Positions 1 to 64,000 of a stretch of 64,000 bases of DNA are shown piece by piece. Each line of letters begins with the position of its first letter. The first letter of the stretch is position 1. A program made the translations under genes and the position numbers. This DNA is from an uncultured delta proteobacterium (GTDB lineage: Bacteria > Desulfobacterota > Syntrophorhabdia > Syntrophorhabdales > WCHB1-27): the NCBI GenBank assembly GCA_963810935.1, contig CAWEPK010000007.1, positions 288,001 through 352,000 of the forward strand, read 5' to 3'. A model generated the notes under the pieces. That model made no database searches. It saw only the letters and a program-made list of their open reading frames with translations, and had not been told where the DNA came from.

Positions 1-114
1 GCCCCCGTGATCCCTACTATTATTCTTCGCATGTCCGGCCCCTTTTTAGAAAATGTCGCGCGTTGCGCCTCTATCATAATATTACAATAATCTGCCCGTA
101 GACCTCACGCATTT

Positions 115-1335
115 TCAGGCGGAGGCAGACCGCTTTGCCGCTTCCTCTTCACGGTCGCCCAACTTCCGGAATATCGGTACGACCACTACCGCGCCCACGA
201 TCACCATGATCTTTGCATAGAGGATCGAGACGACCACGGCAAGTGGGGTGAAGTGCCTGATGGCGATCGTCATCGTCAGCGCCGCGTTGGTTATGGCGAC
301 CTCGAAGCAGGCGGCCGTCCGCTGCCTGGGTCCGAAACCGGCTAACTTGGGCAGGTAGTAGCCGATTACATAACTTACCAGGGAGAACAGCACGCATCCG
401 CCCGCGAGGTACGGGAGTATATAGAGGTGCTTCAGGATCGTGCTCGTGCCGCGCGACATGCTCCCCATCATGATCATGCCGAGGCAGATTACCGCGATGG
501 GACCGAGGGCGGGTTTCACGCGCCCCAACTGCCGCACGAAAACGGAACCCAGTATGCTGCCCACTCCCACGGGCAGGATCACCATGCGCACGAGGTCCTC
601 AAAGATGCCGAGAGTGTCCACGTGCGTCATCTTTCCCGCCATCAAAAAGGTTATGACGGGCAACAGGAAAGGGGAGAGGACCGTGTTGACGGTGGTGACG
701 GAAACCGACAGGGCGAGGTCTCCCTGCGCCACCATGGTGAGAGCGTTAGAGGCAGTCCCGGTCGGGGCTGCCCCGAGAAGGATCATACCCACCGCAAGCG
801 CCTGCCCGGTGACCGGCGGCAGGAGATTGATGAAGCTGAGATAGGCGCAGCCGTACGCGGCCAACGGCACGCAGGTCCACCTTATCAGCACGCATAAGCC
901 TACGAGCCTCGGATTGCGTATCATCCGCTTCCAGTCATCGGCGTTGATGGCAAGACCCATCACGAAGAGCGACGCCATGAGGTAATAGGCGTTCCAGCGC
1001 GCCGCGAAGCTCTTCTCGACCGTGGGGTAGAAGAGGTAGCCGAACAGGATCATGAGCGTGAGAATGATAGAGGAAGAGCTGCTCACGAAGCTGCACAGCT
1101 TGAGCCACAAGGGGGACGGACGCCCCGCCCTGTGACCCTTGTCGAAGGCGAAATACCCCAGCAGGAGCGCGGCTATCCATAGCACTATCGTCGATACGCT
1201 CGCCCAGGGCGTCGCGCCGAGGGGCATGCCGACAAACCCCGATTTAAAAAGGGCGATTATGAAACCCGCTAGAGCACAGGCGTTGGAACAGTACTTCAGT
1301 ATCTTCCCGCCGGAACTATCTCCGCTGCCCCTCAT
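115..1335 (-). CDS. Bile acid:sodium symporter (BASS/SBF) family transporter with extra N-terminal TM helices
   Basis: Motifs 'LGAAPTGTASNALT..AQGDLALSVSVTTVNT' and 'FEVAITNAAL'; many hydrophobic segments; RBS AGGAAGG. Confidence 0.85.
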   Translation of the reverse strand: MRGSGDSSGGKILKYCSNACALAGFIIALFKSGFVGMPLGATPWASVSTIVLWIAALLLGYFAFDKGHRAGRPSPLWLKLCSFVSSSSSIILTLMILFGYLFYPTVEKSFAARWNAYYLMASLFVMGLAINADDWKRMIRNPRLVGLCVLIRWTCVPLAAYGCAYLSFINLLPPVTGQALAVGMILLGAAPTGTASNALTMVAQGDLALSVSVTTVNTVLSPFLLPVITFLMAGKMTHVDTLGIFEDLVRMVILPVGVGSILGSVFVRQLGRVKPALGPIAVICLGMIMMGSMSRGTSTILKHLYILPYLAGGCVLFSLVSYVIGYYLPKLAGFGPRQRTAACFEVAITNAALTMTIAIRHFTPLAVVVSILYAKIMVIVGAVVVVPIFRKLGDREEEAAKRSASA

Positions 1336-1366
1336 GCACCTTCCTCCCCTTTAGATCACGCCCGTT

Positions 1367-2758
1367 TTATAAATAGTCTTCCCTCTTTATCTTGTCGATG
1401 TTGATGGGCCTGATCCTCTCGAACTGGGACCTCTCGTCGGGCTCTGACAGGGGCGGCTTGGTGGCGTCGATGCCCATCTTCGAGCCTATCCTCGACCATC
1501 CCAGCGGGCTGCCGGGCTTCACTACCTCGAAGCCCGTAGGGTCCATCGGGTGCACCCTGACGTTATCTACGACGAATACGTCCGTCGCCGGGTTGACGCG
1601 GGTGTTCATCGCCCATATCACGTCCGCCGGGTTGAAGATATCGACGTCCTCGTCCACTGCGATCACTACCTTCGGGTGGAGATACTGTGAAGAGAGTGCG
1701 CCCATGAGGACGTTCTTTGCCTCTCCTTTGAAGCGCTGCTTCAACTGGACCACGGCAGCGAAGATACCCGGGAGCATGAGGACGTTCTGGAGGTCCGTGA
1801 AGCCGCCTACCGTCTGGAGCCGCTCGTAAAGGGCCGTCGACATGGGGACCTTATGGTAGACGCAGCCCTCGACCTCGGAGCCGTTCTGTATCTCCTTGTA
1901 GATGGCGTCCTTGCGCATCATGAGCTTGTTGACCTGTATCACGGGGTTCATGCCCGTGCCGGAGATGTAGTAATCCTGGAACTCCGAGAAGGGACCTTCT
2001 TCCTCCCTTACGCCGGGCAGTATCTCTCCTTCAAAACATAGTTCGGCAAACGCAGGCACCTGGAGGTCGTTGGTCTCGCACTGGACCAACTGCACCTCTT
2101 CCTGAAGGAGTGCGCCTGCAAGCTCCAGCTCGTCCATGTCAGCCGGTCCCGTATAAGCGGCGGCCATGTAGAACATGGGATGGTTGCCTATCATGACGGT
2201 TATGGGAGTCGGCTTGTTTTGGGCCTCGTTCTTCTGGTGGATCAGGTAGAGGTGCCTGGGCACCATCAGAATGCCGAGCTTTCTCGGACCCTTGATCTGC
2301 ATGCGGTGGAAGCTCATGTTCCTGATGCCCGTATCGGGGTCGCGGACTATGACAAGGCCGGACGTGATGAACCTCCCTCCGTCCCTCTGGCCCGCGACGT
2401 GGGCGGGCAGGGAAGTCATGTCCACCTCGTCCCCCGACTTGACGACTTCCTTGACAGGGCCGTCATCGACCATGACGGTCTTTCTCAGGTTCTTGGCCCG
2501 CCTCGAGAACTCTTTTATCATGCCTTCCAGGGGGACGTCGAACGCGAGGGCGGCATGCTTCAGGTTCGCGGGGGCCATGCCTAAGGCCCTCCAACCAGGG
2601 AACCCCTTGACGTTTTCGAAGAGAAGGGCCTTGTCGCGGGAGCCGTAAAGGAGGGCGCCCATCTCAGTGTTGGGATCGACCGGTTTCGTCAGTGTGAGCA
2701 GCTCTCCGGCCTTTTTCAGCTTATCGATCCAGTCGCGCATATCAGGGTTCTTTTTCAT
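1367..2758 (-). CDS. UbiD family (prFMN-dependent) decarboxylase
   Basis: 'RNMSFHRMQ', 'VPAFAELCFEG', 'EEGPFSEF', 'VDEDVDIFNP..V.WA..TR', 'KMGIDATKP'. Confidence 0.93.
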   Translation of the reverse strand: MKKNPDMRDWIDKLKKAGELLTLTKPVDPNTEMGALLYGSRDKALLFENVKGFPGWRALGMAPANLKHAALAFDVPLEGMIKEFSRRAKNLRKTVMVDDGPVKEVVKSGDEVDMTSLPAHVAGQRDGGRFITSGLVIVRDPDTGIRNMSFHRMQIKGPRKLGILMVPRHLYLIHQKNEAQNKPTPITVMIGNHPMFYMAAAYTGPADMDELELAGALLQEEVQLVQCETNDLQVPAFAELCFEGEILPGVREEEGPFSEFQDYYISGTGMNPVIQVNKLMMRKDAIYKEIQNGSEVEGCVYHKVPMSTALYERLQTVGGFTDLQNVLMLPGIFAAVVQLKQRFKGEAKNVLMGALSSQYLHPKVVIAVDEDVDIFNPADVIWAMNTRVNPATDVFVVDNVRVHPMDPTGFEVVKPGSPLGWSRIGSKMGIDATKPPLSEPDERSQFERIRPINIDKIKREDYL

Positions 2759-3579
2759 CTCTGCACCTCTTTGTATTTTTTATTATTTACCTGTTGACTA
2801 TCTCTACGAGGGCTTTCCGTGCCTGCCCTCAGCTTCCGGTAAGTCCGGTCTACCTGGCGTATGTCCTTCTCAAGCTCCTTCATCGCCAGCTCCCCGTCGC
2901 CCTTCTCCAGGGCGTCGATGATGCGGCGGTGGGTTTTCTGCGCCTTCCTGATCGTGTCCATGCCGATGCGGAGGAGGCTGTGAAAATGGGCGACGACGGA
3001 CATCAGCGATTCCGCCATGATCACGTAAACGTAATTGCCCGTGGCCTCCGCGAGGAGCGTGTGGAACCGGAGCTGGTCCTCGAAGGGCCGGAGGTGCTTG
3101 TTGAATTTTTCCTCTGCTTCCCGCACCCCCTCCTTGATGCGGGTTATGGCCGCGCGGTCGTTCTTCTCCAGGACGTTCTTCAGTATGATTTTTTCGATGT
3201 CGAGGCGGACTTGCGTCAGGTGGTCCGTGGTCATCTGCTTTACGCAGAAGGCGTCGAGGAAGAGTTCGCTTATGGAGTGGAGGACGGTGTCGGCGACGAT
3301 GGCCCCGCCCGTCGCCCCCTGCTGGACGACTATGAAGCCCGCGAGCTTGAGCCGCAACAGGGCTTCCCGCACCGTCTGGCGGCATACGCCGAACTGGGCG
3401 GCCAGGGTCATCTCGGAAGGCAGGAGGTCCCCCTGCTTGAGGACCCCGGAAAAGATCAGCCTCTTGATCTCGGCCGAGATGTCTTCAAAGGCCCTCTTGG
3501 GTTTGAGGGGACTGAACTGCAAGTCCCGCCTCTTCGCAGCCGGGGGTTCTTTCGCAGTCCTGCCGGCGAGTCTGTCCAT
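2755..3579 (-). CDS. GntR/FadR family transcriptional regulator (start set at MDRLAG, after AAGGGGG)
   Basis: wHTH 'LPSEMTLAAQFGVCRQTVREALLRL' plus FCD domain 'FHTLLAEATGN'. Confidence 0.9.
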   Translation of the reverse strand: MDRLAGRTAKEPPAAKRRDLQFSPLKPKRAFEDISAEIKRLIFSGVLKQGDLLPSEMTLAAQFGVCRQTVREALLRLKLAGFIVVQQGATGGAIVADTVLHSISELFLDAFCVKQMTTDHLTQVRLDIEKIILKNVLEKNDRAAITRIKEGVREAEEKFNKHLRPFEDQLRFHTLLAEATGNYVYVIMAESLMSVVAHFHSLLRIGMDTIRKAQKTHRRIIDALEKGDGELAMKELEKDIRQVDRTYRKLRAGTESPRRDSQQVNNKKYKEVQR

Positions 3580-3606
3580 GTTTACGACACCCCCTTTTCG
3601 TATTTG

Positions 3607-3618
3607 AAATGTCAGACA
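3607..3618 (-). promoter_or_regulatory. Putative FadR-type operator TGTCTGACATTT
   Basis: Palindrome TGTC-N-GACA about 30 bp upstream of the left regulator; mirrored at 3862-3873. Confidence 0.6.
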
Positions 3619-3861
3619 GTTGAAACGTTGGTTTATTGAATACTCCGCCTTGCGGTTCTTTGTCAAGAAAAAAACCGTTGACGAAAAATAGATCGCCTTA
3701 CGGGATCGAGTCGGAAAGGAACATAATTGTTGCATGATTGCTCATAGTTACGCTCCGGGCATGAGGGAGCCTCCGCAGCGCCCGGAAGAGAGCCGTTAAC
3801 TTTCCTCAATTTTTTTCTTGACAAGCATTCGTCGAAGTGTATAAACCTACATATATTCATG

Positions 3862-3873
3862 TGTCGGACATTT
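3862..3873 (+). promoter_or_regulatory. Putative FadR-type operator TGTCGGACATTT, downstream of a TTGACA (3818)/TATAAA (3840) promoter
   Basis: Palindrome TGTC-N-GACA; matches the 3607-3618 site. Confidence 0.6.
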
Positions 3874-3899
3874 GGCCTTTTGTTCTTAACCGGAGGAAA

Positions 3900-4670
3900 A
3901 TGAAAGAGATGGAGTCCGTTCCCAACGTTCCCAGGAAAACCGAGGCAGAGAGCAAGCGCAAGGTGGTCTTTGCGCCCCTCAAAAAGCGCAGGGCTTTCGA
4001 GGAAATTTCCATCGATATAAAGCGGATGATCTTTTCAGGGAAGCTAAAGCCGGGAGACGCCCTGCCCTCCGAGGGCGAGTTGGCCGCGCAGTTTTGCGTT
4101 AGCCGCCAGACGGTGCGCGAGGCGCTGCGCAGGCTCGAGTTGTCTGGCTTTGTGGTGGTCCAGAAGGGGGCTTCGGGCGGCCCCTTTGTCGTGGATACGA
4201 TCCTGGAATCGATCGGCGCCCTTTTCGTGGACGCCTTCCTCTTCAAAAGGATGGGCACCTCCGATCTTACCGAGGCGCGGCTTGAAATTGAGAAGATGGT
4301 GCTGAATAACGTTTTTAAGGCGAAGGATTCGGAGGCGATAGCCCGGATGAGGCGGAATGAGGAAGAAGCCGCCAGGAAACTGGACGAGGGAGTACCGGCC
4401 TTCGAGGAAAACCTCAATTTTCACAAGCTCATGGCGAGCGCTACCGGGAATTTCATGTTCGTGATCCTGATGGAATCGACGATGACCGTCGTTGCCCACT
4501 TTCACAGCGTGCTGCGCATAGGGGTGAATACTGTCAGGGGCGCGCACAAAGCGCACCTCCGCATCATCGACGCCATCGAGAAGGGCGACCAGCGCCGCGC
4601 CGAGCTGGAGCTGGAAAAGCATATACTCGCGATCGACGATATGTACATCAACGTGCAGAAGCGGACCTGA
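3900..4670 (+). CDS. GntR/FadR family transcriptional regulator (paralog of the divergent one)
   Basis: 'LPSEGELAAQFCVSRQTVREALRRL' plus FCD; RBS GGAGG before ATG 3900. Confidence 0.9.
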   Translation: MKEMESVPNVPRKTEAESKRKVVFAPLKKRRAFEEISIDIKRMIFSGKLKPGDALPSEGELAAQFCVSRQTVREALRRLELSGFVVVQKGASGGPFVVDTILESIGALFVDAFLFKRMGTSDLTEARLEIEKMVLNNVFKAKDSEAIARMRRNEEEAARKLDEGVPAFEENLNFHKLMASATGNFMFVILMESTMTVVAHFHSVLRIGVNTVRGAHKAHLRIIDAIEKGDQRRAELELEKHILAIDDMYINVQKRT

Positions 4671-4796
4671 TATAGATTAGCGATCATCGAAAGCGGCAGG
4701 GCCGGCCGAGGCATCCCCGTGCCCTGCCCGAATATGCAATGTAAATCCCGCCTCGAAGACGGGAGAAGCTAGCCGTTCTCTAAAGCAGGGGGGCAA

Positions 4797-7445
4797 ATGG
4801 AAGAGATCAGATTCAGCGTCAATGGCCTGCCTCAACATATCATCAGCGATCCGAACAAAAGCCTTCTGAAAGTTCTAAGGGAAGATTTGAGGCTTACGGG
4901 CACGAAGGAGGGGTGCTCCGCCGGTCACTGCGGCACGTGCGCCGTACTCGTGGACGGGCTGGTCGTCTACGCGTGCAAGCACCCCGTATCGAAAGTCTCC
5001 GGCAAGCACGTCGTCACCATCGAGGGGATAGGAACGCCCGCAAATCCTCACCCGCTGCAGGCTGCATTTGCCGCTTGCGGGGCCGTTCAGTGCGGGTTTT
5101 GCACGCCGGGGATCATCGTGCGCGCGAAGGCCCTCCTCGATAAGAACCCGAACCCCACCCGGAAGGACATCGTGGAAGCGGTGCAGCCGCACCTTTGCCG
5201 CTGCACGGGGTATATAAAGATCTTCGAGGCTATCGAGGTGGCGGCGGCCAACATGAGGGACGGAACGCCGCTGCCCGGGGCAGGGGAAGGAACGCTTATC
5301 TCGAAGGCGGTCGCCCGGCCGGACGGCCTCAGTAAGGCAACGGGCGTCGCCCTTTTCGCGGACGACATCAGGGTGGACGGCTGCGCGCACATGAAAATTG
5401 TCAGAAGTCCTTATCATCACGCCCTGATAAAGGAGATCGACAAAGGGCCCGCCCTTTCCGTTCCCGGCGTTTTCGCCGTCTTCACCGCCGGTGATATCAA
5501 AGGGACGAACCTATTGAAATTGGTCGGAGACGACCTGCCGGTCCTTTGCGCCAACAAGGTCCGCATGATCGGGGACCCCGTGGCGGCAGTGGTGGCGGCG
5601 ACACCGAAGATAGCGGCCGAAGGGGCGCGACTCGTGCGCGTCCGCTATGAGGAATTGCCGGCCGTTCTTACGGTAGAAGAGGCTCTGAAGCCTGACGCCC
5701 CGCAAGTGAGCGAGAAAGGCTCCAACCTGTTTTTCACGCGTAATGTCGTGTTCGGGGACGTGGAAGCGGGACTCCGGGACGCCGAGGTGATCGTGGAGGG
5801 CAGCTACTCCACCCAGGCGATCGAGCACGGCTATCTGGAGAACGACTCGGGTATCGCTTACGTGCACGATAACGGGCAGTTGGTCGTGATGTCCGGGTCG
5901 CAAAACATGTACCGCCATCGCCAGGCGATAGCCGACGCCCTGGGCATCGCCCCTGACATGCTGCGGATAGTGCAGACGGTGACCGGGGGTGCTTTCGGCG
6001 GGAAACTGGACGTGAACGTGGGCGGAGTTCTCGGCGCTGCCGCCCTGGCGCTGAACAGGCCGGTCAAGCTCGTCTTCACGCGCGAGGAAACGTTCATCGC
6101 GACAAGCAAGCGACATCCCTTTTCGATCCGGGGAAAAATAGGAGCGAGGAAGGACGGGACGCTGACGGCCGTCGATTTTGACGCGACCGCGGACGGCGGG
6201 GCTTACAAATCATACTCGGTGGCGGTGATGACGAGGGGCAGCGTGCATGCCGGGGGCCCTTACCGGTTGCCCGGCTGCCGCATCGTCGGCCGGACGGTCT
6301 TCACCAATACCGCCTTCAAAGGCGCGATGAGGGGCTTCGGCTCGCCCCAGTATGCCTTCATCCAGGAATCGATGATGGATGAGCTGGCTATGAAGCTGGG
6401 TATGGACGCACTCGACCTGCGGATCAAGAACGGGGTCAGGGGCGGCGACGTAATCATAACGGGCCAGAAGCTGGACGACGACATCGGTTTCGCCAAATGC
6501 CTCGAGCAACTGAGGCCTCTCTACTTAACTGCCGTGGATAAAGCCTCCGCCCTCTCGACGGACACCGTGAAAAGGGGTGTCGGGATTGCCTGTGTTCACT
6601 TCGGGTCGGGGGTGCCCTTTCCCGACAGGTCGGAGGCATGGGCTGAGATCCTTCCGGAAGGGCGGCTTCAGGTCTGGATCGGCTCGGCGGATGTCGGCCA
6701 GGGGTCGGATACCATGTTCTTGCAGATCGCCGCGGAAACGATGGGTTATCCCCTGGACCGGGTATCGGTATGCACCACCGACACGGCCCGTGTGCCGGAC
6801 GGCAGCATCTCTTCGGGCAGCAGGCAAACGTATGTGTCCGGAAGGGCGGTTCAGAAGGCGGTGGGAGAGTTGAAGAAGCTGATGTCGGACAACGGCTGCG
6901 TAACCTATTCGGACCTCACGTCGAAGGGCCTGCCGACCATGGTCAAGCTCGTGCACCAGACGGAGACGGAAGCGGTCGATCCGGTGGACGCCCACGGCAA
7001 GCTTTTCGAGACTTTCGCGTACGCCGTCCAGATGGCCGAGGTGGCGGTCGATGTGAAGACGGGCCGGGTATCGGTGACGAAGATCACGGCAGTCCAGGAC
7101 ATCGGCCGGTCCATAAACAAGCTGAACGTGGAAGGGCAGACCCAGGGAGGCATAATCCAGGGCCTCGGCTACGCCCTCACGGAAGACTACCGGTATCCGG
7201 AGACCGACAGCTTCGCGAAGTTCCGTACGCCCAGAGCCAAGGATGTGCCGGAGATAGAGATCGTGGTTGTGGATTCGCCGCGCAAGAACGGGCCGTTCGG
7301 TGCTTGCGGCGTGGGCGAGCTTACGCTGGTGCCGACGGTGCCGGCCATCTGCAACGCCGTCCGTCATGCCTGCGGCGTACGCATCTACGACCTGCCGATC
7401 ACCAGGGAAAAGATCAAGGCGGGGCTGGCGTCCGAAAAGCCGTGA
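4797..7445 (+). CDS. Molybdopterin aldehyde oxidoreductase (Mop/xanthine oxidase family; fused 2x[2Fe-2S] and Mo domains)
   Basis: 'GCSAGHCGTC', 'QCGFCTPG', 'LCRCTGY', 'GGAFGGK', 'AMRGFG', catalytic 'GVGE'. Confidence 0.92.
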   Translation: MEEIRFSVNGLPQHIISDPNKSLLKVLREDLRLTGTKEGCSAGHCGTCAVLVDGLVVYACKHPVSKVSGKHVVTIEGIGTPANPHPLQAAFAACGAVQCGFCTPGIIVRAKALLDKNPNPTRKDIVEAVQPHLCRCTGYIKIFEAIEVAAANMRDGTPLPGAGEGTLISKAVARPDGLSKATGVALFADDIRVDGCAHMKIVRSPYHHALIKEIDKGPALSVPGVFAVFTAGDIKGTNLLKLVGDDLPVLCANKVRMIGDPVAAVVAATPKIAAEGARLVRVRYEELPAVLTVEEALKPDAPQVSEKGSNLFFTRNVVFGDVEAGLRDAEVIVEGSYSTQAIEHGYLENDSGIAYVHDNGQLVVMSGSQNMYRHRQAIADALGIAPDMLRIVQTVTGGAFGGKLDVNVGGVLGAAALALNRPVKLVFTREETFIATSKRHPFSIRGKIGARKDGTLTAVDFDATADGGAYKSYSVAVMTRGSVHAGGPYRLPGCRIVGRTVFTNTAFKGAMRGFGSPQYAFIQESMMDELAMKLGMDALDLRIKNGVRGGDVIITGQKLDDDIGFAKCLEQLRPLYLTAVDKASALSTDTVKRGVGIACVHFGSGVPFPDRSEAWAEILPEGRLQVWIGSADVGQGSDTMFLQIAAETMGYPLDRVSVCTTDTARVPDGSISSGSRQTYVSGRAVQKAVGELKKLMSDNGCVTYSDLTSKGLPTMVKLVHQTETEAVDPVDAHGKLFETFAYAVQMAEVAVDVKTGRVSVTKITAVQDIGRSINKLNVEGQTQGGIIQGLGYALTEDYRYPETDSFAKFRTPRAKDVPEIEIVVVDSPRKNGPFGACGVGELTLVPTVPAICNAVRHACGVRIYDLPITREKIKAGLASEKP

Positions 7446-7531
7446 GCACTTGCAGGCAGTGGCTGGGTCCTGGAGACGGACATCTACATAGACGACGACG
7501 ACGAGAAATGAATAAATCATGGGAGGTGGAC

Positions 7532-8287
7532 GTGAGACTGAAAGACAGGGCGATCATCGTTACGGGAGCGGCCCGTGGATTGGGAAGGGCCTACGCGCTG
7601 AGGCTTGCCGAGGAGGGCGCGAAGGTGGTGGTGGCTGACATCCTCGATGGGGGCGGGACGGTACAGGCAATAAAGGCTATGGGCGGCCAGGCGGTGGCGA
7701 TCAAGACGGACGTCACCAGCGAAGAGAGCACCAGGGAGATGGCAGCCGCCGCCGTCGCGGCCTTCGGCACAATCGATGTCCTCGTGAACAACGCGGCCAT
7801 CTTCGCGACTATCGTAAAGAAACCTTTTTGGGAGATACCGGCCGAGGAATGGGACGCGGTCATGGCGGTCAATCTGAAAGGACCTTTTCTATGCGCCAAG
7901 GCCGTCTACCCGCAGATGAAGAAACAGGGAAAGGGGAAGATCATCAACGTGGCCTCGGGGACTTACTACAAGGGAGTCCCCTTCTTCCTGCATTATGTCG
8001 TATCGAAAGGAGGCAACGTGGCTATCACCCGGTCCATGGCAAGGGAAGTGGGAGACGCGGGCATATGCGTCAACACGATCGCGCCGGGCTACACGGAGAC
8101 GGAATTCCTGAAGGACAACCCACAGGACGCCCCCGAGGTCACGAAGATGATTATCGCCAGCCAATGCATCAAAAGAGCCTCGACGCCGCGCGATCTCGCG
8201 GGCACGATAGTCTTCCTATCCTCGGATGACAGCGATTTCATCAGCGGCCAGACCATCCTGGTCGATGGGGGCTCGGCGCTGAATTGA
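7532..8287 (+). CDS. SDR family oxidoreductase (GTG start after GGAGG)
   Basis: 'TGAARGLG', 'NNAA', 'YVVSKG', 'ISGQTILVDGG'. Confidence 0.92.
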   Translation: MRLKDRAIIVTGAARGLGRAYALRLAEEGAKVVVADILDGGGTVQAIKAMGGQAVAIKTDVTSEESTREMAAAAVAAFGTIDVLVNNAAIFATIVKKPFWEIPAEEWDAVMAVNLKGPFLCAKAVYPQMKKQGKGKIINVASGTYYKGVPFFLHYVVSKGGNVAITRSMAREVGDAGICVNTIAPGYTETEFLKDNPQDAPEVTKMIIASQCIKRASTPRDLAGTIVFLSSDDSDFISGQTILVDGGSALN

Positions 8288-8337
8288 GCGGAACCGCCGC
8301 TAAGGCGGGCGAACAGCAGCTTGAAAAGGGGGAGGGT

Positions 8338-8820
8338 ATGGATAGTGTTTACAACGTTCTAGTGAGGATCAGCAAGTGGCTTACGGTCATTGCCGCCGTA
8401 GCTCTCACTTTCGTGATGCTCCTGACGGTTGCGGACGTCCTGGGTCGCGCTTTCGGGCACGCGGTGCTGGGCACTTACGAAATCGTCAGCACCATGCTGG
8501 GGGTAGTGATCGGCTTCTGTCTCCCGAAGGTTACGATAGACAGGGGACATATATCCATGGAATTTGTGCTTGAGAAGCTATCGACGAGGAAACGGGCGGT
8601 CGTGAATACGTTTACACGGCTCATTTGTCTCATCCTTTTCGTGCTTATCGCCTATAACCTTGTTTCCATAGGCAATGAGTTCAATCACTCCGGCGAGGTG
8701 TCACCGATACTGGAGATACCGTTCTTCCCGGTTGCGTACGGCATCGCGGCCTGCTGCCTGATCGAATGCTGTGTTTTCTTTTTCGATATAGTAAAGATAT
8801 GGAGGGGCCAATATGAATGA
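8338..8820 (+). CDS. dctQ: TRAP transporter small permease
   Basis: 4 TM segments, 'ADVLGR', 'GHISMEF'; followed by DctM. Confidence 0.88.
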   Translation: MDSVYNVLVRISKWLTVIAAVALTFVMLLTVADVLGRAFGHAVLGTYEIVSTMLGVVIGFCLPKVTIDRGHISMEFVLEKLSTRKRAVVNTFTRLICLILFVLIAYNLVSIGNEFNHSGEVSPILEIPFFPVAYGIAACCLIECCVFFFDIVKIWRGQYE

Positions 8821-10114
8821 GATCATGATAGGCGTCATTGGCCTCGTATGCCTGCTTTTTCTCTTCGTTACCGGGATTGAGATAGGTTTTGCGATGGCGG
8901 TTGTCGGCTTCGCGGGCTTTGCCATCCTGAACGATTTCCATTCGGCCATGAACCTTCTCGGGCGCGACTTCTACGAGGTCATAACCAACTACGGCTACTC
9001 GGTGTTCCCCCTTTTCATCCTGATGGGTCAAGTGGGTTTCAGCGCGGGCATAGCCGTCAGGTTGTACAACGCGGCCAACAAGTTCATGGGGCACATTCCC
9101 GGCGGTCTGGCCATGGCCACGGTAGGAGGCGCTGTCGGCTTCAAGGCGATATGCGGCTCTACGGCGGCGACGGCAGCCACCTTTTCGAGCATCGCCATTC
9201 CTGAGATGGACCGTTACGGTTACAGCAAAACGCTTTCAACGGGCGTTGTTGCGAGCGCCGGCAGCTTGGGGTGCATCATACCACCGAGTGTGACTATCAT
9301 AGTAATCGGCTTCCTGACGGAGCAGTCGATAGGCCAACTCTTTCTCGCGGGCATCATACCCGGACTGCTCATGGCGGTCTTCTTCATCGGCGTCATCTAT
9401 GGATGGGCCCGGATCGATCCGTCAGTCGCCCCGAGGGGGATGCGGTCGTCCTGGAACGAGAGGCTGCACTCGCTGCCCGACATATTCTGGGTCTTCGTGG
9501 TTTTCCTGGTGGTCGTCGGCGGTATCATGCAGGGCTTCTTCACACCTACCGAAGCGGGCGCTGTCGGTACCTTCGCGGTCGTCCTTCTCACTTTGATAAA
9601 ACGGGACCTTAATTTCAAGAAATACGGAGAGGCCATGTTTCAGGCACTCCGCACCGCGGGCATGTTCCTCATGATCCTGGCCGGCTCGACGATATTCGGC
9701 CACTTCATAGCCGTGTCGGGCATCCCGCAACAAGCCGGAGATTGGATCTGCTCCCTGCCGTTGAACAGGTACGCGATCATGGTGCTTATCTGCCTGGTAT
9801 ACGAGCTGGGCGGCTCGTTCATAGACGATCTGGCGTTTACAATCCTGGCCACCCCTATCTTCTACCCGACCGTGCTGAAGCTGGGCTTCAACCCGCTGTG
9901 GTTCGGGATACTGATCACCGTAGTCATCACCATCGGCGTCGTCATCCCGCCCATCGCCGCGTGTGTTTTTGTAGTGCGGAACATTACCAAGGTACCCATA
10001 TGGCAGATATACAGGGGCATTACGCCGTTCCTGATATCCCTCGTGCTCGTCTGGGTGCTGATGTTCATTTTCCCGCAGATGGCGCTCTGGCTGCCGTCTG
10101 TCTTCTACAAGTAA
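8813..10114 (+). CDS. dctM: TRAP transporter large permease
   Basis: 'PLFILMG', 'GSLGCIIPPS', 'GFFTPTEAGAVG'. Confidence 0.93.
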   Translation: MNEIMIGVIGLVCLLFLFVTGIEIGFAMAVVGFAGFAILNDFHSAMNLLGRDFYEVITNYGYSVFPLFILMGQVGFSAGIAVRLYNAANKFMGHIPGGLAMATVGGAVGFKAICGSTAATAATFSSIAIPEMDRYGYSKTLSTGVVASAGSLGCIIPPSVTIIVIGFLTEQSIGQLFLAGIIPGLLMAVFFIGVIYGWARIDPSVAPRGMRSSWNERLHSLPDIFWVFVVFLVVVGGIMQGFFTPTEAGAVGTFAVVLLTLIKRDLNFKKYGEAMFQALRTAGMFLMILAGSTIFGHFIAVSGIPQQAGDWICSLPLNRYAIMVLICLVYELGGSFIDDLAFTILATPIFYPTVLKLGFNPLWFGILITVVITIGVVIPPIAACVFVVRNITKVPIWQIYRGITPFLISLVLVWVLMFIFPQMALWLPSVFYK

Positions 10115-10168
10115 GGGGGTATGGTGATGGTGCAATCACCTGATTATAAAAAAGGGAGGTATGGGGCT

Positions 10169-11231
10169 ATGGCAAGAAGGTCTTTGATTTTTGTGTTTGT
10201 CGTTTCTCTTGTTTTCCTTACCGGTTCTCTCGCGAGGGGTGAGGTCATAAAGCTCAAGTTCTCGAACTTCTTCCCGGCCACGCACAAGAGCGGCACCGTG
10301 TTCGAGGCCTTCTGCAAGGACATAAGTAAAAAGACGAACGGCAGGGTGGAGATGGCCTATTTTGTTGGAGGCTCGCTCCTGACCCCCACGAAGACGGCCG
10401 CCGGAGTGAGCACCGGCATCGCGGACATCGGCCTGTCGCACTGTTCCTATACCCGCGGGCGCTTTCCCGTCATGGAAGCTATGGAATTGCCCCTGGGGTT
10501 CCCGAGCAGTTGGGTCGCGAGTCACGTTGCCAACGATTATTACAACAAAGTGAAGCCGAAGGAATGGGACGACTATTATCCCCTGATCTTCAGCACCGGT
10601 CCCTTCCAACGTGCTTTACACCCTTAATAAGCCTGTGAGGACACTCGAAGACGTTAAGGGAATGAAGATCAGGGCCACGGGAAGGATAGCGGATATCGTG
10701 AAGGCCCTCGGCGCGAGCCCCATTCCAATGGATATAGGCGACGTGTATGAGGCGTTCAGGCGGGGTGTCCTCGACGGGGCTATCGGCGGTTTGGACCAGA
10801 TGACGGGGTTCAAATTCGGCGAATTGCTGAAGTACACCACCGAGTCGTGGAAAGTAGGTAGCGTCTATACGTTTTATGTCGTGATGAATAAGCAGAAATG
10901 GCAAAAGCTTCCGCCCGATATCAAGAAAATCTTCATGGAGACGGCCGATGAGTATAAAGAGAAATGGGCACTCGCATGGAACGAGGCGGACATAGAAGGC
11001 AGGGACTTCCAGAAAAGCAAGGGGGGACAATTCATACCGATGAGCGACCAGGAAGCGGCCAGGTGGCAAAAAGTCACCCAGCCTGTCATTTCCGCGTATA
11101 AACGCAGTCTTATGTCCAAGGGCTATAAGGAAAATGAGATTGACGGCTGGATAAGCTTCATCAAGGAGCGGATCGAATACTGGAAGGGGCAGGAGAAGCT
11201 CAGGAACATACCGACTGCCTACAAGTATTAA
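10169..11231 (+). CDS. dctP: TRAP substrate-binding protein, split by a 1-nt frameshift near 10603
   Basis: Signal peptide plus 'KLKFSNFFP'; continues in another frame as 'KPVRTLEDVKGMKIRA...LGASP'; removing one C from 'cccttcc' gives GPSNVLY. Confidence 0.85.
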
Positions 11232-11535
11232 TCCGCAGGTGAGGCAAAAGAGAAAGAGGCGTGAAGGGAACGGCGGGGGCTTAAGCGTACCTGAGCCCCT
11301 GTCGCCCCACTGAAGCGCGACGTTGAAGACTCAATGGCGCCGGCGGCTCAGGGTGCTTGGATGTAACGAATAGTGGCGGGCATACGGGTTTGCCCCGTCA
11401 TCGCAAGGAATAAAAGGAATAAATTGACAGACGCCGGGCATATGCAAGATAATGGGGCAGACCTTACGTCAGGACCAGGGTAAAAAGGGCGAAACGCCCT
11501 TTATATCCCCGCACTTTGTCGGGCAGGAGGGGCCG

Positions 11536-12498
11536 ATGATCATCGATTTCCACATCCATTACGCACCGGAGAAACTGGTTAAAAGCAAGCTGGGGGACGC
11601 GCCGTTCAAGCTCATGTACAGCAACGGTATACCGTCTTATTCCTATCACCCGCGCCTCTATCAACTGGAAAAACACGTCGAGGCCATGGAGACGGCCGGG
11701 GTGGACCGGGCATACATTTCGAGCGCGCCCGGCATAGAGGGCGGCAACCTGGAGATAGCCAGGATGATCAACGACGATCTGGCAGCCTGGGAGAAACGCT
11801 ACCCCGGTAAGATCAAGGGCCTGGCCCATGTCCCGCCGCTTGGCGGTCCTGCGGCCTTCGACGAGCTGAAAAGGGCGGTAGGCGACCTTGGCTATGCGGG
11901 GGCGGCGATGGCCTCGATAGTGGAAGGCCGGGAACTCGATTCGGAGGAGCTTTTCCCCTTCTATGAACTGGTCGAGAAGCTGGGTGTTTTCCTGTTCATC
12001 CATCCGTGCCTGGCGGTGCCGGCGGTCGGCAGCTTCGAAGACTTCGACCTCGCGCGCGCAGTCGGCCGGGAGTTCAATCTCGTCATGGGGACCATACGGC
12101 TGATTAACGGCGGAGTGCTCGACCGCTTCCCCGGCCTGAAGGTGGTCATGTCCCACCTGGGAGGAGGCATAGCAGCGCTCCTCGGGCGCGTGAGGAACTA
12201 CCAGAACAGAGAATTTTGGGGCACGGCGGGCGACCCGAGGCACGGAAAGAATGCCCCCAAGCCGTTCGATTATTACCTGGAGAAGATATACTTCGATACG
12301 GGCGGTTTCTTCGGCCACATGAACGCGGTCAACGCAGCCCTGCTGGAGCTGAAGCCGTCCCAGCTCGTTTTCGGTACGGACTATCCCCAGGAAATCAGGT
12401 CGGCCGAGCTGATGAAGCGCTTCGTGGACGATCTGAAGGGGATGGGAGGCGTGGGGGAAGCCATCTTAAGCGGCACGGCCAAGTCGCTGGTCGGGTAG
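11536..12498 (+). CDS. Amidohydrolase_2 family protein (ACMSD-like; possible non-oxidative decarboxylase or hydratase)
   Basis: 'IIDFHIH', 'FIHP', 'SHLGGG', 'FGTDYP'; RBS AGGAGG. Confidence 0.85.
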   Translation: MIIDFHIHYAPEKLVKSKLGDAPFKLMYSNGIPSYSYHPRLYQLEKHVEAMETAGVDRAYISSAPGIEGGNLEIARMINDDLAAWEKRYPGKIKGLAHVPPLGGPAAFDELKRAVGDLGYAGAAMASIVEGRELDSEELFPFYELVEKLGVFLFIHPCLAVPAVGSFEDFDLARAVGREFNLVMGTIRLINGGVLDRFPGLKVVMSHLGGGIAALLGRVRNYQNREFWGTAGDPRHGKNAPKPFDYYLEKIYFDTGGFFGHMNAVNAALLELKPSQLVFGTDYPQEIRSAELMKRFVDDLKGMGGVGEAILSGTAKSLVG

Positions 12499-12523
12499 AT
12501 AGGGAAGAGAGAAGATCGCATAC

Positions 12524-12560
12524 AAAAGGGCAGGGACAGCAGACGGTCCCTGCCCTTTTT
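12524..12560. terminator. Bidirectional intrinsic terminator
   Basis: AAAAGGGCAGGGAC...GTCCCTGCCCTTTTT between convergent genes. Confidence 0.85.
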
Positions 12561-12563
12561 CTA

Positions 12564-14138
12564 TTATTTGAAGATCCCCTTAAGGCTCTTCCCGATGCCC
12601 TTCATGACGCTGCCCCCCTGCTTGACTACGCTCTCGCCCGTCCCTACGACGTTAAGACCGAGCTTCCGGCCGATCGCAACCGCGAACTTCCGCACAAGGT
12701 CCTCGCTCAGGTCGAACTTCGGATCGTCAAGGCGTCCTTCGACGACGAAATCGAGGGGTATTTCATTCTTGGACGACTCCAGGAGCTTGACGATGAGCGA
12801 TCTGGGTATTCCCAGAAACCGCTGCGTGGCGCCGCCCGGGGCGAATTGGAGGTTTTTTATGACCGTGTGGGTCGGCGCATGGATGTACTTATTCTTAATC
12901 GTGAGGTCCATGTCCATATCGAAGGTCCCGCCCCGCAGGTCCGCCTCGCTTTTCTGCTGCAAATAGGGTTTAACCACCATCATATCGAGGTTGCGAAGCG
13001 TCAGCTTGCCGCTCGTGTCGAAGCTGCGGATGTTTGTCCTGCCTGCGCCGCTGAGCTGTCCGGTTGACGCCTTTCCCGGTATATGGGCCGACAACTGCCA
13101 GGCGGTCCACTTGTCCGTTGCAGGGAGAGAGAACGCGTCCGTTTTCAGGGAAATGTCCGTGATCCTGATAGGGTAAGGCGGGCGGGAAATCTTGCCGTCG
13201 AGATAGAGGACCTCGCCGCCCGTCACGGCGAGGTCGTTTACCGTTATGGAAATCGGCATCTTTTCCGTCTTCTGCCCCTTCGCAGGCTTGGGGAGAGGAC
13301 TCACAATGTTGCCGGCCTTGTCTTCTTCAATCCGGATGAATGGTTGGGCGAGTGTCACGCCGGAAAGAACAATGCTTTGTGCGCCCTGGCCCCGGCCTTT
13401 TGAAGAAGCGACAAAATGGAGTGCTGCGGTCTTGACCGCCGGCCCCCGGCTGTCCGCGAATGCCTCAAGGTTTGCCACGTCCACCGTAAGCTGCCCCGCA
13501 AGGCTTTCGGGGTTGATGTTCCCACTGCACGTCACGGTCCCGGAGGCCGTCTTGCTTTTCACATTCATTTTGAGCGAAATCTTTGAGGACGAATCGGTAA
13601 GGGGGAAGGAGAGATTGTCGAGCGTGGCCTCGACTCCGGTCAGCTCGATCGGTCCCGTACTTTTGAGCTGTTCGTCGTCGATCGTGACTGTGCCGTTGGA
13701 AACGGCCACGTGGTGCAGGTCGATGGGGCGCGACGTAGGCGGCGCCCCTTTCTTTTCAGCCTCATTCGGACCACCGCCCATAGGGTTGACTACATTTCCG
13801 GCGGCATCGATTCGAAGGACGATGACCGGCTGGTCGATAGTGAGGTCGGAGATTGCGTAGCGGCTGCCGATAAGGGTAAGGAAGCTGGCCCTTACCTGTA
13901 CCCTTCTGGAGCGGAAGTAGCTTTGCCCGTCTTTCAAAAGGTCGACGCCGTAGACGTCGACCTTGTTCCAGCCGAGGGAGATACTCTCTATTTTGCCCCT
14001 CTCCCCGAGGGTTTTCTCGATCTCGGCCTTGATGAGCCTGTTCGAGAAATAGAGAAGCAAAGCAAAAACCGCGACAAGAAGGACCAGGACAACTGCAAAG
14101 ACGATAACGATCTTTTTCTTAAGGAAGCCTGCTCTCAT
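12564..14138 (-). CDS. AsmA-like/DUF748 protein
   Basis: N-terminal TM anchor, repeated beta-rich units, C-terminal 'LDFVVEGRLDDPKFDL'. Confidence 0.75.
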   Translation of the reverse strand: MRAGFLKKKIVIVFAVVLVLLVAVFALLLYFSNRLIKAEIEKTLGERGKIESISLGWNKVDVYGVDLLKDGQSYFRSRRVQVRASFLTLIGSRYAISDLTIDQPVIVLRIDAAGNVVNPMGGGPNEAEKKGAPPTSRPIDLHHVAVSNGTVTIDDEQLKSTGPIELTGVEATLDNLSFPLTDSSSKISLKMNVKSKTASGTVTCSGNINPESLAGQLTVDVANLEAFADSRGPAVKTAALHFVASSKGRGQGAQSIVLSGVTLAQPFIRIEEDKAGNIVSPLPKPAKGQKTEKMPISITVNDLAVTGGEVLYLDGKISRPPYPIRITDISLKTDAFSLPATDKWTAWQLSAHIPGKASTGQLSGAGRTNIRSFDTSGKLTLRNLDMMVVKPYLQQKSEADLRGGTFDMDMDLTIKNKYIHAPTHTVIKNLQFAPGGATQRFLGIPRSLIVKLLESSKNEIPLDFVVEGRLDDPKFDLSEDLVRKFAVAIGRKLGLNVVGTGESVVKQGGSVMKGIGKSLKGIFK

Positions 14139-15237
14139 GTGGCCTCACGATCCCCTCGGCAGGGGGTGAAGTGCCGACGTCCGATGGGCCGCCCGTTACG
14201 TATAGTCCCTCTCCCCCGGACTCTTTGAGAATGGCAATGAGCGAGATGTAGAGCGCCATGATGAGAGGTCCGACAATAACGCCTATAAGGCCGAACGCCT
14301 CGATCCCTCCGAGCACGGAAAGGAAGGTGAGAAGGAAGGACATCCTTGCCCGGCCCCTTAAGAAGAGGGGACGCACCGCATGGTCTACCACGCCTATGCC
14401 AAAAATCCCGAAAGCAGCGAGAATGACGGCCTTTACTATATATCCGGTTGCGAGCAGGTAGAGACACATGGGCACCCACACGATATGGCACCCGATAAAC
14501 GGGATGAACGAAGCGATCGCGGTCGCCAGGCCCCACAAGACGGGGGAAGACATACCGACGGCAACATACCCTACAGCCCCCAATATCCCCTGCGCCAGGG
14601 CTACGGCCACGCCGCCGTAAATGGTCGAAACGACCACGTCCTTTGCCTGCTGCGAAAGGCGCTCTTTGTTCCGCTTCGAAAAAGGCAGGTAATCGAGGAT
14701 TGTCGCCACGTACGTCCTTCCGTCCTTGAAAAGAAAGAAGAGAATGAAGGCCATGATGAAGAAGGTCGCTAAGGCATGGGCCACACTTCCCAGCCCCCTG
14801 GGGACACGGCGGAGCAGCTCTTTCGAAAGATTCGAAAGGGCGCCTGCCACGTAGGCGAGCGCCTGTTGTTCATCGAGATGGAAGACGGGCAGGACCCGGT
14901 TCGCAAGGCCGTGAATGGGGGAATTCTGATATGCGGACCGTATCCCTTCCATGGTCAATCCGGCAGTTGCCAGGTCCTGTATTTCCCCGACCAGGAGATA
15001 GGACAGGTACGAAAGAGGCCCGAGAATCACTATCAAAACGACGGCGACCGTTGCCAGCGAGGCCGGGGCCTGGCGCCCGATGCGGCGGAGGATGAAATCG
15101 TATACCGGATAGAAAACGATTGCGAATACCGCTGCCCACGTGAGAGGGAGAAAGAACGGGGCGAGGACAAGGTAGGCGAGGTAGCTTAAGAATGCGACCA
15201 AAACGATAAGAATCCCGATGCCGAACCTGTGAGTCAT
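14119..15237 (-). CDS. AI-2E family transporter
   Basis: 'FIPFIG', 'DHAVRP', 'GGIEAFGLIGVIVGP'. Confidence 0.9.
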   Translation of the reverse strand: MTHRFGIGILIVLVAFLSYLAYLVLAPFFLPLTWAAVFAIVFYPVYDFILRRIGRQAPASLATVAVVLIVILGPLSYLSYLLVGEIQDLATAGLTMEGIRSAYQNSPIHGLANRVLPVFHLDEQQALAYVAGALSNLSKELLRRVPRGLGSVAHALATFFIMAFILFFLFKDGRTYVATILDYLPFSKRNKERLSQQAKDVVVSTIYGGVAVALAQGILGAVGYVAVGMSSPVLWGLATAIASFIPFIGCHIVWVPMCLYLLATGYIVKAVILAAFGIFGIGVVDHAVRPLFLRGRARMSFLLTFLSVLGGIEAFGLIGVIVGPLIMALYISLIAILKESGGEGLYVTGGPSDVGTSPPAEGIVRPHESRLP

Positions 15238-15433
15238 AAGGCAGCCATAGACCGATATCCGGCGTGACGATAAGGTATTTTAAAATAGGTTTCCCGCCGC
15301 CGTCTGTCAATGAAATGCCCGCCCGTCTCTATCGGCAGTTTTTTTTGTTTGAGAGCAAGGGGGCGGGGCGGGCGGCGGGGATCCAGACGCGGCTGAAGTA
15401 AAAAAGCTAAAAAGCAACTGCGGAGTAATGCGG

Positions 15434-15759
15434 GCGGCCGGACTCGCGCCTGCTGCGGACCACCCGCATGCACGGTGCCACCTTTTCAGCACGCGTTTTA
15501 CCGTGCGGGCACCCGGCAAACCTACATTGAACTGATAGGACGTAGGCGGCGAAATACTCGCCCTGCGCCCTCCGACGTTTACCACCCCCATGCATCGTGG
15601 CACCTTTTCAACAGGCTTGGAACGTGGGGGTACCCGGCAAACCTAGTTTCAACTGATATGGGTTGGCCTCCGGCCGCGACCGCCGCTGAGGGAGCAGCTG
15701 CGTTGCGTATTTGTTTGGCGGCGGTAAGAGCGGGTTGAACTATGGCGATAGTTGGGATA
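15434..15759 (+). repeat. ~330-bp element, inverted copy of 18244-18596; contains an internal degenerate duplication (about 15480-15540 vs 15601-15660)
   Basis: Exact shared blocks of 28 bp (15440-15467) and 19 bp (15717-15735). Confidence 0.8.
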
Positions 15760-15877
15760 CTGAGACGTAAATACGATGAGGCGATAGTTACGATACTATA
15801 CCGTTCCCCACAAATCATTCAAGGCTAAGCTAAGTCCCGCCGACCTATTTTCCTCCGTCATGCCTGCCTCTTTTTCT

Positions 15878-15907
15878 CCGTCATACCGGCGAAAGCCGGT
15901 ATCCAGC
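15878..15907. repeat. REP-like palindrome family CCGTCA..CCGGCGAAAGCCGG.ATCCA (related copies near 21598, 21653, 29792, 63127, 63177)
   Basis: Several intergenic hairpin copies, some as inverted pairs. Confidence 0.75.
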
Positions 15908-16194
15908 GATTCCGGGGCCTGGGACGACCTAGACCCTGGCTTCTGCCAGGGTGACGGAGAAAAGGAGAAGACGTATCTTCTGTCTCCCTCGCCCCTTTGG
16001 GGAGAGGGCGGGGTGAGGGGTGCCTTGGCGGGAGACAACGAATTTGTGATGAAGCCTCTGACTTGATGAAAGACCTGCCTATGTACCGTGACGGCACGGC
16101 AGAGAAGATCAGTGGGTGACCCCATGAGAACTCACGCGGTTCGCGCAGCACCTTGAGCACCTTGTGCCGGAAATTATTTGCCAATAGTTTTATA

Positions 16195-16223
16195 TTGACA
16201 TTTAAGACGACTGGTCATATTAT
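16195..16223 (+). promoter_or_regulatory. Sigma70 promoter TTGACA-17-TATTAT, overlapped by the TetR operator AAGACGACTGGTCATATT (second copy 16851-16868)
   Basis: Near-consensus promoter; 18-bp site repeated with 1 mismatch, core ATGAC-TG-GTCAT. Confidence 0.75.
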
Positions 16224-16231
16224 AGATTGAC

Positions 16232-16804
16232 ATGACAAGACCAAATGTGCGAGAACAACTTTTAGAAGCCGCCCTCGACCAACTCCATGGGGCTGGCTTC
16301 AATGGCAGTAGTGTTGAAGATATCACAAGATCAGCTGGCGTCCCAAAGGGCTCTTTTTATAATCATTTTAAAAGCAAGGAAGACCTCGCCATCGTAGTCA
16401 TTGACCGTTACGTCGCGTCTGGTCCGCAGGGGCGTCTTTTAAAAAAGAAAATTGCTCCTGTAAAAAGACTAAAGCAGTATTTTTCTTTGCTGGCTGAAGA
16501 GTTTGCAGAGTCTGGATACAAAAAAGGTTGCTTAATTGGTAATTTCTCAAGTGAACTTTCTGATCACAGCACACTCGTTCAATCGAAAGTAAAAAACGTT
16601 TTTTCTAATTGGATAGCTTTACTAAGTGGAGTGATTAAAGAAGCCCAAGATCAAGGAGATATTGAATCAAAGCAAAAAGCAGACGCACTTGCGGGCTTTT
16701 TAATCAGCGCATGGGAGGGAACGCTCCTTCGCGCGCGTGCAGAGCACGATCCAGCAATATTAAAGGAATTTGAACACATTGCGTTTCATCAATTATTGAA
16801 GTGA
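16232..16804 (+). CDS. TetR/AcrR (NemR-like) transcriptional regulator
   Basis: 'AGVPKGSFYNHFKSKEDL', 'GCLIGN', 'AWEGTLLRAR'. Confidence 0.9.
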   Translation: MTRPNVREQLLEAALDQLHGAGFNGSSVEDITRSAGVPKGSFYNHFKSKEDLAIVVIDRYVASGPQGRLLKKKIAPVKRLKQYFSLLAEEFAESGYKKGCLIGNFSSELSDHSTLVQSKVKNVFSNWIALLSGVIKEAQDQGDIESKQKADALAGFLISAWEGTLLRARAEHDPAILKEFEHIAFHQLLK

Positions 16805-16811
16805 TAGAATC

Positions 16812-16839
16812 AAAGAGCGAGAGAGTCTCGCTCTTTTTT
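16812..16839 (+). terminator. Intrinsic terminator
   Basis: AAAGAGCGAGA-GAG-TCTCGCTCTTTTTT. Confidence 0.8.
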
Positions 16840-16938
16840 GGCCAAGGATAAAGATGACTGGTCATATTGATAGGAATAGTAAATGAATAATGTCCGTTTA
16901 ATGATAGTGGCCGGAATAACAGGAAACCCTTCAATGCA

Positions 16939-17037
16939 CTTAAAAGTGGGCATTTTACATGGGAAGATAATGCAGACGATTATGCCCGTATTGTTAGCTA
17001 TTGGGTTAGCGGTGGTTGTCAAAACCCGCACAGGTGA
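16939..17037 (+). repeat. 99-bp near-identical copy of the hydrolase 3' end (17955-18053)
   Basis: Ungapped alignment with few mismatches, including the stop codon. Confidence 0.9.
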
Positions 17038-17093
17038 CTTTTTAGAGAGAGTTCAAAATTCTAACCATCCTCAGGGTGAAAGGATGGAAATGA

Positions 17094-18053
17094 ATGATAA
17101 TCAATAAAAATAAGAAGATATTGCTATCTATATCATTTCTCATCGGCATTATTGTTATAATTTTGTGGTGTATTAACTTACGTTCTGTTGAGCCTAAAAT
17201 GACGTACCAATCCCAAACACAAAACCCCATACAGCCACAGTTTCGTGATATTGATGGCATGCGTATCCGCTATGCGCGAGGTGGACAACCAACTGGCGAA
17301 CAAGTGGTACTCCTCAGTCCGTGGCCAGAAAGTATTTATGCCTTTTTACCTATATGGGGAGATTTAGCGAAGAAATTCTCTTTGCTTGCCATTGATCTGC
17401 CAGGCTTTGGTATGTCAGAGAGCAGCCCCGAGGTACTTGCCCCCGAACCAATGGGCGATTTTATCGTCAAAACTATTAAAGCCTTTGGCTTAGAGCGACC
17501 TCATGTGGTAGGACCTGATGTCGGCACCTCTGCATTACTTTTTGCAGCAGCTAATCATCCCAATGCGTTTTCGAGTATTGTTATTGGCAGTGGTGGCGTT
17601 GCCTATCCTCTCGATATCACTGGGGCATTAAATTTGATGGTTAAGTCTCCTGTTGCTGCGCCCTTCCGCCTATTAAGTCCGAAGTTGTTTGTGAATAGGG
17701 CGCTATCCGGTCTTAAAACATACAAAGTCCCTGACTTTGTCCGACAAGATTACTTCCAATCATACGCAGGAAATAGACTTGTCAAGTCTATCGCTTTTGT
17801 GCGTGCCTATCCAAAGGCTCTTCCAGTCCTTAAAGAAAAGCTCTCTACAATTAAAATCCCCGTTCAAATTATTTGGGGAGAGAGTGACCAGTTCGTGCCA
17901 CTCTCAAACGCTCATTATCTCGGCAAGAATCTCCCTAATGCACGCCTTGATCTACTCAAAAGCGGGCATTTTGCATGGGAAGATAATGCAGACGATTATG
18001 CCCGTATTGTTATCAATTGGGTTAGCGGTGGTTGTCAAAACCCCCACAGGTGA
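17094..18053 (+). CDS. Alpha/beta fold hydrolase with N-terminal TM/signal segment
   Basis: 'AIDLPGFG', nucleophile elbow 'GPDVG', 'WGESDQFV', 'GHFAWED'. Confidence 0.85.
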   Translation: MIINKNKKILLSISFLIGIIVIILWCINLRSVEPKMTYQSQTQNPIQPQFRDIDGMRIRYARGGQPTGEQVVLLSPWPESIYAFLPIWGDLAKKFSLLAIDLPGFGMSESSPEVLAPEPMGDFIVKTIKAFGLERPHVVGPDVGTSALLFAAANHPNAFSSIVIGSGGVAYPLDITGALNLMVKSPVAAPFRLLSPKLFVNRALSGLKTYKVPDFVRQDYFQSYAGNRLVKSIAFVRAYPKALPVLKEKLSTIKIPVQIIWGESDQFVPLSNAHYLGKNLPNARLDLLKSGHFAWEDNADDYARIVINWVSGGCQNPHR

Positions 18054-18243
18054 GAATTTCAGAACGTATCACAACATTGCAGGAATTGTAACCTAGCAAA
18101 ATCACCGGTCCTGCATCTCCTGGACGGATTATCCTCATGCGTCCTTTCTGGCGGTATTCCTTATGGTGTTCGAAGAAACGGAAATTAAGGAGTAGGTAGG
18201 TGTAAGCACGGTCATAAAGACCCTCTGAGAATTGATGTCCTGT

Positions 18244-18596
18244 TATCCCACCCATCAATACAGTACCACCCGCTCTTACCGCCGCCCAATAATGCGCAGC
18301 GTAGCTGCTCCGTTAGCGGCGGTCGGGGCCGGAGGAGCGCCGCTATTACTGGGGCTCGCGTCGCCCCCTCCACGAGCAAAGCTCGTGGAGCCACCCCCTC
18401 ATAAAAAGGAAGAGGCACTGCGGCACGGTTTGTGACGATTACACTGGTATGTCGTAGGGCGCAAGGAGCGCATTTCGCCGCATCCTTCATATCAGTTAGA
18501 AGTAGGTTTTGCCGGGTGGCCGCACGGTAGAACGTCTGCTGAAACGGCGCAAGCGTGCACGCGGGTGGTCCGCAGCAGGCGCGAGTCCAGCCGCAC
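18244..18596 (-). repeat. Inverted copy of the 15434-15759 element
   Basis: Exact blocks at 18561-18588 and 18268-18286. Confidence 0.8.
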
Positions 18597-18638
18597 AAAG
18601 CACTGGTTTTGCTTTTCTTGCTTTAATCCTTCGCGCGA

Positions 18639-20210
18639 TCAGGACCAGAGCGAATAATGCCCGAGCAGCAGCACTTCACAGGCGATGAGCGCGTTGGTGA
18701 GTGCGTGCGCTATCCATGCATCCACCACGCGGTCCCGCTTGTACATTGTCCATGCATAGCATGCGCTGGCAAATGCTCCGACTACCCAGCGGCCGTGCAT
18801 CGCGCCGAAAAGGGCCGATGAAAGGACGAACGCCGCCGGCGAGAAGCGCAGCCCGGCTGTGGTTTGCGTTGAGAGGCGCCGGAGGAGGTACCCGCGAAAT
18901 GCTAGCTCCTCTACCGCAGGTACTACGAGCACCGAGCCGGCTGCGCGGGAAAGAATCCAGGCAGCGGAAAGTCCCGGCGTCATGAGGGCCAGGCCGTGTG
19001 CTACGGTCGACGTCTGGTGATCCGCTGCCGGCTGGAAGGCGGTCCAGACGATATAGGCGAGGACGCCCGCTGCGAACGGGCGCCAGGAAATCCCGGAAAA
19101 CATCTCCCTAAGCGGTGCAGGCCGCCAGTAATAAAGCAGCGCCGCAGCCGCGGCGAGGCTCCGCAGGACATAGAACCGGTCGAACCCGTTCGTAAAAAGG
19201 CCCATGAAAAGGCCCGAGCCGAGAAGGACCATCAGCGGCACGAGGTACGCGGTCACTCTCCCTGCACGGCGGGTGCGGGTGCCGGCCACCCTGGAAAAGA
19301 CTTTCGATTTCTCGGCCAGGCCCACGGTCCCAAGCGATACTGCGATGAATGCGAGCCATCCGACCTGGGAGTGGAAACCCTCGGAGGCGAGCTTCGGCGA
19401 GACATAGGCGCCCAGCATGAGCAAAGCCGCGATCCTGCCGACGTTCACGAGCCAGATAGTCAGCGCGCCGATAGGGAAAAGCAACAGGGCCAGGGGGAAG
19501 CGCAGCCTGGACCGGAAGAACCAGAGATAGGCCCCGACGAAGAGCACCATAAGGCCGATGCCCTCGTAACCGGAGCACGGCCAATAGATGCCTGCGTTGA
19601 ACCCGTTCACGCCGAGGATCATCTCTTTCGGCCGGCTGAAGACGTCCTGGCCGAGCCACCTCAAAAGACCTGCGGCCAAAGCGAAGGTCGAGCTCCTTAA
19701 GGGCTCCCAGGCGCGCGTAGCTAGCGCACCGGAGATCAGGGAAAGGCCCGCGAGTATCGCGCATGGCGCAATAAACGGCGAGCACCGGGAAGCCAGCCGT
19801 CCCCAATGGCGCGCAGGCACGGCCGCCATGCCCCATAAAACGATAGCGCCGAGGCCCGATACGACCCAGCCCACGGCCGCAAGCGTCGGAGGCCACGAGA
19901 GGGCGCCGGCCCGGAAAACTAGTACGGTCAGTTGAGAGAAGAGTATGTAAATCGCCACCTGGATGGGCAGCATGATGAACAGCAGGGAGGAGGGTTCGCC
20001 GAAGGGAATGCGCTCCCGCGAATCGGCGGCGGGCGCCCAGCGCGACATGAGGAGGGCGAACAGGATAAAGACCATCGCGAGGGCAGGCAGGCCCCTTGTG
20101 TAAGACAAAAAACCGGACGTGGGTGCTTCCACCCGGATGGCTAAGAGGAATATCTCGAAACCGGCGATTGCGATAAGGGACGCCCGGACGTGTCCCTTTC
20201 GGGGGGTCAG
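18639..20210 (-). CDS. xrtE: Exosortase E / CAAX protease fusion (VPEID-CTERM system); start uncertain (frame open to a CTG at 20210; first GTG at 20132)
   Basis: Exosortase triad 'PCSG', 'NVGRI', 'FHSQ'; CAAX/Abi motifs 'EELAFRG', 'FGAMH', 'HALTN'. Confidence 0.85.
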   Translation of the reverse strand: MTPRKGHVRASLIAIAGFEIFLLAIRVEAPTSGFLSYTRGLPALAMVFILFALLMSRWAPAADSRERIPFGEPSSLLFIMLPIQVAIYILFSQLTVLVFRAGALSWPPTLAAVGWVVSGLGAIVLWGMAAVPARHWGRLASRCSPFIAPCAILAGLSLISGALATRAWEPLRSSTFALAAGLLRWLGQDVFSRPKEMILGVNGFNAGIYWPCSGYEGIGLMVLFVGAYLWFFRSRLRFPLALLLFPIGALTIWLVNVGRIAALLMLGAYVSPKLASEGFHSQVGWLAFIAVSLGTVGLAEKSKVFSRVAGTRTRRAGRVTAYLVPLMVLLGSGLFMGLFTNGFDRFYVLRSLAAAAALLYYWRPAPLREMFSGISWRPFAAGVLAYIVWTAFQPAADHQTSTVAHGLALMTPGLSAAWILSRAAGSVLVVPAVEELAFRGYLLRRLSTQTTAGLRFSPAAFVLSSALFGAMHGRWVVGAFASACYAWTMYKRDRVVDAWIAHALTNALIACEVLLLGHYSLWS

Positions 20211-20377
20211 ATTTTAACCCTTCTCTCGAAGAGAACCAGGACGGCGCAAACGAGAAGCCCTATTGCGGATGATGCACCGGACCAGTCGATCTCCGGGTAG
20301 GTTAATTCCGCCGACGCTGTACCGGCGAAGGCTGCAAACATGAAGAGTCCTGCAAGGACACGTTTACACAATCTCAT
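20207..20377 (-). CDS. 56-aa VPEID-CTERM mini-protein (not in the ORF track)
   Basis: MRLCKRVLAGLFMFAAFAGTASAELTYPEIDWSGASSAIGLLVCAVLVLFERRVKI; RBS GAAGGGGG; directly upstream of xrtE. Confidence 0.85.
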   Translation of the reverse strand: MRLCKRVLAGLFMFAAFAGTASAELTYPEIDWSGASSAIGLLVCAVLVLFERRVKI

Positions 20378-20768
20378 TTGGTTCTTCCCCCTTCACGCTT
20401 CAAACCATACGCGAGCGATAACCTTGGGGACTCGCCGTGTTGTACGCTCTTTTGAAAGCATAGTGTACGCGCTTGTAATAACATTGTCAAATACTTTTTT
20501 TCAATGCAATCACTGTTTTGCGTTATAAATCGCAACTATCTGTAATCACAAGTATAACCTCCTCTCCTGGCATGCGCCGGACGAAGCATATGCCCTGGAA
20601 TAAAGAAAAATTCGCTATTGCCGATAAACTTTTGTGTTGACATCGGAGCCGATCCTATATAACACTATACAACAAGCAATCCAAGTGAACCGTAAGGCAT
20701 GCAGCGAAGGCACGTGCACCAGTTAGTCAGCGTTGGCTGCAGGAACGGATGGGAGAGGGGCGGATACT

Positions 20769-21467
20769 ATGAAGAAGGTCGGCTCGATAGGATTGGTTTT
20801 CGTATTTCTGTTGATTGCGTCCAACGCGTTCGCTGACAGTGTTACACTTACCGATCCCTTCGGTGCTGCTGTATCGTATCAGGACGGGGCCGGCACCACC
20901 CACTATGTCACTCCCTACACAGCCAGTATCGTGATGAACGGCGGGTCGCCGTTCACGGGATACGTTACTTGTCTCGATCAAGCGCTAGGGGGACCTTACA
21001 ATCAGCTAAATCCCGGTACGTGGTATGCGCCGGGCAGCTCGGGCAACTATGGCGGCACCTTTTCAGCGGGTGTGGTTACCGAGTTCAAAGAGGCGTCGTA
21101 CCTGCTGGATACGTACCTGGCCGGAGTAAATTTGACTCAGGCCCATGCCATCGCCAGCACCGTAGGAGACGTCCAGTTTGCGATATGGTATATAATGGCG
21201 GGCGGCTCGGTGTCAGGAGGCGTTGCGTCCGGCGCCACCGGAATCAACCTGACCCTGACGTCCGGCGCAATCAGCGATATCATACAGGCCCAAAACCATT
21301 ACACCGACATCGGCCTGTTGCTCAATCCCGTCTTCGTTCCAGCGGACGGCACTATCCAGAGTTTCATGCTGAACCCTTCATCTCCTGTCCCGCTTCCTCC
21401 AACGGTTCTCCTCCTTGTGCCCGGTCTGTTAGGCCTTGGCGTGATGAGGAAGAGGTACAAGCTCTAA
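20769..21467 (+). CDS. Secreted protein with VPLP-CTERM (PEP-CTERM-like) sorting signal
   Basis: Signal peptide ending AFA; C-terminus 'PVPLPPTVLLLVPGLLGLGVMRKRYKL'. Confidence 0.82.
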   Translation: MKKVGSIGLVFVFLLIASNAFADSVTLTDPFGAAVSYQDGAGTTHYVTPYTASIVMNGGSPFTGYVTCLDQALGGPYNQLNPGTWYAPGSSGNYGGTFSAGVVTEFKEASYLLDTYLAGVNLTQAHAIASTVGDVQFAIWYIMAGGSVSGGVASGATGINLTLTSGAISDIIQAQNHYTDIGLLLNPVFVPADGTIQSFMLNPSSPVPLPPTVLLLVPGLLGLGVMRKRYKL

Positions 21468-21496
21468 GGCACGAAACTACCCGATCCGTCATCGAC

Positions 21497-21527
21497 GCGG
21501 CCGCCCCTGATAAGGGCGGCCGTTTTT
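21497..21527 (+). terminator. Intrinsic terminator
   Basis: GCGGCCGCCC..GGGCGGCCGTTTTT. Confidence 0.8.
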
Positions 21528-21809
21528 GTGTGCGCCCGGCAGGGCGCACTGACTTGGAGGTGAAAGTCCTCCCTGACGGCCGTGCGTTTCTCTTCTTCCG
21601 TCATTCCGGGCTTGGACCCGGAATCCATTTTTTTTAAGCCCTTGCGAAGACCCTGGATGCCGGCTTCCGCCGGCGTGACGGAGGGAAAGGAACCGGCGAA
21701 CCTCAAGCGGGACGCTCTACACATGTGGGTGATAAGCAGAGCGCAAAAAAAGCCGGGCGGGCGGAAGTCCTTTCCGCTCACCCGGCCTGCCTTGCTTAGC
21801 GCCCTGCCG

Positions 21810-22190
21810 TTATTTTTTCTCTGTGCCCGTGATAGGCAGCACGGTCGCGCTGTCTGCATCGAGCATATGGGCGCGGCCCTCGAAGATGCCACCCTCGGGC
21901 AGAGAGAGCTTGGGCGTCGAGAGGTCGCCCTGGACGTGGCCTTTCGTCGTGATCGAGACCGCCTCGCTGCAGGTGACGGAGCCCTCCAGCTTGCCGCCTA
22001 TCGTTGCGCTCCGCGAGACGATGTCGCCCTTTATGATGCCCGATTCGCCGATAATCACCGAATCCGCCTGCATGTTCCCCTCGAAAGAACCGTCAATCCT
22101 GACTGTCCCCTTGGAAACCAGCTCGCCGTGCAGACTTGAATCGGCCCCTATCACAGTCATATACTGCTGCTCTTTCTTACCGCCCATCAT
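21810..22190 (-). CDS. Bactofilin (polymer-forming cytoskeletal protein)
   Basis: 'TVIG...GEL...GTVRIDG.FEG', 'GGIFEG'. Confidence 0.9.
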   Translation of the reverse strand: MMGGKKEQQYMTVIGADSSLHGELVSKGTVRIDGSFEGNMQADSVIIGESGIIKGDIVSRSATIGGKLEGSVTCSEAVSITTKGHVQGDLSTPKLSLPEGGIFEGRAHMLDADSATVLPITGTEKK

Positions 22191-23023
22191 GACTTACCCC
22201 CTAAGAATGGGATCGGGTCCATTGGGACCCTGTGCCGCCACACCTCGTAATGTACGTGTGGACCGGTAGTGTTTCCTGTGTTGCCCGAGAGGGCTATGAC
22301 GTCGCCGCGCTTAACCCTCTGTCCGACTTTCACAAGTAGCCTGCTGTTATGTGCATAAGCCGTGCTGAAATCGTGCCCGTGCTCTATAAAGACGATATTG
22401 CCGTTGCCGCCGACCCAGCCCGAGACGCCTATGACGCCGTCGGCTGTGGCCCTCACAGGGGTGCCCACGGACACCCTGATGTCTATGCCCGAATGGAAAG
22501 CCGGCTCGCCTGTTTTGGGGCTGAGCCTCTTCCCGAAGACAGAGCTTAAGACGCCCGGCACGGGCCATCCTTCCGGGGTGGCGTAATAGGCGTCCCGTTC
22601 TTCCCTGAGATACTGCTTTATCTCCGCGACGGAGGACATTGACTCGTCGATCTCCTTCTTCAGCAGGTCCACGTCCGGATAGCCTGTTTCCCTATGGCCG
22701 GCCGTCTTGAGTATATCCTTCTTCGACTTCATGGCAAGGAGCTCTCTGAACTCTTTGTCATGCGTCTGGAGGCTGGAAAGGCTTGACCGCATCTCAAGGA
22801 ACTTGTCGGAGAAATAGGCGAGCCGCCTGCTCATCTCAAGGTATTGGGCCGTGCGGACCCCGACCGAGACGGCATAAGCGGTACCGAAGCCCCACCCGAC
22901 GATGAGAAGCACGATCACTGCGAAAGGGATCTTGAGCTGCCGCGGCCTCGTCCTGGAGTGCGGCACAGCCATTATCGTAATCGCCGTAAAAGCCTTCTTG
23001 AAGAAGTTCCTTACTTTCTGCAT
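22187..23023 (-). CDS. M23 family metallopeptidase
   Basis: 'HSGID', 'YAHN', 'TGPHVHYEV'; N-terminal TM and coiled coil. Confidence 0.93.
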   Translation of the reverse strand: MQKVRNFFKKAFTAITIMAVPHSRTRPRQLKIPFAVIVLLIVGWGFGTAYAVSVGVRTAQYLEMSRRLAYFSDKFLEMRSSLSSLQTHDKEFRELLAMKSKKDILKTAGHRETGYPDVDLLKKEIDESMSSVAEIKQYLREERDAYYATPEGWPVPGVLSSVFGKRLSPKTGEPAFHSGIDIRVSVGTPVRATADGVIGVSGWVGGNGNIVFIEHGHDFSTAYAHNSRLLVKVGQRVKRGDVIALSGNTGNTTGPHVHYEVWRHRVPMDPIPFLGGKS

Positions 23024-23491
23024 TCGTTCTTTTCTTCAACCCAAAAACATGTCAATCGTACGGCCGCTCTAGTGCCTTCCGGCTACGCATAGGGGGGTCC
23101 GACGCGCACGAGGCGCTTTATCCCTGCCTCTGGATAGTCCGAGGCTTCCCAACACTGCTGGACCCGAACGACCCCAGTTGGGCTTACTAATAACAGACTT
23201 GCCGGATGTGATATATATTTAGACAGGGCCGCCTATATTGTCAAGCAAAAAGTACCTGCCCCTCGATCTATTTTTCTCCCGATTCTGTAAGGTTCCGATA
23301 TAACAAGTAAAAGCAAATCCGCGTCCGGCAAGGGGATGCTTCGCGTTGAAGCGAACGAAAGGCAGGACATGGACCGTCCCCGGCCCATGAAGCCGTCACC
23401 ATGTGATACGCCCTTGATGGCCGGACGGAAAAGCAAGCGAATGCGAGCGGCGAGATGGGTGCTGAACCCCGATAATTGCCGCTGAGCCCCA

Positions 23492-23600
23492 GCGGCAATA
23501 AAGCAAGCGTAGCGCCGCGCCGAGCGGGGAGGCCGGGGCACCCGCCCGACGTAAGGAGGGAAGGGTCGCAGCTTTGCCGGTGGAGGGGGTGCTGAGCCCC
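23492..23600 (-). repeat. Dispersed repeat (related copy at 50339-50428; shares a module with 61670-61705)
   Basis: Shared 'CGCTCGGCGCGGCGCTACGCTTGCTTTA' and 'GGGG.TCAGCACCCCCTC'. Confidence 0.75.
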
Positions 23601-23601
23601 A

Positions 23602-24360
23602 TTATGGTGCGGCCAGGCGGAAGCCGACGCCTTCATCCCGCCCGTTCGGGTCGTTGCCGCTGCGCTCCATGACGCGGACATGCTTTGCCTCGTTGGCGAA
23701 GGAGCCTCCACGCAGCACCCTGGACCTGCCGTCCGGCGGCCCCTGCGGGTTGTCTTTCGTGGTCTTTTCGTACCATAGGTGATCGTAGCGGTCCTGGAGC
23801 ATTTCCCATACGTTTCCGCTCATGTCGTAGATGCCGAGGCCGTTCGGCTTTTTGGCGCCTACGTCGTGCGTCGTCTTAATCTTGCCGCTGTTCAGGGCAT
23901 ACCAGGCATAATCCCCGACCTTCGTGCTGTCGGAGGTGCCCGACCACTTTTCCTTTTTGCCTCCGCTGCGCGCCGCGTATTCCCATTCCGCCTCGGTGGG
24001 TAGGCGGTAGGACTTGCCAGTCGCCTGGTTGAGCATCCGTATGAACAAGTGGGCCTCGTCCCAGCTCACCATGGCTACGGGGCGGCGGTCGCCCGTGAGC
24101 TTGCCGGGGGCGCTCCCCATCACCGCCTTCCACTCGGCCAGGGTCACCTCGTACTTGCCTATCCGGAAATCACCGACGCAGACCTCGTGGACGGGCGACT
24201 CGTCGGCAAACCCGTCGTCGAAGACGTCGCCCATCTGGAAGCACCCGCCCTTCACGGAGACCATTTCGATCTCCGGCGCCTGCGCGAAGCAGACTGGGGC
24301 GAAGCAAAGCATGGCGAGCGCGGCTGGGATCAACATTACTGCGGTACGCATCTTCTTCAT
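23602..24360 (-). CDS. FGE-sulfatase (SUMF1) domain secreted protein
   Basis: 'FQMG', 'YEVT', 'RLPTEAEWEYAAR', 'GIYDMSGNVWE', 'RGGS', 'GFR'. Confidence 0.9.
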   Translation of the reverse strand: MKKMRTAVMLIPAALAMLCFAPVCFAQAPEIEMVSVKGGCFQMGDVFDDGFADESPVHEVCVGDFRIGKYEVTLAEWKAVMGSAPGKLTGDRRPVAMVSWDEAHLFIRMLNQATGKSYRLPTEAEWEYAARSGGKKEKWSGTSDSTKVGDYAWYALNSGKIKTTHDVGAKKPNGLGIYDMSGNVWEMLQDRYDHLWYEKTTKDNPQGPPDGRSRVLRGGSFANEAKHVRVMERSGNDPNGRDEGVGFRLAAP

Positions 24361-24528
24361 GTTTTCCTCCGGGCCGCGCGTTCTCCAATCCGGGCCGTGC
24401 CCCACACCCGGTACAGATCGCCCATCCCGCCTTCAGGATCGCGCATCTCACTATTGATTACCATTTCACCGCCCAACCGATCAAGCCATTTCTTGCCGGA
24501 TGCGGGAAAAAGACATGCTATGCGCTGC

Positions 24529-24615
24529 CAGGAAGGAGGGGAGGGGCAGTTAGCAAGGCCAGGCAAGGCGGATTATTGAAGATTACGGCCTGACGGGGGA
24601 TATGGGGTTACACCT
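24529..24615 (+). repeat. ~85-bp direct repeat (second copy 31934-32010)
   Basis: Shared CAGGAAGGAGGGGAGGGGCA...GCAAGGCGGATTATTGAAGATTA...CACCT. Confidence 0.8.
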
Positions 24616-24866
24616 GCTACCGGAGCGCACCAGCGACACTTTAAAAACTGAGGTTTACCAGTCGAAAGACGGGCTATTCCACCGCGTCATTGGGCCACCA
24701 CATACGAAACGACCGACCTACAATTTTTGTTACCTTGACTATCCCCCCTCTGGATGTCTGCAATTCTCCCACTATCCATCACGGCTGCAGTATTTTCACT
24801 AAGTGATCCTGTTAATGTCCACTTGATACATGGTGCGATTCAATGTCGTCTGGAAGACAGAGACAG

Positions 24867-25438
24867 CTAAAATGGCTTGATCGGTTGGGCACGGGATTCA
24901 TCAGGCTTGCCTATTTTCATCACGTCAACGGCCCGATACTCCTCCTGGTAACGGGGCCTCAAAAGCCTCCCAGAAGAAGCCCCCTTCATCTGACGCGTCG
25001 AACTCAATACACAGGCCCTTGTGTGAATCCGAATAGTGCGCCCACATAAGGACATCGTCTCGCTTTTCGGAGAGGCAATAGATTCCCGTCTTCGCAACAA
25101 AACCCTCATACGCTCGCCTCAGTAAGTCCTGGTTTGTAAAGGCCGCGTTCTTACCGCGCATGCGTTTTTTTGATCTCCCCCTTGCCTGCTTTAGGAAAAT
25201 GTTTTTTTGTCAACTGTTTCAGGAATTCCGCGCGAGAAAGAGAAGAACCTTCAAGGGTGAGACAATGCCTGCATTCAAATGGGTCGTTAAAGGCTGCTGC
25301 GCTACTCAAGAATATGCTTCTCGCGATGAAAATGTCTCGTAGACCTGGGGATTTCATAGAGCGATACTTATATAGGAACGGCACCGCGTATGGCCGAATG
25401 GCCTTTGTTAACTTCACGACTTCTTGCATTCTCTTCAT
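24867..25438 (-). pseudogene. DUF2971-like protein, frameshifted twice and apparently truncated at the C-terminus
   Basis: 'LYKYR', 'FNDPFEC', 'CLSE...LMWAHYSDSHKGLCIEFD' spread over separate ORF pieces. Confidence 0.7.
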
Positions 25439-25481
25439 ATTCTTTTCGGCACCCCATCTTTTAAAACCAGATACAGATGCG

Positions 25482-26436
25482 CTAAGTCACACCGTTACCT
25501 GACAGATCGAGTAGATAGCAGTATTTTTCTATATTTGGCACTTCGATCACAAAATGCTCTAGAACTTGTATTGGGCTTGGGGGCAGCCAGATGAATCTGT
25601 ACTCCCTTTGGTAGGCATAGCGAAAGTGCTTTGATGCGAAGACATCAACGTCCTTAATCGGATAGTTCACGGGATCGATGTAACTAATGTCCATGCCAAC
25701 TCCAAACCAGCCTTTCATCTTGTTCTCGACCGCCGACAGCACTGATTCAACGAATTCCTTAGGGTTTCCAATGATAAGGCATGCGTTTGCATCGAAATCA
25801 AGGAACAAGCGAGGGGCAAACGATAGAGATAGGCAGTACACATAGTAATTAGTGGCGGACCTTGTGGTATAAACAAAATAGTCAGGTGAGAAGCCCCCCT
25901 TGCATTGGCCTGTTTTACCGTCGTACGCCTTCATCTTCAGCCGCCTGGGCGTCGGCGTAATCACCAACTCTAGTTCCTCATCCCTTATCGCTGGGTTAAG
26001 CGACGGATCGTTATATGATGAAGCAGGTGATATCCTGATCTGCTTTTCATCCATAGCCTGCTTCAAGTATTGAAGCTTTCCATACTTAAAGAGGCAACCT
26101 CCTAGGGGCAGGCCTATGACTCTTATCGCGTTAGCAGACTCTTTTTGCGAGAGTAGACGCTGTATCCGGGATTCTCATATTCTTCATGAAGCCATTTTCA
26201 AACCCGGAAGGAAATGGCCCGAACCTAATGACGAATTCTTCCAGGACATGTGTCCATAGGATCATCCATTTTTCTCCCTCCCTTGGTACCGGAAGACTAA
26301 TCTTCGGCTCGTGGTTCAGTTGGATGAGGTTGTTGAAAACGTCTCGTGCTCTTTGTTGGAGTTCCTCCTCTTTGAGATGCTGCATGTATCGGCCCGATAA
26401 ACGGTACTGTTGGCGCCAAAGTTCGTGTCTTCTCAA
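25482..26436 (-). CDS. Hypothetical protein (two ORFs joined by a probable frameshift near 26140); C-terminal 'KHFRYAYQREYRF'
   Basis: The downstream frame is open upstream (LFKYGKLQYLKQAM) and overlaps the end of the first ORF. Confidence 0.6.
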
Positions 26437-26496
26437 ACGTTAGGCCTCCTTTACAGATAAACCCGAAGATAATTCGGGTATTTCCTTTTGCAGAGC

Positions 26497-27210
26497 CTAT
26501 CTCATACAGGCCTCAACGAACAAAACGCCGAGTGCCGTCATTACTACGGTATCGATTCCTTTGTAGACCGTTACTGATTCGGTTCTCTGCCCGAACATCA
26601 AGGACATACCCCCCCTAAAGATCATCGGAGCAATCAATTGCATACGCATAAGGTTATTGGCCGAAACTGCGTAGGCGTCATCTGACATAGATAGTTTTTG
26701 CATTAATTCTTCCTTGTCCCAAGCATACTGGCGAAGGCCATCCAAGGGTCTTGCCACCCCCTGTCCCTCTAAATCGCTATAGAGTGAATTTAGCAGCCGA
26801 GCTTCCCTCCCAGTTATGGCTTTTATCATATCTATGAATCCGTAGCGAATTTCGCTATTGAAGTCAGGATTCAGCGCATTCGCTAGGAGTTGGTTCCAAA
26901 GCCTTTGAATGTCTGGTTCCTCTTCAAGTGATGCCTCCTCGAAAATAGGAAGAGCCAATTTGGGTGGCACTGAGCGGGGGACGGCAACCCCTTTTTCGCT
27001 GAGTATCCGCCCGACTTCTTCCGTCATATCCATAAGGCGCTTCCACCTTACAAAACGCAATTTATCTGTGATCATCCCCGCGATTTCATGGGCGGGTATC
27101 CTAAGCACTTTTTCAAAAAAACCGGCCATTCTTTCGATGCCTACCACCACGCTCTGACCAAACCTCGCCGATTCCTGAATGGCTTTTGCGATTTCCTCAG
27201 TCTCGGACAT
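26497..27210 (-). CDS. Abi-alpha (DUF4393) family protein
   Basis: 'VPPKLALPIFEEASLEEEPDIQRLWNQLLANA', 'FIDMIKAIT..EA.LL'. Confidence 0.75.
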   Translation of the reverse strand: MSETEEIAKAIQESARFGQSVVVGIERMAGFFEKVLRIPAHEIAGMITDKLRFVRWKRLMDMTEEVGRILSEKGVAVPRSVPPKLALPIFEEASLEEEPDIQRLWNQLLANALNPDFNSEIRYGFIDMIKAITGREARLLNSLYSDLEGQGVARPLDGLRQYAWDKEELMQKLSMSDDAYAVSANNLMRMQLIAPMIFRGGMSLMFGQRTESVTVYKGIDTVVMTALGVLFVEACMR

Positions 27211-27604
27211 TTGTAACTCCTTCGGTTTGTGCAGGAAATGCTCCTGTTCCGGCCTCTTTTCTCATTTGTGATAGTTTTAGGTTACCGATTGTAACACTAG
27301 GAATAGGCTCGGTCGAGCAAAATCTAGCGCTTCCAGGAAGGAGACCGCGCCCCCAAAAAGACGACGGTCGGTGAATTGCGTTCTGACCCGTTGACCGCAG
27401 TCATCAGGGATTTCTCCGGACATAGGTAGCAATTTTAATCCCGCCTTTCAACCATCCAGGCGCAAATGTCCGCAAATGCGGCCGTATGGCGTCTGTGTCA
27501 CGGTAACGTCGCGTAATTACGTGGTTTACGTTGTCCGCCGTTTTTCCCCGTATTAAGAAAAGGGCATGCCGTGGGGTAAACCCATATCACTGAGGAGGTG
27601 TCTG

Positions 27605-29721
27605 GTGTTTCAGAGGGGTAAATCAGGTGTAATCTGTTTTCTGCTTTTTCTTTGCCTGGCGACGCTTGCCGGCTGTGGAGGCGGCGGCTCGGGCTCTTCG
27701 ATTCCATCCCCCTCTCCGTCGCCTCCCGTGCCGCCCCCTATGCCCGTTTACGCCCGCTTTGCCTACGCGGTCAATGCCGGCGACAATACACTCTCCGTGT
27801 TCGTCGTCGATTCATCATCGGGCAGGCTGCGCCAGAACGGCTATGTGAGCACCGGGGCGGGGCCCAGGTCGGTAACCGTCACGCCTTCCGGCCAATTTGT
27901 CTATGTGGGGAACTTTACCGACAACTCGATTTCCAGCTTCAGCGCAGACCCGACCACCGGTCGCCTCACGTCCACCAGCTCGACTGCGAGCACGGGAGGC
28001 GGTCCGATATCAATCGCTGTAGACCCTTTCGGCCGGTTTGTTTACACGGCAAACTACGGCGACGATAATATCTCCGCCTTCAGGATCGACCAGTCCACAG
28101 GCTCGCTCGCCTCGGCCGGGACTACTGCCACCGGATCCTCGTCCGCCGTGGGGATCGTAGTCGATCCGGCGGGCAGGTGGCTCTATTTTGCGGAGTCAGC
28201 GAACAGGATATCGGTCTACGCCATCGACCAATCGTCAGGCAGCGTCAGCAAAACGAGCACGACGGCAACGACTTCAGCCCCCGTGAGTCTCGACGTAAGC
28301 GCTAACGGGAGCTTCGTCTACGTGATAGACAGCAGCGATAAAATCTCGTCATATGCCGTGGACCAGACGAGCGGCGCCTTAACACAGGTAGGGTCGTCCG
28401 TGACGACGGGAAATGGCGCGTCAGACGTTTCCGCAGACATGGCCGGGCATTTCGTCTTCGTAACGAACCAGGGGGACAATACGATCTCCATCTACCAGGT
28501 GGACCAGTCGACGGGCGCGCTCAGCTCAACAGGCACGGTAACAGCAACGGGGGGCGGGCCCGTATACATAACGATAGACCCGTCCGGCCAGTTCCTTTAC
28601 ACGGCGAACAGCACGGGGAACACGATCTCCGTCTTCTCCCTTAACCAGTCTTCCGGGGCGGTTGCTTCGACTGCGACGACTGCCGCCCGCTCGACCGTCT
28701 CCCAAATCGCCATTTCCTACGGCCCGACCGCCGTCGGCTACTCGTCTAAATTCGCCTACGCGACGAACATGTCCGACAACACCGTCTCCGCCTTTACCAT
28801 AGACCCGTCATCGGGGGCGCTGAGTGCGGCCGGCACGCCTGCATCTACGGGCAGCTCGCCTGAGGGAGTAGCTGTAGACCCCTTCGGGCGGTTCGCTTAT
28901 GTCGCGGCTTTTTCGTCCAATAACGTGACGGCCTACACGATCGACCCGTCGTCCGGCAGCCTCACTTCCGCCGGGTCCGTAGGAGGGGGAGGGGGGCCAA
29001 TGGCCGTGGCCGTGGACCCGTCCGGCAGGTTCGTCTATGCGACGAACTGGACGGGCGCCACGATCCAGGTCTATAGCATCGACCAGACGTCCGGCAGCCT
29101 CACTGCGGTCGGGACGCCTCTATCGACGGGGGCGCAGCCCGGCGGCATCGCGATAGACCCGGCAGGCCAATTCCTCTATGTGGCCAATTGCGGCTCGGCA
29201 TTCGTCTCGGCGTTCTCCATCAACAGGTCAACGGGCGCGCTTACCACTTTTGCGAGCATAACGGTTGGGAGGGGCTCCCGGGCTATTGCCTTCGAACCGT
29301 CCGGCCGGTTCCTCTATGTGGCGAACACTACCGACGGCAGCGTCTCGACCATTACGATTAACCGCTCCACGGGCTACTCGACAAGCGTCGTGACCTTATC
29401 CTATACGGGGGTTTTCGGTCTCACCACCGAACCCAGCGGGCGGTTCGTCTATGCCGTCAGCCAGTCGGCCAAGCTGGTCACGGCCTTCCTCATCAACCAG
29501 TCATCGGGGTCACTCAGCGTGATCGCCACGGCCCCCGCAGGCAACCAGCCCATGAACGCGGCGACCGACGCCACCGGCCAGTTCCTCTATGTGGCAAATG
29601 CCGGCGATAACAGTGTAGCCGCTTATACGATCGACCCGTCTTCGGGGGTGGTTAACCAGTCAGGGACGGCCACGGCGGCAGTTATCCGGCGTTCCTTGCG
29701 ACATCGACCAACATTCAGTAG
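27605..29721 (+). CDS. Lipoprotein with tandem lactonase-like beta-propellers (frameshift near the C-terminus, about 29680)
   Basis: Lipobox LAGC; about 14 repeats of 'VDPSGRFVYxxN...SAFTIDxSSGAL'. Confidence 0.82.
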
Positions 29722-30061
29722 CAGGTAAAACAGCCATCGGCTATAAGGCCGGACCCGAAGGAAGCAGGTCCGGCCTTATGCTATTCACAAAGGATTTACC
29801 GGGCTGTCCAAGTCCGGCATGACGAAGGGCAGTAATACCCCTCTGCTTGCTGCGGGGTAGTTTATTTCCAGCGGGGCGCTTGCCATTCTTTGCTTCCGAT
29901 TGGCAAAGGGAGTCAATCTGTTTTGGAATCTACATCGGGGAAGGGCTATAGAACTGGAACTGTGACAAGTCGACCCACGGGCACTACACTACGGCAAACA
30001 ATGTTCCGGCATGTCTCTTGCTGTAATTTTGGTTGTTGACAATATATATCGGGTCATAACG

Positions 30062-30532
30062 ATGAGAAACGCAATCCACTTCTTGCTTATCTTTGTCGTT
30101 TTGTGCGCGTCAGCCCTTGTTTTGCCTAAGCCGGGCGGCGCTGCGTTAGGCCGCTCCGCCGACTCCGTAGAGGCCGACAGGACCGCGCTTTCCGGTGTCG
30201 GGGGCGCCGTCACTGTCGGAAACGGTTACAGTGTTCACCAGATCAACTACGGTGGAACAGCCGTGCGGGAATATGTTTCCTCGGACGGCACGGTATTCGC
30301 CGTTGCCTGGAACGGAACCAGACATCCCGACCTCTCGGTTCTCCTGGGAAGCTACGCGGGGAGCTACGAGCAAGTGCTGCGGGGAACGATCCACCAGCCC
30401 GGGGTGAGGCATCTCTCGCTCAAAGCGGACGGTGTTGTTGTTCAAAAATGGGGCCATGTACGAAACTTGCGTGGACGCGCATACGTCCCGGCCCTGATTC
30501 CTGAGGGTGTATCGACAGATGAGATCAGGTAA
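30062..30532 (+). CDS. DUF2844 family secreted protein
   Basis: 'VREYV..DGTVFAVAWNG..PDL..LLG.Y', 'GRAYVPALIP.GV'. Confidence 0.82.
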   Translation: MRNAIHFLLIFVVLCASALVLPKPGGAALGRSADSVEADRTALSGVGGAVTVGNGYSVHQINYGGTAVREYVSSDGTVFAVAWNGTRHPDLSVLLGSYAGSYEQVLRGTIHQPGVRHLSLKADGVVVQKWGHVRNLRGRAYVPALIPEGVSTDEIR

Positions 30533-31757
30533 GCTGCTGGTACTTTTACTGGTATTTGCCATGGCGGCCCACTGCGGAGGCGGGGGAGGCGGCGGCTCGT
30601 CGCCGGAGGGCTCTTCCGGAAGTCTGTCCGGTACTCCCGTCAGCCTTCCGAACGGCCCCACCCTTCCAACCATAACGGGCAACAACGTGCTGACGATTAG
30701 CGTAGGGGGGCCTTCATCCTATGCCAACGAGCCGACCGTCAGCTTGACAGTCTGCGATCCAAACGGCAACAACTGCCAGACGATCGACAATATACTGCTC
30801 GACTCGGGGGACTATGGAGTCCGTATTTTCGGCCAGGTCCTCAACTCGTCCCTTGCTGCCGCCATGACGCAGGTGGAGGTAAATTCCCTCCCCCTCTATG
30901 AATGTATCGAGTACGGAGACGGCTCTGCTGTCTGGGGGCCGGTCAAGTCAGGGCAGGTGACCCTGGGACGCGAGCAGCCCGTCGCTATCCCGATTCATGT
31001 CGTTGGCCCCGCCTCTTTTAACTCCTCCTCGATTTGCCGGGGATCACCGCTCCTTACAACGCCGGGCGATGCCCAATACAATGGCGCGCTTGGCGTAGGT
31101 CTCTTTAGCAACGACTGCGGTAGTCTATGCGCAACCAGCGCCAGGAACGGGCTCTATTTCACGTGCACCGGCTCGTCATGCGCGGGAACGACCGTCCCTA
31201 CCCAAAGCCAGATCCGAAACGCGGTCTCCGCGCTTCCCACCGACAACAACGGCGTACTGGTGAGTTTCCCGAGCATACCCCTGGCCGGCGCTCCCTCGGC
31301 TAGCGGCTACCTTATCCTCGGGATCGGCACGCAGTCAAACAACAGCCCTTCGGGGGTCGTAGCTTATCCCGCAAACCCGAGTGATGGAGACTTTACCACA
31401 AACTACAACGGGGCAAACTACAGTGCTTTTCTCGATACGGGCTCGAACGGATTGTTCTTTCCATCAAGCCAAATCGCCACCGTGGATGGCGGTCAGTGGT
31501 ACAATCCGTCCTCGCTCCTCACTCTCTCAGCTACGAACACGGGGTACAACTCAGCACAGTCCGGACAGGTACAATTCCAGGTGGGCAGCTACAATGCCCT
31601 CATGGCAACGTCGAACAACGTTTTTTGTGATCTGGCAGGACCCGGTTCAGACGGCTATTTTGACTGGGGACTTCCCTTCTTCCTCGGGAGGAACATCTAT
31701 ATAGGCATCGAAAGCGCCACATCCACCCTTGGTACGGGACCGTACTGGGCTTACTGA
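30519..31757 (+). CDS. DUF3443 family lipoprotein
   Basis: 'CQTIDNILLDSG', 'FLDTGSNG', 'FDWGLPFFLGR'; adjacent to DUF2844. Confidence 0.82.
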   Translation: MRSGKLLVLLLVFAMAAHCGGGGGGGSSPEGSSGSLSGTPVSLPNGPTLPTITGNNVLTISVGGPSSYANEPTVSLTVCDPNGNNCQTIDNILLDSGDYGVRIFGQVLNSSLAAAMTQVEVNSLPLYECIEYGDGSAVWGPVKSGQVTLGREQPVAIPIHVVGPASFNSSSICRGSPLLTTPGDAQYNGALGVGLFSNDCGSLCATSARNGLYFTCTGSSCAGTTVPTQSQIRNAVSALPTDNNGVLVSFPSIPLAGAPSASGYLILGIGTQSNNSPSGVVAYPANPSDGDFTTNYNGANYSAFLDTGSNGLFFPSSQIATVDGGQWYNPSSLLTLSATNTGYNSAQSGQVQFQVGSYNALMATSNNVFCDLAGPGSDGYFDWGLPFFLGRNIYIGIESATSTLGTGPYWAY

Positions 31758-31899
31758 CGGGGAACGGCCGGGGTCAGCCCTTGACAAGGCACAACGCACA
31801 TCTCTTATCTAAGGTGTGCAGACCTTCCCCATCGTTCCTCAAGCCTCAAGCCCGTTCTGTCCGTAGTCAAGGGCTGAGCCCCCATTACATGCTGTTCTT

Positions 31900-31919
31900 G
31901 TCACGTTAGTCAACTACGT
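31900..31919 (+). repeat. 20-bp imperfect palindrome GTCACGTTAGTCAACTACGT (exact copy 38196-38215)
   Basis: Exact duplicate; each copy is preceded by a similar GC-rich motif (GGGCTGAGCCCC / GGGGCCTGACCCG). Confidence 0.7.
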
Positions 31920-32424
31920 CTCCCATTGTCTCGCAGGAAGGAGGGGAGGGGCACTGAGCAAGGCGGATTATTGAAGATTATATCCTGGCGGAAAATATGG
32001 GTTTTCACCTACCAGTCGCACCCATGCCTCATTCCATAAAAATCACAATAACCAGCAAAAGGCGGTAACGCTCGATGTAACGAGGCAGTAAACTAAACGG
32101 CGAGGCCCGGCTTCCTTATCTAGACTCGTCCATGCCCCCGCCATTGGGGAAAAGTATTTTCTAAATATCGTTTCAACCCGCTTAAGTTTTCCCTTGACTT
32201 CGTGTATAACAGTGTATTACACTGTATGAGAGAAGGGATGAGGCAGGCGATGCGAAAGAAACCAGGGAAGACAGAGATGAAACTCTTTGAGGAAAAGATT
32301 GAAGAAATCAAGTCACATAGATTGATGGTCTTACAGGCGTAGACCGCCTATCGCGCCGTTGCCGGCCCTTTGCGTGCGGGTTTGCAGACGAAGGCTTTCA
32401 AAGCGTGTCACGCTGGAGGAAACA

Positions 32425-32595
32425 ATGAGACTGGTAAAGGGCGTTATCGCAGCCACACTCTTCTGGGTGGCCTGGTGCAATACATTGTGGGCCGTCGTCG
32501 CGGTTCCGGAAATCAATCCCGCCTCCGCCTCTTCCGCAATAGGCCTTATCGTTTGTGCCTTACTGATCCTTTTGGACAGGCGGATGAAGGGCTGA
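32425..32595 (+). CDS. 56-aa VPEID-CTERM mini-protein (VPEIN variant)
   Basis: MRLVKGVIAATLFWVAWCNTLWAVVAVPEINPASASSAIGLIVCALLILLDRRMKG; RBS GGAGG. Confidence 0.85.
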   Translation: MRLVKGVIAATLFWVAWCNTLWAVVAVPEINPASASSAIGLIVCALLILLDRRMKG

Positions 32596-33795
32596 AGGGT
32601 CATGTCCGGTCTCGCCGTTAGGATGATCCCACCTTGGCGGTGATTGCCGGAAGTTGCGGTGGGCAACAGGCCGTCAAGGGCTGACCCCTATGCTTTATAC
32701 GGACTTCAGGAAGAACACCTCTGGCGCCCCTCGCGACCAGGCCTCAAAGATTACGCCCCGGGGCCTCGGTCTTCCAGTATTCACTAGTTGTCATGGCGAT
32801 CCCTCGAAGACCGCTCGTACAGAGGACTCAAGCCCCTATGCACAGCGCCGCGTGACACCTGCGTTTGTCTCGTTGATCAGCCACCCTGCCGGGACCGACC
32901 ACTTGAAGTACTGCCCCTGCCTTGGCTGCAAGGTCGGGAAGGTCTGGCTGGAGGCACACCTCTCGGGGAGCCAAAAGGAAGCGAGGAGCAGAGTGGCCGC
33001 CGCCAGGATTGCGGGCCCTCTTCCAGACCGGGGTGCTGCCGGAAGTTGTTGCAGTGTCATTGGCTTATCTCCTATTGCAGTCCGCACTCCATTAAGACCG
33101 CGCGGACAGACAACATCCATCATGCCACTTCGATCTTCACTTGCGCTTTTTAGGCTTCGTCCAGACGGCTAGCAGCACAATACCAAAGATCACGAACAGC
33201 ACCACGCACCCGATGCCGATGCCTCCCGCGACTGTGGCCCCGGCGCGTATGGCATCGCCCTATTTTATCATAAGCGGGATGGAGACCCCCAGAATGACGG
33301 CGGCGCCCAGTATCACGAGGAAGAAGGCCTTCCACTCCAGGTACCTTCAGCCTTGCCCCTCTCGTACGCCTGCCTTCCGACAAGGAGCATCAGGAACAAA
33401 CGAATCAAGTCCATGTACGCCACCTACAGTTATTTTCGGCTATCACACGAGGTTCCTTTTGCCAAACATTGCCTCATCGCCAACCGCCGATGTTATCACC
33501 TCGTGATAGCATCTTGCAAGGGAAAACTCTGATCGAACAGAAACGCAGCGCAGATCGATGCTTTGGCTGTTTCGCTCGATATCATCCACGGGCTCACTGT
33601 GCTGGGATTGGCCGGCCGATCCGACTCCTCTTTAATGCCATCACGAATGGTTAACTTTATTGTGCGCGGTTGCGTTGTGGTTTGCAGGAAGGACGCCTGC
33701 TGCGAGGCCCGTGCACCTTCGGTGCCCCTTACATCCCTAAATGGAAGAGGTCCGGCGTAGGGGGCAAGCTAAGGTAGTCAATACCTAAACGGCTG

Positions 33796-33860
33796 TCAGT
33801 AGAATTCCCGCATGATCTCTGCGCGGCGGTTGTTGCGGTAGATCACGCCCAACGGATAGC
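33796..33860 (-). repeat. Duplicated 3' end of the OFOR beta gene (22 bp identical to 35044-35065)
   Basis: Encodes 'PLGVIYRNNR..EIMREFY*', matching korB 'PLGIIYRNDR...IMREFY*'. Confidence 0.85.
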
Positions 33861-33892
33861 CATGACAATGATGTGCTCTTGATCGCCCGGTA

Positions 33893-34261
33893 TCAACCGT
33901 CCTCATCCTCGCCTTCATAAATGCAGCCCGATTCAGGACTTTCCTGCACGATGAGCTTGCAAAGGCCCGGAAGGGATGGTTTAAGGCGCTTCCATATCCA
34001 GCGGGCCAGGTTCTCAGATGTCGGATTCTCAAGGCCCTCTATATCGTTCAGGCACCGATGGTCCAACTGGTCGTGGAGGGGGGCAAACGCCTTGGCTATG
34101 TCTGCAAAGTCCATGACCCACCCGGTGCGTGGTTGCAGGGGTCCTCTGATATGGACCTCGATCCGGAACGCATGACCGTGCATGCGTGAACATTTGTGGC
34201 CCACCGGAACATTGGGGAGGAGATGGGCCGCATCTACCTTGAACGCTTTAAAGATTATCAT
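33893..34261 (-). CDS. queD: 6-carboxy-5,6,7,8-tetrahydropterin synthase
   Basis: 'AAHLLP..HKCSRMHGH', 'LDH..LN', 'ENPTSENLA'. Confidence 0.93.
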   Translation of the reverse strand: MIIFKAFKVDAAHLLPNVPVGHKCSRMHGHAFRIEVHIRGPLQPRTGWVMDFADIAKAFAPLHDQLDHRCLNDIEGLENPTSENLARWIWKRLKPSLPGLCKLIVQESPESGCIYEGEDEDG

Positions 34262-34271
34262 TCCGTCCTCG

Positions 34272-34922
34272 CTATGGTATTCCCAGGAGCTTGTGGGTCT
34301 GCAGGCTTAGCCGCCATTGGGGATGCTCCAGGCAGTATCTGACCGCCAGCCTTGTATTTTCCCCACGCATCGAGCCGTCTCTGGGTTGAAGGAAGAAGTA
34401 CCTGAAATCAAGCTCCTCATATTGCTCCGGCTCCGCTCCCCTCTGGGGAAACACCAGCTTTAGCTCGTCGCCCACCGTGACCTTCAAAGGCGCTCCCGCC
34501 TTAGGGCTGACGCAGGTCCAGTCTATTCCGGCGGGGGGCATGATCGTCCCGTTCGTTTCGACGGCCACCTCGAATCCGACCGCGTGGAGAGCCTCAATCA
34601 GCGGCTCATCCAATTGAAGCAGCGGCTCGCCCCCGGTGCAAACAATCAGGGGACGAACGTGTGCCCACCGAACAGGCGGGAGGAGGCGAGCTGCCGATTC
34701 AGCCAACTGTTGCGGATCGATATATTCTCCGCCATCAGGTCCGTCAGTGCCCAGAAAATCAGTGTCGCAGAACGTGCATACGGCCCCCCGCCGGTCCTCC
34801 TCTTTTCCCGACCACAGGTTACAACCGCTGAACCGCAACAAGACGGCCGGGCGGCCGACGTTCGCGCCTTCACCTTGAAGTGCATAGAGAATTTCCTTTA
34901 CCAGGTACGGAAATTCAGTCAA
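34272..34922 (-). CDS. queE: 7-carboxy-7-deazaguanine synthase (CX14CX2C radical SAM type)
   Basis: 'LQGEG', 'CNLWSG...CTFCDT', 'TGGEP', 'ETNG', 'SPK', 'WRLSLQTHK'. Confidence 0.92.
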   Translation of the reverse strand: MTEFPYLVKEILYALQGEGANVGRPAVLLRFSGCNLWSGKEEDRRGAVCTFCDTDFLGTDGPDGGEYIDPQQLAESAARLLPPVRWAHVRPLIVCTGGEPLLQLDEPLIEALHAVGFEVAVETNGTIMPPAGIDWTCVSPKAGAPLKVTVGDELKLVFPQRGAEPEQYEELDFRYFFLQPRDGSMRGENTRLAVRYCLEHPQWRLSLQTHKLLGIP

Positions 34923-35043
34923 TGCTTCCCCCGATATTTCACCGGCCCCTCCAGCCCTCCACACGTGTCAAAGGTTACCATCGCTGACTCTGCACTGCAA
35001 GACCGGGAGGACTCGGCTAAGGCAGTCAATCCCCAAACAACTA

Positions 35044-35894
35044 TCAGTAGAATTCCCGCATGATCCCCGCGAGGCGGGCGGGGTCGAAGGACGACTGCCG
35101 CTGCGGGCGGCGTGGTCCTGTCGGCGCGGGCTGTGTAAGGCGGCCGGTCGTTGCGGTAGATTATGCCCAGGGGGATTTTATCGGGGGGTTCCAACGCCTT
35201 TGCGAAGGCGGCGGCCCTGTTTGTGGGGTCGTATGAGGCGTCGAGGTGGTAGACCCTGTCGGCGAACCATTGGTACGTGTTGACCTGGTTGAATGTTACG
35301 CAGGGCTGGAGGATGTCGAGGAGCGCGAAGCCTTTGTGGTTGATCGCCTCCTTCATCATCAGGGCGAGGTGGTCCCGGTCGCCTGCGTAGCTTCTGGCGA
35401 CGAAGCTGCAATCGAGCGCTATCGCCAGGGCGAGCGGGTTGAGCGGGAGCGGCGGGCGCGCCTTCCGGCTGGGCCTTCGTCTTCATGCCCATCATCGAGG
35501 TGGGGGACGCCTGCCCCTTGGTGAGCCCGTAGACTTGGTTGTCGTGGACGAAGAACTTGACGTCGATGTTGCGCCTGATCGCGTGGATGAGGTGGTTCCC
35601 TCCTTCGCCGTAGGCGTCGCCGTCTCCCGCGACTGCGATGACGGGCGTGGGCGCGCCTGCGAGCCTGATGCCCGTTGCAACGGGCAGGCCCCTGCCGTGC
35701 AGCCCGTTAAATGTGTTGCATCGCGTATAGTGCGGGAACTTGCCTGCCTGGCCTATGCCTGATACGACGATGAGCTGGTGCGGCTCGAGGCCGAGGTCCG
35801 CCATCGCTTTTTTAAAGGCGCCGAGGATGCCGAAATTGCCGCACCCCGGACACCAGGCGGGCGTGACGCCGTCGAACTTACCCGAGTCTGCCAT
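35044..35894 (-). CDS. korB: 2-oxoacid:ferredoxin oxidoreductase beta subunit (frameshifts near 35455 and 35110)
   Basis: 'WCPGCG', 'VSGIG', 'LHGR', 'GDGD', 'YGLTKGQASP', 'LQPCVTFN'. Confidence 0.85.
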
Positions 35895-37593
35895 CCAACT
35901 CCTCCAGAAGCTCATCCAGCAGGTACGGCCTGCCGTCGTATTTGTTGACCGCCGCAGCGCACGAAAAGCCCGTCTCCGCAGCAAGCAGCCGGGCGAACTG
36001 GGACGTCGCGTTGTTCTCGACGGAGATCGTCTTTTTCGCGGCCTTCAGGATTCCGAGGTAGTCGAGGCTGTCCGTTAAAGGGAAGGGCCAGATTTCGCTG
36101 AAGTGGAGAAGGGCGATCTCCTTGCGGCCGGCGAGGCTATCGACCGCCTCCCGCAGCACGCCGTGATTGCTCCCCCAGCCGACGAGCACCACGTCGGGTG
36201 CGCGGCTGCCGTAGAGCAGGGGAGGGGCGATCTCCTTGCGCAGTGCCGGCAGCTTCAGGAGCAGCCGCTTCTGCACCATCTTTACGCGGGTACGGGCGTC
36301 CTCGATCAGGTGGCCTTCCTCGTTGTGCTCGTCGCTGTCATCGACGACGAGGGCGGGCCCTGCGCCGGGGATCGCGAGGGGCGATATGCCGGAAGGGGTG
36401 AAGGCGTACCGCTTGTATGACGCGCCTGCTGCTGCGGCATCGCGCAGACGGTAGTCCTTGTAGACGATCTTCGCGGTCTCGATCCCGTCGTATGTCCAGG
36501 ATGAGTCGGCAAGGTACTGGTCCGTCAGCACGAAGGCGGGTATCTGGTATTTCTCCGCCAGGTCGAAGGCCTTGTTCGTCAGAAAGACGGCCTGCTCGGG
36601 CGTGCCCGGCGCAAAAAGCGCCCTCGGGAACTCCCCGTGGCCTGAGTGCAGGACGAAAAGCAAATCACCCTGCTCGGTGCGCGTGGGAAGCCCGGTCGAT
36701 GGGGCGGGCCTTTGGCCGACGACGATCACGACGGGCGTCTCCGTCATCGCCGCCAGCGAGACGCCTTCGACCATGAGGGCAAAGCCCCCGCCCGCGGTAG
36801 CAGTCATGGCGCGCCGTCCTGCGTAGGATGCCCCGATGGCCATGTTGATCGCCGCGATCTCGTCCTCCGCCTGCTCCACGACGATGCCGTATTCCTTCGC
36901 TTTGGCGGCCATATAGAGGAGCACGCCGGTGGACGGGGTCATCGGGTAGCCGGAATAGAAGCCGCAGCCGGACAGCACAGCGCCGACGCCGACGCCTGCG
37001 TTGCCGTCGATCAGCATGCGGGCCGGGCCGGGCGGGGCCTTAGTGAAGCTGCACTGCGTGCAGTGGGCGGCCGCGTAGTCGCGCCCTCTTTCGGCGGCCT
37101 TCCGGTTCTCCTCTACGGCCGCATCGCCTTTCTTGCGCATCTGCCTGTTTATGACGTCCATGTAGACGTCGAGAGGCAGGCCGAGCATGCCGAGCAGCGC
37201 GCCCGTTGCAACCGTGTTCGCCATGATCCTACTGCCGCCGTCCTGCGTTGCCAGCTCTACGAACGGCACCTCCAGGAACTGCGGGCCTTCGTGGTGCTCC
37301 TTGAGCATCGCGGGGTCGTAGACGATTATGCCCGACGGGGCGAGTTTGCCGCCTGTCTCGCCGATACTCGCCCTGTCGAAAGCGAGCACGATATCGGCGC
37401 AGTCGCGCGAGCAGCCGACGGGTGAGTCCGACACCCTGACCTGGACAAAATTGTGCCCGCCCCTTATACGCGACTCGTAGTCCTGGTGGATGAAGACGTA
37501 GTAGCCCGACCTGGTAAAAATCTTCCCCAGGGCATCGCCGATAGTCTGCATGCCCTGTCCGGCTTCCCCGCCGATGCGGATGGTATAGTCCAA
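35878..37593 (-). CDS. korA: 2-oxoacid:ferredoxin oxidoreductase alpha subunit (gamma-alpha fusion)
   Basis: 'GGEAGQG', 'ESRIRGG', 'YPMTPS', 'QAEDEIAA', 'TGLPTRTEQ'; TTG start after GGAGG. Confidence 0.9.
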   Translation of the reverse strand: MDYTIRIGGEAGQGMQTIGDALGKIFTRSGYYVFIHQDYESRIRGGHNFVQVRVSDSPVGCSRDCADIVLAFDRASIGETGGKLAPSGIIVYDPAMLKEHHEGPQFLEVPFVELATQDGGSRIMANTVATGALLGMLGLPLDVYMDVINRQMRKKGDAAVEENRKAAERGRDYAAAHCTQCSFTKAPPGPARMLIDGNAGVGVGAVLSGCGFYSGYPMTPSTGVLLYMAAKAKEYGIVVEQAEDEIAAINMAIGASYAGRRAMTATAGGGFALMVEGVSLAAMTETPVVIVVGQRPAPSTGLPTRTEQGDLLFVLHSGHGEFPRALFAPGTPEQAVFLTNKAFDLAEKYQIPAFVLTDQYLADSSWTYDGIETAKIVYKDYRLRDAAAAGASYKRYAFTPSGISPLAIPGAGPALVVDDSDEHNEEGHLIEDARTRVKMVQKRLLLKLPALRKEIAPPLLYGSRAPDVVLVGWGSNHGVLREAVDSLAGRKEIALLHFSEIWPFPLTDSLDYLGILKAAKKTISVENNATSQFARLLAAETGFSCAAAVNKYDGRPYLLDELLEELDGRLG

Positions 37594-37709
37594 TGTTTCG
37601 GTCCCTCCGGTTCCGGCCCCACACAGTAAATGGAACCTGACGCTTTTAATCGAAGTGTAGGGGTGCTGGTACGCATTGTCAAGAAATAAGGGGGGCCGGA
37701 ATTGCGGGG

Positions 37710-37853
37710 GCCGGGGCAGGCCGGGATCTTTTCGCGCCCTTCGCGTCGTTTCCTTGGTCGCGAGTCCTCGCGTACACACAACGTACGCTACGGCTCGCTC
37801 GGTCGAAAACAACGCGAATTGCATCGAAAATCTCTCCGGCCTGCCCCGGCCCC
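37710..37853 (+). repeat. MITE-like structured repeat family (related copies about 56336-56525, 59000-59125, 61523-61725, partial 38340-38390)
   Basis: Shared 'GATCTTTTCGCG...CGCGAGTCCTC...CGGCTCGCT..GTCGAAAA...AAAATCTC' with terminal complementarity. Confidence 0.8.
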
Positions 37854-37899
37854 GTTTGTGCAGGATGGTTTGGTTAGGATTGGAACGGCTGGCCGCGTG

Positions 37900-38118
37900 C
37901 TATGACGCTTTCTTCCATTCCAGCGAGAGCTTGCGGCCGGACGCGGCGCAATCCCTCAAATAAAGGTTGATCAGGGTTTGATAAGGGATACCGGCGTCTG
38001 CCGCCAATGCCTTAAAGTACTTGACAGTTTCTTCATCAAGCCTGATCGTTACCTGTTTCTTGAGAAGGTGCGCGTAAGGGTTCTTCTTCGCCTTAGAAAA
38101 ATCATATTCCTTTCTCAT
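37900..38118 (-). CDS. brnA: BrnA-family antitoxin (orphan)
   Basis: 'MRKEYDFS', 'KKQVTIRLD', 'YFK', 'PYQTLIN..L'. Confidence 0.85.
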   Translation of the reverse strand: MRKEYDFSKAKKNPYAHLLKKQVTIRLDEETVKYFKALAADAGIPYQTLINLYLRDCAASGRKLSLEWKKAS

Positions 38119-38600
38119 GTAACTACAGTGTAAATACAAATGCGGGACTTGTCAAATTGGTCCGGAAGGGAGGGGCCTGACCCGGCCCTTCGCCCGTCAC
38201 GTTAGTCAACTACGTTCCCTATTTGTATTGTTATATATTACGTTGATGCGTATGAGAGAAACGGATGAACATGCCCCTTTAGAGGAAATGTTTTAGGGCG
38301 GGCAGTCATTGTCAAGAATTATGGGCTCGCGCGGGTAAGATGGGGCGGGATCTTTTCGCGGCTTTTCCCTGTCTCTCGGGGCTGTCGCGGACGTGGTATA
38401 TTATCGGAGTGGGCTGTCATTGTTTCTTATCCGGCAGCATAATTCTACGTGAAAAAGCGTTCAAATACCCGAGAAACGGTATGAATAAAGTGGAAGGATT
38501 CAACTGGATATAGTGTTATAAGTTCGCATCTCGATAGTGTATCGATTACATTGTAGAGGGAAAGCTTGACAATTGCGCAGTAATATCGATATTGTACTAC

Positions 38601-38680
38601 AGTAGAGCGTGGCATGCTCTGCTCCTTGGGCGCTTGAGACCGGGCCGAGAAACCTACCTCAAGCGTCCTTTCTTTATTAT
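38601..38680 (+). ncRNA. Candidate ~80-nt small RNA
   Basis: TTGACA (38566)-18-TATTGT promoter, 10-bp hairpin, terminator hairpin and T-rich tract; no ORF. Confidence 0.45.
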
Positions 38681-38761
38681 TCCTTACACAGCCCTTTACA
38701 TGTGCCGCCTAGTAATACAAATCACAACATTGTAATAAACTGACCAGCCGGGTTACCTTCT

Positions 38762-40036
38762 TCAGTCGTCGAAGTTGCCCCCCGACCCCTTCGCGCCTAG
38801 CCCTTTTCCACGCTCGACGATCTTATCTTTCGTCCACTCTTCCGGCTTCTCTATCTGCTTGCCCTTGGGCCCCAGGTCGTAGGAGCCTGCCGAAAGGAGC
38901 GCCTCGATGCCGAGGTCGGCCGTGTCTGCGCCGTTGAGCACCTTGGTCATCATCTTGTACGCGAATTCCTCGACTGCCTTCGCCATCCCTTCGCGGACTG
39001 CGGCGGGCTGCGCAAGCAGCTTGTTCTCGAAAGGCAGGTTAAGGTTCTTATAGTCGCCCTTCTTCCAGCCCTTGCCTTCCGCGTAGGCGATCATCTCGGC
39101 CCACAACTCGTCCGTCATGCCTTCGCCCTTGCGCTTGATGAAGTTGCCGTTCGGGTCGAGCTGGGCGTTTCCGTAGTCGTTGACCTCGACCCCCCATGAG
39201 ATGAACTGGAGGGCGGTGGCCACGTTCGCCTTGGTCGTCGCCGTCAGGTTCGCGATCTGGCGCAGCCGCTCGGAGCTGTTGCCGGACGTGCCGTGCTGCG
39301 CCCCGCTGATGCTGTAAGGGGTGAGGGCCTTGTGGATCTCCGCTGTAAGCTCGACCTGGATGCCCGCGTCGGACGCCTCGATGCCGTGCGTCGTGCCGTT
39401 GTTCAGGGCTATCCAGTCGGGGAAGATGCCGTTGGCGTTGAGGCCCTGGATGAGGAACATGGCCTCGGGCACTGTCGAGAGGCCCTCCTTGCCCTTAATC
39501 TCGCCGACTTCCGTCTCCAGGCCCGCCCATTTCGGGACGAACGGGTTCAACTCGAGGTTGGCGAGCAGGTTCTGATCGTCGAACAGATGCGACGCGTCGA
39601 TGGCGATTGAGGTCAGCCCTGCCTCGAACATCGTCGGTATCTCGACCTTCGCGGAGGCGACGTCACCCGCGCTCTTGATGCCGTAATGGTCCGCGTGGAC
39701 CGCGACGGGCACGGTGATGCCCATCTCGTCGCACAGGGTATCGACGATGCGCGCCATGTTCCAGTAATTGACCGCGCAATACGCCTTCTGCCCGCCTTCC
39801 GACTTCGCTATCTCGATGATGACGGCGGCGCGGGCGCGCTGGGCGGCCCGCAAAGCACCCCGGACGACGAAGTAATTCCTGCCGTTGCACGCCATCGCTA
39901 TTGCCTTCCCCTTGGCGCGCATGGCCCGGTCGATGACCTTGCCGCTGACGATGAGCGCCTTGGAGTTGGGGAAAAGCTGTTTAATGTTGGGGGGACGGAA
40001 TTGAAGCGCCTTTTCGAAATCTGCTGAATAAGTCAT
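38762..40036 (-). CDS. fba: Class II fructose-bisphosphate aldolase
   Basis: 'VHADH', 'IDASH', 'ETEVGEI', 'NGTTHG', 'QHGTSG', 'KANVAT'. Confidence 0.88.
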   Translation of the reverse strand: MTYSADFEKALQFRPPNIKQLFPNSKALIVSGKVIDRAMRAKGKAIAMACNGRNYFVVRGALRAAQRARAAVIIEIAKSEGGQKAYCAVNYWNMARIVDTLCDEMGITVPVAVHADHYGIKSAGDVASAKVEIPTMFEAGLTSIAIDASHLFDDQNLLANLELNPFVPKWAGLETEVGEIKGKEGLSTVPEAMFLIQGLNANGIFPDWIALNNGTTHGIEASDAGIQVELTAEIHKALTPYSISGAQHGTSGNSSERLRQIANLTATTKANVATALQFISWGVEVNDYGNAQLDPNGNFIKRKGEGMTDELWAEMIAYAEGKGWKKGDYKNLNLPFENKLLAQPAAVREGMAKAVEEFAYKMMTKVLNGADTADLGIEALLSAGSYDLGPKGKQIEKPEEWTKDKIVERGKGLGAKGSGGNFDD

Positions 40037-40486
40037 AAGAGATTCTCCTTTCACGAGAAGGAATATAACTCTTTCCGACAATTGGATTCTAAGATAAATT
40101 GGCGAGAATGTCGAGTGCTGCGAAAAGCGCGGCGATTACCGGCCTCAGGGGCAGCCAGCCAAGGCACCCGCCGGCTCGTCCTCCCGAGCTAACGGTCCCG
40201 GCACCGCCCTGCATGATGGCAGGGGTCGGTGACGCCTAAACGAGCTCAAGATCCTATCCGGTCCAATTTCTGTTTCTATCCATTTTAGAGCGGTAATGAT
40301 AGCCTCCAATGATTAATTGGGGTCCCAATTAAACTCACTGAGTTTATCCACCCCATATGTCGTATTATACGCAATGGACCTGCGCGCCAAGTTTGCCACC
40401 CTTTTTGTTGATCTTTTATAAGATAGGGATGTAAAATCGAAGAATATGTATAATGTGTATAAAAAAAAGCGGTTAGCGATTAGAAG

Positions 40487-41080
40487 ATGGGGATAAGAAC
40501 GACACCTACGGAAATGCACTGGAATTACTTCCTTTCCACTGAAGCGGACCTGATCCGGTTATCTCGCTTCATTGAATTTCACCCGAAGAACTACAATTGC
40601 TTTTCCGTTGAAATGGCTAGACTCCTAATGGCCTCCGCCGCTGAAGTCGACGTCGTCTGCAAAGAGCTCTGTAGAGCGATCAACCCCGCATCCCGGGCGG
40701 GTTCCATTAATCAGTACAGGGATGAGATCGTGCATGCTTTTCCCATGATCCCCAAGTTCGAGGTTCTCATGCCGCGACACGGCCTGCGCCTTAAGCCGTG
40801 GACGAATTGGGGACGGCCAAATAACCCTCCCGCCTGGTGGACGGCCTATAACAAGACGAAGCATCATAGACACACCGATTATCATAAGGCGTGCCTCAAG
40901 AATGTACTCAATGCCGTTTCCGGGCTTTTCGTGATCTGTTTATATCTCAACAAGGACAGGGCCGAGGCGGGGGAGCTTACGCCTTCGGCTGTGGTGTTAC
41001 GACCGAACGAGAAAAGATTCAGAGGAATTCATCATGGAGGGCTGGAGTTTGCAATCGTGTATAGACTAGGAGACCGTTAA
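40487..41080 (+). CDS. Cassette protein, hypothetical (possible HEPN-like 'WWTAYNKTKHHR')
   Basis: Clean ORF whose stop lies in the CGTTAAC inverse core. Confidence 0.7.
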   Translation: MGIRTTPTEMHWNYFLSTEADLIRLSRFIEFHPKNYNCFSVEMARLLMASAAEVDVVCKELCRAINPASRAGSINQYRDEIVHAFPMIPKFEVLMPRHGLRLKPWTNWGRPNNPPAWWTAYNKTKHHRHTDYHKACLKNVLNAVSGLFVICLYLNKDRAEAGELTPSAVVLRPNEKRFRGIHHGGLEFAIVYRLGDR

Positions 41081-41104
41081 CAAGGCGCTGAATGACGCAA
41101 TCTA

Positions 41105-42023
41105 TTGGAAAGCAATAGAATCAGCATGCGGTCAGAAACGGAAATTGAAATTATGGACAATGACATTGGAGATAGCTATAAGTTTGCACGGCTTGCCGTC
41201 GACAAGGCCAAACTTTGCTCGGTAAACGCGACCTCGCAAAATCCCCCTCCGCGTGTTGGAATAGTTCTAGAAAAAAACGGTGTCATGCTCGGTTGGGCTG
41301 CTAAAGGACATAATGGCGTGTATGTAATAGATGGTGTGGAGCATTCCTTTAAGATTCTGAAACACGAGCATGCCGAACAAGCCCTGCTATCGAAGCTACA
41401 TTTCTCTGATCTCACTGGCGCAACGGCGTACATAACTTTGGAGCCTTGCACAAAACGTAAAAAAGGAGAGTCGTGTGCGGAGCTCTTGGTTGCTAGTGGA
41501 ATTGCAGTCGTTTATGTTGGAAATTGTGATCCGAACCCAGACATTGGTGCTCTGGCATGGGGCCTCTTTCATAAGCATGGCATTACCGTCAAAGATTTCC
41601 CTGGTGATCTTCGAAATGAAGCGCGTCGTGACAATGCGGCATTTTTCGCCAAATTTTACTTGTCGCGCAAGGAAACTGGAAGCGCATCTTTTGACTACGA
41701 ATCCAACGGTGGACTGCGCATACTCGGGCGTACTGGGAGTCGAATTTCAAACGAGATGGACAAACCGTGGGGCGGGTTCAATTTATGCCCTAGATTACGA
41801 CCACAATGTGTGCGTTGCCAAGAACTGTTGTGAATTTGATCAGGTGGACGACCCAGGCCGTTGGCTGGAAGATTTACACTACACAAAGCCGGCCAATGAA
41901 GGTGAGATTGTTATCTTCCGGAATGAGCATGGATTTGCGCTCGTCAAGGTTCTGCGGGTCACACCCCGTACGACGATATCAAACGCAGAACTTCATTTCG
42001 CCTACGAACTGCGTTACAGATAA
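41105..42023 (+). CDS. Cassette protein: CDA/RibD-like Zn deaminase plus beta-rich C-terminal domain (frameshift near 41730)
   Basis: 'HAEQ', 'TLEPCTKRKKGESC'; C-terminus 'FDYESNGG...FQTRW...GEIVIFRNEHGFALVKV...ELHFAYEL'. Confidence 0.72.
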
Positions 42024-42074
42024 GCAATCGCTTTGGGCCGTGTGTCGACTATGAAGAGAGACGACGATTGGATT

Positions 42075-42149
42075 CTCTAACAATCGCATCAACTCGGACT
42101 GGCAATTCCGCTGCGCTTCATTGCCAGCCGGTGATGCGGAGCGTTAGAA
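42075..42149 (+). other. attC recombination site
   Basis: CTCTAAC...GTTAGAA bounding an imperfect hairpin (CGCATCA/TGATGCG, CTGGCAAT/ATTGCCAG). Confidence 0.88.
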
Positions 42150-42190
42150 CAAGAGCGAAGAATTACCACATGATAGGTCATAGATAGCTT

Positions 42191-43400
42191 ATGTCAGCAT
42201 ACGACAAGGAATTCCAGGAGATCGGACACTGCGGAGGGCAATTCATAGTAACGGTTAAAACTGACGATGCCGGCCAACGATCTATCCAATTCGGATGGAC
42301 ACACAGCCGTCCGACTCCTGCGGCAATTTTCGCTATTTACGCGCTTACCCAAGGCATTCCAGTTGGGACACTAGAAATCGGTGGAATTGGCCAGCCTATG
42401 GCACCGCCACCCACGTCAGGTTGCTGGCCGGTTATTATAGCGTCAGACAGCCTTGGCATGTTTGGGCACTACTGCCAAGAATGTTCTGGTTATTGGCGGT
42501 CTCAGGGAACTCCTTCTCGATGGAAAATGACATGTCCGTATTGTGGTCAACGAGCGGAAAGTCACGCGTTCTTAACCGAGGGTCAAACTCGATATGTTCG
42601 AGCTTGCTGCGACATAATAGCTGAAGCTTTACACGCAAACAAGGCTGGTGACTTTGTCGTAGACATGGACCGAGTTGCGGATATGGTAGGAAAAGATTGC
42701 GAAAAACCTAAATTTTATTACGCCGAAGAAAGCCAGCAGAACAAGTACAAGTGCCCGTCGTGTGGTGACTGGAATGACATTCTTGGGCGATACGGTTACT
42801 GCTCTTGTTGCGGTACGCATAATGGGGTTTACCAACTCGAACTGGAAATCGAGAGCTTACGCGAGAGAATTACCGCGACACACCTTTATGAAACGTGTGC
42901 TAAGGATATAGTAACTGCGTTTGACAGCTTTGCTAGACAGATCTCCAAGCAGCTTGCCAAACGCGTCCCCATGACTTCATCTAGGCGGTCCGTCTGGGAA
43001 AGGCGGCTTTTTCATAACCTCAAACCGTGCGCCGACGATCTCGCCGCCGTCTTTGATATCCACATATTCAAGGGTGTTAAGCCTGCGGATATCGACTTCG
43101 CAATTCTAATGTTTCACAGGCGTCACGTTTACGAGCATAACGGCGGGGAGGTGGATGAGAAGTACATCCGGGACAGTGGCGACACCTCCGTGCGCCTTAA
43201 ACAGGTAATTAGGGAAAACCAGGCGTCAGCGTTGAGGATCGCAGAGATCGACGCACAATGGGCAGAAACATCCATAAGGGGTTTCATGAGATATTTCCTC
43301 CGGAGGATGTGCCAATTAGCTTGCACTCCCTACACGTCAAACGGACCAGGAAGCCACCATCGGGACAGACAAAGGGGCCAGCATCCAGCGATGTGCTGTG
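42191..43400 (+). CDS. Cassette protein with four CxxC Zn motifs and a C-terminal HEPN-like domain (probable frameshift near 43250; true end approximate)
   Basis: CQEC, CPYC, CPSC, CSCC; Rx4H motif 'RHVYEH'. Confidence 0.68.
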
Positions 43401-43416
43401 AGAAGACACAAATGGG

Positions 43417-43479
43417 CTCTGACCAAGGCGTTTCACCCGCTCGCCAAGAAATAGGCGCCGGGTGACGCCCATGTTAGAC
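43417..43479 (+). other. attC-like site (degenerate inverse core)
   Basis: CTCTGAC...GGCGTTTCACCCG/CGGGTGACGCC...GTTAGAC. Confidence 0.72.
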
Positions 43480-43501
43480 CTAACAAAGACAAGAACACTG
43501 T

Positions 43502-44615
43502 ATGACGGAATCTATCGGAATAATTGAAGAAGAGCGACTTATCTTAATCCCTCGCAATTATTGGGGCAAGCACGAATTCTGTTTCCATCTTCACGATCAG
43601 CTCTGTGCATATGCTCAAACAATACGAGGCAAGCGGCATACACAATGTTGTTACGAGTGCATTTCTGGAAAGCATTCGGGGAAGAGAACAGGAGTTTGAA
43701 GGTGTAAATATTCTTGAGTGGATGAAGGAAAGAAATCTTATCGAACCATATCGACATCATGTTCTTAGTCATGTGGTCCTCGCATTGACTGCGGATTTGC
43801 TCAACTTTCTATACGAGGCACTGCGGGCATTTGAGAAACGCAAGTTCTCTGTCGGTTTTTCGTTACTTCGGAAACCACTTAAAGAACATATCCTCTACCT
43901 CGCATGGGTCCTTGCCGATGACGCAGATTTCATCTCCAGGTTCGAATCCAAGAACTACAAGACGCTAAGTGGGGTAACAAAAGATCGACAAATAGAACTG
44001 ATCTCAAACGCAATAAGTCACCTCGCCTCAAGCGAAATGTTCGATCCTCAGGTCGTTTGGGCGATGATTTACTCGAAGAAGCACCCTTACGGTTTTGAAC
44101 CGACATGGCAGAGAGCGACGCATCTAGTCACTTCTATGGGCGATTTACTGAAGACGGAAGACTATTCGTTGAACTTCGTGTTTGAAGACCCGCGCGACGA
44201 CGGCTATTATGAATTCCTGTATTCGAAACTGCCCTATTTGCTCATCTATGTCATGCAGCTTTCGCTTGAAGTATTCAGCAGGATTTCTGCCGTAAATGAA
44301 AAGACATATGCTCATTTGGTCATCACAACTATGGGATGCTATGAGGCTCTTTTTCGGGATGGGAGGTCCCAGCATATTGCGCGAATGCTGAATTCGCAAA
44401 TGGGCGAACTTCTGAAATGCCTCCACTGTGATGCTAAGCTGAAGGTTACGAAGAAGAACGCGCCTGCATTATATCTGACAGAACAAATTCTTTGTAAGAA
44501 TTGTGGTTTGGTATCGGAGGTACCACTGTACTGGTTATTTTCTCAAGCAAAAATCAATATCAAACGGGTTAAGAACGAACCTGATCGGATAGGAAAGGCG
44601 GCCACTTCCCCGTGA
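43502..44615 (+). CDS. Cassette protein, helical (HEPN-like?) with C-terminal Zn ribbon (frameshift near 43603)
   Basis: 'LLRKPLKE', 'RATHLVT', CLHC...CKNC; removing 1 nt joins ORFs 43502 and 43605. Confidence 0.62.
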
Positions 44616-44825
44616 CCCATGTTGCCACCTTTCGCACGGCATTCCGTGATTCCCGAACCTTGCCCTCATGCAACCCTCGCAGGCGCACTATTTGCAACCC
44701 TCCGCCAATTCGTTTCACCGCTTTCTGATATAGCCACCCGTAGAATGAAATCTTTCTCACGGACTGCCCTTGACCAGGTGATGCCCAACATATAACCGCT
44801 CGCAGGCCGGAGAGGCGGCCACCCG

Positions 44826-45134
44826 CTATTTCGGGCCGGAGCCGTGCTCGCTCAGGTACTGCTTATATTCTCCGAGCAGCACGTGGGCGTACTCCGTGCG
44901 GGCGCGGCCCGACGATGGTATGAAGTTCTTGTTCGCTTCAAGCCTTTTGAGGATCTCCTCGCCCGTCTCGCGGTCCGCCTGCCTGCCTTCGGCGTGGAGG
45001 CCGGCCAGTATCTCGGTGAGGCCGTTGACGCGGACTTGCGAGCCATCGGGAAACTTCAGCATGCGCCAGCTAACTGCGGGCGCGTCGGACTCGTCCCCTC
45101 AGGTCATTCAGCCTATTTTTTCAAAAAGCGCCAT
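44826..45134 (-). CDS. Putative 102-aa selenoprotein with a UxxU motif (two in-frame TGA codons)
   Basis: AAGGAG RBS, ATG 45134, MALFEKIG-U-MT-U-GDESDAPAVSWR in frame with ORF 44826-45062. Confidence 0.72.
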
Positions 45135-45151
45135 GACTCTTCTTACTCCTT

Positions 45152-45514
45152 TTAGTTTTGACCGGCCGCGCAGCAAGCGGCGTCCGCGTCAGCCTTTGCC
45201 GCCATGAACGCGTCCAGCCTTTCGCGGTCGGACGCGACCTCCGCGTCACGGACCCTCTCTGCAATCGACAGGAAAAGGAGCCGCTTGAACAGGTCCGATT
45301 CGTTGAGGCGGTAGTGCATCCACTTGCCCTCGCGCCTGTCCTTGACCAGCCCGGCCTCTTTGAGTGCTTTTAGGTGGAAGGAAATCTTCGGCTGTGGCAT
45401 ATCGACTGCTGCCACGAGGTGGCAGACGCACAGCTCGCCGTTTTCCAGGAGCTTGACTATCCTGAGCCTCGTTTCATCCGACAATGCCTTGAACAAGGAC
45501 AGAAGCTCGTCCAT
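45152..45514 (-). CDS. arsR: ArsR/SmtB family metalloregulator
   Basis: 'FKALSDETRLRI', 'ELCVCHL', 'SFHLKALKEAGLV...EGKWMHY'; C-terminal CC. Confidence 0.9.
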   Translation of the reverse strand: MDELLSLFKALSDETRLRIVKLLENGELCVCHLVAAVDMPQPKISFHLKALKEAGLVKDRREGKWMHYRLNESDLFKRLLFLSIAERVRDAEVASDRERLDAFMAAKADADAACCAAGQN

Positions 45515-45547
45515 CGTATCCTCCGGTTACATCAACTATAATGAATA

Positions 45548-45649
45548 TTAATAACGCACATTATGCATGGTGTCAACCAAAGAATTTTGATGCTACATTG
45601 AAACTGATTGATATGTTGTCTTGACAGGGACATCGTAAAGGCTTATTAT
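45548..45649. promoter_or_regulatory. Divergent sigma70 promoters: arsR (TTGACA 45576-45571, TATTAA) and hgcA (TTGACA 45621, 17 bp, TATTAT 45644)
   Basis: Consensus hexamers at 17-bp spacing in an AT-rich intergenic region. Confidence 0.7.
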
Positions 45650-45655
45650 GAAAAT

Positions 45656-46777
45656 ATGAAAACTCATTGTGAGATAGAAACGCCCGCCGCGCAATCCTGC
45701 TGAGGGCCGAAGATGCGGACCCAGGCGGGTCCACCGCGAATGGAGCAGGTTTTTGTGACCGGCTCGATAGATACCGCTGCCGGCCCGGTGGCGCTGGTTT
45801 CGCACGTGTTCTCCCGGTCGGACCGCCTCGGGGCGTGGAAGTCCCGGTGGGGTATAGGCCGCATGGCCTATACCGTTGATCCCGGCCTGTACGCCGTAGG
45901 CGAGGCCCGTCCGGAATCGCCCGTTTTCGTCACGGCCAACTACAAGATGACCTTCGACCTCCTGCGGCGGGCCCTTGCAGGCATAGACGGCTGGATACTC
46001 GTGCTCGACACGAAAGGCATCAACGTCTGGTGCGCGGCGGGGAAGGGCACGTTCGGCACCGACGAGCTTGTGGGGCGCATCGAAGCGAGCGGTCTTGCCG
46101 GTGTGGTGACCCACAGGCAGGTTATAGTGCCGCAGCTAGGCGCGCCGGGCGTGTCGGCCTACGAGGTTAGGCGGCGCTCCGGGTTCAAGGTGGTCTACGG
46201 ACCCGTCCGGGCGGACGACCTGCCCGCTTTTCTGCATGGCGGCCTCAAAGCGACGGGCCGGATGCGGACGAAGGATTTCCCGCTCGCCGAAAGGCTCGCC
46301 CTGGTCCCTATGGAAGTCGTGCCTGCCGTAAAGTGGGGCATCGTCGCGGCTGCGGCGCTGTCTGTTCTATCATTTTTCATTTCCGGCTTCTCGCCGTCGA
46401 AGGCGGCGGGCTGGACACTGCTCGCCGGCGTTTGGCTCGGCTCGGCGGTCTTCGCGGGCGCCGTGCTCACGCCCGTGCTGCTGCCGTGGCTTCCAGGCAG
46501 GGCCTTTTCGACAAAGGGGCTCGGCCCTGGTCTTCTTTTCGGCCTTTGCGCTGCGCTGGTCGGCGGCGCGCTCCACAGCGGCGCGGCTGCGGTCCTCGCG
46601 GGTGTCGTCTTCATCCCGGCAATGGCTGCGTTTCTGGCGATGAACTTCACCGGCTCGTCAACGTTTACGTCGCTCTCCGGCGTCCGAAAGGAGATGCGCG
46701 TTGCCCTGCCGCTCGAGATTGCCGGCATGGCGTGCGGCCTTATTCTGTGGATTGCCGCCGTTGTAACGGGAGGATAA
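45656..46777 (+). CDS. hgcA: Mercury methylation corrinoid protein HgcA, with N-terminal Cys-Sec extension (TGA 45701-45703)
   Basis: Cap helix 'GINVWCAAGKG', 'TANYKMTFD', C-terminal TMs with 'NFTGSSTFTSLSGVRKEM'; upstream in-frame MKTHCEIETPAAQSC-U-GP. Confidence 0.95.
45717..45732 (+). other. Putative bacterial SECIS hairpin
   Basis: GGACCC-AGGC-GGGTCC, 13 nt after the in-frame TGA. Confidence 0.6.
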
Positions 46778-46784
46778 ATATCTT

Positions 46785-47074
46785 ATGCGCCCTTTGCTTT
46801 ACCTTGACGATGTAACCACCCTTACGTTCGACGAGACGAAGTGCACGGGCTGCGGTATGTGCCTCGTTGTCTGCCCGCGCGAGGTATTCCGGGCCTCCGA
46901 CGGCAAGGTCCAACTCGCCTCGCGCAACGCGTGCATGGAGTGCGGCGCGTGCAGGCGCAACTGCCCGAGCGGCGCCCTCGACGTAAGGGCGGGGGTCGGC
47001 TGCGCGGCGGGCATGATCAACCGGATGCTCGGCAGAAAGACGGCCTGCTGCGGAGTCGATGACGATAGCCGGAC

Positions 47075-47087
<13 letters not shown>
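46785..47087 (+). CDS. hgcB: Mercury methylation ferredoxin HgcB
   Basis: 'CTGCGMC..VCP', 'CMECGAC..NCP', 'GVGCA', C-terminal CC. Confidence 0.95.
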
Positions 47088-47512
<425 letters not shown>

Positions 47513-47712
47513 ATAAGCGCACCCGGCGCAGCTTCCGCGCTTGTTCCCGCCCTGTAGTACATGATTGCCGATAAGCACCACGGTATTGATGCAAGATAAA
47601 ATATTTTTGTAGACAGGACGTCCCGAGGCGTGAGAGAAATATATTGTCGATACTGCGCTGAAAGACCGTTGCAGTCCATGCGACGGGAAGTTACACATAC
47701 AGGAGGAGCGGT

Positions 47713-47994
47713 ATGAAAGTACTGGTAGGTTTTCTCGTATTGGGACTGGTGCTCTTTGTAGGCATCGGCACGGCCGGCGCGCAGAGCAGCAATCCCCAGC
47801 ATTCGATCGATTTAAGCCAGGCAAAAACTACGACGAACAACGTAGTCAACGCCGGGGCGGTACAGCCTTCGACCGGCACGGTCCAGGGCTCGACGAGCAC
47901 GGTCCACATGACTACACCGCCTCCGGGCTCGATACCCGGCAGCGGCGGAAAGCCGAGGAACTCAGCACCGCCTCCCCCGCCGCCAAAGAAGTAG
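47713..47994 (+). CDS. Small secreted Pro/Thr-rich protein
   Basis: RBS AGGAGG, signal peptide, terminator at 48008-48050. Confidence 0.65.
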   Translation: MKVLVGFLVLGLVLFVGIGTAGAQSSNPQHSIDLSQAKTTTNNVVNAGAVQPSTGTVQGSTSTVHMTTPPPGSIPGSGGKPRNSAPPPPPPKK

Positions 47995-48153
47995 CAAGCC
48001 TTACATGAATGGGCGCCCGGCCCGCAAAATAAGGGCCGGACGCCCATTTTACGAGCGAACTCTTACCACTCAATTTATCGGCAACAACATCGGCAGATTC
48101 TTCTCAATATTAAGTCGATTATTGACTCAGTTATGCTTATATGTTAAAGAATA

Positions 48154-49422
48154 GTGACCATGCCTATTCGGCATAAAGATCGGCAGATGTATGATCAAAT
48201 ACACCAGATGGAACCGCTGCTTCCTGCCCAAGCTATGGTTTTGGAAGATAAAGCGAGGCAGATCGTTGACCGTTCCGCGACACTTGTCTGTTCTCTGCAT
48301 CCGATCAGCCTACAGCCTGTCATTGAGCTTTTGCGGCTTATAAACAGTTATTACTCGAACCTCATCGAGGGCCACAGCACCCATCCTACAGCTATAGAAG
48401 AGGCAATGCGGGAGGACTATGACCGTGACCCGGTTAAGCGGGATTTACAACAGGAAAGCTTGGCTCACATTGAGTGTCAGCGTAAGATGGAGGAGCGGCT
48501 TAAGATAGAACCGGACTTGAACGTGGCGGCTACACCTTTTCTTTGCTGGCTGCATAAAATTTTCTATGACCGACTCCCCGAAAGGCTGCGACTCGTGAGG
48601 GATGATAGGACAGGGGAAGTGCTCGAAGTAATTGGCGGCGAGCTACGAGAAAGGGAGGTTAGGGTTGCGCGCCATGTAGGGCCGGAGGCTGATGCCGTAC
48701 CGGCATTCTTAGAACGGTTCGCTGACTTCTACGGAAGCGATAGACATCACGGCATCATACCATTGATTGCCGCAGCAGCATCTCATCACCGCCTCGTGTG
48801 GATTCACCCATTCCTGGATGGAAACGGCAGGGTAGCGCGTCTCTATACAGACGCCTGTTTTAGAAGGTTTGCCCTTACCGGATACGGTCTATGGAATGTA
48901 AGCCGGGGCCTCGCCCGCCGGAGAGAAGACTACATGACGGCTCTTACGTGGGCGGATGCAGCAGGCCGCAATGATTACGATGGCCGGGGAAATCTTTCCC
49001 ATGAAGGTTTGGTCAGGTTTTGCGACTTCTTCTTTAACGTCTGTATTGACCAGATTGATTACATGAGGGGTTTGCTGGGACTCAATGCGTTGCTGGACCG
49101 GATAAACGGATACGTTCAGCTACGCGCGGCACAGGTTGCGCCTCCACCCAAACGGGGCCAACCACGGCTGAAGCCGGAGGCCGCTTACATGCTGCAGGAA
49201 GCCTTGCTGAGGGGCGAGGTAGCAAGAGGAGACATAATCCGGGTCTCCGGCATGGCGGAACGAACCGGGCGAATACTGCTCGGGCAGTTGTTGAGTGAGG
49301 GATTGCTTGTTTCCGATACGCCTAAGGGGCCAGTGAGATTGGCGTTTCCCATCTTTGTTGCGGGGTACCTCTTTCCAGATCTTTACCCGGCTCAGATTAT
49401 GCCCTCACCTCCTATGTTATAA
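48154..49422 (+). CDS. Fic family protein
   Basis: 'SYYSNLIEG', canonical 'HPFLDGNGRVAR'. Confidence 0.9.
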   Translation: MTMPIRHKDRQMYDQIHQMEPLLPAQAMVLEDKARQIVDRSATLVCSLHPISLQPVIELLRLINSYYSNLIEGHSTHPTAIEEAMREDYDRDPVKRDLQQESLAHIECQRKMEERLKIEPDLNVAATPFLCWLHKIFYDRLPERLRLVRDDRTGEVLEVIGGELREREVRVARHVGPEADAVPAFLERFADFYGSDRHHGIIPLIAAAASHHRLVWIHPFLDGNGRVARLYTDACFRRFALTGYGLWNVSRGLARRREDYMTALTWADAAGRNDYDGRGNLSHEGLVRFCDFFFNVCIDQIDYMRGLLGLNALLDRINGYVQLRAAQVAPPPKRGQPRLKPEAAYMLQEALLRGEVARGDIIRVSGMAERTGRILLGQLLSEGLLVSDTPKGPVRLAFPIFVAGYLFPDLYPAQIMPSPPML

Positions 49423-49451
49423 AGTGCTTCTTTAAAAACCTCTGCCGTCCC

Positions 49452-50252
49452 TTACTCCACTTTTGCCGGCCGGCCGGGGGTCGTCGCCGGCTCGCCGTTT
49501 TTCCATTCCCCTGCATACTTTACCTCGCCAAGTACCCGTGCAATCCCGTAGCCGTGAGGCTTGCCGTTTTTGAAATCACCTTCGTAAACGGCCCCATTGG
49601 GGAGTTTGAGAATCCCTTTGCCGTTGGGGTCGCCGTTCTTGAAGTCGCCTTCATAAACGGCCCCGTCGGCTTTCTTCACAACACCTTTGCCGTGAGGCTT
49701 GCCCTCTTTGAAATCGCCTTGATACGTTGTCCCGTCGAGCCTTTTGGCCGTTCCTTTGCCATTGAGGTTGCCGTCCCTGAAGTCGCCCTCATACACGGTC
49801 CCGTCGGCGTTCTTAAGAACGCCTTTGCCGTTAGGTTGGTTATTCTTATAGTCGCCCGTGTGAACACGACCGTCGGGCCACTTGTAAACTCCTTTCCCTT
49901 CTCTTTTGCCGTCCAGGAAGTCGCCTTCGTAAGCCTCACCCTCGGGCGACCGGCAAACGCCTTTGCCGTTGAGCCTCCCTTCCTTCATGATACCGTCACA
50001 TTGAGCAGTTGCGGCAGGGTCTTCCTCACAATGGTAGCTTGCCGTCAGTACGCCTTTGCCGTCAGCTTTGCCGTCCACCACCGGCCCTGACCAGCTTGCC
50101 TCTTTTAACGTGCAAGCGTCCTTGTAGAGCCATACGCAGAGCTGGCCCCCCGTTGCCCGGTCCTTTGTGCATACCTCGGCTGCCATCGAGATGGAGCCTG
50201 AAATCATGATGAACATCATTGCGACGATCACTGAAGTGCATCTTGTTGTCAT
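49452..50252 (-). CDS. Secreted MORN-repeat protein
   Basis: Signal peptide; repeats 'YEGDFKNGxPNGKGxxxxxDG'. Confidence 0.88.
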   Translation of the reverse strand: MTTRCTSVIVAMMFIMISGSISMAAEVCTKDRATGGQLCVWLYKDACTLKEASWSGPVVDGKADGKGVLTASYHCEEDPAATAQCDGIMKEGRLNGKGVCRSPEGEAYEGDFLDGKREGKGVYKWPDGRVHTGDYKNNQPNGKGVLKNADGTVYEGDFRDGNLNGKGTAKRLDGTTYQGDFKEGKPHGKGVVKKADGAVYEGDFKNGDPNGKGILKLPNGAVYEGDFKNGKPHGYGIARVLGEVKYAGEWKNGEPATTPGRPAKVE

Positions 50253-50465
50253 TAACGTTGCCTCCCGTTATCCAATTTGTGGATTCCCTGCAGCTTGCTG
50301 CAGGGAGACCTTTTTCCGCTTCGCTCCGTGACAATTATTGGGGTTCAGCACCCCCTCGCCGGGCAAAGCCCGTCGGGGCACCCGCTTTGCGGGTCGTCCC
50401 CGCTCGGCGCGGCGCTACGCTTGCTTTAATACCCTGCTGCTTGCAGCAGGGTATTTATTAAGCGT

Positions 50466-51557
50466 GAAATCACTACATCTCGCTGCGGCGCAACGTGACC
50501 GTAAGGGTCTTATCGGCCCTCTTTATAAGGAGTGCACGGTGCTGCCCGGCTCTCCACGCCGCTTCATCAGTTTATCTCCCTCGGTGCCCATTTGCCTGAC
50601 CTCTGTCCCGTCGATGGCAATTATCTCGTCGCCCCTGAGCAGCCCCGCAGCCTCTTCGGGCGACCCTTTCTCAACGTTTTGCATGGTGAAGGTGCCCGAT
50701 GAGTTGATTTTCGTAAAACGGACGTCGCCACGGGGCAGTGGACCAAGAAAGACCATCTCCACCGGGCGGGTCTCGGTGATGCTGACCTCCTCGCATGTCT
50801 TGCTGCCGAACAGGGGCGGGTCTACCTGTACTACCCTGTACCTGGCCCTCATAAGCCGCAATGCCATGCGGTTGTTGGCGGCGTTCATTTCTCCTTCGAC
50901 GTCGCCTTTCTCAGCAGGTACAGTACATATGTCGGAGGGATAAATCTTCCCCGAGGGCATCTCCCACGAGCCGACGAGCTTGCTGCCTCGCCGTTCGAGG
51001 CGGATGGTGAGTTGTTCCGCTCCCAGGCCGCCGATGCCTCCCCAATCGATAAGCATGACATCCTTGTAATCAAAATCGCCCCTGGACCGGGGATGCGACC
51101 CCTTCACGATCAGCTTGTTCTCTTCAACATAGACGCCGTACGCGTTACGTTCGGTATCTATCCACTGACCGCCGAGGGCCTTGAATTGTTCCGTTTTTTC
51201 CATACGATATTCGAGCTTGACGATCTCGTCGCGCACCCGCTGAGCGTCTTGTGCGCCGGGCGCCAGCGCGAGGTAACGCTGATAACTGGCGATGCCTTCC
51301 CTTGCTTGTCCCATTTTGGACTGGACTGCTCCCAGGTTGTACCAGGCCGCCGCCATTTGCGGGGCAATCTCGGTCGCTTTCCTGAATTCCTCGGCCGCCT
51401 CTCCCAGCTCCTCGTTGTTCTTGGCCATTTCGATAGCGGCCAGCCCGCGGACCAGGTGCCGCCGGGCCTCGGTATTGTCCGTTTGAGCAAATACCGGGGC
51501 AGACAGGAGAGTGAAAACAGATGCAAGGAGAGTCATCCGGCAAATGGCAGTCGTCAT
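50466..51557 (-). CDS. Secreted TPR plus PDZ protein (probable C-terminal frameshift near 50525; end approximate)
   Basis: 'AWYNLGAVQSKMG...SYQRYLALAP'; PDZ 'GSPEEAAGLLRGDEIIAIDG'. Confidence 0.75.
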
Positions 51558-51642
51558 AATGTTCCTCCTGTTACAGGTCCGTGCGGCGCAACATGATGAA
51601 GAGGCGCCGGACGTCCGTGTCTGTTTCTTTAATTGCGGCCGT

Positions 51643-52932
51643 CTACTTCAGGGGAGGCACAGGTTTCGCCAGAGGGGCAGGACCGGATGTGGCGGGTATT
51701 GCTTTGTCCGAATGGCAAATCCCCACCGTTCGCTCCACGGCTTCAAGCTGCGCCTGCACATTGCGCATCTCGACGTCGACGTATTCCCTGGCGTTGAACT
51801 GCGCGGCTTTGAGGAGATTGAGACGCCTCTCCATGTCCTGCGCTTCCCTGTACTTGTTGAGCGATTCGTCTATATCCATCCCCACGGAGGCGGGCAGGGC
51901 CGGCGGGTAGTAGATAGACAGCATATCGGTAGCCAGCTTCGCATAGTCCTTCGAGAGGGCGTCCACGTCACGGGCCTTATCCTCGCCGCGCTGCTTCAAC
52001 TCGAAGGCGACCGCCTTATTGAGCACCGAAAGGACGCGGTTGGTGCTCTCCAGGCGCACGCGCAGGTCCTGCGGCGCTTTAGGGTCGAGGCGGATATCCT
52101 TCAGAAGGTCATTGCATTTATCGGCTGCGTCCATCGCCGATTGCTTGAATTCGGCGGCGCTTAAACTGGCGCCTACACCCACCCCGGCCAAGGTCGTCTG
52201 GATGTACCGGTATCCTTTCAGATATGCGGGCGCCCCCTTTTCTATTGCCGGCGCGCCCAGGTCGAGCAGTTTGGAAGCGACTCCGAGCATTGCCTGCACC
52301 TTCTCCATCTTTTCGGCATAAATTCTCGCATCGCTTCCGCGCATGGAAGAATCGAGGGACCTCGACCGCTCCTGCAAGCCCGCCAGCGTTTCCTTAAGCT
52401 TCTCCCTGTCCCGCTCTGCCTGCCTGCACATGTCAGGCGTCACGAACCGGGAGGGGCTGATGGAAGGGCCCTGCGGCACATCGCCTGGATCGGGTATTCT
52501 GATGGTCCTGAGCAGCGCGCCTTTTTGTTCGTTAAATTTCCGGTCTTCTGCCGGGTCGGGCTGGCCTGACGCCGGGGCCTTCGTCTGCACTTGCGGGCCT
52601 TGCGCAGCAGGGGCGTTGCCTTGCACCTGGGGCGCCGGTTTGGCGGGTTGAAATGAAGGGACGTCGAACCCCGAGCAATAGGACTTGCTCGATTCGAACC
52701 ACGGCCTCGCGCTCCGGTAGGTTTCGCATTGGGATTTTGTTTTAAAGTTCCCCCTGCCGTGAGACCCGAACATCTTCGCCGCCTCGCCCGTATAATAGAC
52801 TTTCCATTCGGCAAGGGCCGCATTCGGCCAAGCGGCGAGAAACGCTGCGATGAAGACGGCAACGGCTACCCTTCGATTCACTATTCCATACCTCCGTATC
52901 GGTGCCCCTAGATTTGCTTTCATCGTATACAA
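51643..52932 (-). CDS. Hypothetical secreted protein with Pro/Gln linker and coiled coils
   Basis: Long ORF, signal-like 'VAVAVFIAAFLAAWPNAALA'. Confidence 0.6.
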   Translation of the reverse strand: MYTMKANLGAPIRRYGIVNRRVAVAVFIAAFLAAWPNAALAEWKVYYTGEAAKMFGSHGRGNFKTKSQCETYRSARPWFESSKSYCSGFDVPSFQPAKPAPQVQGNAPAAQGPQVQTKAPASGQPDPAEDRKFNEQKGALLRTIRIPDPGDVPQGPSISPSRFVTPDMCRQAERDREKLKETLAGLQERSRSLDSSMRGSDARIYAEKMEKVQAMLGVASKLLDLGAPAIEKGAPAYLKGYRYIQTTLAGVGVGASLSAAEFKQSAMDAADKCNDLLKDIRLDPKAPQDLRVRLESTNRVLSVLNKAVAFELKQRGEDKARDVDALSKDYAKLATDMLSIYYPPALPASVGMDIDESLNKYREAQDMERRLNLLKAAQFNAREYVDVEMRNVQAQLEAVERTVGICHSDKAIPATSGPAPLAKPVPPLK

Positions 52933-53065
52933 TTGTCAAGCGAATTATTCAGTCGCCTCAAGGAAACACTCTGGTTTCTCAATACAGTTGACCTTGCCCG
53001 CTGCAATGTTGTAGAAAAGTAGCCGTGCGTAAAGGCATATCCTATCCACAGAAAGGGAGAAGAGA

Positions 53066-54470
53066 GTGAACAGGTCCTGTTACAGCATCATGTTAGCCGC
53101 AACGTTAATCCTTGGCCTGGGCCTTACGGTCCCCGTTTTCGGCCAGGGCGACGCAGGAAAGGCCCCGGCGAGCGGTGTCGTCGGCATCAACATAGAGCGC
53201 GAGGCTTCGGGCAGGGTGTTGATACGCTGGGTCGAAAAAGGGGGCCCGGCGGAGCAGGCCGGTTTGCAGATCGGCGACGAAATACTCTCTATCGATGGAA
53301 CGGATGCGACGCAGTTCAAAAGCCAGGAGGAAGCGGGCGGAAAGGTCCGGGGCCGCGCGGGGACGCCGGTGCAATTGAAAATAAAAAGAAAAGAGGAAGA
53401 GAGGACCGTCACGGTCCTTCGGGCCTCCGCGGACGACCTGGCCCGGAAGCATATAATACGCGGCGCGGCGGCCATTGAGATGGCCAGGAGCGAGGCGGAC
53501 CTGGCCAAAGCCGCCTCCGAGTTCGGCCAGGCCGCCGGCTATGCGCCGAATATGGCGGCGGCCTGGTACAACCTGGGCTCCGTCCAGGCGAAGATCGGGC
53601 AATTGAAGGAAGCTATCAAGAGCTACCGGACGTACCTCGCCCTGGCCCCCAACGCGGATGACGCCCGGCGGATCAAAGACGAGATCATCAAGCTGGAGTA
53701 CCGGCTCGAGCAGGTGGAGAGCTTCAAGGGCCTCTCGGGGTATTGGGTATCGTGGACAGGCACCCTATACAGGGTTGGCGCGGACGGTGGAAAGTTGACC
53801 CTCCGGGGGCTCCATAAAGGTTCGGACGAGTCCATCGACTACGTGATAAGCGGCAAGCATAGCCCCGAAATGGGACGAACGCAGTGTCTTGCTTCCACTC
53901 TGACCGAGCGAGGCGGCAAGTGGGTCGGTACCTGGGAAGTCCCCGGAATCACCTACCCGACCGCGTGCACCGTCCCGACTTCGCAGGCGGAAGTGGAAGC
54001 GCAGGTAGATGAGGCCGGGGGACGCATCACCGTAAAGATCACCCGGCCTAAATTCAGGGTGGAGGTTGTGGACCCCGGTATCTGGAGCATCGAAGTGGGC
54101 GTGCGGAGGGGTTTCCATGACAGGGACAGTCGCCGAGGAGAACCTCCTCATGGGCCCGGTCCCCAGCGGATACCTCCTGCTGGGGATAAATTCCGACACC
54201 CCCCGCAGCATATACATTTCCCAGGTAGGCCCCGGCGAGGAAAAGGCCGGGTTGAAATCGGGCGACCATATCGTATCGATCGATGGGGCGGAAGTGGCAA
54301 AGATGAGCAGCATGGGCGAGGCACGGCTGAAGCTTTACGGCAAGCCGGGCACCGTAGCACAACTGGTCATAAAGAGAAAAGCAAAAAAGAGCTCTCCGGA
54401 GGAAACGCTCGAAGTCTCGGTCCCCCGGACAGATATCTCAGCCGCCAAGATAAGCGTTTGCGGAGAGTAA
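53066..54470 (+). CDS. Secreted PDZ-TPR-PDZ protein (frameshift near 54090), paralog of 50466-51557
   Basis: 'GPAEQAGLQIGDEILSIDG', TPR 'AWYNLGSVQAKIG', second PDZ 'AGLKSGDHIVSIDG'. Confidence 0.78.
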
Positions 54471-54809
54471 CGAGTCAAGGCTTAAAAAGTGCGGTGGCTT
54501 GACTGACGGCCCTTTTGAAGCCGACAAATTCTCTAAAGCCTCCATTCCTCGCGTACTATAAAGCCAACTATTATTAGAACGAGGATCCCTATTAAGACGA
54601 GAATAGTTGAATTCGCTAACAGCTCAAAAATAAAATGTAGCAATTTGTCTCTCCCGTTATATGGAGGATAGAATCATTATTAACCCAAAGAATCCTCCAC
54701 GGGACATTACCGCTCAAATTCCTTTCTAACATAGGTATAAAACTATTTGCAAGACATTTCTGTATATATAGAAGTACAAGTGTGAGGTGCACGAGCGGCA
54801 GGAATGACG

Positions 54810-55079
54810 CTATACGATAATGGTAGGTCAATCCGCATTCTTGCTATCGGCCATCGTCGGGAAATATACAATTTAACGAAGCCATCCGCCGCATCATGGG
54901 CGAGCCCACCTGCGGCGAAGAAAAGCGGGGCGACCTCGCAGGCGTCCGCGTCTACAAGCGGCGCGCAGGCGACCGGTAGTACCTCCTCGCCTACGAATTC
55001 GACGCGGAAAACCTTTCCCTGCTCGCCCTATGGGTGCATCATAATTTATACAGAAGAATAGGGAAAGAAGGTGGGGTGA
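54810..55079 (+). pseudogene. Two RelE/ParE-family toxin remnants in tandem
   Basis: 'IRILAIGHRREIY' fragment, then 'GEEKRGDLAGVRVYK...R*YLLAYEF...LLALWVHHNLY' with an internal TAG. Confidence 0.65.
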
Positions 55080-55135
55080 AATAGGATTAGGCCAGGTTAA
55101 AACAACAATCGTGGTGCTGTGTCCACGTTTCCTTT

Positions 55136-56143
55136 CTATGTACCGAAGTCATTCGCTATTGTGAAAATGGAGGACAAAGCGCCTTTTGCTGTTGCTTTGG
55201 AAATGCTGTGTTTGGACGAGCTTTCTCTTTCCAAGTGAACAATATTGCGAAACTGTCGGATTGAATCCGCAAGTTTTTGAATAGCACTTTTCAGAAGGTT
55301 GTTGTCTTCACATGCTCTTATATACGAGTCTAAGCTGTTCTTTGCGGACCTTATGCCCTTACTTTCCAGATAGAGTCGAAGCAATTCCTCAATTACTCCC
55401 CCTGCCAAAACTACGGAAGGTTTATTATAACCTTGATGGGCAAGCAGAAACGCCTGCTCCACATCCCTGAATATTACTTTCCGTTTGAACTGATCTTTTA
55501 CAAAATTTATTCTCTTTGCAAATGACCTTTTGGACTCGCCATAGTCCGTCTCTATGGCTCCCCACGGATCGCTGACTTCAATGGAACGCGCTGAAACACT
55601 TGTTTTGCGCTCTTCTCTTTTTTTAACCACCTTTTTCCTCCTCACTGTGTGTAACGCCAGCAATAGCTCAGCGGACAGTCTTTCCCGAACGAATTCTTCT
55701 GAGAGCGCTGTTTCCGTCACGCCATCATATCTAGGCACGGTATAAGGATAACCTTTCCCACGTATCCTCTGGTCGATATCAGACATTCTTCGATAGATTC
55801 CTTTAATGCCAGCCATAAGTAAGGATGCCGTCTCTTTTAAAGGTCGTTCTGGGTCGATGCCGTTCATTAGACAGAAGGTTCGTGTCTTAGAAAGGCTTCG
55901 AGACACAACGTCATGTAGAAATGGTTGAATAAAACCACGCCAAAAAACTCTCCTCGGCGAGCCATCGAAAGATATCCCCGAATAGCGTATCTCTTTCCCG
56001 ATAAAATTTGTTAGCCGTAATTCCTTGCCGGATGAGAAGAATGCCCACGGTGTCACCTTGCCGTCTTCCAGCTTCCGAAACTCTAACTCGACTCGTTCCT
56101 TTATGAAGCTATACGCGGGCGATACGTTAATTATGACGCTCAT
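55136..56143 (-). CDS. Hypothetical protein with C-terminal DUF4145/HEPN-like domain
   Basis: 'VLAGGVIEELL...SLDSYI...IRQFRNIVH'; low GC. Confidence 0.65.
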   Translation of the reverse strand: MSVIINVSPAYSFIKERVELEFRKLEDGKVTPWAFFSSGKELRLTNFIGKEIRYSGISFDGSPRRVFWRGFIQPFLHDVVSRSLSKTRTFCLMNGIDPERPLKETASLLMAGIKGIYRRMSDIDQRIRGKGYPYTVPRYDGVTETALSEEFVRERLSAELLLALHTVRRKKVVKKREERKTSVSARSIEVSDPWGAIETDYGESKRSFAKRINFVKDQFKRKVIFRDVEQAFLLAHQGYNKPSVVLAGGVIEELLRLYLESKGIRSAKNSLDSYIRACEDNNLLKSAIQKLADSIRQFRNIVHLERESSSKHSISKATAKGALSSIFTIANDFGT

Positions 56144-56531
56144 TTAGATAATAATTACACAATGGATCGCCATGTTGCAAGAAGAATATCCAACTAAGTC
56201 CCCTGGGAAAAAGCCGAATTGGCACCCCTCACCCCGGCCTCTCCGCCAAGGGGCGAGGGGTGATAAAGAAAGCAAGGAGCAGCGACGCGGTACCGTGGGC
56301 CGGGAGATTAGCAGCGTACTTCCCCGAATGCAACAGGGGCCGGTGTGGGCTGGCGAGATTTTCGATGCATTTCGTGCTGCTTTTCGACCAAGCGAGCCGC
56401 AGCATATAAAACGGTAGCCGGGTACCCGCGCTCAGGGCTTGCCAGGCGCGGGTGGCAAGTGAGGACTCGCGCCCGAGAAAGCGGCGCGAAAGGCGCGGAA
56501 AGATCGCCGGTCCGCGCCGGCCCCCCATCCC

Positions 56532-57719
56532 CTAACCCTTCAACTTATACTTGCGGAAGATCGACCGTGCTATGACCATTCTCTGGATCTGGTTCGCGCC
56601 TTCGTATATCTGGGTCGCTTTAGCGTCGCGCATCATGCGCTCCACCGGATAATCTTTCGTGTACCCGTAGCTCCCCAGTATCTGCACGGCCTCGGTTGTG
56701 ACCTTCATCGCCATGTCTGCTGAATAGACCTTTGCCATTGCGCTTGCCCTGTCGGCGGCCATTGCGCCCATTGTGTCCCTGTCCCTGCCGGGCAGCTCGT
56801 CCAGGAGCATTGCGGCGTGGTAAACAAGCTGTCTGGCAGCTTCCACGCCCGTTGCCATCTCGCCTATCATCGCCTGTATGCCTTCATGCTCTGCGAGCCT
56901 CTGGCCGAACTGCGTCCTGCCCCACGCGTACTCCGCGGAGAAGTCGAGGGCGCCCTGGGCTATGCCGACCGCCTGCGCGCCGACCGCGGGCCGCGACAGG
57001 TTGAGCGTAGACATCGCGACGCCCCACCCGTCGTTGACTTCGCCGAGCAGGTTGTCGCGGGTGAGCCGCACGTTGTCGAAGCTGATCTCCGTAAGGTCGG
57101 AGCCGTTCATCCCCATTTTCTCCTCGTTCTTGCCGATGGTGATGCCGGGGAGGTCCGTCTCCATGAAAAACGCGGTGATGCCCTTGTGCTTCAGGGCGGG
57201 GTTGCTCGATGCGAAGAGCGTCAGCAGCTTGCAGCTTGCCCCGTTGGTTATCATCGACTTCCTGCCGTTCAGGATGAAGCCGTTGCCGTCTTTGACGAAG
57301 GTGGTCGTCATGCGCGCGGGGTCCGAGCCGGCCTCGGGCTCGGTGAGGGCGAATGCGGCGAGGTAAGGCTCCTTGGAACTGACGACCTTGTCGTAAATTA
57401 ACTTCTTTTGCTCGTCCGACGCCGCGATCAGGATAGGCATAAGGCCGACGTTATGGGCGAGCACGATGAGCGACGTCGTACCGGACGCTTTGGCAAGCTC
57501 CTCGATAATAACGCACAGGGAGGTAATGCTTGCGTTCAGCCCTCCGTACGCCTCGGGCAGCATGAGGTAGAGGAACCCGTGCTCGCGGCACGCGTTTACG
57601 ACGTCCCAGGGAAATTCGCAGGTTGCGTCTATCGCCTTGGCCCTGGGCGCAACTTTCTCCCTGGCCATCTTTTCGGCTATTTTTTGTATTAAGGCGTTGC
57701 TTTCGGAAAGCTGCGGCAT
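56532..57719 (-). CDS. Acyl-CoA dehydrogenase
   Basis: 'FALTEPEAGSD', 'KMG', 'QILGSYGY...ERMMRDAKATQIYEG'. Confidence 0.93.
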   Translation of the reverse strand: MPQLSESNALIQKIAEKMAREKVAPRAKAIDATCEFPWDVVNACREHGFLYLMLPEAYGGLNASITSLCVIIEELAKASGTTSLIVLAHNVGLMPILIAASDEQKKLIYDKVVSSKEPYLAAFALTEPEAGSDPARMTTTFVKDGNGFILNGRKSMITNGASCKLLTLFASSNPALKHKGITAFFMETDLPGITIGKNEEKMGMNGSDLTEISFDNVRLTRDNLLGEVNDGWGVAMSTLNLSRPAVGAQAVGIAQGALDFSAEYAWGRTQFGQRLAEHEGIQAMIGEMATGVEAARQLVYHAAMLLDELPGRDRDTMGAMAADRASAMAKVYSADMAMKVTTEAVQILGSYGYTKDYPVERMMRDAKATQIYEGANQIQRMVIARSIFRKYKLKG

Positions 57720-57845
57720 CTCGTCTCCTTTTTTCGGGCTTGGCAGCGTGCGCTACGATGTTTGGTGCGCGCTAAAATTTGAGGTATACTTGTACCATAA
57801 TCAGGACCAAAATATCAAACTTGAATTCGGCGAGGAGACGCGAGA

Positions 57846-58989
57846 ATGGCGACAGTCTATTTTACCGATCTGCGGGCGAAACCGGGCAGGAGCCTGCTTG
57901 ACAAGATAGAGGACCTGCTGAAGAGGGTAAAGCTTTCCAGGAAGGTGCGCAAGAACGACCTTGCCGCGATCAAAGTGCACTTCGGCGAGCGGGGCAACTG
58001 CGCATATTTGCGGCCCATTTTCCTGCGCGTCATCGCCGACCATTTGCGGGCCTCGGGCGCGCGCCCGTTTTTGACCGATACGAACACGCTCTACACAGGG
58101 TCGCGCAGCAACGGCGTCACGCACATGGAGACTGCCGTGCTGAACGGCTTCGACTACTCAGTGGCCGGCTGCCCCGTAGTTATCGCGGACGGCCTCCGTG
58201 GCGCATCGGGCGCTAAGGTGCCGGTCCCGGCCGGGGGCGTGCTCACGGAGGTGAGCATAGCGCGGGAGATCGTCGATGCGGACGCCCTCGTCGCAGCTAC
58301 GCACTTCAAGGGGCACGAGCTTTGCGGCTTCGGCGGTGCGATCAAGAACCTGGGCATGGGGTGCGCCACCAGAGAGGGCAAACTGGTGCAGCACTCGACC
58401 GTCGGCCCGTCGATCAGCGTGGAGCGGTGCAAGGGCTGCGGACTCTGCCTCGACTACTGCCCGCAGAACGCGATAAAGCTGAAAGGGGGCAAGGGAGACG
58501 CGGGTGCGCCCGGCCGGAAAGGCAGGAAGGCAACGATAGAAGGCCACAGGTGCATAGGCTGCGGCGAGTGCATCGTAGTCTGCCCGCAGGGCGCAATCGA
58601 GATCGAGTGGAACGAGGAACAGGACAGGTTCCAGAAGAAGATGGTGGAGCACGCGGCAGGAGCGTTGGCCGGCAAGGCGGGCAAGTGTGTCTTCATCAAC
58701 TTCCTGATGCAGATAAGCCCTGCGTGCGACTGCTATCCCAGCAACGACGCGCCGATAGTGCGCGACCTGGGAATACTGGCGTCGGTCGACCCGGTGGCGA
58801 TAGACGCGGCCTCGGTGGACATGGTGAACAACGAAGAGGCATTGCCGGGGACAGTAATTAAAAAAGGGGCAGCGGCAGGGGAGGACAAGTTTGGATTGAT
58901 TTATCCGTCGATAGATTGGAATATTCAATTGGACCATGCGGTGAGCGATGGGCATGGGAGAGAGGACATACAAACTCGTCAAGATTTGA
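57846..58989 (+). CDS. DUF362 / 4Fe-4S ferredoxin-domain protein (frameshift near 58945)
   Basis: 'KVHFGE.GN', 'HFKGH..GFGGAIKNLGMGC', two CxxCxxCxxxCP motifs, 'CDC', 'DPVAID'. Confidence 0.85.
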
Positions 58990-59202
58990 GGGGCGCTGGG
59001 TGGCCGGGCGCTTTTCGCGCCATGCGCCTGTCTCTCCGGGCCGCGCGTCCTCACGTACACAAAACGTACGCTCCGGGCGGCGGCTCCTCGATCACGGCGC
59101 CTGTCATCGAAAATCGCCTCGGCCGAATAATGGCTTCACCATTTTGGCAAGTCCCTCAATAAAAAACCACGGCCGGGCGACCCACTGCGATAGGAGAATA
59201 GG

Positions 59203-60321
59203 ATGACCGCCAAGAAGAGTAAGAAAGACAGCCTGTACGCCCGGTACGCGGACCTGCTCGTTCGCTACTGCCTCGATTTGCACGAAGGCGACAAGCTGCT
59301 TATCGTATCCACCTACCTTTCCGAGCCCCTCCTGCAGGAGGTCTTCAGCGCGGCCCTCGCGGCGGGTGCGCACCCTGAAACATGGCTCAGCGCCGCAGGA
59401 CTGGTCCGCCGCCTTTATGACGAAGGCAGCCCCGCGCAGCTTGCCCACCCGTCGCCGCTCTATGCCTATGCAGTCGAGCACTACCAGGCGTTCCTCTTCA
59501 TCCGCGCGCCCTTCCACACGCGCGAGATGCAGTCCGTCGACCCCGACCGCCTGCGGGCCGTGGCAGTCGGCGAGACGAAGGTGAAAAAGCGCTTCAGGGA
59601 GCGCTCCGTCGCGGGCGAGCTTGCCTGGACCCTCTGCGAGTTCCCGACGGACGCGCAGGCGCAGGAATGCGGCATGTCGCGCCGCGAGTACGAGGCGTTC
59701 ATCGCACGCGCCTGCTTCCTGAACCGGCCTGACCCCGCCGCAGCATGGCATGAGGTACGCGAGCGCCAGCAGCGCGCTGTCGATAGGCTCAATGCAGCGC
59801 GCAGCGTCACGTTCCGGGGCCGCGACACGGACATTACATTTTCGACTGAAGGCAGGAAGTGGATCAACTCTGACGGCAGGCACAACATGCCGTCCGGCGA
59901 GGTCTTCACGAGCCCCGTCGAAAACTCCGTTGAAGGGCGCGTCCGCTTCTCCTATCCGGCCATCTACATGGGGCAGGAGGTAGAAGACGTGCGCCTGGAA
60001 GTGGAGGGCGGCCGGGTGGTGCGCTGGGAAGCGGCCAGGGGCGCGGGCCTTCTCGGCAAGGTGCTGGAGGTGCCGGGCGCGGACCGCTTCGGCGAGGCTG
60101 CCATCGGCACGAACGCAGGCATCGACCGTTTCACGAGAAACATCCTCTTCGACGAGAAGATGGGCGGCACGATACACATGGCGCTCGGCTCGTCGTACGG
60201 CGAGGCGGGCGGAAAGAATGAGTGCGCAGTGCATTGGGACATGCTGGCCGACATGAAGCGAGGCGGCGAGATACTCGCAGACGGGGAGATCATCTACAGG
60301 AACGGTAAGTTTATTTTTTGA
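59203..60321 (+). CDS. M29 family aminopeptidase
   Basis: 'NMPSGEVFTSP', 'GEAAIGTN', 'LFDEKMGGTIHMALG', 'VHWDM'. Confidence 0.92.
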   Translation: MTAKKSKKDSLYARYADLLVRYCLDLHEGDKLLIVSTYLSEPLLQEVFSAALAAGAHPETWLSAAGLVRRLYDEGSPAQLAHPSPLYAYAVEHYQAFLFIRAPFHTREMQSVDPDRLRAVAVGETKVKKRFRERSVAGELAWTLCEFPTDAQAQECGMSRREYEAFIARACFLNRPDPAAAWHEVRERQQRAVDRLNAARSVTFRGRDTDITFSTEGRKWINSDGRHNMPSGEVFTSPVENSVEGRVRFSYPAIYMGQEVEDVRLEVEGGRVVRWEAARGAGLLGKVLEVPGADRFGEAAIGTNAGIDRFTRNILFDEKMGGTIHMALGSSYGEAGGKNECAVHWDMLADMKRGGEILADGEIIYRNGKFIF

Positions 60322-60355
60322 ATGGCCGGTTCACTTCCGGTCACTCGCCGGACGT

Positions 60356-60922
60356 CTATGTACCTGACCCCTTTCCCATCATCAGAATGATCTCTTCCGC
60401 CGCATGCACGCCGGCGTAGACCGACGCCAGGGCGGCCATGAAGGCGGTGTGCACGTGTTTCGCGGGGACATCAACGCCGCCGAACGCGAGGCTTCCCGTT
60501 GCGCAGGCGTCATGGGCGATGAGGCAAGAGTACCCTTTATCGAAAGCGGCCCTCGTTGTAGCGTCGATGCACATGTGCGACATCATCCCGCAGATCACCA
60601 GTTGTTCGATCTGTTTCGATTGGAGGTATTCGCCGAAGCGCGTATCCCGGAAAGCATTGGGGAAATGCTTGTCGATAATCGTCTCGCCGGCAAGGGGCGC
60701 GACGTTCTCATGAAATTCGACCCCCTGCGTACCGGGCGCCAGAAACGTCGCGTCCTTTCGCGCCGAGAGGTGCCGCACGTGGACGACCGGAAGGCGTTTT
60801 TCCCTGAAGAAGGCCAGCAGGCGCCCGGCCTGCCTGCTTGCCTCGACCGGCCCGGCGAGTTCCATCTTCCCTCCGGGGAAATAGTCCTTCTGGATGTCGA
60901 TGACGATAAGTGCGCTGTTCAT
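60356..60922 (-). CDS. Cysteine hydrolase (isochorismatase family)
   Basis: 'ALIVIDIQ.DYF', 'K..PNAF', 'GMMSHMCID.T.R'. Confidence 0.9.
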   Translation of the reverse strand: MNSALIVIDIQKDYFPGGKMELAGPVEASRQAGRLLAFFREKRLPVVHVRHLSARKDATFLAPGTQGVEFHENVAPLAGETIIDKHFPNAFRDTRFGEYLQSKQIEQLVICGMMSHMCIDATTRAAFDKGYSCLIAHDACATGSLAFGGVDVPAKHVHTAFMAALASVYAGVHAAEEIILMMGKGSGT

Positions 60923-61106
60923 TCAGTCTCCTTTGAAGTGAAAGCCGGGCCCATGCGTCCCGTGCCCGTCTTGCAGCGATACCCGCAATAATAGCATTCA
61001 GCCGCCGCAAAGACGAGAGGAATCGGCGTTCGGTCCCCGCTTGCCCGCACGCATGCCGGTGATTAGATTAACGGTGTAAACAAACGACTCGTCAGGCAGG
61101 ATTAAG

Positions 61107-61523
61107 ATGGCTCGCCATAGTCACGCTTTTGCGCTCGTAGGGCTGCTATTTTTTGCGGCCCTCTCCATTCCCGGCCCGTCCGCGGCCCAGGACATGGATA
61201 GTATAGAGGGCGTTTACAGGCAGCAGTACCAGCAGTATACCGCGCAGGAGGCGGCGCTCCAGCAGCAGATGGACGGCCTTCTGTCGCAGAAGGGGCAGGT
61301 GGACAGCCTGATCTCGCAGATAACGGGCGCTACGACGCAGAACTACGCGCAGGAGGCCGAAAGGTACAGGCAGTTGCAGCTCCTCCTGCCTTCCGCCATA
61401 CAATACAGCTCCGACCTGGCCCAGCGCGAGAGGGCGCTGGCGCAGGTGCAGCAGAAAAAAGCGGAGCTGCGGGCGGCGATATTGGGACGCCAGTCGGCAC
61501 TGCCGGTATGGTGGACCCAGTAG
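61107..61523 (+). CDS. Secreted Gln-rich coiled-coil protein
   Basis: Signal peptide followed by a Gln-rich heptad pattern. Confidence 0.6.
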   Translation: MARHSHAFALVGLLFFAALSIPGPSAAQDMDSIEGVYRQQYQQYTAQEAALQQQMDGLLSQKGQVDSLISQITGATTQNYAQEAERYRQLQLLLPSAIQYSSDLAQRERALAQVQQKKAELRAAILGRQSALPVWWTQ

Positions 61524-62182
61524 GGGTGGGGCCGGGATCTTTTGGCGCCTTTCGCGTCGTTTTCTCGGGCGCGAGTCCTCACTTGCCACCCGCGCTTAGC
61601 AAGCTTGGAGCGCGGGTACCCGGCTACCGTTTTATATGCTGCGGCTCGCTTCGTCGAAAAGCAACGCGAACGACCCTTCCCTCCTCACGTCGGGCGGGTA
61701 CCCCGATCCAAAATCTCCCGGCCCCTTTTTCTTTAGCGCGTACCCGGCTTTCCACTGCATCCTCATACTTGCCGCTTTACTTCGTAACTGAGGCTGTGTC
61801 TTTTCGACAACGGAAAATATGTCGAAAACTATGTGGTATTAAAAAAAGACCACAGGTAATTCCGGATGGTGATCATCGTAGGCCACTGTGTGAACGGTGA
61901 ACAAAGACCGCAATTTTCGTACAGGAGAGGCGTGCGGATGCAAAAGTTATCCTTCGTATTCGTGCCTTCGACGGCTGTTTCGTCCTAAATAACAATCATT
62001 CTATCCCTCGTCAGTGATACATTTTGCTTGACACGATGTTTAATATACTGTTATATATTGGCTGCACACGGACATAGGCGCGAAAAAGTCAAAGGGTCTC
62101 AAGCGTTAACCCCCCAAGTATTTCATCAGAGAGACAGCCGAGCCGCCTGAGTCGTTATCATAAAACATCTTCGGGAAATTCA

Positions 62183-63001
62183 ATGGATGCATCGGTAATA
62201 AGAAAAGAGCTTATAGCGAGGGTGGACACGATCAAAGTTCTGCCTACGCTGAACGCAGTCATCGATAAGGTGCTCGCCGTGCTGTCGAACGACAACGCCT
62301 CCTTCCACGATCTGTTCGGCGTCGTGAAATACGATCAGGCCATGTCCTCCAAGGTAATAGCCATCGCCAACTCCGCGTACTACAGCAGAGGGGCGCAGAT
62401 AGTCAACCTGGAAAGGGCCATGATTGCCATCGGCCTCGACGAGATACGAAGGATCGTCATGTGCCTCGTTTTCCTCAAGGAGATGCTGAGCCAGTGGAAC
62501 CTGAGCAACGACGATCTGCTGTCTCTCTGGAACCATGCTTTGTCGGTCGCCTGCGCGGCGAAGATGCTGGCCGAAAGGACAATGGCCGAGGACCGCGAAA
62601 AGGCATTCACGGTGTCGATCCTCCACGACATAGGCAAGATCCCGTTTTACATGTACGGCGACCGCTACAGGCGCTTGCAGCAGGAGGCCCGCGACGGAGG
62701 CAAAGACATCTGCTCGCTCGAAAGGGAGCAGTTCGGCATCGACCACGCAGAGCTTGGATATTTCATATCGACCAAGTGGCGGTTCCCCGATGAATTCTCG
62801 GCGGTCATAGCGGGCCATCACGGAAGAGGCGAGGGCAAAAGCGCCCTTACAGGGATCGTCATGGCGGCAGACAAGTTCGTCGAAAACCCGGACGACGAAT
62901 CCGGGCCCGAGAGCCTCATCCTCCGAGAGGGGGCCGGGATAATCGAGGCGGAAACAAAGAAAATATCCGGGCTTCTCGGCGTTACGCCGGCCGATAAATA
63001 A
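62183..63001 (+). CDS. HDOD domain protein
   Basis: 'LPTL', 'ANSAYY', 'LHDIGK', 'DHAELG...W.FP...HH'. Confidence 0.9.
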   Translation: MDASVIRKELIARVDTIKVLPTLNAVIDKVLAVLSNDNASFHDLFGVVKYDQAMSSKVIAIANSAYYSRGAQIVNLERAMIAIGLDEIRRIVMCLVFLKEMLSQWNLSNDDLLSLWNHALSVACAAKMLAERTMAEDREKAFTVSILHDIGKIPFYMYGDRYRRLQQEARDGGKDICSLEREQFGIDHAELGYFISTKWRFPDEFSAVIAGHHGRGEGKSALTGIVMAADKFVENPDDESGPESLILREGAGIIEAETKKISGLLGVTPADK

Positions 63002-63425
63002 TCAACGACAACAGACGCTTCGCTTCTTTGCCGCATCACCGTTGTGACGTTTCATATATGCTTTATACCAACGACAAGACACCCCCAAGGGGCGAGGGAA
63101 ATAGAAGAGACGCCTTCTCCCTTCCTCCGTCACCCTGGCGGACGCCGGGGTCCAGGCGGCTCTAAGCCAGGAAAACCCTGGATACCGGCTTTCGCCGGTA
63201 TGACGGAGGGGAAGAGGCGCCTCATAGCGCGACCCCGCAGCAGGCGGGAGTCCGGCCGCCCGGAGCATTGGTTTAGCTTTTTCTCCTTGCCTTTTCCGCG
63301 TCCAAGGGCGCAACCACCACCGCTCATGCATTTCTTGCGACATGGTTGCGCTTTCCCGCCAACCGCGCCCATTTCCCGCCCTTTTGCTGTTGACACAACG
63401 GGCCTCCGGGCGCGATCATGTTACC

Positions 63426-64000
63426 GTGAGTCAGTCTTTTTGGGTCATCTTCAGCGTAGCCACCGGCATGTTCATGATAAGGATGAACAATTACAGCCTG
63501 AACGTCTGTCTGCCGGCAACGTCCAGGTATTTCCAGGTAGGGCCGGGGGCGATCTCCAGGACCGTCACCGCCTATCTGGTCGTCGTCACCGGCTCCTTCC
63601 TGGTGTTCGGAAAAGTCTCCGACCGCGTTGGCCCAAGGCCGGTCCTCTTGTGGGGCTTCGTTGTATTCGCCGCCGGTTCTTTCTGCTGCAGCATGGCGTG
63701 GAGGGTCGAAGCCCTGATCGGGTTCCGCGTAGTGCAGGGCGTGGGCGCGGCCATGCTCGTCTCCTCGGCCTATGCCATAGTGTCGAAGTTTGTCCCGCAG
63801 GAGCGCATCGGCATGGCTTACGGCCTCGTGTCTACTGCTGCCGCCGCGGGAATCGCCGTGGGCGCGCCTTTGGGCGGTCTCATCAGCAACTGGCTGTCCT
63901 GGAAATGGATCTTCCTGTTGAACGTCCCCGTGGGCCTCGCGGCAGCGGCAATGGGACTGAAGATACCGCATGGAAAAGGCACGCCGCTGCCGGAAGAATG
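63426..64000 (+). CDS. MFS (DHA2-type) transporter, partial, runs off the window
   Basis: Manual translation from GTG 63426: 'GKVSDRVGPR', 'FRVVQGVGAA', 'SWKWIFLLNVPVG'. Confidence 0.85.
   Translation, partial: MSQSFWVIFSVATGMFMIRMNNYSLNVCLPATSRYFQVGPGAISRTVTAYLVVVTGSFLVFGKVSDRVGPRPVLLWGFVVFAAGSFCCSMAWRVEALIGFRVVQGVGAAMLVSSAYAIVSKFVPQERIGMAYGLVSTAAAAGIAVGAPLGGLISNWLSWKWIFLLNVPVGLAAAAMGLKIPHGKGTPLPEE

Follow-up and report, generated by a model that had tools for sequence, protein, structure and literature searches.

A conserved gene with two in-frame TGA codons next to arsR, a candidate small UxxU selenoprotein of arsenic and mercury loci

The window, a stretch of 64,000 nucleotides from an uncultured delta proteobacterium, carries a small gene with two in-frame TGA codons directly downstream of arsR. 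This gene is real and conserved, and its pattern is far beyond chance. Comparison with related sequences supports a genuine small protein, probably read through two UGA codons that give a U-x-x-U motif. The features of the locus and of related proteins are collected in Table 1.

Table 1. Coordinates of the double-Sec gene, its neighbours in the window and the fusion proteins that share its folded domain
Feature	Position	Strand	Remarks
Double-Sec protein CDS	44826..45134	-	102 residues and TAG stop, if both TGAs are read as selenocysteine
Same CDS without stop, in the window's own genome (G000)	C7:332829-333134		
RBS AAGGAG	45146..45151	-	11 nt 5' of ATG
Start ATG of double-Sec gene	45134-45132	-	
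First UGA (putative Sec 9)	45108..45110	-	TGA kept in homologues
Second UGA (putative Sec 12)	45099..45101	-	TGA kept in homologues
SECIS-type hairpin, within the CDS	45063..45083	-	Encodes A-P-A-V-S-W-R
Folded C-terminal domain, residues about 23-102	44829..45068	-	Predicted from structure model and alignments
TAG stop of double-Sec gene	44828-44826	-	
arsR, ArsR/SmtB metalloregulator, E-L-C-V-C	45152..45514	-	NF033788, 105 bits; directly upstream, same strand
hgcA, divergent	45656..46777	+	NF040863, 433.6 bits (extended protein)
hgcB	46785..47087	+	NF040864, 115.9 bits, cut-off 99
arsC-like, low-molecular-weight phosphatase-type arsenate reductase	47075..47512	+	TIGR02691, 128 bits, below cut-off 174
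Fusion protein	L038:1862-2359		
Fusion protein	L075:1738-2232		
Fusion protein	L077:2378-2887		
Fusion protein	L079:2314-2802		
Fusion protein	L081:2218-2718		

The frame begins M-A-L-F-E-K-I-G-TGA-M-T-TGA-G-D-E-S. Its two TGA codons stand at the spacing of a CxxC motif, with two codons between them, and they are the sole interruptions of the 102-codon frame. The upstream part joins the 78-aa ORF at 45062..44826 without an indel. A gap of 17 nt separates the stop of arsR (TAA, 45154-45152) from the ATG. A previous sequence-only reading of this DNA had given the gene these limits, with the same start, ribosome-binding site, TGA positions and uninterrupted junction, and the sequence confirms all of them.

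We made a six-frame search of 61 related genomes, using the window protein with TGA read as Cys. Matches were found in 53 genomes; the loci and genomes are interrelated, so that this and the following counts are not independent. Exactly two in-frame TGAs are present in 53 of the 84 matches listed, which come from 49 of the 61 genomes. The rest of the 84 are stop-free paralogs or partial alignments. This conservation agrees with the small UxxU selenoprotein that the sequence-only reading had proposed. In a phylum-wide sample of 401 genomes, a profile search gave matches in 40, and 22 of the 54 matches listed had two TGAs. The Sec forms occur in at least eight family-level groups of the phylum (f1, f2, f3, f4, f14, f16, f34 and f50). 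The locus search with a single protein returned five loci, all from MAGs labelled uncultured deltaproteobacterial or Pseudomonadota.

From the fetched loci, we extracted 41 distinct Sec-type sequences. Two TGAs are present in 39 of them (33 UxxU, one Ux3U and five Ux4U). The other two have a single TGA, and one of these shows TTA as the first codon. The homologues keep the frame, the start and both TGAs, and a GGAGG-type RBS precedes the equivalent upstream start. Over the eight codons 5' of the first TGA, and over the two that separate the TGAs, the codons vary but still encode the same residues. Glycine uses all four GGN codons, and the codons for Ser, Leu and Thr also change.

Three single-Sec variants can be described. 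The one at L067:6001-6279 has the leucine codon TTA as its first Sec codon, and the one at L033 has one TGA. The copy on contig C46 of genome G427 (L064/L084) lies directly after an arsA-like ATPase gene and has Leu at the first Sec; its C-terminal part looks frameshifted. An alternative genetic code, with TGA as Trp, was rejected. The hgcB gene ends on TGA, the ORFs close under table 11, and Sec machinery is present.

A hairpin lies directly after the Sec motif, where the segment P-x-V-S/G-W/R-R/H is encoded in every Sec form. In the window, this hairpin presents 8-nt arms with one C.U mismatch and a 5-nt loop (AGUUA), and it starts 15 nt after the second TGA. The loop is 23 nt from the second UGA and 32 nt from the first. 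The energy of the 23-nt core is -12.7 kcal/mol. As far as the accessible part of PMC13188914 (Fig. 2) describes it, the bSECIS model has a loop of 3-9 nt, a stem of 4-16 bp and a G in the first two loop positions. The same figure gives a UGA-to-loop distance of 16-37 nt and an MFE of -7.5 kcal/mol or lower. In loop, stem, spacing and energy, the window hairpin falls within the model so described. By that energy value, 26 of the 41 core hairpins are at or below -7.5 and 15 are weaker, each core of 23 nt being folded alone. Across the 41 forms, the loop starts 17-23 nt from the second UGA and 26-32 nt from the first, and in 39 of them it reads AGUU(A/G). From this spacing, one SECIS hairpin may serve both UGAs.

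The stem is conserved as a structure. In the 41 sequences (38 distinct), 87.6% of the cells of the 7-bp stem are paired, against at most 48% in controls with a slid partner. Its covariation score is 0.200, compared with 0.135 ± 0.014 after shuffling, and none of 500 shuffles was as high. The alignment of 19 sequences gives the same picture of the hairpin, covariation included. Two stem pairs swap between A-U and G-C (15/13 and 17/8). In one of them, base 3 of the Pro codon is paired with base 1 of the Trp/Arg codon; in the other, base 1 of the Ala/Thr codon is paired with base 3 of the Ser codon. Since the swapping pairs span codon positions, the RNA structure co-determines the amino acids.

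The sequence-only reading had placed a small hairpin after each TGA, and this was correct for one of them. The hairpin after the second TGA is the conserved and covarying one, at SECIS distance from both TGAs. However, the hairpin after the first (GGA/UCC, 3 bp) is not conserved. Only 57% of its cells are paired in the 19 homologues, with no covariation and with 352 of 500 shuffles as high. An Rfam scan of positions 44700-45300 returned a chance snoRNA match alone (E 4.2); the hairpin is not modelled in Rfam. The Cys paralogs have neither the P-x-V-S-W-R segment nor the hairpin.

The genome of the window has most of the genes for selenocysteine insertion. There are three tRNA-Sec genes, a selA gene (568 bits) and two selD genes. 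One selD is a Cys-type copy on contig C8, and the other (C9:199342-200256) is a Sec form with one in-frame TGA. The Sec genes that the sequence-only reading had listed for checking are there, except that the single selB is split over three reading frames by two frameshifts (C5:224288-226169, locus L035). The search of 20 relatives gave a one-piece selB in 17, and the three genomes from the same genus are all among these. Either Sec insertion is broken in this organism or the assembly has indels, and assembly indels are the probable cause of the selB frameshifts.

Some other details of this machinery were observed. Another few-contig assembly, G004, is also without a one-piece selB match. The tRNA-Sec genes are at C4:30323-30414, C6:4921-5012 and C11:126664-126755 (L001-L003). 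Each lies about 118 nt from an ORF of about 200 aa that matches the C-terminal third of the double selenoprotein MbdU (NF045648). The trio of tRNA-Sec and MbdU-like ORFs may be a repeated unit, or may consist of strain or contamination copies (contamination 7%).

The AlphaFold2 model, built with 19 homologues, has a mean pLDDT of 75, with values of 78-89 over residues 21-90. Residues 1-19, which include both Sec positions, are predicted to be disordered. The predicted fold consists of a β-hairpin (23-27 and 33-37) followed by three helices. In the alignments, this domain conserves the motifs G-L and K-N-Y/F-I-P. Pfam and NCBIfam have no family for the window protein, for 14 further Sec forms or for five Cys paralogs. 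With E values up to 10, the Pfam scan of the window protein returned FecR alone (0.19). The best Foldseek match against the PDB had an E of 0.2, and PDB sequence profiles gave E values of 0.38 or more. The wide VIA-align search reached Z 4.9 at best, with homeodomain-like arrangements of three helices. None of these structure searches assigned a fold. Likewise, a protein atlas search with the Cys paralog P0017 gave no usable match.

The Cys paralogs are stop-free ORFs with CC, CCC or CPC at the matching N-terminal place. The sequence-only reading had named homologues with TGA or Cys at both positions as a check; the Sec forms keep TGA there. The spacing of the Cys paralogs is different, and they are not column-for-column orthologues of the Sec forms. 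In one locus (L030, G024:C21, 2075-4966), arsR and ACR3 are followed in tandem by a CC form, a Ux4U Sec form (with C-U) and a CPC form. A complex prediction for this ACR3 and the adjacent CC paralog scored 0.03, against a mark of 0.32, which is no evidence either way.

The folded domain is also the N-terminal half of proteins of about 165 aa (Table 1). Their C-terminal half is a thioredoxin of the MTH895/ArsE type with CxxC (TIGR00412 at 75-83 bits, G-C-x-x-C), and their N-terminal domain has no Pfam model. These fusions are found in ArsR-ArsP-ArsP-DGC operons. More than 100 fusion clusters lie below 1e-30 in the 50% library; the profile used (180 positions) included the thioredoxin half, so its 4798 matches are mostly fusions or thioredoxins and do not give the size of the Sec family. 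In the domain tree, which is poorly resolved (73 columns, 24 of 52 branches open), the thioredoxin fusions separate at 99/99 support, and the Ux3U and Ux4U forms are nested among the UxxU forms. The tree label "single Sec" on L060 is wrong; this sequence is a Cys form whose upstream TGA is a stop.

The neighbours identified by profile (ArsR, HgcA, HgcB and an ArsC-like protein) bear out the ArsR-controlled arsenic/mercury setting that had been proposed for the window. ArsR-like control of hgcAB is already in print, according to the accessible part of bioRxiv 10.1101/2022.10.17.512643. The window ArsR has the As(III)-site motif E-L-C-V-C, and also an extra C-C pair near its C-terminus. The listed ORF of hgcA starts at 45713. 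Its upstream extension, from ATG 45656, contains an in-frame TGC-TGA at 45698-45703 (a C-U pair), and the alignment to the HgcA model NF040863 begins after this pair. A CU-type Sec form of HgcA is listed in PMC13188914 (Table 1), and the window hgcA fits it. The Sec-containing HgcA suggested earlier thus finds support.

We surveyed 31 Sec-form loci within 1.5 kb on each side of the gene. An ACR3-type SBF permease is a neighbour in 13 loci and an ArsP_1 permease in three. A methyltransferase of the class that includes ArsM, assigned without an ArsM model, is present in four, and ArsR in two. At least one of these four (ACR3, ArsP, methyltransferase or ArsR) is present in 21 of the 31 loci, and the Sec gene is often directly downstream of the permease gene. 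On the other hand, an HgcA-type neighbour is found in one locus, the window's own. The idea of a selenium-rich arsenic/mercury module, put forward in the sequence-only reading, is weakened by these counts. The window's genome has only one member of the family. No high-scoring ACR3 is near the gene in that genome; it has three SBF matches of 98-120 bits, the nearest 44 kb away.

With moderate confidence, we take the protein to have an ArsD-like role: its diselenol arm would chelate As(III), MAs(III) or Hg(II), and the ion would be handed to or from partner proteins. The gene would be cotranscribed with arsR and translated from ATG 45134, and both UGAs would be decoded as selenocysteine by means of the single SECIS hairpin (45083..45063). 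The product would have a disordered N-terminal arm with a G-U-x-x-U diselenol, and a small folded domain. The arm might chelate a soft metalloid or metal, such as As(III) or methyl-As(III), and at the window locus perhaps Hg(II). The folded domain could dock on ars partners (an ACR3 or ArsP permease, a methyltransferase or ArsR), and through this docking the ion would be buffered or handed over. The protein would then do the job of ArsD with a different fold and with selenium.

We favour metal binding because of the adjacent cysteines of the paralogs, the variable Sec spacing, the disordered arm and the position beside efflux permeases. The single-Sec variant that directly follows an arsA-like ATPase gene is another point in its favour. 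Vicinal Cys pairs on flexible tails bind As(III) or Hg(II) and pass it on in ArsD, MerA and HgcB. With no high-scoring ACR3 beside the gene, the idea of a permease partner does not directly fit the window locus. More tentatively, we propose a family of selenium-based metalloid chaperones with a fold of their own, whose free diselenol arm might feed As(III), MAs(III) or Hg(II) to the secondary efflux permeases ACR3 and ArsP. In the window's genome, the arm would perhaps feed or shield HgcAB. This proposal also includes one SECIS that would recode two UGAs three to five codons apart and shape its own protein sequence (the Trp/Arg and Ala/Thr choices). We know of no chaperone for the secondary efflux permeases ACR3 and ArsP.

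A UxxU pair is also able to form a diselenide. The motif might thus be a redox centre, and the protein a minimal selenium "thioredoxin" that alternates between the diselenide and diselenol states and is not a metalloid carrier. We consider this possible but doubtful. Its substrates could be the arsenate reductase (ArsC), As(V) or methyl-As(V) species, or As-thiol adducts. The UxxU spacing is that of CxxC redox centres, and proteins of ArsR-ArsP-DGC operons join the folded domain to MTH895/ArsE thioredoxin-like modules; these ArsE-type fusions would suit redox and binding roles alike. Genes for thioredoxin, DsbD-type and pyridine-nucleotide disulfide reductase proteins are found near some Sec forms (L017, L024, L038, L048 and L050). 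Across the divergent promoter of the window, there is an arsC of the thioredoxin-coupled type. Redox proteins make up most of the prokaryotic selenoproteins listed in PMC13188914 (section 7). However, the Cys paralogs have adjacent CC or CCC and not CxxC, and the spacing of the Sec pair varies (2, 3 or 4 residues), whereas a tuned redox motif would not usually vary in this way. Cysteines that are adjacent are good ligands for As/Hg but form poor redox disulfides. The arm is also predicted to be disordered and outside any thioredoxin fold.

An accessory regulator that senses metalloids seems improbable. In this reading, the protein would tune the divergent arsR and hgcAB-arsC promoters, with DNA or ArsR as the target of the three-helix domain and the diselenol arm as the sensor of As(III) or Hg(II). 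ArsD was first proposed as a regulator of a similar kind. The short distance from arsR and the promoter region of hgcAB-arsC, which the gene faces in the window, suit such a role, and there is a faint likeness to DNA-binding proteins (homeodomains at VIA Z 4.4-4.9; a PhoB/BaeR C-terminal domain at E 0.02-0.06 for one homologue). Nevertheless, all these similarities are sub-threshold, Z values below 8 are common for helical models, and no HTH family of Pfam or NCBIfam was matched. ArsR adjoins the gene in 2 of 31 loci, against 16 of 31 with a permease gene nearby. Still less probable, and very unlikely in our judgement, is that the TGAs are true stops. The product would then be the 78-aa ORF from ATG 45062, the 8-codon frame a leader or noise, and the hairpin an attenuator. 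Gene callers record truncated ORFs of 75-90 aa alone, the selB of this assembly is frameshifted, and an ATG is present between the last TGA and the domain in 20 of the 41 Sec forms. But it is absent there in the other 21, and in 12 the stretch after the TGAs is free of ATG, GTG and TTG, so a truncated ORF of the gene-caller type is impossible as the product in these 12. The interrupting codon is always TGA, with no TAA or TAG in the 22 codons 5' of the folded domain in any of the 41. The three segments keep one frame across the spacing variants, and the upstream peptide is conserved with synonymous changes behind an RBS. The ORFs of the Cys paralogs are unbroken, and CC stands at the matching place.

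Compared with known systems, the metal-binding protein that we favour is closest in its presumed job to ArsD (PF06953). ArsD is likewise a small cytosolic protein of ars operons with closely spaced soft ligands and a proposed hand-over of As(III) to efflux. Its ligands are Cys12, Cys13 and Cys18, whereas those of the Sec protein would be two selenocysteines on a disordered N-terminal arm. The window protein has no PF06953 match at E values up to 10, and its predicted fold (a β-hairpin and three helices) differs from the thioredoxin fold. The usual neighbour of the Sec gene is ACR3 or ArsP and not ArsA, with one variant beside an arsA-like gene. Flexible terminal paired ligands, the CC tails of MerA, MerT and HgcB, take up Hg(II) and deliver it to an active site; the window HgcB ends with a C-C pair. 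In contrast to these tails, which are parts of larger enzymes, the Sec arm is on its own small carrier domain and would use Sec.

Among described selenoproteins, NF041115 is a UxxU metal-binding protein of the HMA type, given as "putative mercuric reductase" in the Olavius symbiont list (PMC13188914, Table 1). It is also small, has two Sec in UxxU and is presumed to bind Hg or other soft metals (PMC13188914, Table 1). However, it matched none of 15 Sec forms, its model finds HMA domains elsewhere in the window's genome and not at this gene, and the fold differs. The UxxU form of the FmdB family (TIGR02605) shares the small size, the two Sec and a start of the type M-x-hydrophobic-aromatic-E ... 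U-x-x-U-G (PMC13188914, Table 1). The Sec protein does not match it at E values up to 10, and has no second C/U-x-x-C/U pair, so no zinc-ribbon. The MTH895/ArsE (TIGR00412) fusions have a homologous folded domain, and both kinds of protein occur in ArsR-controlled permease operons. Unlike them, the Sec protein has no thioredoxin module (no Sec form matched), and its selenium pair would be on a short arm before the domain. The MbdU model NF045648 (468 positions) has seven partial matches elsewhere in the genome and none at C7:332829-333134, and no Sec form matched it.

The 2026 inventory lists 119 prokaryotic selenoprotein families (PMC13188914, Table 1). Its UxxU entries are Prx-like proteins, NF041115 and the FmdB family only, and its Ux4U entry is TsoB (PMC13188914, Table 1). 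None of these families with UxxU or Ux4U matches the Sec protein. Such a protein is absent from the accessible parts of a 2022 review and of the Haft and Gwadz preprint. A literature search gave no description of it; Haft and Tolstoy 2025 (PMC12013261) fell outside its coverage, and the NCBIfam models of that work given in PMC13188914 were unmatched. So, the earlier remark that no described family of this form was known stands against Pfam, NCBIfam and Table 1 of PMC13188914. The protein looks like an undescribed family within a known kind, the metal-related selenoproteins of bacteria, with an unusual double recoding.

This protein is cut short by gene callers everywhere, and annotations therefore miss a widespread component of anaerobic arsenic operons. 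Should the arm bind As(III) or Hg(II), there would be a selenium-dependent step in the handling of arsenic and mercury by soil and sediment anaerobes, mercury methylators included. In that case, the supply of selenium would be linked to arsenic tolerance, and possibly to the formation of methylmercury. The gene would also offer a clean natural case of one bacterial SECIS for two nearby UGAs, with an RNA structure that constrains the encoded protein.

The two TGAs were also looked for in sequencing data, as the sequence-only reading had proposed. Both are unchanged in the spanning contigs of three soil-metagenome runs of one study; these contigs may come from the window's own sample and give weak independent support. 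The runs listed for this stretch included no RNA run. Contigs of a second related strain (runs X1 and X2) show 12-14 differences in 148 nt over window positions 44845-44992. Below 44845 this strain diverges completely; strains of the same samples are thus unlike each other downstream of the gene.
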